Source: a virus
Taxonomy: Duplodnaviria > Caudoviricetes
Virus record (IMG/VR): IMGVR_UViG_3300032255_000017
Coordinates: 1 to 30,228 of that record
Reading direction: 5' to 3' (one strand)
Length of the DNA: 30,228 nt
The translations under genes and the position numbers were made by a program. The notes below the pieces were generated by a model. It was not told where the DNA came from. It worked only from the letters and a program-made list of their open reading frames with translations, and did not search any database. Positions 1 to 30,228 of the stretch are shown here, piece by piece; the first letter of the stretch is position 1; each line of letters starts with the position of its first letter.

Positions 1-1
1 A

Positions 2-3000
2 TGTCCATGAATAAAGCGATGCCGTATTCGAATCAGCGACCGTGAAATCAGTGTATTGACCGAGATACGTTTTACCCACCGAATCGGTTGTACTAAAACC
101 TGCGGTACCGGTGGCATTAGTCGCGTAAGCAATGTGAAGATAACTTGTTTGGCCATTCGTGCCATTGGTGCCGGGAATGCCATCAGAGCCGTTAGCCCCA
201 TTCGCACCTTGCACTAATTGCCAATTCCACAGGCCGCTACCCGATCCCGCATCAGCAACCGTCGAATCAACATAGGTTCCAATGTAAGCCTTGCCGGTCG
301 GACTTTGGCTAAAGCCACCACCGCTACTATTGTCCGCATATGCGATATGAAAATAGGTGTTAACGCCATCCGAACCGGGTGGTCCTTGAATACCTTGAGT
401 CCCATTCGCGCCTTGAATACCCTGCAATCCTTGAGAACCAGTGGGACCGGGTGCGCCGTCACTATAGGCTAAGACTGGCGTCGACCATGTTAGCGTTGCA
501 TCAACACCTGAATTTCCGGTAATAGCCGCGATCGTTTTTGAAATATAAACATTTGCGCCACTGCCAGGAAGTACATTAAAACCCCAACCGGTTGGCGCGA
601 CACCAGAGCCTGAATCAAAATCCCAACTCCCGCCAGTAGGCGTTGCCGGTAGGCTCGAACCACGCACGTAAACGCTAAGCTGAATACTTGAATTTCCATC
701 GACTCCATCGCCGTTATCAATCGGATCATCGACAATCGGTATTCTTGGTTGAGGTATAAATTGAATTCGGGAGGCATTTTGTTTTAGATCGAATGCCGAC
801 TGATTCTGCGGGTTATTCGATAGCGCGGTGATACGCCCATTAATAGCTGGGACTGAACTCGTTCCACCATCAAGCAAGATTAAAAGACCGCCCGGTGTTG
901 AATGTCCAGCGTTACCGCCGACCACGCTGCCAGATGGCGTGACGGCATTACCGGCTACACCAGACATATCAATTGCGGCTGTACCAGCCAGTGACCAGCC
1001 ACGACAAACAACGACAAGTGCCGAGCCAGAATCGTTACCAATGCCGCCTGCTGACACGTCGACAACTTCGCCAAGAGAATCAACGGTCGTACTTGGCGCA
1101 CCATTGGCACCCGCGCTGCCCCGTAAATCGGTGGGAATACCGTCAATAGAAAGTCCGTCCGGGTTATCCAGTGAAAGCGATGGGAACGCTTCGTGAAGAC
1201 CTTGATTGGTATTACCCGTTCTGACCGTACATGTTTCACTTTGTCCGACTTGACTCGATTGGGTGCAAAACGACCCATTGCCAGCTACCGATGAGCCGAC
1301 AAATCCAGCGCCGGTCGCGCGGCCATTGCCGACACAATTAATGTTTCCTAATTGGGTAATAAACCCCATGACTCGAAGCTGGATATTATCAAGTATCGTT
1401 AAGGTGACGCCTACAGGGATTGTTAAATCGCCAAGGTGATAAACCACACTCGTCGAATGGTCAGAATTACCGATTAACGTTGTATCGACGGTTAATGAAT
1501 CGTTCGTCACATTGACAAGCGCAATACCAGACGAATTGTAAAAGCTATCCGCCATCACTCTAACTGAACCATCGGTTAGTGGCGCTGGTGTGAAGGTTGA
1601 GCCAAACAATTCGAGATCGACAATCCCTTTTCGCTGATCAACGCGAGTCGAAATAATTTGCATGGCTCGGCTAATGGTTGAGCCTGAGTTGAAATCTTGG
1701 ATGCTAGAGTGATTAACGTTCACGACATCGCCAACTTCTAAACTATTATTTCTAGAAAATGTGGAGACTTTAAGCCGTGCACTTTCACCCGCAAAGCGAT
1801 CAGAAAATGAATTAACCGCATTGAGTAACGTAGTGGTGGTCGCAGTGACGCCGTTAAGCAATCGAAACTTGAACGACTTGTTTTTTTCACCATAATCGGT
1901 AATTGAGTCAGCAAACTTGAAGGTACTTTTTCGGCGGTATTCGGGCTTTTTAGGCAGCGGGTCGAAACTCCATTCGATTTCGAATTTGTTCGACGTTGCC
2001 GATGAATCAAAGGTTAAGTCCGAATGCTTGGTAATGTTTGAGTTATCAAGTGTAAAAACTGGCGACGCTTCGTCGTTGATAGCGAACAATCGTTTAACAT
2101 CAAGACCACCGGCACCATTCACGCGAAGATAACGCGAGTTAGGCAGTAGAATTTCTGATTCAATAAACTTCTTGCCATCGGTTTTTTTAAGCTCGACCGC
2201 ATACGCCATGAAATCGTCTTGGCTAGTAAAATCGGACTGGCTCAGTAGCGTAGAATCCATTCCTAGTTGCCAGTGCAGTGGAAATGTTCCCGTTTGACCG
2301 ATTTGTATTCCTGTCATGACGGCATAAGCTAATTTAAGTGATTTCATTTGAACAAAAATTAATTCTTTAATCTTTGGACCTTTTTCATCGCTTGTGTCAT
2401 TCGGCAATACCCATGTCTGAGCGGTGGTTCCCAATACACCACGCACACACGTAAATGATGTGCCGATGGCGGTCACTCGGCAATATTCTTTATTATTACC
2501 GTCCGATATTTCTAAGTAGGTGCACGTCGAACTTGGCGCATCGAGAAAATCGGAATCTCGCTCGACCAGCTGCCAGTCAGTTAAGTTATAAACTTGAACG
2601 TTTGTATCAGTGGGCGAAAGCGCGACCGATAATCTCGTTTCAAGCGGTTGCATAATAGGTTGGTTCATACCGTCCTGTGGATCTTTGCAGGACATGGCGT
2701 AAATGCCTTTTTTATACCGAATTTTTTTATCGATGTATTGTGTTTGCTCAAGCCGATAATCAGCCCATGCCATCCCTTCATAACCAAGATAAAGCCGCAC
2801 TCGCTTGCCAAATAAAACTTTTCGATTAACACGTTTGGAATTGAAAACAGCCGTCACCGATTTGCTAGCATCAACAAGATTAAAGGACAATGATCCAATG
2901 GAGCTATTTGCGCGTTCTGGAATGAGCTTTTGACTGACAGACGAAGTGTCTTTAAGGACACCATGAGTGACGGGTGAAACAGTGGGAATATCAGAATGGC

Positions 3001-3115
3001 TGGTAAAGTAGTAAAGATCCGTTCCATTCGTTGAAAAATCAATTTCAATAACGAAACGAGGGGACTTGAATTTTGAAGTGTTATCTTGATCAAACGCAAT
3101 AGAATTACTTCTCAT
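2..3115 (-). CDS. Tail tip / central fibre host-specificity protein (partial, >1038 aa, runs off the window)
   Basis: Manual translation: ATG at 3115 overlaps the upstream TGA (ATGA), MRSNSIAFDQDNTSKFKSPRFVIEIDFS..., open to base 2. Gly-rich middle, then collagen G-X-Y tracts and Y.HIAYA repeats. Missing from the ORF track because no stop is present. Confidence 0.9.
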   Translation of the reverse strand, partial: MRSNSIAFDQDNTSKFKSPRFVIEIDFSTNGTDLYYFTSHSDIPTVSPVTHGVLKDTSSVSQKLIPERANSSIGSLSFNLVDASKSVTAVFNSKRVNRKVLFGKRVRLYLGYEGMAWADYRLEQTQYIDKKIRYKKGIYAMSCKDPQDGMNQPIMQPLETRLSVALSPTDTNVQVYNLTDWQLVERDSDFLDAPSSTCTYLEISDGNNKEYCRVTAIGTSFTCVRGVLGTTAQTWVLPNDTSDEKGPKIKELIFVQMKSLKLAYAVMTGIQIGQTGTFPLHWQLGMDSTLLSQSDFTSQDDFMAYAVELKKTDGKKFIESEILLPNSRYLRVNGAGGLDVKRLFAINDEASPVFTLDNSNITKHSDLTFDSSATSNKFEIEWSFDPLPKKPEYRRKSTFKFADSITDYGEKNKSFKFRLLNGVTATTTTLLNAVNSFSDRFAGESARLKVSTFSRNNSLEVGDVVNVNHSSIQDFNSGSTISRAMQIISTRVDQRKGIVDLELFGSTFTPAPLTDGSVRVMADSFYNSSGIALVNVTNDSLTVDTTLIGNSDHSTSVVYHLGDLTIPVGVTLTILDNIQLRVMGFITQLGNINCVGNGRATGAGFVGSSVAGNGSFCTQSSQVGQSETCTVRTGNTNQGLHEAFPSLSLDNPDGLSIDGIPTDLRGSAGANGAPSTTVDSLGEVVDVSAGGIGNDSGSALVVVCRGWSLAGTAAIDMSGVAGNAVTPSGSVVGGNAGHSTPGGLLILLDGGTSSVPAINGRITALSNNPQNQSAFDLKQNASRIQFIPQPRIPIVDDPIDNGDGVDGNSSIQLSVYVRGSSLPATPTGGSWDFDSGSGVAPTGWGFNVLPGSGANVYISKTIAAITGNSGVDATLTWSTPVLAYSDGAPGPTGSQGLQGIQGANGTQGIQGPPGSDGVNTYFHIAYADNSSGGGFSQSPTGKAYIGTYVDSTVADAGSGSGLWNWQLVQGANGANGSDGIPGTNGTNGQTSYLHIAYATNATGTAGFSTTDSVGKTYLGQYTDFTVADSNTASLYSWT

Positions 3116-3507
3116 TGTTCGCGGATCCGCGCACTAAAAGAGTAATACATATTTCCAACGCGAGAAGGCTCGTAAGACTTTTTAGCGACCAATACTCCAG
3201 TAAGGACATTATTTGGCGATGCAATAGAACCAAGCAAGTCAAAACTAATCGACTCACCAGAACTAGAAGATAAAAGGAATTCTCTAAACTCTAACATCTT
3301 AGTTTGTCCCATCGGGATGGTCGTAATTTGATGCTCCGTATTGACAGCATTCAAAATCGTTTCTGAATCGTTATAGGTAAATTGCTGGTTAATATCCAAA
3401 CTGTCAATTGGTGAATGCGCCTCTAAATCAATTTCTATTGTGTAAACCGTACCGACAACGTGGCCAAATATTAGGCCGCGCTTTGCCGTGTATTGAAACG
3501 TTGCCAT
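3112..3507 (-). CDS. Distal tail (Dit/gpM-like) protein, putative
   Basis: 131 aa between tape measure and tail-tip genes, coupled to both; assignment positional. Confidence 0.6.
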   Translation of the reverse strand: MATFQYTAKRGLIFGHVVGTVYTIEIDLEAHSPIDSLDINQQFTYNDSETILNAVNTEHQITTIPMGQTKMLEFREFLLSSSSGESISFDLLGSIASPNNVLTGVLVAKKSYEPSRVGNMYYSFSARIREQ

Positions 3508-5478
3508 TTATCCCCCTGCAAGTATTTGTTCTTCTTGTCGCGAGCCTGCTGGAATGATTTCGCCACCATCCTCAATAAATGTACGGATCTGCTCCGCCAC
3601 CCGATTGCCGTCATTGCCGCTCGCATTGATAATGTAAGTATTGGAAATTTTTTGATCTTGAAGGTCGTTCAAAGGTGGTTGAGACGCACTTAAGTCGACG
3701 GGCTGGCGGTCGGAAGCCTTAGAAATAGTCGGCACTCCCACCGATGCGCTTCCTCCGCCACCTTTAGAACCCGACTTTATTCCTTGTTGTGATTTAATTC
3801 CTTGCGCCCAAACAGTTGCGTATGCTGCCGCACCTAATGCAGGGCCTACAATAGGTATTCCAGCCAACGCCTTGTAGGCAGCCATCGCCCCTGAATGAGT
3901 GTTTGTTATGGTTTCTTTTAACGCTATTCCGCGAGAAAGCTTTTCTCCTTTTTCACCAAAAGACTTTGAAAGCGAACTTAGCTGACCTAAAGTTTTTGAT
4001 TCTCCCTCGACGCTCTTCTTTTTGATGGCGTCACGTTTTTTCTCGAATCGTTGTTCTGTTTTATATTTTTGCTCAAGAAACTGTTGGTAGTTTATGGCGT
4101 TTGCTTCTCTAGCAGCCGTTATGATCGCGAGCTCTTCGCTTTCTTTTTGTTGAAGCAATTCAAGCTCAGCAAGGTTTGATTGAATTATCCTGTCGAGCTT
4201 AGCTTGTAATTTTTCCTTAGCCTTATCTTCTTTTTCGCTAATACTTTTTTGCATCTTTTTATTGATGTTTTCTTCGATAACGTTGCCAGCATCAATAGCG
4301 CCAACCTTAATATCTTCAAACGTTTTCGTGATTGCTTCGCTAGGTAAAGGCTCCATCATCATATTGTGTAGTTTTGAGTTTTCTTCGCTAAGCTTGTCGA
4401 CCATGCCAGTGTAAGCGTCGTCAATAATTTTAGGCGTTTCGAACGTTAGACCCTCATCAATATCATTGAACGCTTGGATCGCCTCGTCACTAATCACTCC
4501 TATCGCGTTCCCAGCATCTAACAAAGCGCCAATAGGCCCTAAAACTAAATCCTTCAAGGTATTTGATAGAAATCCAACACCGTCAACAACTAGCTTAATC
4601 GCGCCAACAATTGCGGCACCGAATCCGATACCCGCGATTTTTATTCCTTGGAATATTATTTCGACGCCGTGCAATCCATCAGCCATAACCCCAATGACCG
4701 CCCGAACGCCGTCAATCCCTTTAGTTATCCAGCTCGTGCCACTGGTGGCCGTCATGGCCATTTTCGTGAACTGCTTTGCTGCTGAAACAATGAAAGGCGC
4801 TAGCTCTTTCGATATTTTTAGTCCCACACCTGATACAGCATCTCCAGCTTGCTTTATTGCTGTTTGAGCTGCAAAAAGCCTTTCTGCGTCTAACCGATCC
4901 ATACTGACTCCGAGTTCGTCAGCTTCATTACTAAGCCGTTTCAGCTCTTTTCCGTTATCATCTAATAGAGGAAGAAGTCTGGATGCATCACCAGCCAAAG
5001 CCTCCATAAAAAATATTTTCTCTGACTTCGTTGCGACTCCATCCAATGCAGATCCTATTTTAATTAGTTGGTCTGGGGCAGATAATCCGATGAAATCTTT
5101 AACATTTAAATTTAGTTTTTCAAACATATCTACCGCACCGCCACCGCCAGTAACAGCCAGATCGCCAATTTTATCTTGGACATCCTTGAAAATATCCGCC
5201 ATCTTGTCGCCTTCAATGCCAACCTGTTCACCAGCGTATTGCCACTGTGAAAGCTCTTTAACCGAAGCGTTTACCGTATTCGATAATTTCAGAAGTTCAG
5301 AGCCAGCGTTGATTGATGAGTTAACTATCGCGCCAAGTCCGGCAAAACCAGCCATAGCAGCAAGCTGAATTCGCGTGTCATTAACGCCAGAGCGCACACT
5401 TTTTAGGCCGCCTTTTATCGACTTAAAAGCAGCTTTCGTTTTATCATTGGCGCTGATTATAAACTTGTAGTTTTTCAT
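3508..5478 (-). CDS. Tail tape measure protein
   Basis: 656 aa, Ala/Gly-rich and helical, typical N-terminus (IISANDKTKAAFKSI), hydrophobic segments; follows the tail chaperone. Confidence 0.93.
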   Translation of the reverse strand: MKNYKFIISANDKTKAAFKSIKGGLKSVRSGVNDTRIQLAAMAGFAGLGAIVNSSINAGSELLKLSNTVNASVKELSQWQYAGEQVGIEGDKMADIFKDVQDKIGDLAVTGGGGAVDMFEKLNLNVKDFIGLSAPDQLIKIGSALDGVATKSEKIFFMEALAGDASRLLPLLDDNGKELKRLSNEADELGVSMDRLDAERLFAAQTAIKQAGDAVSGVGLKISKELAPFIVSAAKQFTKMAMTATSGTSWITKGIDGVRAVIGVMADGLHGVEIIFQGIKIAGIGFGAAIVGAIKLVVDGVGFLSNTLKDLVLGPIGALLDAGNAIGVISDEAIQAFNDIDEGLTFETPKIIDDAYTGMVDKLSEENSKLHNMMMEPLPSEAITKTFEDIKVGAIDAGNVIEENINKKMQKSISEKEDKAKEKLQAKLDRIIQSNLAELELLQQKESEELAIITAAREANAINYQQFLEQKYKTEQRFEKKRDAIKKKSVEGESKTLGQLSSLSKSFGEKGEKLSRGIALKETITNTHSGAMAAYKALAGIPIVGPALGAAAYATVWAQGIKSQQGIKSGSKGGGGSASVGVPTISKASDRQPVDLSASQPPLNDLQDQKISNTYIINASGNDGNRVAEQIRTFIEDGGEIIPAGSRQEEQILAGG

Positions 5479-5771
5479 TCTTGGATGTTGCTCTCAATTA
5501 TTTGCATTGACTCAATGAATCGGTTTGATTGCTCTAGCAAGCCACCAGAAAAAGGCATCAGACTTTTTTTAAAGTGAGGAAATAATCGCAGCATTAATTC
5601 TGACGCCTGAGTGACCATTGGAAGTAAGCAAGAATGGCTTTCGATGACGTTTTTTATTACCCATTTCGGGTAGGGTGCAGGATTAGAGTCGTCGCAATAA
5701 CGGTGATGGCAGGTTGAACAATTAAACTCTTTAGCCTGTTGATTAACCGTTACTGCGATAATTAGTTTTTT
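5475..5771 (-). CDS. Tail assembly chaperone -1 frameshift extension (gpGT-like T segment)
   Basis: Slippery A AAA AAC at 5771-5765 just before the TAA of the 112-aa ORF; the -1 frame is open for 96 codons (LIIAVTVNQQAKEFNCSTCHHRYC...SGGLLEQSNRFIESMQIIESNIQE) and its TGA overlaps the tape measure ATG. Confidence 0.85.
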   Translation of the reverse strand, partial: KKLIIAVTVNQQAKEFNCSTCHHRYCDDSNPAPYPKWVIKNVIESHSCLLPMVTQASELMLRLFPHFKKSLMPFSGGLLEQSNRFIESMQIIESNIQE

Positions 5772-6100
5772 ATTTCTGCACCACTCAGTGATGACACTGT
5801 AAATATCTCTCTGGTTAACTCTTGAAGAGTGACAAAAGGGATCAGTTCAAAGTTGTCAGACGAAAAGGGAACCACCTCTTTGCCATCTTTAAAATTCTCC
5901 CAATCGACAATCCCTTCAATCCATAAAAGCTCTCTTGCTGTTTTATTTGGCCTTGGGTTTCCGCTTACTAGCTCGCAATCATCTGCCACTTCATAAAATT
6001 TTGCTGCAGACAGGGGTTTGATTTTAAATCTTGTTGGCTTTTTCTTGCGTTTTTCGCTATCTGGCGTAAACCAGAACGCGGTTAGTTTAGAAACGTTCAT
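5762..6100 (-). CDS. Tail assembly chaperone (gpG-like)
   Basis: 112 aa between tail tube and tape measure, ends EIKN* at the slippery site. Confidence 0.85.
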   Translation of the reverse strand: MNVSKLTAFWFTPDSEKRKKKPTRFKIKPLSAAKFYEVADDCELVSGNPRPNKTARELLWIEGIVDWENFKDGKEVVPFSSDNFELIPFVTLQELTREIFTVSSLSGAEIKN

Positions 6101-6109
6101 TGATTATCC

Positions 6110-7042
6110 CTATGTGAAAAGAATGGTGATTTCGTCATCAGTTGTCGCTTCTGACGCGCCGTAGCCGATTTCGTAAGTTCTCAGACTGTCTCTGTCGCCG
6201 GGACTTAACTCTCGATAACTAACGGACGGCATATCAATTCGGTATCGATTTCCTGCAGTGGTTCCAATCACGCCACACGCAAGCGCTTTCGTCGATGATG
6301 ACTGCAAATCGCCAAGGAAATCCTGAACAGCAACTAAGGTTGCTTCGGGGTCAAATGAACCGTTAACATCTCGGCCAGTAATAATGACATCGCTATAACC
6401 ATCGGCTGATGAAATACTGGCAGGTGTCGTCAGTTCGTTTCCTAGATCAAAGGAAAGATTGTTGATAATTGCGGCATAACCACCAATCGTAAATGGCACA
6501 CTTATCAGAGGAGCTGGCAACGTTGAATCGTAGCTAGGTGACGGTAGCGCACTATCAGTTTTCGATAATAGATGTCCAGTAAATGTAAAGCTTAGCTTTC
6601 CAAATCCGCCCGTTTCTAACGCTCCAGAAACCGTACCACGACAACCTGTTAATTTTATCAACGAACCATCTTCATAATATTCGATAGTTGCTGATTCGAT
6701 AGCTGTTGAAACCGGCGAATAGGCGACACTTGTCGAAGCAACAATTGTTTCCCCCATAGCGCAAGCTCTCAGAGCTTGGCCACACTCGGGAGCAACGCCA
6801 GCGCTACCAGATCCTTTTATTTCGACGTCAAATGACACGGTATAAAGCGAACCACCGTAAACGCTTTGCTTTTTGGCTATGCTGCCATCAATCGGCGCTC
6901 GCTCAACCATTCTTAGACCTTCAAGGCCATTAGAAAGATTTTCGACTAGTAACGCGTCGACGCTCGCAGAAGGGACCGCATCTGTATTGTAGGTTGACTC
7001 TACTTTTAAAAGTACAACCTCTCTTCGGACTAGCTTAACCAT
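6110..7042 (-). CDS. Major tail tube protein
   Basis: 310 aa, beta-rich, N-terminal LLKVESTYNTD and GCRGTVS motifs typical of ~310-aa siphovirus tube proteins; position. Confidence 0.85.
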   Translation of the reverse strand: MVKLVRREVVLLKVESTYNTDAVPSASVDALLVENLSNGLEGLRMVERAPIDGSIAKKQSVYGGSLYTVSFDVEIKGSGSAGVAPECGQALRACAMGETIVASTSVAYSPVSTAIESATIEYYEDGSLIKLTGCRGTVSGALETGGFGKLSFTFTGHLLSKTDSALPSPSYDSTLPAPLISVPFTIGGYAAIINNLSFDLGNELTTPASISSADGYSDVIITGRDVNGSFDPEATLVAVQDFLGDLQSSSTKALACGVIGTTAGNRYRIDMPSVSYRELSPGDRDSLRTYEIGYGASEATTDDEITILFT

Positions 7043-7130
7043 TCTTTTTCACCTCTTTTGTCTTTTGAGCTTTCTTTTCGGGCTGTATGGTTTTAGTCCC
7101 GCCGCTTTTTAAAATAACTTTCTTCTTCAT
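7035..7130 (-). CDS. Small Lys-rich protein, 31 aa (MKKKVILKSGGTKTIQPEKKAQKTKEVKKNG)
   Basis: Manual translation; fills the gap between tail terminator and tube genes and overlaps the tube start. Confidence 0.5.
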   Translation of the reverse strand: MKKKVILKSGGTKTIQPEKKAQKTKEVKKNG

Positions 7131-7133
7131 GGG

Positions 7134-7565
7134 TCACCCACTTGGATCGGTTAATAGTGATCGATAAATAACTTTGTATTCGACGGTTGCAAAAGCTGTC
7201 GGTTGTTCGTCAGCTGAGACATCAGGCGAACTCATGCCGTTTGGTAATGTAATTAGGACAAATGGCAAACCTTGGGTTTCGTCTGCCATCAATGCAATTT
7301 GAATTTCTTTTCTGATTGCGAGTAAAATACTATCGATATTCGGTTCATCACTTTTAACAAACATCTCAACCAATATGGTTAGCTCGTTGTCAGATTGCGT
7401 GTTGTGAATACTTTCAGGTCTATCTGCACCCATTTTTAAATTAATTGCTGGCAACGATTCGATGGCATATACGCGCGATTGATAAATGTTTTGGCCTGTC
7501 GTTAAAAGACCGGTTAGTTTTGATTTTATTGCTGCCAGGATTTGATTGGCTTTATGATCAGCCAT
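7134..7565 (-). CDS. Tail terminator (gpU-like)
   Basis: 143 aa, SRVY...LPAINL motif, immediately upstream of the tube gene. Confidence 0.75.
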   Translation of the reverse strand: MADHKANQILAAIKSKLTGLLTTGQNIYQSRVYAIESLPAINLKMGADRPESIHNTQSDNELTILVEMFVKSDEPNIDSILLAIRKEIQIALMADETQGLPFVLITLPNGMSSPDVSADEQPTAFATVEYKVIYRSLLTDPSG

Positions 7566-7812
7566 TTAATATAACCTCGATAAATCCATCGCCATCTGGT
7601 TGTAACTCGGCGATTTTGTAGGAACGCTCATTAATCACGACAACATCGTCAACTTTTATCGTGATACTATCTGAAACGGTTAACACCGGCTTATTGCCGG
7701 ATATTCGATTAGTTTCCACATAGACATACGAGAATAAGCCGGACACATTTTTGTTAGCAATGTTTGCTAAAACGTAGCCCGGCATATCTGGATCTATAAT
7801 TTCAGAAAACAT
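7558..7812 (-). CDS. Head-tail joining / head closure protein (gpFII-like)
   Basis: 84 aa, C-terminal YKIAELQPDGDGFIEVIL resembles FII-type joining proteins; position. Confidence 0.75.
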   Translation of the reverse strand: MFSEIIDPDMPGYVLANIANKNVSGLFSYVYVETNRISGNKPVLTVSDSITIKVDDVVVINERSYKIAELQPDGDGFIEVILNG

Positions 7813-7968
7813 TTATTTTTCAGATTTCACTTTCTTTTCAGATTTCACTTTCTCAGCGCGACCGCCGGATAATAGGTATGTCGCGTCTTTATCCGAGACA
7901 TCAACGATAGAATTAGCTTTACAGTGTTCACCTGCAATACCCATATCATGCTTAATTTTGATTTTCAT
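7813..7968 (-). CDS. Small head-associated protein, 51 aa (gpFI position)
   Basis: Manual translation MKIKIKHDMGIAGEHCKANSIVDVSDKDATYLLSGGRAEKVKSEKKVKSEK; AGGTG RBS; stop abuts the next ATG. Confidence 0.75.
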   Translation of the reverse strand: MKIKIKHDMGIAGEHCKANSIVDVSDKDATYLLSGGRAEKVKSEKKVKSEK

Positions 7969-7984
7969 AAATCACCTAAATAAG

Positions 7985-8009
7985 AAAAGCGCCGCGAGGC
8001 GCTTTATTT
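7985..8009 (-). terminator. Intrinsic terminator after the capsid gene
   Basis: AAAGCGCC-4nt-GGCGCTTT hairpin with T-rich tails on both strands. Confidence 0.75.
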
Positions 8010-8046
8010 GTAAATGTATCTTCCGGTTTTTTATAACTAACGAGAT

Positions 8047-9945
8047 CTAAGTGATCGCGTCTGCCATAACAGCAAAACTTTCAGGGTGACGAACAGCCAA
8101 ATCACAATCTTGAAATGCTGTAACTCGGATCGCGCCTTTGGTTGCTTGAGTGTATGGGTCAACTTGAACATCAAGACCGCCCCACATACCAATAATTAAG
8201 TCCGCGAAGTTGCCAAACATAATTGCCGAAAGGTTTGCACCCGTTCCCTTGGTTAAGTTGCTTGGCACTTGATTGGAGACAACTGCATCATAACCATTGA
8301 TCGGATTATCGCCGACCGCCCAAACAAATCGACCAGAACCGCTATCCAGCAATGTTTGCTTTAACGCACCTCTCACTTTCGTGTTTGTGAGGTAACAGAA
8401 ACGAGAACCAGCTACGTTTGCATTTGCGATTGAGCTTTCAAGATCAACAACATCAGCCCAGTCGGGAGCTGCGCCATTCGTTCCGCCAGCTATTGAACCG
8501 ATACCACTCTGATTCATAATGCCAAGAGGTTGATTACTCGCGCCGGTACCATTAATGCCAGCTTGGTCGATTGCGAGAGCAAGACGCATTGCTAATTCGT
8601 TTCGCACGAATGCTTCTGCTGAAATTGAACCTTGCAATAATAGGCGTCTCGAAATATCCGAAAACGCTCCAACCGTTTTAGGAGTTAGTGCTACTTGGTC
8701 GAATGTCGCGCTTGACTCGGTCGGTGCGCCATTTTCAGCAAGCCAAAAATGCGAGGCTCCACCGGTCTGTCTTGGAATAGCGATATTACCGTTAAGACCA
8801 TTTAGAATGGTTGCCCCACACTGAATAAGCGCCAGCGCATTTTCGAGCGATTCGATAAATGAACCGCTCAATAAATCCGTTGATACTAAATTGCCGCCAT
8901 CGGCAGCCGTTCCAACACTATAAGCGCGAGTTAGGACATCATAGGGGACCATCGCACCCTTTGACTCTTTTCCAGTTTTTTCAAGCGCCGCACTTGAGCA
9001 TTCTAATTCGAAAGCCGCAGCACGTTGAAGACCGACATCTTGCGGATTAGCAAGCGCGGTAATCAAGCGAGAAAATGAGTATCCGCCCTGCTCTTTTTCA
9101 GTCATCCCAATGTTTGGGTCTTCTGCTTTGGTCGGGTTCAATCCACCACGCTCAAGTACTGCTTGGTTAAAATCGTGTATGGATTTTCCTTCCGAGATCA
9201 TTTTTTCTGCAAGATCCTGCGCTTGATAACTTACACCTGCTTTCTGTAATTCAATTACTCGCGCGCGCTCTTTTTGCTCAGCTTCGTCTGCAGCGTTTTT
9301 ACGTTCCGCTTGAACGTCGATTTTTTCGATTTTGTCAGTCATTTTAGTTTCCTCATTGACTATAGGTTCATTGATAATTTCATCTTTTATTTTTTCGGTT
9401 TCTGATTTCGGCACACGCGCTTCAACCTGACGACCAACACCCACCGAAGGATCGGCGGCTACACTAACCAAAGAGACTTCGTAAGGCTGCCAATCTGTAA
9501 CGCGGTACAGATCTGCTCCATCCTCTCTCTCTTCGATTAATTTCATTTCGTTGACCATATAGCCAACTGATACTTGAGTTCTAATTCCGTCGATCACGTC
9601 TTGATAAATCTCTTCTCCACGTACCGATTTGCTGAATCGAACAACTGCACGCCCTCGCAAATCAGAATCGATCCGAACACTTTCGACAACTCCAATTTGA
9701 TCATCCCAATCGTGTCCAACTAGAAGCGCTGCACCTGTTTCCATACGAGATAAATCAACTTCTTTACCTTCATGGCCCAATACTTCATCACCAAACCATC
9801 GGCGGTAAGGTTCTTCGCTCGAAAACGCAATTTCAACGGTTCTCTTTTCTTCATCGTGCTGCATTTTTTCCAATAAAAAACCCCGCGATTGCGGGGCTTT
9901 TTTAAAGTCATCAAATTTTCTATCATTCTTAGGTTTCATCTTCAA
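8047..9945 (-). CDS. Prohead protease-major capsid protein fusion (HK97 fold); probable start ATG 9939
   Basis: N-terminal HK97-type protease motifs (LLVGHDWDDQIG, VSVGY, EVSLVSVAADPSVGVGR), charged scaffold-like linker, then capsid motifs (GGNLV, WLAENGA, FGNFADL, VRHPESF). Confidence 0.95.
   Translation of the reverse strand: MKMKPKNDRKFDDFKKAPQSRGFLLEKMQHDEEKRTVEIAFSSEEPYRRWFGDEVLGHEGKEVDLSRMETGAALLVGHDWDDQIGVVESVRIDSDLRGRAVVRFSKSVRGEEIYQDVIDGIRTQVSVGYMVNEMKLIEEREDGADLYRVTDWQPYEVSLVSVAADPSVGVGRQVEARVPKSETEKIKDEIINEPIVNEETKMTDKIEKIDVQAERKNAADEAEQKERARVIELQKAGVSYQAQDLAEKMISEGKSIHDFNQAVLERGGLNPTKAEDPNIGMTEKEQGGYSFSRLITALANPQDVGLQRAAAFELECSSAALEKTGKESKGAMVPYDVLTRAYSVGTAADGGNLVSTDLLSGSFIESLENALALIQCGATILNGLNGNIAIPRQTGGASHFWLAENGAPTESSATFDQVALTPKTVGAFSDISRRLLLQGSISAEAFVRNELAMRLALAIDQAGINGTGASNQPLGIMNQSGIGSIAGGTNGAAPDWADVVDLESSIANANVAGSRFCYLTNTKVRGALKQTLLDSGSGRFVWAVGDNPINGYDAVVSNQVPSNLTKGTGANLSAIMFGNFADLIIGMWGGLDVQVDPYTQATKGAIRVTAFQDCDLAVRHPESFAVMADAIT
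9875..9903. terminator. Bidirectional intrinsic terminator-like hairpin inside the 5' end of the protease-capsid gene
   Basis: AAAAAA-CCCCGC-GATT-GCGGGG-C-TTTTTT. Confidence 0.55.
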
Positions 9946-11434
9946 CCTCTTCTGGTTTGTCTGGTGTCGCCATCAAGGCCAACTCTGTCTTAATTCCATA
10001 TTCGTCTAAAATTTCGTTTTCCTTTTTTAATTCTTCCCATACTTGCAATGGGTCGCCACCTTGTTCGCGAATTATGTCGCCACGAGAACGTAGGCCGTTA
10101 TTAACTGCTAGTACGCCAGCTTCTAAATCTTTCTTAGGATCAACCCATGCCCAACGCCTTGCTTGAAATCGGTGCTCTTTGAATCGCTCCAACTCACCAC
10201 TTGATAGTGGTTGGCCAGTTGAGGGAAAAACCAACAGCCCACGAACTAACGCAGCACTTATCCATCGACAAAAAATATCTGAGGCTACATGTTCAATAAA
10301 CCATTCTTGAGCCACTTTCCAAAGCTCTCGACTTTCCAAAACCCCGCCTCGCAAACTCGAAAAGTTCACTCCTTCTAAATCATTAGCGAGTGTGTTGTAG
10401 TCGACACCAAGACCAGAGGCAATACCTCTAAGAACGCCTTTTACATAATCTTTATACGCTCCATTCGGATGACTTGGATCCCACGTATGAACTTTCGCCC
10501 CATTGTCCAAGTAGTGCCAGCTTCCCGGATCGGTTTCGATGACTGGCTCATCATCGTAATCATCGTCACCCTCAAAGCCTCGACCGTTTTCACCACGCTC
10601 AATAAAGCCCATTGAGCTAGATCCTGTTCTTGCAGCAACCAATTCCGCTTCTTCATAACCGGCTAAGTAACGCATACGAAGCATCGCCGCAGCGCTATGC
10701 GGATAACCACGAATTTGATTAACGTACTCAGTCATAAATTTGTGGATAACATGCTTTTTATCAAAACGGACGTACCCTTTTCCACCGAATAAATAGTAGT
10801 TAGAATGGGTCGTATCTGTGCTGTGAAAATGATAAGCGACCGCGCGGCCAATAGGGTCTAATTCCACCCCCATCCGAACACGGTTCTTGCCGCGCCATTC
10901 GTTTTGGTTCACATCCATCAACTCTGGATCCATGAACTTAAAGCTAATGCCGTGTTCGCCCTGCGCATATTCGACAAGAATTATTTCACCATCCCGAAAA
11001 AGTGAATCGATTGCAAGGTTCTGCATATCTCTCATGGATAATCTTTCTTGTGCGCAACATACGCTTGGCTTAGAAAATTGCTGCCAGCCTTTTTCGATGA
11101 TGCCTCTAACTAGTTCATCTGGTTCGCCTCGCCGTTTACCCAACCCTCTAACGACTTGCGAACGAAGTTGAATACCCGTAGAGCCAACGATATTAGAACG
11201 ACACAGCTGAAAAAACCGACGAAGGTAAGGATCGTTTTTAGCGAGCTGTCTAGATCGAGCACGTAACTGTCTCAACTCATCTTCGAGCTGTGCGTTGATT
11301 GGCCGACTTTCGATGCTCCAACCACTTACCAAGTTATCGAATTTGGAAGCATCCCAAGCCGATCGAGAGCGTTTTTTTGGTCGATGAATTTTAGAGTGTT
11401 TTTCTGTGTTTTTATTTTTGAAAGGCCAAAACAT
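9929..11434 (-). CDS. Portal protein, lambda family
   Basis: 501 aa; LRARSRQLAKND, QIRGYP, VNFSSLRGG, WAWVDPKKD motifs of lambda gpB-type portals. Confidence 0.96.
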   Translation of the reverse strand: MFWPFKNKNTEKHSKIHRPKKRSRSAWDASKFDNLVSGWSIESRPINAQLEDELRQLRARSRQLAKNDPYLRRFFQLCRSNIVGSTGIQLRSQVVRGLGKRRGEPDELVRGIIEKGWQQFSKPSVCCAQERLSMRDMQNLAIDSLFRDGEIILVEYAQGEHGISFKFMDPELMDVNQNEWRGKNRVRMGVELDPIGRAVAYHFHSTDTTHSNYYLFGGKGYVRFDKKHVIHKFMTEYVNQIRGYPHSAAAMLRMRYLAGYEEAELVAARTGSSSMGFIERGENGRGFEGDDDYDDEPVIETDPGSWHYLDNGAKVHTWDPSHPNGAYKDYVKGVLRGIASGLGVDYNTLANDLEGVNFSSLRGGVLESRELWKVAQEWFIEHVASDIFCRWISAALVRGLLVFPSTGQPLSSGELERFKEHRFQARRWAWVDPKKDLEAGVLAVNNGLRSRGDIIREQGGDPLQVWEELKKENEILDEYGIKTELALMATPDKPEEVEDET

Positions 11435-11973
11435 TATTTAAACCTCACCTGCATTTTTCCAGATACTTGCCCCAACTGCTTGGATTTACGATTAGACTTT
11501 TCTATTGCGATCTCGCGTTTAAATCGATCGCGGAATGCTATTAGTTGCTCAGGAGCATAGCGAGTAATACTTTTGCCGTTGATCGACATTGTTAGTTGGT
11601 CTTTGGTTGCCTTGTTTAAAATCGTTGCTTCAATTGCTTCTATAATTTTTTCTGCAAACGACCTTTGATCGATTGGCATGGTATGGTTCGGTAGTACTTC
11701 GAAATCCTTATCGACAACAGTAACACGCTCGTTTGTTTTTTCGACAAAACCAATTAACCGATACGATCCCGGAGTCCAGTTATTAGTAGCGGCGTTAGTA
11801 ATTGAAACCGTGTAATTTTCTCCAATGGCGCTTGCTAAAACCTCATATCGACTGATCGCGGAAACGATCGAATACTTTAGCGTCCAGATGGTCGCTGGAT
11901 AACCACTTAAGGATTTTTCCCAGCTTGCGCTATTTCCAGCGGTAATTTTATTTGGTTCAGTCATGATCACCAC
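11434..11973 (-). CDS. Head-tail adaptor (gpW position) with extra N-terminal beta-rich domain
   Basis: Between terminase and portal; C-terminal half (helix, MSINGKSITRY, helix) is gpW-like; the first ~95 aa look like an Ig-type beta sandwich. Confidence 0.65.
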   Translation of the reverse strand: MVIMTEPNKITAGNSASWEKSLSGYPATIWTLKYSIVSAISRYEVLASAIGENYTVSITNAATNNWTPGSYRLIGFVEKTNERVTVVDKDFEVLPNHTMPIDQRSFAEKIIEAIEATILNKATKDQLTMSINGKSITRYAPEQLIAFRDRFKREIAIEKSNRKSKQLGQVSGKMQVRFK

Positions 11974-13838
11974 TTATTGACAAACCCGCCACTTCGTTTA
12001 ATTCTCGATGGTCGCTGCTTTGTCGGTTGTTTTTGTTGATGTGTTTTTACTTCCGGCTCAGGAATAGCGTTAGAAATCAGTTTCGATTTAATCGCGTTGA
12101 TGTTTGGGTTCAATATTTCATAGGCCGCTAAATTATAAACATCGCAGTCAAGCGCCTCATTTCTTGGCCTCGTCTGAACGTATTCGAATACTGGCCGCCC
12201 CTTCAAATACTTGGTTATCCGTTTTTCGGCTGTTACTTGTTGAAACCATTCTTCGTCATAATGCTGTGGAAAATGGCAGTATCCTGCGCCGACTTCGCCA
12301 ATATTTAATCGTCCGAATATTATCTCTTTTGCTGTATCTGTGCCGACCGAAAATAAGTTGACCTTTCCTTTGTTATTTTTGCTAGGTCTTGAAACTATCG
12401 GAGCGGCTTTGGTACTGGACCCTTTGATTGCAAAAACTCTCCTAGCTTGACGAGGTTTTACAAACTTATAAACCTGATCGGTGTAGTGACCACCTGAATC
12501 GATACAAGTGCAACTTATTCTTAGCGTCAATCCAGATTCGTGAGTAAATTCAGATAATAGAAATACATCGAGACGTTTCCATAATTCAGTACGACCCGGA
12601 TCACCCCAAAATATTTCGTGTTTAATTTGCCAGCTTTCGCCGTCTTGGCCCCACGCTTTCACTTGCGCTTCTAATCGGTCATCCTGAACATCAACACCAC
12701 AAGTTAAAACGACACCATTTGCCGGAACCTCTGCGGGGTAGTGCTCTCGACGCATGTAAAGAGCGTGGTGTTCAACTTGCTCCCCCGCTTCTTCCCATGT
12801 TTCAGCCAAAGAGACGTTAATAAATGTTTGCAGATCGCCTTGCGCTTTTTTTTCTAAGAACGAACGAACAATATCGCTGAGCTTTCTAAACGTTGAAGCT
12901 AGCTCAGGTAGGTGATAACTAGCATGGCCATTGAATTCTTTTTCTGCAACCCATCTACCATTTCTAATAGATTCATATCGTTCGGCATCATCCCAAACAA
13001 CACCGCAATGCTCACATGCATATCTCGCCGTATCAGGAAAATGCTCTTTTTTCTTCCCCTTATCCCACCCAACTTGCGACCACTTCAAAAATTGTGATTC
13101 ACCGCAAGCGTGACAATCAACATACCAACGTCTCTGATCGCCTTCTTCAAACGCGCCCTCAATATGAGAAACGTTTTTAATTGTCGGTGTACTTGTTTCA
13201 AATAATAGTCTCTGGTCACCAAACGTTGCCGCTCGCTGCCAGAGCAACCCAATTGGATGGCCTTCGGACGTTCGCTCGTATCCGTCCGTTTCGTCGGGAT
13301 AGATTTTTGGCGCTGATCGCCCTCGCATCGTTTTCGGTGAACCAGACCATGCGAACATAAGAAATCCGCCGGGGTATTGCTTCATCCTTTGATTGTTTAC
13401 ACCTTCCCTTCCTCGGGGCGCTGCAATTTTTTCTTTTAATGATGGCGTGTTTTCAACCATCGGATCAAACTTTGCGCTTAACCAAGTTTGTAAGTCGCCT
13501 TGGCTAGGCTGCATGTGCATAATCGATTGAGGATCATGATCAATAAAATATCCCATCGACATTAACTGAACTTGACTCTTTCCAGTCTGAGCGCCCCACA
13601 TTAAAGTAATCCGGTAGCAACCTTCTTTCACCGCCATATTTAATGGCTCTACTTGATAGGGTGCATTTCTAAATCTGATGGGGCCGGGCAATGCGTTTCC
13701 TGCCGGAATTCTGCACTTATTTTCTGCCCACTCGCTCGGCAGAAGTTTCAACGGAGGCTTTAAACTTCTTAATGCTCTTCTTGATAAAAGTCGAACACCT
13801 TCCGTATTGCTGAAATCATTCTTCTGATTCATCGTCAA
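11967..13838 (-). CDS. terL: Terminase large subunit (lambda gpA family)
   Basis: 623 aa; Walker A GAQTGKS, Walker B DETDGY, STPT, CxxC pairs, nuclease GVDVQ, IDSGG and NEALDC motifs. Confidence 0.97.
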   Translation of the reverse strand: MTMNQKNDFSNTEGVRLLSRRALRSLKPPLKLLPSEWAENKCRIPAGNALPGPIRFRNAPYQVEPLNMAVKEGCYRITLMWGAQTGKSQVQLMSMGYFIDHDPQSIMHMQPSQGDLQTWLSAKFDPMVENTPSLKEKIAAPRGREGVNNQRMKQYPGGFLMFAWSGSPKTMRGRSAPKIYPDETDGYERTSEGHPIGLLWQRAATFGDQRLLFETSTPTIKNVSHIEGAFEEGDQRRWYVDCHACGESQFLKWSQVGWDKGKKKEHFPDTARYACEHCGVVWDDAERYESIRNGRWVAEKEFNGHASYHLPELASTFRKLSDIVRSFLEKKAQGDLQTFINVSLAETWEEAGEQVEHHALYMRREHYPAEVPANGVVLTCGVDVQDDRLEAQVKAWGQDGESWQIKHEIFWGDPGRTELWKRLDVFLLSEFTHESGLTLRISCTCIDSGGHYTDQVYKFVKPRQARRVFAIKGSSTKAAPIVSRPSKNNKGKVNLFSVGTDTAKEIIFGRLNIGEVGAGYCHFPQHYDEEWFQQVTAEKRITKYLKGRPVFEYVQTRPRNEALDCDVYNLAAYEILNPNINAIKSKLISNAIPEPEVKTHQQKQPTKQRPSRIKRSGGFVNKW

Positions 13839-14322
13839 ACTGATAAGCTAATGTAGTTAACGTTTCATCGACCTCGTCGAGAAGGACTTCTTTTATCTCT
13901 CCGAGGTTTTTCACCCCAAGAATTTGTGGCGCAACCCTCGCTGGCAATTGTCGTAATCTTGAGCGCAATTCGATCATGGTATTGGTCCACTGCTTTTCAA
14001 TTTCTACCAAGTCAGCGACTTCGCCCCTTCTAGTCGCAGCCTCAATTTCAGCAATCGTAGTTTCTGCCGCTAGCTTCCTTGTTTGTAATTCTTCCTTGTC
14101 TACACTGGCGGTATCACCAATGAGGTCATGAACAGCCTGATCAGTTCGCCACTGTGCAACCTCGGCGGTTGAGAATTTCCACTCTTGTCCACGGCTTCGA
14201 TCAGCCTTTTGAATATAAGGACATCCCTTTTTAACCCATGAAGAAACCGTGTTTCGATGAACCCCAAAGAACCCAGAAAGCCGCACCAAGCTAACAATGT
14301 TTCCTTTTTGTTTACTTGTCAT
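13816..14322 (-). CDS. terS: Terminase small subunit (Nu1-like)
   Basis: N-terminal winged HTH (FGVHRNTVSSWVKKGCP), coiled-coil C-terminus, overlaps terL. Confidence 0.92.
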   Translation of the reverse strand: MTSKQKGNIVSLVRLSGFFGVHRNTVSSWVKKGCPYIQKADRSRGQEWKFSTAEVAQWRTDQAVHDLIGDTASVDKEELQTRKLAAETTIAEIEAATRRGEVADLVEIEKQWTNTMIELRSRLRQLPARVAPQILGVKNLGEIKEVLLDEVDETLTTLAYQFDDESEE

Positions 14323-14344
14323 ATGCTGACGCTGAACTTAGATT

Positions 14345-14415
14345 CAAAACCCACGCACACCGTAAACCTCGCGCTGCCGCGTACCCTCAGTGAGGAAGGC
14401 TCCAAAGTACCTTTT
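14345..14415 (-). other. Putative cos/packaging initiation region
   Basis: GC-rich non-coding tract directly upstream of terS, where lambda-type terminase phages carry cos; exact nick site not determinable. Confidence 0.5.
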
Positions 14416-14446
14416 GTTTTCGATGGTAAGCTTAAGAATATTTTTA

Positions 14447-15034
14447 TCATCGCACGTACTTCCTCAGTGCTATGCGAACAGCGCTATCCAATTCGATTGG
14501 AATTCGCTCTCGTAATTTTGCTTTCATTAATGATTGAATGTATGGCTGCTCAAAGGTACGTCTTGGCGATGGTCCAGACACAGTTGTTATCTTGTTTTTA
14601 TTTCTTTTAAAAACTAACGTCTTACCACTTGTTCTACCGCGCCCAATAAATGTTCCATTGTATTGCTTTCTATTTCCCCAAGCGTTAGCCGATACTCCAC
14701 CAAACTTAAAACCTTTTCTTGTTCGCTTTCTAAAAGACTGAGGATTGCGTCGAGACGTAGTAACGAAATCTATTAGATTAGACGCCTTTGACTTAGTGAA
14801 ATTTATAATGAACTTTGGTTTACTTTTACTGGCCGTAAACATTAGCGGCACGACTGACTTACGAATATCTTTCTGTTTTACTTTTGTTTCCTTTGACACA
14901 GCCTTTATTGCCACAGATTGGACTGATTTCCCTACCCTATTTAATGCTTTCGGAATTGCTATTGGAATTACTTTCTTGGAGATACTGCCTAAATCTTTTT
15001 CTAATCTTTTTAATTCGTGCTTAATTGAAAACAT
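14447..15034 (-). CDS. Minor tail / tail completion protein Z-like
   Basis: 195 aa, very basic, ALNRVG...A motif and GTFI...VFKR...GPS C-terminal motif of lambda gpZ-like proteins. Confidence 0.75.
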   Translation of the reverse strand: MFSIKHELKRLEKDLGSISKKVIPIAIPKALNRVGKSVQSVAIKAVSKETKVKQKDIRKSVVPLMFTASKSKPKFIINFTKSKASNLIDFVTTSRRNPQSFRKRTRKGFKFGGVSANAWGNRKQYNGTFIGRGRTSGKTLVFKRNKNKITTVSGPSPRRTFEQPYIQSLMKAKLRERIPIELDSAVRIALRKYVR

Positions 15035-15337
15035 TCAAACGAACTTTATGTGAATTTTTCTTTCGCTATTCTCGTCGAATACGACCTGCCCTAACGGGTG
15101 AGAAGGATCAAATACAATTAGTTCCGCTACATGAGTACCAATAGGGATGTTTTCACTTTGAATATCGAATGTAATTTCTCCTAAGCTATCACCCGAAATA
15201 CCACTAGATACAGTGATGCCAGCCACATTTAATTCGAAATTTGTTGCTGCAGACCAATCGACCCCAACACCATCTTGCTTTACGGTTAATGAAAAGGTGT
15301 TATTACGACCTTGATATACGATTTCAGAAATATTCAT
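15035..15337 (-). CDS. Small Ig-like virion protein (BppU N-terminal-like), putative
   Basis: 100 aa, all-beta pattern YQGRNNTFSLTVKQDGVGVDWS...GEITFDI...GTHVAEL. Confidence 0.55.
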   Translation of the reverse strand: MNISEIVYQGRNNTFSLTVKQDGVGVDWSAATNFELNVAGITVSSGISGDSLGEITFDIQSENIPIGTHVAELIVFDPSHPLGQVVFDENSERKIHIKFV

Positions 15338-15675
15338 TAAGTTAAAGAAAGATCCGAGTCAAGCAAATCATATACACCTTGCCCTGCAAACACCTCGGGT
15401 GTTGCTAAAACCTGACTACCCATGAAAACGGCACCAGCCCAGTATCCAATGTATGCTACTGTTACACCATTAACGTCAAACTGTGGCACGTCGGAGCTAT
15501 CTCTATTTGCTGCAGCGGCAGGCGAATGGGTTATATTTTGGCGAGCGTATGCAGGTGAACCTCCACTAATTTCATTTAGCAAGCCGCTGGCACCGGGATC
15601 GCCCGAATGTGCTGAAACTTGTGTTATTAGCAGTGCGTCCAACATAATATTTTTTGCGGTAGTTGAAAATGGCAT
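15337..15675 (-). CDS. Small virion structural / fibre subunit, putative
   Basis: 112 aa; HSGDPG...NEISGGSPAYARQNI...TVAYIGYW pattern seen in widespread small phage minor structural proteins. Confidence 0.65.
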   Translation of the reverse strand: MPFSTTAKNIMLDALLITQVSAHSGDPGASGLLNEISGGSPAYARQNITHSPAAAANRDSSDVPQFDVNGVTVAYIGYWAGAVFMGSQVLATPEVFAGQGVYDLLDSDLSLT

Positions 15676-15703
15676 GTTTTAGTTCCCGTTTTTGATTGGT
15701 GTG

Positions 15704-18037
15704 CTATAACTCAATAACAAACTTTCTTGTCGCCGATTCAACTAAGAATTCGTTTGTTGTCGAGTAAGCTATAAATTCGTTTGTTGTCGAGCTAATTAGA
15801 ATGTTTTTTTGATCCAGTGATATAAATAATAGGCTGATGCCTAATAATGATATATTTCCGTTAGCTAATAATTGAATATTTCCAAATGATTGTTTTCTTC
15901 CTAAGAAATTTATTGTTGATTGGGCTTGTTGTTGTGTGTTCCCAAATCCTTTCTTCGCCCCATCATTCGAAATCAAAGATAAGGTCGATATGGAAACACT
16001 TCCCCCTCTACTTTGCGTTTGTTTTGAACCAGAAATAGCGATATTAGTAATCGCTGAAACGCTAGCGAAACCCTTACCGGCTTTCATTCCTTGAGTTGAT
16101 ATATTTAAGACCGCGTTTAACGATAATGTTCCGTTAGAAGTCTTTTGACCGTTAGCAGATAAAATCGATTGCGCTGATAAGCTAATTGTTCCCAAACCGG
16201 TCTGTTTGCTAGATCCAACAGCCGCCAGATTAGTGACCGCGGATAAACTTGAAAACCCTAGTCCGCGCTTTCTTCCGCTTATAATATAATTAGTCGCCGC
16301 GTCTGCGATTGTTGAACCGCTAGATCCTTTTGCGGCAGAAACGATAAAAGACGATAACCCGTTAATCGATAACGAACCACCCGCCCCTTTAGAGCCGGAA
16401 ATCGATGCCGAAATAATGCTATCGATCGATAAAGATCCGTTAGATGATTTTCGACCAATGTTGGAAATATTCGTTACATTAGATAAAGAAGCAGCGACGC
16501 CAATGCGTTTTTGACCGACTGAATTTATCGCTGATAAAGCGCTTAGCGATATAGCTCCGCCAATAACAATAACCATCCATGTTTGTGACTCATTCGGTTC
16601 GCCCCAAATTTTTAGAAATTTTTGACCTAAATTATTAACTCCTAAATACAATCCTTCCGGTTGCGAAAAACCGGTTAGAATAATTCGATCGATAATATCG
16701 CCATTCGCCGCATCGACTTCTAAAATAATATTTGATACTTGACTTAATAATAGTAAATTTCCGGTTACCGAATCGAATTCTATCGATGCTAAGTCTGACA
16801 AAACTCCGTTGTATAAAACTTCTGGGTCAAATGGCTCAATAACTGTTAAATCAGTTGTATAGTTATACGCTGTTAAATCGGCTTTATCTGCAGGAATTGT
16901 TATTCTCATAACTTTCATCGGAGAAAGCTCTTGAACAACGTACATATAATTATTTGCTAAATCAACAGCAACACCTTCCAAGCTTTGATTGGAAACTGTT
17001 CGAGGAGGAAAAATATAACTTTGATTTGATCCGACCTGCAAATTTACGTTTGTAGTACTTGAATCAATCGTTACTTTCCAAACTTCACTAGATTCATTAG
17101 AAAGAAAATATTCATCATTCTGATAATGAGTAATGCCTTCTATATCGTTTGTTGAGCTACCTGATTTCGTTATCGTCGCAACATAATTCCCTGATGTATC
17201 GTAACGAATTATTGAGCCAGAACTATTAACGACTACAAGCCAATTTTGTAGCGTTTCAGACCAAGCGACATCTGATTGATTAGTGACCCCACCACCACCA
17301 GCAACGGTGTGAGTTTGAATAGAGCCAACCCCTTCAAAGTTTCCTAAATTCAAAACGCTAGTTGGATCAGAGGGAGGGACCGCTCCATCATCTCCAGGTT
17401 GTAGCATCATAGCAACGCAACAAATTTTATCGGTTGACGAGCTGTTAACTAGATTTGTTAATATACCGTTTGCAATGGCCGTCGTATCTTTGGTCCCGAC
17501 CACTGCCGCCATGCTTGTTCCGTCGTTTGCGGTAGTGCTATATTGAGAATAACCCCCGTTAAACGTCCATGACCCTGTGGTTTTGCTATTGCCACCAACC
17601 ACAACGGCTAAACCGTCAACGATTTCATCTAATGTGTAAGGGGCTGTTCCGGTTGCATTTTGAGCAAATCCAGAATAACCCTGATTTAATAAGTTTAGAA
17701 ACGGTTCAATCTGGTTGACATATTGAAAAACAATACCAATTTTTAACCGACTTTGTGCAGTTGCTCCACCTGTCCTAGTAGTGCCCGTTCCAGACATTGC
17801 TTGAATGCCTAGTTCATCGATATAGTAGGCATAAAAATTCATCGTTGCATTCGATAGCTGATGAATAAGAGTTGCGTTAACTCCCCCTATTGTTGCGGCG
17901 GTCATAATGCCAGTGCCGCTCGTTTCTACAATATCAAAAATTACATAAATTCGGTTAGACCCGATAGTTGGTGTAATTCCGGGTGACGAAGCCCCAGTAG
18001 CAACAAAATCAATTATTTGTGGTCGCTGTAAAGCCAT
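15704..18037 (-). CDS. 777-aa mosaic fibre/adhesin-like protein: N-terminal beta domain, SdiA-regulated/YjiK-like beta-propeller, ~12 x 20-aa repeats
   Basis: Propeller motifs SDVAW, DIEGIT, NQSLEGVAVD, DLASI, LLLLSQVS, QPEGL, GEPN; repeat region 15840-16561. Confidence 0.75.
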   Translation of the reverse strand: MALQRPQIIDFVATGASSPGITPTIGSNRIYVIFDIVETSGTGIMTAATIGGVNATLIHQLSNATMNFYAYYIDELGIQAMSGTGTTRTGGATAQSRLKIGIVFQYVNQIEPFLNLLNQGYSGFAQNATGTAPYTLDEIVDGLAVVVGGNSKTTGSWTFNGGYSQYSTTANDGTSMAAVVGTKDTTAIANGILTNLVNSSSTDKICCVAMMLQPGDDGAVPPSDPTSVLNLGNFEGVGSIQTHTVAGGGGVTNQSDVAWSETLQNWLVVVNSSGSIIRYDTSGNYVATITKSGSSTNDIEGITHYQNDEYFLSNESSEVWKVTIDSSTTNVNLQVGSNQSYIFPPRTVSNQSLEGVAVDLANNYMYVVQELSPMKVMRITIPADKADLTAYNYTTDLTVIEPFDPEVLYNGVLSDLASIEFDSVTGNLLLLSQVSNIILEVDAANGDIIDRIILTGFSQPEGLYLGVNNLGQKFLKIWGEPNESQTWMVIVIGGAISLSALSAINSVGQKRIGVAASLSNVTNISNIGRKSSNGSLSIDSIISASISGSKGAGGSLSINGLSSFIVSAAKGSSGSTIADAATNYIISGRKRGLGFSSLSAVTNLAAVGSSKQTGLGTISLSAQSILSANGQKTSNGTLSLNAVLNISTQGMKAGKGFASVSAITNIAISGSKQTQSRGGSVSISTLSLISNDGAKKGFGNTQQQAQSTINFLGRKQSFGNIQLLANGNISLLGISLLFISLDQKNILISSTTNEFIAYSTTNEFLVESATRKFVIEL

Positions 18038-18058
18038 TTGATTTCGCGAAAAATAACG

Positions 18059-18448
18059 CTATTTACCTTTCCATTTATCGACGACTTTCTCTGAACTACG
18101 CCCAACAACATACCCACCTAAACCCAATTTAATTAACTCCCATAAATCAACCGGAATTTCTAAAACGGGTGCGTTTTCTGTTAGAAGAGACAGATATGGA
18201 TAAAGGATGTAATTGTTAAAAATGATGAATCCAAACATCAGCATGATAATCGGTCGCCAAATCGCCGCTAACCGATATTTGCTTTGAGCTTCCGATATAA
18301 TGACTTTCATTTGAGCATCAAGACCCGCTAATTCACCTTTAGCTTGCATCTCGACAATTTTTAGCTTTGCTTCGTTAGCTTTTTCTTTATCTGGAAAAAT
18401 GCTGTCAAACACTTTTCCGATTAATGGGATAAACGCAGTTACACTCAT
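18059..18448 (-). CDS. Holin, 3TM GTA-type family
   Basis: 129 aa; FPDKE, WRP motif, LGLGGYVVGRSSEK C-terminus. Confidence 0.85.
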   Translation of the reverse strand: MSVTAFIPLIGKVFDSIFPDKEKANEAKLKIVEMQAKGELAGLDAQMKVIISEAQSKYRLAAIWRPIIMLMFGFIIFNNYILYPYLSLLTENAPVLEIPVDLWELIKLGLGGYVVGRSSEKVVDKWKGK

Positions 18449-18451
18449 TGT

Positions 18452-18643
18452 TCAAATCCTATTCATTGCGACAAAAGAAACCGATTCGTAATCATCTAAC
18501 TCTAATCGGATGGTCTTGTGATTACAGCCAATTTTATGGCCAATGGTTTTAACCGCTGATACTTTTTTACGGCTATTATATTTCGAGATCCTTAAAGTTT
18601 TATCGCTATCATCAATCCGCTTGATAGTTATTTCAGCAATCAA
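18452..18643 (-). CDS. Hypothetical protein in lysis cassette
   Basis: 63 aa, basic, overlaps the endolysin stop by 4 nt. Confidence 0.5.
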   Translation of the reverse strand: MIAEITIKRIDDSDKTLRISKYNSRKKVSAVKTIGHKIGCNHKTIRLELDDYESVSFVAMNRI

Positions 18644-19059
18644 CGCTGTAGTCCTTTAATGTAAATATTTGGGTCGATGAATGCGCCTTCGTGTTTCACC
18701 TCTAAATGAAAATGAGGTGTAATACTTTGGTAAATTGGTCTTAAGTCTTGTGACTCACCAATAACACCTTCAAGACCTATTTTGTCACCTAACTTAACGA
18801 GTGGATTGACGTAAAAGTAGCGGACTTGAATTCCTACAGAATCAGTTACTTGAACGTATCTTAAATGACCTTTTTCTGTATCGTTTGGGTTGTAGGGATA
18901 ACCAATTTTAGTTACCTCACCAGAGCTAATTGACAGTATTTTTGATTTTGGTAAACAACCATAATCTCGACCATTATGTTTTCTGTTGCCTCGCGGTGCG
19001 CCAAACTCGCCAGAGCCTTGAGAGTCTTGCCCTCGCTCTGGTGGAACTAGTTTAATCAT
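18640..19059 (-). CDS. Endolysin, M23 metallopeptidase
   Basis: HxxxD (HNGRD) and HxH (PHFHLEV) zinc motifs; located between two holin-like genes. Confidence 0.9.
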   Translation of the reverse strand: MIKLVPPERGQDSQGSGEFGAPRGNRKHNGRDYGCLPKSKILSISSGEVTKIGYPYNPNDTEKGHLRYVQVTDSVGIQVRYFYVNPLVKLGDKIGLEGVIGESQDLRPIYQSITPHFHLEVKHEGAFIDPNIYIKGLQR

Positions 19060-19271
19060 TTAAAATACGCCATTACTGCGACGACAAACGCCCACAATGC
19101 AGAAACAACAATTGACGCACCAAAAATAATGCCTTTCGTTTTTGTCATCGCAGCTGTTTGCGCATTTACCGCTTTAGTCAGTATTGCGACGGTTTTGGTT
19201 AAATCTTCGACATCACGTTTAAGTAACGCAATATCAGTTTCTTGGGATGTATCAACCATTAAAAATTCCAT
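19056..19271 (-). CDS. Holin/antiholin-like small membrane protein
   Basis: 71 aa, N-terminal coiled coil plus one C-terminal TM helix; first late gene. Confidence 0.65.
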   Translation of the reverse strand: MEFLMVDTSQETDIALLKRDVEDLTKTVAILTKAVNAQTAAMTKTKGIIFGASIVVSALWAFVVAVMAYFK

Positions 19272-19303
19272 AAAAAAAGCCCCAAGAGAACCCCTTGAGG
19301 CAT
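19272..19303 (-). terminator. Second late-leader terminator-like hairpin
   Basis: GCCTCAAG...CTTGGGC followed by T7 on the minus strand. Confidence 0.5.
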
Positions 19304-19329
19304 TAAGTCACACGGCAAATTTTAGGCAC

Positions 19330-19363
19330 AAAAAAAGCCGCAATTCCGTAGAACGCAGCTTTT
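19330..19363 (-). terminator. Late-leader terminator (tR'-like)
   Basis: AGCTGCG...TGCGGCT hairpin followed by a T-run just downstream of the late promoter. Confidence 0.7.
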
Positions 19364-19385
19364 AGCAAACCTTTTTATGGACCGG

Positions 19386-19414
19386 ATTATGGCACTAAAA
19401 CAGATCGATTGCAA
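19386..19414 (-). promoter_or_regulatory. Late promoter (pR'-like)
   Basis: TTGCAA-17 bp-CATAAT immediately downstream of Q and upstream of terminators and lysis genes. Confidence 0.8.
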
Positions 19415-19432
19415 AATAAATCTGTGGATAAC

Positions 19433-19807
19433 TTATATTTTTAATGAAACGTACAGTTTTGCATTGTCCAGAATTTGGTTAAGTTTAACAGTATTTACCC
19501 GCATCGCCTTACATAGCTTAGCTTTTGGCATATGCATCACGTAGATACCTTCGAGCGCCGTTTTGCATTCGAGTCCGCCTTGTTTGTTTTTCATGTCGGC
19601 AATAATTCGGTCGAGCTTAAGTGCGTAATCTTCGGATATGTTGAAAATTATAGGGACAAAAGAAATATCGTAATCCCAATCTAACGGAGCACCTGCTAGT
19701 CGTCTAAATCCGGTCATGGTTGGAAAACCCATACCGTCGCTATACCGTCTTGACCATTCACCCCACTGTTCTAAATCTCGCTCTATTTGAGCACCACAAG
19801 TGATCAC
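19433..19807 (-). CDS. Q: Late antiterminator Q
   Basis: 124 aa; LEQWGEWSR N-terminus, ISEDYALKLDRIIA and C-terminal HTH; position before the late promoter. Confidence 0.85.
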   Translation of the reverse strand: MITCGAQIERDLEQWGEWSRRYSDGMGFPTMTGFRRLAGAPLDWDYDISFVPIIFNISEDYALKLDRIIADMKNKQGGLECKTALEGIYVMHMPKAKLCKAMRVNTVKLNQILDNAKLYVSLKI

Positions 19808-20019
19808 TATAACTTGCTCTCAATGACTAGCTGATTTAGCAATTGGATTTCTTTTTGGCAGATTTGAAGTTGTGCGCTAATCGTTCGATGCTTGTCGTTT
19901 TCTCGTGGCGGCCATTGAGTCAATCGCTTATCGTTAATCTTGGTAATTTTATTAAGACTCGATTGAAGCTCAACAATTCTATGTGCTGATTCAGTTCGTA
20001 GCATTTCCACAACCCTCAA
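19807..20019 (-). CDS. Hypothetical protein
   Basis: 70 aa helical ORF coupled to Q. Confidence 0.6.
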   Translation of the reverse strand: MRVVEMLRTESAHRIVELQSSLNKITKINDKRLTQWPPRENDKHRTISAQLQICQKEIQLLNQLVIESKL

Positions 20020-20024
20020 TTAAT

Positions 20025-20354
20025 TTATTTTGATGTTCTAGCCATTCTTAGTAAAATTAAATATCCCAACAAATCGAATTCGGCATCCTCATCGTCGTCA
20101 TTTTGTTGGTTTTCTAATCTTGATATTTTGTCATCAATACGAACTTTTAATTGCTCTATCGGATCCGCTTTAGAAAATATTCGTTTTGGATCTAATGCTG
20201 AATTTCCGTATTTACGATTTTTGTCGCAAAGTATATTTTTAATAATTATCAAAGTTTCGTCTAAATCTTTTTCGAATTCATTGATAGTATTTTCCACTGA
20301 ATCGAATGGGTCAACGAATTTCTTAATATCGAAGCGGGCTTCGTTTTCGCTCAT
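20025..20354 (-). CDS. DUF1599 / nucleotide-modification-associated domain protein
   Basis: KNRKYGNS...RIDDKISRL...ED...DLLGYLIL motif set. Confidence 0.75.
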   Translation of the reverse strand: MSENEARFDIKKFVDPFDSVENTINEFEKDLDETLIIIKNILCDKNRKYGNSALDPKRIFSKADPIEQLKVRIDDKISRLENQQNDDDEDAEFDLLGYLILLRMARTSK

Positions 20355-20899
20355 CCTAAAAACTCCTTACACTTAGACTTGTAGGTTTTTTCAATTTCTC
20401 TAATATCATCGATAGAATATTTTTTCGCTTTATGCGGCCCCTCAATAAACCTGACTTTTTCGATCCCTATTTTTTTAACAAGGTTCACTCGGTAAGGAAT
20501 TAAATTTCCGCTTAATTGTGTATTGCATTGCGAGCATTGCTTGTGGCAGTTGTCTTCATCAAACCTTAACTCTGGAGCGCTTCCTCTGCTTCGATAGTGA
20601 CCCGCGTCATATTTCCCCTTAGTACTACTCTCGCAGCTAATGCATGGCCTTTTCGAATCCCTTAATCTTATGAACTTATTAAACCAAACTTGAGCCTGCG
20701 CCAATCTAAACGAACGGTTATTTCCCCTTAACGTTATGACAGCTTTTCTGTTTTGCTTTTCGGCTTTCAACTTTTCAACAGTCTTACCGTATTCGGAAGC
20801 GCAAACATAATCTCGGCAAACTACTTGGGTTGTCATCATAGGTTTAAACATCTTTCCACAGTGCTTACATTTTTTAACTTTCTTGGGTTTAATTGGCAT
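20351..20899 (-). CDS. ninG: NinG/Rap recombination endonuclease (HNH-like)
   Basis: N-terminal CxxC, FNKFIRLRD, CISC, DAGHYRSRG, LRFDEDNCHKQCSQCN. Confidence 0.95.
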   Translation of the reverse strand: MPIKPKKVKKCKHCGKMFKPMMTTQVVCRDYVCASEYGKTVEKLKAEKQNRKAVITLRGNNRSFRLAQAQVWFNKFIRLRDSKRPCISCESSTKGKYDAGHYRSRGSAPELRFDEDNCHKQCSQCNTQLSGNLIPYRVNLVKKIGIEKVRFIEGPHKAKKYSIDDIREIEKTYKSKCKEFLG

Positions 20900-21094
20900 T
20901 TACGAAAACAATTCCTTTGCCGTGCCTATCTTTCGATAAGCCAATATTTTATTGAAGTCGACAACGTGATAACTGTCTGTGACGAATGTGTCACCAATAA
21001 ACCAAGCCATTGCTTTCCCGTTTTTTGTTTCGATGTGATAACGAGTCCAGTTAGTCGGTTTATCTTGAATATCTAAATTTGTCTGATTCAACAT
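20900..21094 (-). CDS. Hypothetical protein
   Basis: 64 aa ORF in the nin region, abutting ninG. Confidence 0.55.
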   Translation of the reverse strand: MLNQTNLDIQDKPTNWTRYHIETKNGKAMAWFIGDTFVTDSYHVVDFNKILAYRKIGTAKELFS

Positions 21095-21266
21095 CCCTAA
21101 CCTTGTCTAATAAGTCCCGCCAAGCTTGTTCGTTTTCATTTTGTTTCTTGAGCCAAATTTCTCGTTTCTGAGGTGTTCGGTATTTTAGTAAATATCGGCA
21201 CCAGCATTCTTTTTTGTAGTTGTCTATGGCTTCGCGTTCGCTCTTAGGTAAATTGGCTAAGTTCAA
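21060..21266 (-). CDS. Hypothetical protein
   Basis: 68 aa ORF overlapping the P-like stop by 4 nt. Confidence 0.6.
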   Translation of the reverse strand: MNLANLPKSEREAIDNYKKECWCRYLLKYRTPQKREIWLKKQNENEQAWRDLLDKVRDVESDKFRYSR

Positions 21267-21691
21267 ACGAGTAGGGTCTCTCTCATTTTTTGAAGTTTGG
21301 TAACGCCTCTCGCCTGCTTCGCGTGATCAAAATCACTACCGATAAACAATTGGTGAGACGGATGCTTAGCCTTTTTTTTGCAAAGCGCAGTAAATTCGAA
21401 CAGATTCGGAGGAAATGAACTTTGCCCTTTGCTAGTCAAATATTCAGCTCTTATTTTGGTATTGTTCAACCCTAAGTCGATTTGGTCGCTTGTTAAACTC
21501 CCGAGTTCTTTTTCCCAGAGTTTGAACGTGACACCACCGGGCATTCCGTATTGAGATTCCCATTGACGACCATATGCGGCTGACATCGCAATAAATACCC
21601 GAGCGGCGTTATTCGGCATAAAGCTCTTTAGCCTTTCTGATCGCCCTATCCGTTGGCGTGTCATTTGGTTTGGCTGACTGTTGGTTTTCAT
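21263..21691 (-). CDS. Replication protein P-like (helicase loader)
   Basis: ATG 21691 with GGAGGA RBS; YGRQWESQYG...W...QIDLGL...FPPNLFEFTALC pattern; follows O. Confidence 0.75.
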   Translation of the reverse strand: MKTNSQPNQMTRQRIGRSERLKSFMPNNAARVFIAMSAAYGRQWESQYGMPGGVTFKLWEKELGSLTSDQIDLGLNNTKIRAEYLTSKGQSSFPPNLFEFTALCKKKAKHPSHQLFIGSDFDHAKQARGVTKLQKMRETLLV

Positions 21692-22322
21692 TGTCAATCC
21701 TCCTTTGCTGATTTTTGTCAAAAACAGTGCGCTGCATAACAACCCATTTTCGGTAAACAGGCTCCCAGTCAGATTTTAAAACTCCTTCGCCTTGGTAGTG
21801 AGAAATGAATATTTCTAGCTCATCAGAATCCAATGGTTTATGGCCATTTCTTTTGAGGTGGATTAGTGTCGATTCTTTGGGTTTGAAATCGTCTTGAATT
21901 AGAGATTGAGAATTTGGGTAATCGCGCGCGCCCCCCTCTCTCTCTTTTGTATTACTATTACTTGTATTACTCCCTTCATCATTTTCTAAATAGGGGTGTT
22001 TAATATTCTTAATAGGGGTGTTTAATATATTAAACAGGGTGTTTAGTTTATTAACTACCCTAATAACGCGTTTTGAAACCTGTTTTCCCTCCCTGATTAA
22101 AGTGATTTTAACGAGCTTTTTTGACTCCAAACTTTTAATAATTTGAGTGCATCTACCCTTCGATATTTGAAAGAAATCTGCAAAGTGTGCATTGGTAGCA
22201 AAACAACCTTTTTTGCCATCCAAACTATCGATTTCGACCAAGAAAAGCTTTTCCATAATCGTTAATTCTGAATTCGTCCAAATCTCTTTGGGGATCCAAA
22301 CACCTTTGAAATCTCTATTCAC
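21609..22322 (-). CDS. Replication initiator (O-like), N-terminal wHTH, C-terminal DnaT-like domain
   Basis: RDFKGVWIPKEIW...GCFATNAHFA HTH; internal iterons; C-terminal F..HY...DW...RKW. Confidence 0.88.
   Translation of the reverse strand: MNRDFKGVWIPKEIWTNSELTIMEKLFLVEIDSLDGKKGCFATNAHFADFFQISKGRCTQIIKSLESKKLVKITLIREGKQVSKRVIRVVNKLNTLFNILNTPIKNIKHPYLENDEGSNTSNSNTKEREGGARDYPNSQSLIQDDFKPKESTLIHLKRNGHKPLDSDELEIFISHYQGEGVLKSDWEPVYRKWVVMQRTVFDKNQQRRIDNENQQSAKPNDTPTDRAIRKAKELYAE
21950..22060. repeat. Replication origin: iterons plus AT-rich tract inside O
   Basis: AATAGGGGTGTTTAATAT at 21989 and 22011 (22-bp period), degenerate third copy at 22033, adjacent GTATTACT repeats. Confidence 0.8.
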
Positions 22323-22492
22323 GTTAGCCTTACCATATGGACAGATTTACCCGTTAAAGGGCATCTTGTTATAATTGGATTTTCTTCAATAACCATTTTT
22401 TTCTTTAAACTATTGCAACGCCCCGCCACCCAACCAGATTCTTCTCCCATATGAATAGCAATTTGCTTGCGACTGATAAAACCAGTACTCAT
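22319..22492 (-). CDS. Small winged-HTH protein, 57 aa (not in ORF track)
   Basis: MSTGFISRKQIAIHMGEESGWVAGRCNSLKKKMVIEENPIITRCPLTGKSVHMVRLT; stop overlaps the O start (GTGA). Confidence 0.65.
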   Translation of the reverse strand: MSTGFISRKQIAIHMGEESGWVAGRCNSLKKKMVIEENPIITRCPLTGKSVHMVRLT

Positions 22493-22619
22493 TTGTCTAA
22501 TATCTATAACGGCTTTAATCGCGGCGCTTCCTTAATTAATACACCTACAAAATCAATCCGCTTTTAAGGGCTCAAAAAGGGACATGCTTACGACTTCCTT
22601 AGGCGCATAATTTGACCTG

Positions 22620-22919
22620 TTATTTTTCTCTATTTCGACTTATTCTGTAAACATTGTTTTCCAGATCGCCATCAAGGTATTCATTAATAATGTCGTTAAT
22701 TACCCCTCTTTCATTTAAATCAGAGCTTTCTATCTTAATGATTAACTCTTCAAATCTTTTATGCCGCCAAACCATAAGCGCCCAAATAGCTAGACTCCTT
22801 AAAATAACCGAAGGGGTTGTAGTAAACTTTCCACAAAGAGCCAAAAATTCGGTATGGCAATATTCGGTAATTTTTGTTTTAAGAGGTTCGGTTTTCTTCC
22901 CTGAGTATTTTGCAAACAT
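22620..22919 (-). CDS. Regulator in the cII position (possible ribbon-helix-helix)
   Basis: 99 aa directly after cro; N-terminal strand-helix-helix pattern; function positional. Confidence 0.55.
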   Translation of the reverse strand: MFAKYSGKKTEPLKTKITEYCHTEFLALCGKFTTTPSVILRSLAIWALMVWRHKRFEELIIKIESSDLNERGVINDIINEYLDGDLENNVYRISRNREK

Positions 22920-23138
22920 TTACGCCACCTTTTTTGTAATAAAATGCTCTACCATATCAGCATCGACCAACATTCCATTAGAATTTGCTACTAGCCTGCT
23001 CCATAAAGAATTTCTAGGCCTTCTATGGGCGAATAATAGATTGGTATTTATATATCCAACAGACGTACCACACAATTTCGCATATCTCTCTAAATCATTA
23101 TCAGTTAGTGATTTGATGTATTTCTTAAATTTTGTCAT
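22920..23138 (-). CDS. cro: Cro-like repressor
   Basis: 72 aa, YAKLCGTSVGYI HTH, GAGG RBS, divergent from cI. Confidence 0.85.
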   Translation of the reverse strand: MTKFKKYIKSLTDNDLERYAKLCGTSVGYINTNLLFAHRRPRNSLWSRLVANSNGMLVDADMVEHFITKKVA

Positions 23139-23155
23139 TTATACCTCGCGAGCAC

Positions 23156-23184
23156 AGCTTAGCAAAATGCTATACTCTTTTCAA
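23156..23184 (-). promoter_or_regulatory. PR promoter with operator oR (AGTATAGC-ATTTT-GCTAAGCT, 23156-23176)
   Basis: TTGAAA-17 bp-TAAGCT; the palindrome spans the spacer and -10 and matches the PL operator. Confidence 0.85.
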
Positions 23185-23207
23185 CGGAATGTTAATCATT
23201 TTGCGTA

Positions 23208-23243
23208 GTAGCGAAAAATCTACATTCATTTATAATTCAGGAA
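23208..23243 (+). promoter_or_regulatory. PRM-like promoter giving a probably leaderless cI mRNA
   Basis: TATAAT at 23231-23236, 6 nt before ATG 23243; poor -35; no properly spaced RBS. Confidence 0.6.
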
Positions 23244-23857
23244 TGAAAGTTGAACTAACAGAAATACAGAAAATAAGGCATAAAAACCTTAGAATTCTAA
23301 TTGAATCTTTAGGGGATAAAGGGGCGACAAAGCTTGCAGACAAACTAAATAGAAAATCCACCCAAACAAGCCAGTTTGCTGGAGTAAAACCTTCTCGGGG
23401 TATTAGCGAAAAAATGGCTAGAAAAATAGAGTCAGCCTTCAATCTGGCTATGTTTTCGCTTGATTCGACTGATGATAAAAGCTTTGAAAGTCCTAATGTT
23501 ATTGATCATCGAAGAATGAAATTGGCATTAAAGCACGCAAGGATAGCGTTAACCGTTATGCCTAGTGAGAATGATGAAGATGAGCAGCTAGTTAGATTAA
23601 TGCTAAATCTTTACTCTGGGGATGACATTAAAACGCCTAGAGGGCCTGTTGGGTCAGAAAAAGAATTCATGGTCGCGGCAAGTTTGGAAGCTAGAGATAT
23701 TATGCAAAAAGTAATTGGAGAGCCTGGCGTAAAAATGAATGATGAAGAAGAAAGATCGATATACGCAACTGTTCTAAATGATATTTTCAATGAGTATATT
23801 AATTCTGGGAAAATAAACTCCGAATCTAAAAAATTATCTCCTAAAGTTCAAAATTAG
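23243..23857 (+). CDS. cI: CI-like repressor (HTH, no S24 peptidase domain), 204 aa
   Basis: IRHKNLRILI...LADKLNRKSTQTSQF...RGISEKMARKIE HTH typical of lambdoid repressors; the ORF-track TTG start at 23132 overlaps cro and PR so is unlikely. Confidence 0.85.
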   Translation: MKVELTEIQKIRHKNLRILIESLGDKGATKLADKLNRKSTQTSQFAGVKPSRGISEKMARKIESAFNLAMFSLDSTDDKSFESPNVIDHRRMKLALKHARIALTVMPSENDEDEQLVRLMLNLYSGDDIKTPRGPVGSEKEFMVAASLEARDIMQKVIGEPGVKMNDEEERSIYATVLNDIFNEYINSGKINSESKKLSPKVQN

Positions 23858-24067
23858 CAACCAATTGTAGACCTACGCACCATTTTCGCCATTTATTAAG
23901 CTAAAACACGAATAACGCTTGCTTTTAAATTTAGTATATACATAATACGCATCCTTACAATTTCTAACAAATAGCTGCCAATTGAACAAAAGCCTTATAA
24001 AACAATATGTTGTAGATTTTCTCCATCATTTTACACATAAAAAAGGCTGTATATATCTTAAAAATAC

Positions 24068-24107
24068 TTGATTTTCCCTACGTAGATACTATATTTTGTA
24101 TATACAA
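24068..24107 (+). promoter_or_regulatory. Toxin-antitoxin promoter with palindromic operator TTGTATATACAA (24096-24107)
   Basis: TTGATT-16 bp-TATATT followed directly by a perfect 12-bp palindrome. Confidence 0.55.
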
Positions 24108-24149
24108 TTCAGAAATTGCGCATTAACAGCCGGATAGCATAAACATTTA

Positions 24150-24446
24150 ATGATTGAAATAAACTTAATAATATCTTCTAGCGTTAGAACGAAATTAAAA
24201 GACAAACATAACGTAACGGAAGATGAAATTAAAGAATGCTTTGTAAATAAGCCAAAAGGTAAAGGGCAGCTCTTAGATAATAGAGCTGACCACAAAACTA
24301 ACCCGAAGACGATGTGGTTTATTTCTGAAACCGACAGGGAGAGAAAGCTAAAAATAGCTTGGATGAAAATGAAAGATGGCGCAGTAATAAAATCAGCGTT
24401 TGAACCAAACGAGACAGAAATAGGAATTTACGAAAGACATGCTTAA
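24150..24446 (+). CDS. BrnT-like (RelE-superfamily) toxin
   Basis: 98 aa; KHNVT..EIKECF, ETDRERKLKI, IKSAF motifs; toxin-first arrangement. Confidence 0.75.
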   Translation: MIEINLIISSSVRTKLKDKHNVTEDEIKECFVNKPKGKGQLLDNRADHKTNPKTMWFISETDRERKLKIAWMKMKDGAVIKSAFEPNETEIGIYERHA

Positions 24447-24472
24447 ACATAAAACAAGAACTGGAGAAAGCT

Positions 24473-24826
24473 ATGAATGACAAAATAGAAAGCACGTCAG
24501 AAGCTTGGGAATCAGGCGAATTAGGGCGAGAAGATGAGTTTGTCGAAAAGGCTGATTTAAGCGAAACTGATTATAATGAAGCTTTAGGCCTTCAAATGAT
24601 TTCTATTCGATTACAAAAAACTTTAATTGAACATTTAAAGTCATTTGCAAAAATACACAAATTAGGATACCAACCATTAATGAAAATAATCTTGCAAAGA
24701 TGGGTTGATGGAGAGCTAAAAACAATAGGGAACCAAATAATAGCAGAACGTTTGCACGAAATGGCTGAATTAGAAAAGCTTGATCAGGAAAGTCAACTAG
24801 AAGGCGAAGAACGTAAAACGGCATAA
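24473..24826 (+). CDS. BrnA/CopG-like ribbon-helix-helix antitoxin
   Basis: 117 aa; acidic N-terminus, MISIRLQKTLIEHLK...GYQPLMKIIL RHH motif; GGAG RBS. Confidence 0.8.
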   Translation: MNDKIESTSEAWESGELGREDEFVEKADLSETDYNEALGLQMISIRLQKTLIEHLKSFAKIHKLGYQPLMKIILQRWVDGELKTIGNQIIAERLHEMAELEKLDQESQLEGEERKTA

Positions 24827-24854
24827 CTAACGAAACACTACATGTTTTCGAATT

Positions 24855-24878
24855 AACCCGCCTCGGCGGGTTTTTATT
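24855..24878 (+). terminator. Intrinsic terminator of the TA operon
   Basis: AACCCGC-CTCG-GCGGGTT followed by TTTATT. Confidence 0.85.
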
Positions 24879-24884
24879 GCCTGT

Positions 24885-24907
24885 AAAAAAGGACGCCGAA
24901 GCGCCCT
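24885..24907 (-). terminator. Minus-strand intrinsic terminator with no ORF directly upstream
   Basis: AGGGCGC-TTCG-GCGTCCT-TTTTT. Confidence 0.75.
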
Positions 24908-24955
24908 ATTCTCTAACATCCTGCTGCCTTTGGCTAGCATCCAGCTAAGAAAACA
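24885..24955 (-). ncRNA. Candidate ~70-nt sRNA with two GGA hairpin loops
   Basis: UAGC-UGGAU-GCUA and AGC-AGGAU-GUU, then the terminator; -10-like TAGAAT/GATAAT at 24957-24967. Confidence 0.35.
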
Positions 24956-25021
24956 CATTCTATTATCTTATTGGTTCTCTGTATCTAAGAAATGTCTCTA
25001 ATCCTTGTAGGAGATTGTCCA

Positions 25022-25049
25022 TTGACCGCCACCCGCTATCTGGTATTAT
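25022..25049 (+). promoter_or_regulatory. sigma70 promoter of the lipoprotein gene
   Basis: TTGACC-16 bp-TATTAT with extended -10 TG. Confidence 0.6.
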
Positions 25050-25093
25050 TTGCTGGTCAAATTTTAAACATGGAACATACGGAGATAGTTAAG

Positions 25094-25681
25094 ATGAATA
25101 AAATAATAATTGCGTTGTTTTTGTCGATTGCTTTTGTCGGCTGCGGTGGAAATATTGATTATGATAAGGCCGCCACCCAAACGGGCGTTGAACAGGAAAC
25201 CTTGAAGAGACTGTGTAAAGGTATTACCTGCAATTACGACGATCTAAAAGATAGAATAGAAGTAACGGCGAATGACGGCAACAGTTTTCTTACGGCTATG
25301 TCAGGAAACGAGAATAGAAAAATAGAGTTTACTTGGGTAAGTGGATGGGAAGAAATCGAGATAACTGTTTTTGACGTGTTTTTATATGGTTCGTGGCACT
25401 TTGATGAGTATGCCGAAATTTTCATAAATAAAGAAATGGTAGTGAAGATTGACGGCCAAGTTGATCGAATTGTTGGTAAGTATAACGACGTCGCCAGCGA
25501 CCATGAACAAATAGAAAAAGTTTCTAGAATGGTTAAAATATCAACAGCTAGAAGAATAGCTGAAGCAGATGCGTCAAAAATCACAATTAGATTTTATGGA
25601 AAAAAAGGGTATACGGATGTCAATCTAAGCGGAAGCAATAATTTAATACAAGCAGTAAAGCTTGCAGAAACAATGAGATAG
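25094..25681 (+). CDS. Lipoprotein (195 aa), moron-like; possible superinfection exclusion
   Basis: GGAG RBS, signal MNKIIIALFLSIAFVG-C lipobox; function is inference. Confidence 0.75.
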   Translation: MNKIIIALFLSIAFVGCGGNIDYDKAATQTGVEQETLKRLCKGITCNYDDLKDRIEVTANDGNSFLTAMSGNENRKIEFTWVSGWEEIEITVFDVFLYGSWHFDEYAEIFINKEMVVKIDGQVDRIVGKYNDVASDHEQIEKVSRMVKISTARRIAEADASKITIRFYGKKGYTDVNLSGSNNLIQAVKLAETMR

Positions 25682-25779
25682 TTCAATTTAACAATAAGCA
25701 ACATTAATTTTATATGCTTTTATCTCATTTGGTGATATTTTTATTTAGTTTTTTGACTATGCTAATCAGGGATCACCAA

Positions 25780-26091
25780 ATGAAATTCAAGAACGTATGG
25801 AAGAATATTTTTTTACGTAATGCCAAGAAAGGTGGAGCGCTAGATTTAAATGTAACACTTAATTCTCATTCTAAACCAATAGATTTAATGGCGTACAAGA
25901 CATTAAAGAATACCTGCTATGATATGATGTTGGAAAGGTGGGCCATCGAGGCCATGGATGATAGTTTCCTTAAAAGCTCGTCATTGAGTGTTTGGTGGAG
26001 GCGCTTTCACATATTCACCTCGAACCATCCCGATTATTTCCCTCCGGCTAGATCCAGAAACGACATAGATAAAAAAACAAAGGTTGGGTAG
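25780..26091 (+). CDS. Hypothetical protein (103 aa)
   Basis: ATG 25780 preceded by AGGGA; stop abuts the convergent gene's stop. Confidence 0.6.
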   Translation: MKFKNVWKNIFLRNAKKGGALDLNVTLNSHSKPIDLMAYKTLKNTCYDMMLERWAIEAMDDSFLKSSSLSVWWRRFHIFTSNHPDYFPPARSRNDIDKKTKVG

Positions 26092-26358
26092 TTAATCAAG
26101 AAGCTCTTCCGCCTCAAACTGTGCGGTTATTAGAGAAAGAACGACATCATCAGGGTTTTGAGTACAATCAATAGACATAAAACGGTTAATGGCCGTATCC
26201 TTATTCCGGTCACTTTTCCTTTTTTCTTCAAAATCGACAGTCTCAACGTTCGCCAAATATATATTTTGGACGCTATTTATTATTTTTCTTGTTCTTATTG
26301 CTACGACGAAAATCAGCGTTAAAGAGCCGATTAAAGTTAATAATCCCAAAAACTCCAT
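26092..26358 (-). CDS. Single-pass membrane protein (88 aa)
   Basis: GAGGA RBS, N-terminal TM helix followed by basic residues; overlaps the upstream gene by 86 bp. Confidence 0.7.
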   Translation of the reverse strand: MEFLGLLTLIGSLTLIFVVAIRTRKIINSVQNIYLANVETVDFEEKRKSDRNKDTAINRFMSIDCTQNPDDVVLSLITAQFEAEELLD

Positions 26359-26812
26359 TAATTCCTCTTTTTAGATCTTTTCTATTAATTGTTTTCTTGT
26401 GAGGGTAAAAGCAAGCTCCTATAATTCCCGCGTTTAATAATATCATTCCTTGACGATAGAATCCCATTTTATAATCTTGAATATACCAAGCATCGATATA
26501 ACGTGCGGTTGCAAGTGCCACCACTCCAAGTAGTGCGTAAATCAAGTACATCTCGCTCTTTATGACTTCTTTTTGATAAGAATAGATAACAAAAGCAGTT
26601 ACCGCATGCAGTGCTCCAACGACGGGATAGAAAATATAGGACTGATACTCATGATAAAAAAGGTAAGGCTGTGAGGCAATACTAACAATAAAAAGTAAAC
26701 AAACGCTGGACGCAGTTACTAAATGAAATCTATCTATAAGCGCGAGGCAAAAGATCAATACGGCAGACAAAAGCCAGCCGTAATCGATCCATTCCATTAC
26801 CTCACTCCACAT
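26273..26812 (-). CDS. Polytopic membrane protein (~5 TM)
   Basis: Five hydrophobic segments; starts 2 nt after the peptide stop (alternative ATG 26797). Confidence 0.75.
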   Translation of the reverse strand: MWSEVMEWIDYGWLLSAVLIFCLALIDRFHLVTASSVCLLFIVSIASQPYLFYHEYQSYIFYPVVGALHAVTAFVIYSYQKEVIKSEMYLIYALLGVVALATARYIDAWYIQDYKMGFYRQGMILLNAGIIGACFYPHKKTINRKDLKRGINGVFGIINFNRLFNADFRRSNKNKKNNK

Positions 26813-26814
26813 TT

Positions 26815-26913
26815 CTAATCTTTTAGTTTGCTGTTGTTTTCAGATGGATCTGGTTCTGGAGTTGGGTCTGGCGGTTCCTGACCCCCACCCATTGAACAAA
26901 TGAAAGGTTTCAT
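26815..26913 (-). CDS. 32-aa peptide MKPFICSMGGGQEPPDPTPEPDPSENNSKLKD (not in ORF track)
   Basis: Strong AAGGAG RBS 7 nt upstream, own promoter, tightly coupled to the membrane protein gene. Confidence 0.75.
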   Translation of the reverse strand: MKPFICSMGGGQEPPDPTPEPDPSENNSKLKD

Positions 26914-26954
26914 ATTTAGTCTCCTTTTTATAATCACGTCACAATTAAAAATCG

Positions 26955-26983
26955 AATATAGCACCAATGTGTTTTTACATCAA
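26955..26983 (-). promoter_or_regulatory. sigma70 promoter of the peptide operon, back-to-back with PL
   Basis: TTGATG-17 bp-TATATT with extended -10 TG. Confidence 0.7.
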
Positions 26984-26986
26984 TAC

Positions 26987-27032
26987 AGTTTAGCGTTTTG
27001 ATATTGACCAAAGTTTAGCGTTTTGCTAAACT
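26987..27032 (+). promoter_or_regulatory. PL promoter with operators oL1 (27012-27032) and oL2 (26987-27007)
   Basis: TTGACC-17 bp-TAAACT; AGTTTAGC-GTTTT-GCTAAACT perfect palindrome; second copy AGTTTAGC-GTTTT-GATATTGA 25 bp upstream. Confidence 0.85.
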
Positions 27033-27143
27033 CTGTATATGGATGACAAACGCACCAATATTATAAGCGATATATTGGCAGGAACAATATAAATGTATCT
27101 ATATAAGTTTTTTCCATTTTAGAAAACTTCCGAGGTAAACAAA

Positions 27144-27377
27144 ATGAACGCCACCCAGATTAAAGAGTTTATTTTTGATAATTGTTTGGCTCACGGTATT
27201 GCGAGCAAATACGCCCAAGAGGGCGCTGACTATGCGGAATTGCTGGTAACTGAACATAACTACACATTGACTAAGGCGACTAAAGAAGGGCTGAAAGTCG
27301 CTCAGGCTCGCCAAGATATGGCTGATAACGTTAATCGCGAGATATTAAAATCTATTTTTACTAGGAAAACGGCATAG
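27144..27377 (+). CDS. Hypothetical protein, first gene of the PL operon
   Basis: 77 aa, GAGGT RBS. Confidence 0.75.
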   Translation: MNATQIKEFIFDNCLAHGIASKYAQEGADYAELLVTEHNYTLTKATKEGLKVAQARQDMADNVNREILKSIFTRKTA

Positions 27378-27378
27378 C

Positions 27379-27681
27379 ATGGAAAAGGTAATCTATTTGG
27401 AGGATGTCGCTGAGCTTTGCGGAATTAAGCCGGCCACTGTTCACAACTACATGCGGGAAGGTATTTTGCCCTACCCTACCAATCATAAGGCTGCTCGCAA
27501 TGTGAAAAAGTATTGGCTTGCGAAAAATGTAAATAAGTACCTTCACCTCGTCGAAGAGTACCAAAAAGAGAATAAAATACGTGGCCCAAGACCTAAAACC
27601 ATTGAACTCACCAGCAAAACAGATCCTTGGGCAGACGCGAACAAGGCGTTTGATTTGTCGGTTAGAGCAAAAGCCCAATGA
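27379..27681 (+). CDS. AlpA/MerR-type HTH DNA-binding protein
   Basis: LEDVAELCGIKPATVHNYMREGILPYP...KYW motif. Confidence 0.8.
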   Translation: MEKVIYLEDVAELCGIKPATVHNYMREGILPYPTNHKAARNVKKYWLAKNVNKYLHLVEEYQKENKIRGPRPKTIELTSKTDPWADANKAFDLSVRAKAQ

Positions 27682-28556
27682 AGTCTGCTCTTTATACCGC
27701 CACCATCCTACTTTGCGCTTTGTCGGCGTTCTGCTCAGTCCTATTGTGGGTTTCTGAACAAAATACGGTAGAAGCCAAGGTTTTGTTTGGTGGCTTCGCG
27801 CTCGGCTTAGAATTGTGTAAGTTTGCGTTCTTTCCAATGGCCGCAAAACTGAAAGGTATCCTATCTGCAGGGTTGTACTCGATCGCGTTTGCGCTCTTAT
27901 TATTATCTATTACAGCAACCGTCTCATTATTAGAAACGGGCGCTATCAATAATTTGAGCCAAGCGCGTATCAGTTCGGAGATTTATCAATCAGAAAGGTC
28001 GAATATTGAAAGTATTAACGTTGAGATCAAAACTCTCCAAGCGTTAATCAAAGAGGACGTCAAGAACGGTTATAGGGCGAGAGCTTTGTCCCAAGGCGAT
28101 AAGTTGGCCAAGCTAAGGTCGACAAGGACGCAGGCCGTAAACATCCTTTCTAGTATTAACGTTATACCAGATAGTGGTATTCATTCCATTTTCCGATCAT
28201 TGGCCAAACTGTTTGATAGTAATGATAAGGCCGTTCGCTTTTGGGTGTATGTCGTTCTAGCAGTTGCGATCGACATTTGCGGTATTGCTTGCCTGATGCT
28301 GATTAATTCCAACGCAATAAACCCATTACGCGTTATTTCGGGTGAAATAATGAAAAGTAATGCTAGTAAATCAAAAGATCCTAACCGAATTAAACAGGAT
28401 ATTGCATCGGGTATTTATGGGGATTATCCGGTGATGACTAAGGTCATGGAAAAGGCGGGTATCCGCCACCCTAAAGCAAAAGAGATATTTCAGCAGTTAT
28501 TAGACGACGGCTCATTAATGCAAATAGGTCGTAAGTATGAGTTAGCTGGAATATGA
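27678..28556 (+). CDS. Membrane protein: 3 TM + coiled coil + TM + C-terminal winged HTH
   Basis: Hydropathy pattern; C-terminus VMEKAGIRHPKAKEIFQQLLDDGSLMQIGRKY. Confidence 0.75.
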   Translation: MKSALYTATILLCALSAFCSVLLWVSEQNTVEAKVLFGGFALGLELCKFAFFPMAAKLKGILSAGLYSIAFALLLLSITATVSLLETGAINNLSQARISSEIYQSERSNIESINVEIKTLQALIKEDVKNGYRARALSQGDKLAKLRSTRTQAVNILSSINVIPDSGIHSIFRSLAKLFDSNDKAVRFWVYVVLAVAIDICGIACLMLINSNAINPLRVISGEIMKSNASKSKDPNRIKQDIASGIYGDYPVMTKVMEKAGIRHPKAKEIFQQLLDDGSLMQIGRKYELAGI

Positions 28557-28659
28557 GAATGCCTAGGTTAATGTTATTGACCTGTGAGCCAGTACTTGCA
28601 CTGGTGGTTGAAAGCAAGATGCCGGTGCGAACCCGGCAACTAATTTTAAATCTTCGTGA

Positions 28660-28884
28660 ATGGTGATCAAGATGAATCGGTCAATTGTCGCAGCCAGTAA
28701 AATGTCACTCGATGAGTTTGTTGCTCGTATTCAAGCGGGTTATTCTCTACCGGGCGATGATTTCATTTGGCGAAGAGATATTGGCTATCGGGCCAGTGAT
28801 AAAGATATGGGTCGAAAGCGATGGTTTGAGATACATTCATTGCTAGGCGACAGTAAACAAATTGATATGTTTGGTGAATGCTAA
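28660..28884 (+). CDS. Hypothetical protein
   Basis: 74 aa ORF overlapping the excisionase start. Confidence 0.6.
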   Translation: MVIKMNRSIVAASKMSLDEFVARIQAGYSLPGDDFIWRRDIGYRASDKDMGRKRWFEIHSLLGDSKQIDMFGEC

Positions 28885-29108
28885 TGTTTTTAAGTCGAGA
28901 TGAAATCAAAGAATTGACGGGCTACACTTACAAGGCACATCAAAAGCAATGGCTCATTGAAAGTGGTTATAAGTTTAGTGTTCGGTGTGATGGATTCCCT
29001 TGTGTCCTTCGCTCACATGTCGAGCGAGTATTAGGCGGGGTTGTTACGCAAACCGTAAAAAATGAAACGCCCGATTTTGAGGCGTTACGGAAGATAGTTA
29101 ATGGCTAA
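28878..29108 (+). CDS. Excisionase-like protein (DUF4224 type)
   Basis: FLSRDEIKELTGY...Q..WL...G......DG.P.V...PDF motif; overlaps int. Confidence 0.85.
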   Translation: MLMFLSRDEIKELTGYTYKAHQKQWLIESGYKFSVRCDGFPCVLRSHVERVLGGVVTQTVKNETPDFEALRKIVNG

Positions 29109-30111
29109 AAAATACCCAGCACGGTGGACGCAAAAGCACGGCGCATTCTATTATGTTGTGCCCCCCGGAGAGCGAGCAAGATTTGAAGGTAAGTCTTGGT
29201 ATCGGCTTGGCTCTAATGAAGCAGAAGCCTATCAAGAATGGGCGAAGTTATTAGGCGACTACGAACGCTCGTATAGAGTTATGGAAAAATTGTTTGACCG
29301 TTATATGGCAGAAGTGGCCCCTGCAAAAGCTGCCGCCACCTATCGCAATAATCAAATACAAATACAAAAGTTACGAGCTTTCTTCGGTAAGATGTCACCA
29401 ATGGGCGTTAAACCAATTCATATTTATCAGTATATGGATATTCGAAGTAAAACACCGGTCGCAGCTAATCGCGAAATAGCCCTTCTCTCGCACGTATTTA
29501 CTAAGGCGATCCGATGGGGTGCAATTGAATACAATCCTTGCGTCGATAAGAAAATAGAGCGTAATACCGAAAAGGCACGCGATCGATATGTCACGGACGA
29601 AGAATTTGCCATTTTTTATAATGATTTTGCCGGAGAATTTCTTCAATCCTATCTGTCTGTTAAATATTTGTTAGGTTTGAGAAAATCAGATGTATTGAGA
29701 ATTAAGGTCTCAGACTTTAATGACGTCGGTATCAAAGTAAAAGCTGGAAAAACCAAAAAGAAATTAACGATTAGCTGGACACTAGAATTACGCGAAGCTG
29801 TTGACAAGGTTATGTCGATAAAGCGAAAGATTGGATCGATTTATCTATTTTCTACGCGAACAGGTAAATGCTACGTTTCTGAAAAAGGTAAAACATCTGG
29901 CTTCGACTCCGTTTGGCAAAGACGAATGAGGCAGTTTGTTGAGGCTGGTAATGTGCGGTTTAATGAGAACGATATACGGGCTAAAACGGCGAGCGATACA
30001 GACGCAAAACATGCTCAAGAATTACTGCAACATTCATCGATAGAATTCACAGAAAGGGTTTATCGACGCAAAGAAAAAGTCGTTTCTCCAATCACTAAAA
30101 AGGCTAAATAG
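29101..30111 (+). CDS. int: Tyrosine integrase
   Basis: 336 aa; ANREIALLSHVF, GLRKSD, KT, NDIRAK, LQH, VYRR; next to the tRNA att site. Confidence 0.95.
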   Translation: MAKKYPARWTQKHGAFYYVVPPGERARFEGKSWYRLGSNEAEAYQEWAKLLGDYERSYRVMEKLFDRYMAEVAPAKAAATYRNNQIQIQKLRAFFGKMSPMGVKPIHIYQYMDIRSKTPVAANREIALLSHVFTKAIRWGAIEYNPCVDKKIERNTEKARDRYVTDEEFAIFYNDFAGEFLQSYLSVKYLLGLRKSDVLRIKVSDFNDVGIKVKAGKTKKKLTISWTLELREAVDKVMSIKRKIGSIYLFSTRTGKCYVSEKGKTSGFDSVWQRRMRQFVEAGNVRFNENDIRAKTASDTDAKHAQELLQHSSIEFTERVYRRKEKVVSPITKKAK

Positions 30112-30122
30112 TGCTCAAAATG

Positions 30123-30149
30123 TTAGACAATTTCATTTTCTTAGACAAT
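30123..30149 (+). repeat. Direct repeat TTAGACAAT x2, putative integrase arm-type sites
   Basis: Copies at 30123 and 30141 between int and the att core. Confidence 0.6.
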
Positions 30150-30176
30150 AAAAAAGCCCCCATTGCTGGAGGCCTT
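30150..30176 (-). terminator. Terminator downstream of the tRNA 3' end
   Basis: Imperfect GC hairpin followed by T6 on the minus strand. Confidence 0.55.
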
Positions 30177-30181
30177 ATATA

Positions 30182-30228
30182 TGGTGGGTCGTGGGCGATT
30201 CGAACGCCCGACCAATTGATTAAAAGTC
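30182..30228 (-). tRNA. tRNA-Lys(UUU) 3' half (anticodon arm to CCA); att core
   Basis: Reverse complement GACTTTTAATCAATTGGTCGGGCGTTCGAATCGCCCACGACCCACCA: TTT anticodon, T-loop, CCA; the 5' half is outside the window. Confidence 0.93.

Follow-up and report, generated by a model that had tools for sequence, protein, structure and literature searches.

A candidate peptide–receptor cassette in the immunity region of a lambdoid phage, with relatives in other phages and chromosomes of marine gammaproteobacteria

Communication of phages by peptides is established for Gram-positive hosts. In the arbitrium system of Bacillus phages (AimP/AimR/AimX), the peptide precursors carry signal peptides, some of them with repeated cores, and the cytoplasmic TPR receptor AimR is encoded by an adjacent gene. 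The staphylococcal agr system combines the membrane peptidase AgrB, with an invariant catalytic dyad His77/Cys84, and the precursor AgrD, which has an N-terminal amphipathic leader of 24–25 residues, a ring-forming Cys that is conserved and lies five residues away from the cleavage site, as well as a C-terminal tail that is charged (PMC10482373). Searches of paper listings and abstracts, in a collection outside of which most subscription journals lie, found no report of peptide communication in Gram-negative phages and no description of the cassette family considered here among the papers listed.

The window, that is, the whole stretch of 30,228 nucleotides analysed, is a lambdoid prophage or phage contig according to profile searches and gene order. 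Its left part includes terminase, portal, capsid and tail genes (named by eye), with the replication genes next; rightward of the latter follow cro, a cI-like gene, the cassette, the pL operon and the integrase gene. The DNA sequencing runs that contain the locus are microbial mat metagenomes, and no RNA dataset is listed among them; comparison with DNA contigs of four runs revealed a few scattered differences only. The features of the region are as follows.

22920–23138: cro.
23159–23172: operator-like site between cro and cI, matching the oL repeats.
23243–23857, plus strand: CI-like repressor of about 203 aa, the predicted target.
25780–26091, plus strand: soluble 103-aa protein, on the cI strand and convergent on the cassette.
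26092–26358, minus strand: single-pass protein of 88 aa, its C-terminal domain small and soluble; the predicted transducer.
26273–26812, minus strand: membrane protein of 179 aa with five helices, from an unannotated family; the predicted receptor.
26815–26913, minus strand: ORF of a 32-aa peptide with core GGGQEPP and an acidic Pro-rich tail, the predicted ligand precursor.
26921–26925, minus strand: AGGAG, the ribosome-binding site, located 7 nt ahead of the peptide ATG at 26913.
26955–26983, minus strand: putative promoter TTGATG-17-TATATT with an extended -10 (upstream TG), nine of 12 consensus positions.
26987–27003 and 27012–27028: two 17-bp operator-like repeats, oL2 and oL1, recognised by sequence.
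27004–27032: divergent pL-like promoter, its -35 box flanked by the oL2 and oL1 repeats.
29101–30111: integrase.

The operon proposed in the earlier note, with its promoter-like site, ribosome-binding site, 32-, 179- and 88-aa ORFs and convergent 103-aa gene, was confirmed, as was the 3-bp spacing between the cassette -35 box and oL2, the proximal repeat. The 179-aa ORF starts 2 nt after the 32-aa ORF and is overlapped by the 88-aa ORF by 86 nt; the stop codon of the latter abuts the convergent 103-aa ORF. The cassette promoter taken alone is at chance level, with 19 such sites found against 17.5 ± 3.9 in shuffled sequences. The ORFs are more than a chance arrangement, because their order and the operator palindromes are kept in three further lambdoid phages, where the palindromes stand just upstream of the small ORF.

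These phages, L002, L005 and L088, were found using profiles of the membrane protein and its neighbours. L088 is a prophage of Aliikangiella coralliicola M105, and L004, which appears to be the same phage as L002, was left out of the comparison. A full HMMER scan of 1.84 billion representatives yielded four homologues of the membrane protein at 30–32% identity; single-sequence searches with it gave no match in the word-indexed protein set, viral contigs, genome contigs or GenBank phages. In the ESM Atlas, the membrane protein fell into unnamed clusters at 0.91–0.93 with low recognition, and the 103-aa protein had no match. The membrane proteins of L002, L005 and L088 are 22–32% identical to that of the window. 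The gene order is common to all four phages and includes operators, a small ORF, the five-helix gene, the overlapping single-pass gene, the convergent 103-aa gene, cI and cro; the 103-aa gene is kept in each of them, and the CI-like repressor is likewise kept in the clade. The small ORFs encode 32, 36, 14 and 37 aa in the window, L002, L005 and L088, respectively. The peptides have an acidic-proline core in common, while the glycine run is replaced (Q-D-P-P in L002, Q-D-P-D in L005, G-S-D-P-P in L088), so the core is loose within the clade. A Cys precedes the core in three of the four phages; it is absent in L005 and from most other cores.

Several other genes were observed around the cassette. 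Between cI and the cassette, the window contains a toxin-antitoxin-like gene pair at 24150–24826 (CopG_antitoxin, E 6.7e-6; PHROGs 18652 and 17810) that is missing from L002, L005 and L088; in phage L195 a different pair of similar look takes the same position. A predicted lipoprotein without family match is also encoded between cI and the cassette, at 25094–25681 in the window and at 7790–8332 in phage L173, and gp8 of phage ACA1, a membrane protein, occupies the equivalent position. The pL operon of the window includes a gene at 27678–28556 for a 292-aa multi-pass and coiled-coil protein with an HTH-like C-terminal end, which reached no family at the cut-off. Beyond the integrase, an apparent partial tRNA gene lies at the window end (30160–30228) and is probably the attachment site; it is not called by ARAGORN because the gene is cut off by the window end.

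The earlier note modelled the peptide and the membrane protein on AgrD and AgrB, a model that fails on comparison with homologues. The H-x7-C and GALHA motifs on which it relied are present in the window sequence but not conserved: His30 is His in two of 42 homologues, the Cys38 column is mostly L, V, F or I, and the His69 column is mostly Asp (20 of 42). None of 20 family members scanned reached the cut-off of any Pfam or NCBIfam family, AgrB included, and none matched the AgrB model at E 0.1. An AgrD-type leader was rejected, as five residues only precede the Cys of the window peptide. The tail of this peptide, acidic and then basic, has the charge of the AgrD tail, a feature that is not specific. 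No histidine kinase or response regulator was detected among 18 neighbouring proteins scanned, and HisKA_7TM gave E 0.26, below the cut-off, in one of six members. The cassette resembles agr in that a small precursor gene with a charged tail adjoins a multi-pass membrane gene of similar size. It differs in the absence of the His/Cys dyad, the leader, the conserved ring Cys and the adjacent kinase and regulator, in having five helices as compared with six for AgrB, and in its Gram-negative hosts. Judged by its sequences, the cassette is unrelated to the agr system. The five-helix protein is better read as the predicted receptor, which the earlier note could not identify, than as a peptidase.

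The family of the five-helix protein, which occurs in marine gammaproteobacteria, is unannotated, and the protein reaches no Pfam, PHROGs or NCBIfam family at the cut-off. A profile of the 103-aa protein gave two weak matches (E about 7e-4 and 1e-3) in 401 genomes of the Aliikangiella order. Both fell on chromosomal cassettes, arranged in tandem and facing an HTH gene. The chromosomal cassette consists of a small ORF, a five-helix gene and an overlapping single-pass gene, and its membrane proteins align with those of the phages with a profile probability of 78% (E 1.8e-5, 136 columns). The joint profile matches 27 of 61 genomes of one bacterial family, where the membrane protein family is chromosomal and syntenic, and 34 of 401 genomes of the order, a count that includes the genomes from which the profile was built and one false match (G293, L169), rejected by eye as an unrelated phosphatase-like protein. 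The class-wide search, in which at most nine candidates were scored per genome and sensitivity was lower, gave matches in three of 401 genomes, two of them weak. As a check, the clade of the window was left out and a profile was made from 36 other members; it gave the window protein 47.8 bits and its five relatives 21–34 bits, as compared with no more than 9.5 bits for 600 shuffled sequences and no more than 7.1 bits for about 2,900 other ORFs.

The best-kept alignment columns (n = 42) are W61 (29), Y62 (35), W65 (27), R104 (31), D/E107 (40), Y119 (30) and N127 (27). A structure model of the membrane protein has five helices and a mean pLDDT of 63.9. A wide fold search with this model retrieved generic helical bundles (Z at most 9.4), and neither AgrB nor any specific family was among the best 50. 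By the positive-inside rule, the basic C-terminal tail of the protein should be cytoplasmic, so that the conserved aromatic residues and those of Arg-x-Ile-Asp/Glu would face the periplasm. A rhomboid or rhombosortase identity was rejected: one of 20 members matched, with E 0.06 and 13 bits against a cut-off of 84, and His69 is not conserved. This weak match and a rhombosortase-like gene beside chromosomal cassettes were both judged to be chance. In the chromosomal loci L100 (7728–10876) and L101 (7681–10823), the peptide, five-helix and single-pass genes form a tandem duplication that is convergent on a gene for a 129-aa HTH protein and divergent from the rhombosortase-like gene; cassette copies reach three in genomes G125 and G243.

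The five-helix protein could instead process or export the peptide as AgrB does, using other chemistry, for example Asp/Glu107 together with Asn127, with the receptor located elsewhere. The strict adjacency and translational coupling of the two genes, the conserved polar residues in or near the membrane and the need of leaderless peptides for a route out would all suit such an enzyme or exporter. We nevertheless regard this role as rather improbable, given that no residue is invariant among the 42 aligned members and that Asp and Glu alternate at position 107. Moreover, relatives of the peptide already have Sec-like or double-glycine leaders, and the tandem arrays of L157 and L165, with several membrane genes per peptide, fit receptors better.

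A single-pass gene follows most members of the five-helix family and is missing in some chromosomal ones. In the lambdoid prophage L173 the five-helix and single-pass parts are fused (L155, 1135–1983). In profile comparisons, the 88-aa protein showed detectable similarity neither to the 103-aa protein nor to the single-pass proteins of chromosomal cassettes; the 103-aa protein itself weakly resembles the soluble part of the single-pass proteins encoded in the chromosomal cassettes (hhalign probability 50%, E 1.7e-4).

The earlier note predicted a conserved core in small ORFs upstream of the membrane protein homologues, and this prediction holds, as a small ORF with a GG-x-EP-type core is co-conserved with the family. 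Such an ORF is found upstream of 30 of 48 membrane genes and one of 87 control genes (36 of 48 and three of 87 with a looser core motif); the motif was drawn from the same data, about half of the rows belong to a single closely related group, and five rows without upstream DNA were left out. Among the 12 misses, L002, L088 and L168 have a peptide on inspection, and five are inner or later copies in tandem arrays. No peptide was found upstream of four family members (L161, L162 and two in L163). In the reverse direction, three scans of viral contigs with the peptide motif alone gave at least 319 loci, flanks being taken for 80 loci in each of two scans. The motif lies inside a small ORF in at least 93 of these loci. 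At least 10 of the small-ORF loci adjoin a multi-pass gene, and at least nine rows, representing at least six distinct viral cassettes, score 37–71 bits with the family profile, the family gene always being directly downstream of the peptide. One other family match occurs among 3,086 ORFs of the listed matches, and it is phage L002 itself. The scan with the exact GGGQEPP motif gave at least 119 loci with no cassette among the matches listed, which counts against our preferred reading; the DNA pattern for Cys-Ser-Met-Gly-Gly-Gly gave no viral locus and one chance match inside another gene. The chromosomal peptide L119 has GGGQEP, like the window.

The precursors vary in the segment preceding the core. 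Signal-peptide-like leaders were recognised by eye in L120–L125, L157, L195 and L219; in L120, L121, L123, L124 and L125 the leader is followed by five to about 14 tandem cores. Leaders of double-glycine type were assigned by eye to L166, L167 and gp5 of ACA1. Peptides of L156, L159, L160, L164 and the clade of the window are leaderless. In L165, a single peptide is followed by four consecutive membrane genes. That leaders without relation to each other precede the same core suggests that the peptide is released. In the window peptide the core is preceded by only eight residues, and an export leader is absent, which counts against a released signal in this phage. As to other details of these loci, the chromosomal type of L120, L121, L123, L124 and L125 lies between an rsmI-like gene and an rnpB-looking RNA gene (by eye), and leaders resembling the flagellar-export type of FlgM (by eye), followed by one to three cores, were seen in L158 (1996–2334), L165 (1153–1359) and L479.

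The Gly-rich cores of L166, L167 and ACA1 gp5, their double-glycine-like leaders and a weak TIGR01847 match are also what a microcin-like antibacterial peptide would offer, the membrane proteins then being its immunity proteins. Toxin-immunity pairs usually diverge fast, and the core here is about 7–10 residues long, acidic and alike across distant lineages. No dedicated exporter was seen beside the cassettes examined, and the window peptide has no such leader. A microcin is an improbable explanation on these grounds. Another explanation makes the small ORF a cis-acting leader, in which translation of the membrane gene would be governed by ribosomes pausing at Glu/Asp-Pro-Pro, the peptide as such being inert. 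Motifs of the acidic-Pro-Pro type stall ribosomes without EF-P; acidic-Pro-Pro or Pro-Asp is the best-kept feature within the clade, and in the window, L002 and L088 the end of the ORF and the next start lie a few bases apart at most. In the relatives, however, leaders resembling signal peptides and repetition of the core are found, and the peptide and the membrane gene may be as much as about 165 nt apart, so that we consider a purely cis-acting ORF very improbable.

Of 12 phage cassettes, taken from lambdoid, P2-like (ACA1/C5a) and Mu-like phages, 11 face a repressor gene or a short gene of HTH type, namely those of the window, L002, L005, L088, L173, L174, ACA1/C5a, L195, L219, L241 and L479; the first four form one clade, and the count covers cassettes of this family alone. 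The exception is L488, where no facing repressor was seen. In four of six cassettes found by the motif, a 144–163-aa HTH-like gene is faced within 1.8 kb (by eye). In the Mu-like prophage L174 the cassette abuts the repressor gene, and in C5a it faces the annotated repressor at 2 kb. In the cultured P2-like phages ACA1, ACA2 and C5a, the trio corresponds to the hypothetical proteins gp5–gp7, facing the immunity repressor. One chromosomal cassette type likewise faces an HTH gene; many chromosomal members have no adjacent HTH gene, which counts against our preferred reading. The position in the immunity region is by itself weak evidence, because immunity regions gather lysogen-expressed genes of any kind.

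The window CI consists of an N-terminal DNA-binding domain and a helical C-terminal domain and matches a PHROGs repressor (E 5e-8). It has no S24 match, in agreement with the non-cleavable CI of the earlier note; the S24 domain is absent from all seven phage repressors scanned and from one chromosomal HTH protein. No exact match to the SOS pattern tested was found near the cassette. The C-terminal domains of the P2-like and Mu-like phage repressors do not match that of the window, and homology of these domains across phage groups is not demonstrable; the window domain is weakly similar to the chromosomal HTH protein (probability 27%, 21 columns). The data do not support an internal repeat within the C-terminal domain of CI. 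In ACA1, the repressor lacks an autoproteolytic domain; the phage has a distinct S24 protein as well as an antirepressor (PMC10612066), the latter of 186 type. With an S24 protein and a 186-type antirepressor of its own, ACA1 has no need of the cassette for induction.

The genomic placement also bears on a reading without any signal to the repressor. Being divergent from pL and pointing at cI, the cassette occupies the site of lambdoid exclusion genes such as sieB and rexAB; the window has the toxin-antitoxin-like pair and the lipoprotein in this interval as well, and similar insertions are found in L173 and L195. A lysogen-expressed exclusion or anti-phage module would be in keeping with this, its membrane proteins blocking or aborting superinfection and the peptide restraining them. 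Against it stand the chromosomal and syntenic occurrence of the family in 27 of the 61 genomes mentioned above, and the multi-copy precursors of exported type, which an intracellular inhibitor would not need. We therefore consider an exclusion module unlikely.

Our preferred reading is that the peptide and the five-helix protein are a ligand–receptor pair, and we regard this part as probable. We propose more tentatively, as a nearly even prospect, the whole chain, in which the operon provides a peptide ligand, a membrane receptor and a transducer that acts on the non-cleavable repressor; the role in lysis-lysogeny is suggested by gene context. The operon would be expressed in the lysogen from the promoter beside the leftward operators. 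The core peptide would leave the cytoplasm for the periplasm or the medium; the relatives would use Sec or double-glycine export, and the window phage, for which the missing export leader is the main weakness of the reading, another route, possibly release at lysis. Outside, the peptide could bind the outward face of the five-helix protein at the conserved Trp/Tyr and Arg-x-Ile-Asp/Glu residues, and the single-pass partner would then change its hold on the C-terminal domain of the repressor. We speculate that the soluble 103-aa protein is a cytoplasmic counterpart, perhaps opposing or copying the single-pass relay. Induction or lysogenisation would shift with peptide concentration.

The three genes of the system have no profile in Pfam, NCBIfam or PHROGs. 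With more doubt, we suggest that it may represent an undescribed Gram-negative system in which a linear GG-x-EP peptide would act through a five-helix receptor and a transducer of single-pass type, and which lambdoid, P2-like and Mu-like phages each took up and wired to a non-cleavable repressor, with the chromosomal version of the host being audible. If true, it would provide a new receptor type and peptide signalling for Gram-negative phages, as well as a non-SOS route for the control of prophage repressors in the sea. The proposal is testable now: the cassette is present in the cultured phages ACA1, ACA2 and C5a and in A. coralliicola M105, and synthesis of so short a core is feasible.

Among the described systems, Rep of the Salmonella phage SPC32H and the repressor of phage 186 resemble the window repressor in lacking S24 and in needing a partner for inactivation, a need that is predicted for the window repressor. 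The window repressor is weakly similar to PDB 5d50, which we take to be SPC32H Rep, in the DNA-binding domain only (E 0.0023); the candidate partner here, in contrast, is membrane-anchored. Class II bacteriocins and microcins share with some relatives a double-glycine-like leader and a small membrane neighbour. The window has no such leader, the conserved core is very short and acidic, and no adjacent exporter was seen; the leader had no Pfam match, and the ACA1 record holds a weak HHpred match of gp5 to TIGR01847. In ACA1, ACA2 and C5a, gp5 has the core, gp6 scores 47 bits with the family profile and gp7 is single-pass, the differences from the window being the P2-like type of phage and the double-glycine-like leader; gp5, gp6, bacteriocin and quorum are not mentioned in the main text of PMC10612066. 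As for arbitrium, no AimR-like TPR receptor lies beside the window peptide gene, and the signal peptide of arbitrium type, absent from the window peptide, is present by eye in relatives. The candidate receptor here is a membrane protein, and the hosts are gammaproteobacteria. Like arbitrium, the cassette would bias lysis-lysogeny by means of a phage-encoded short peptide.
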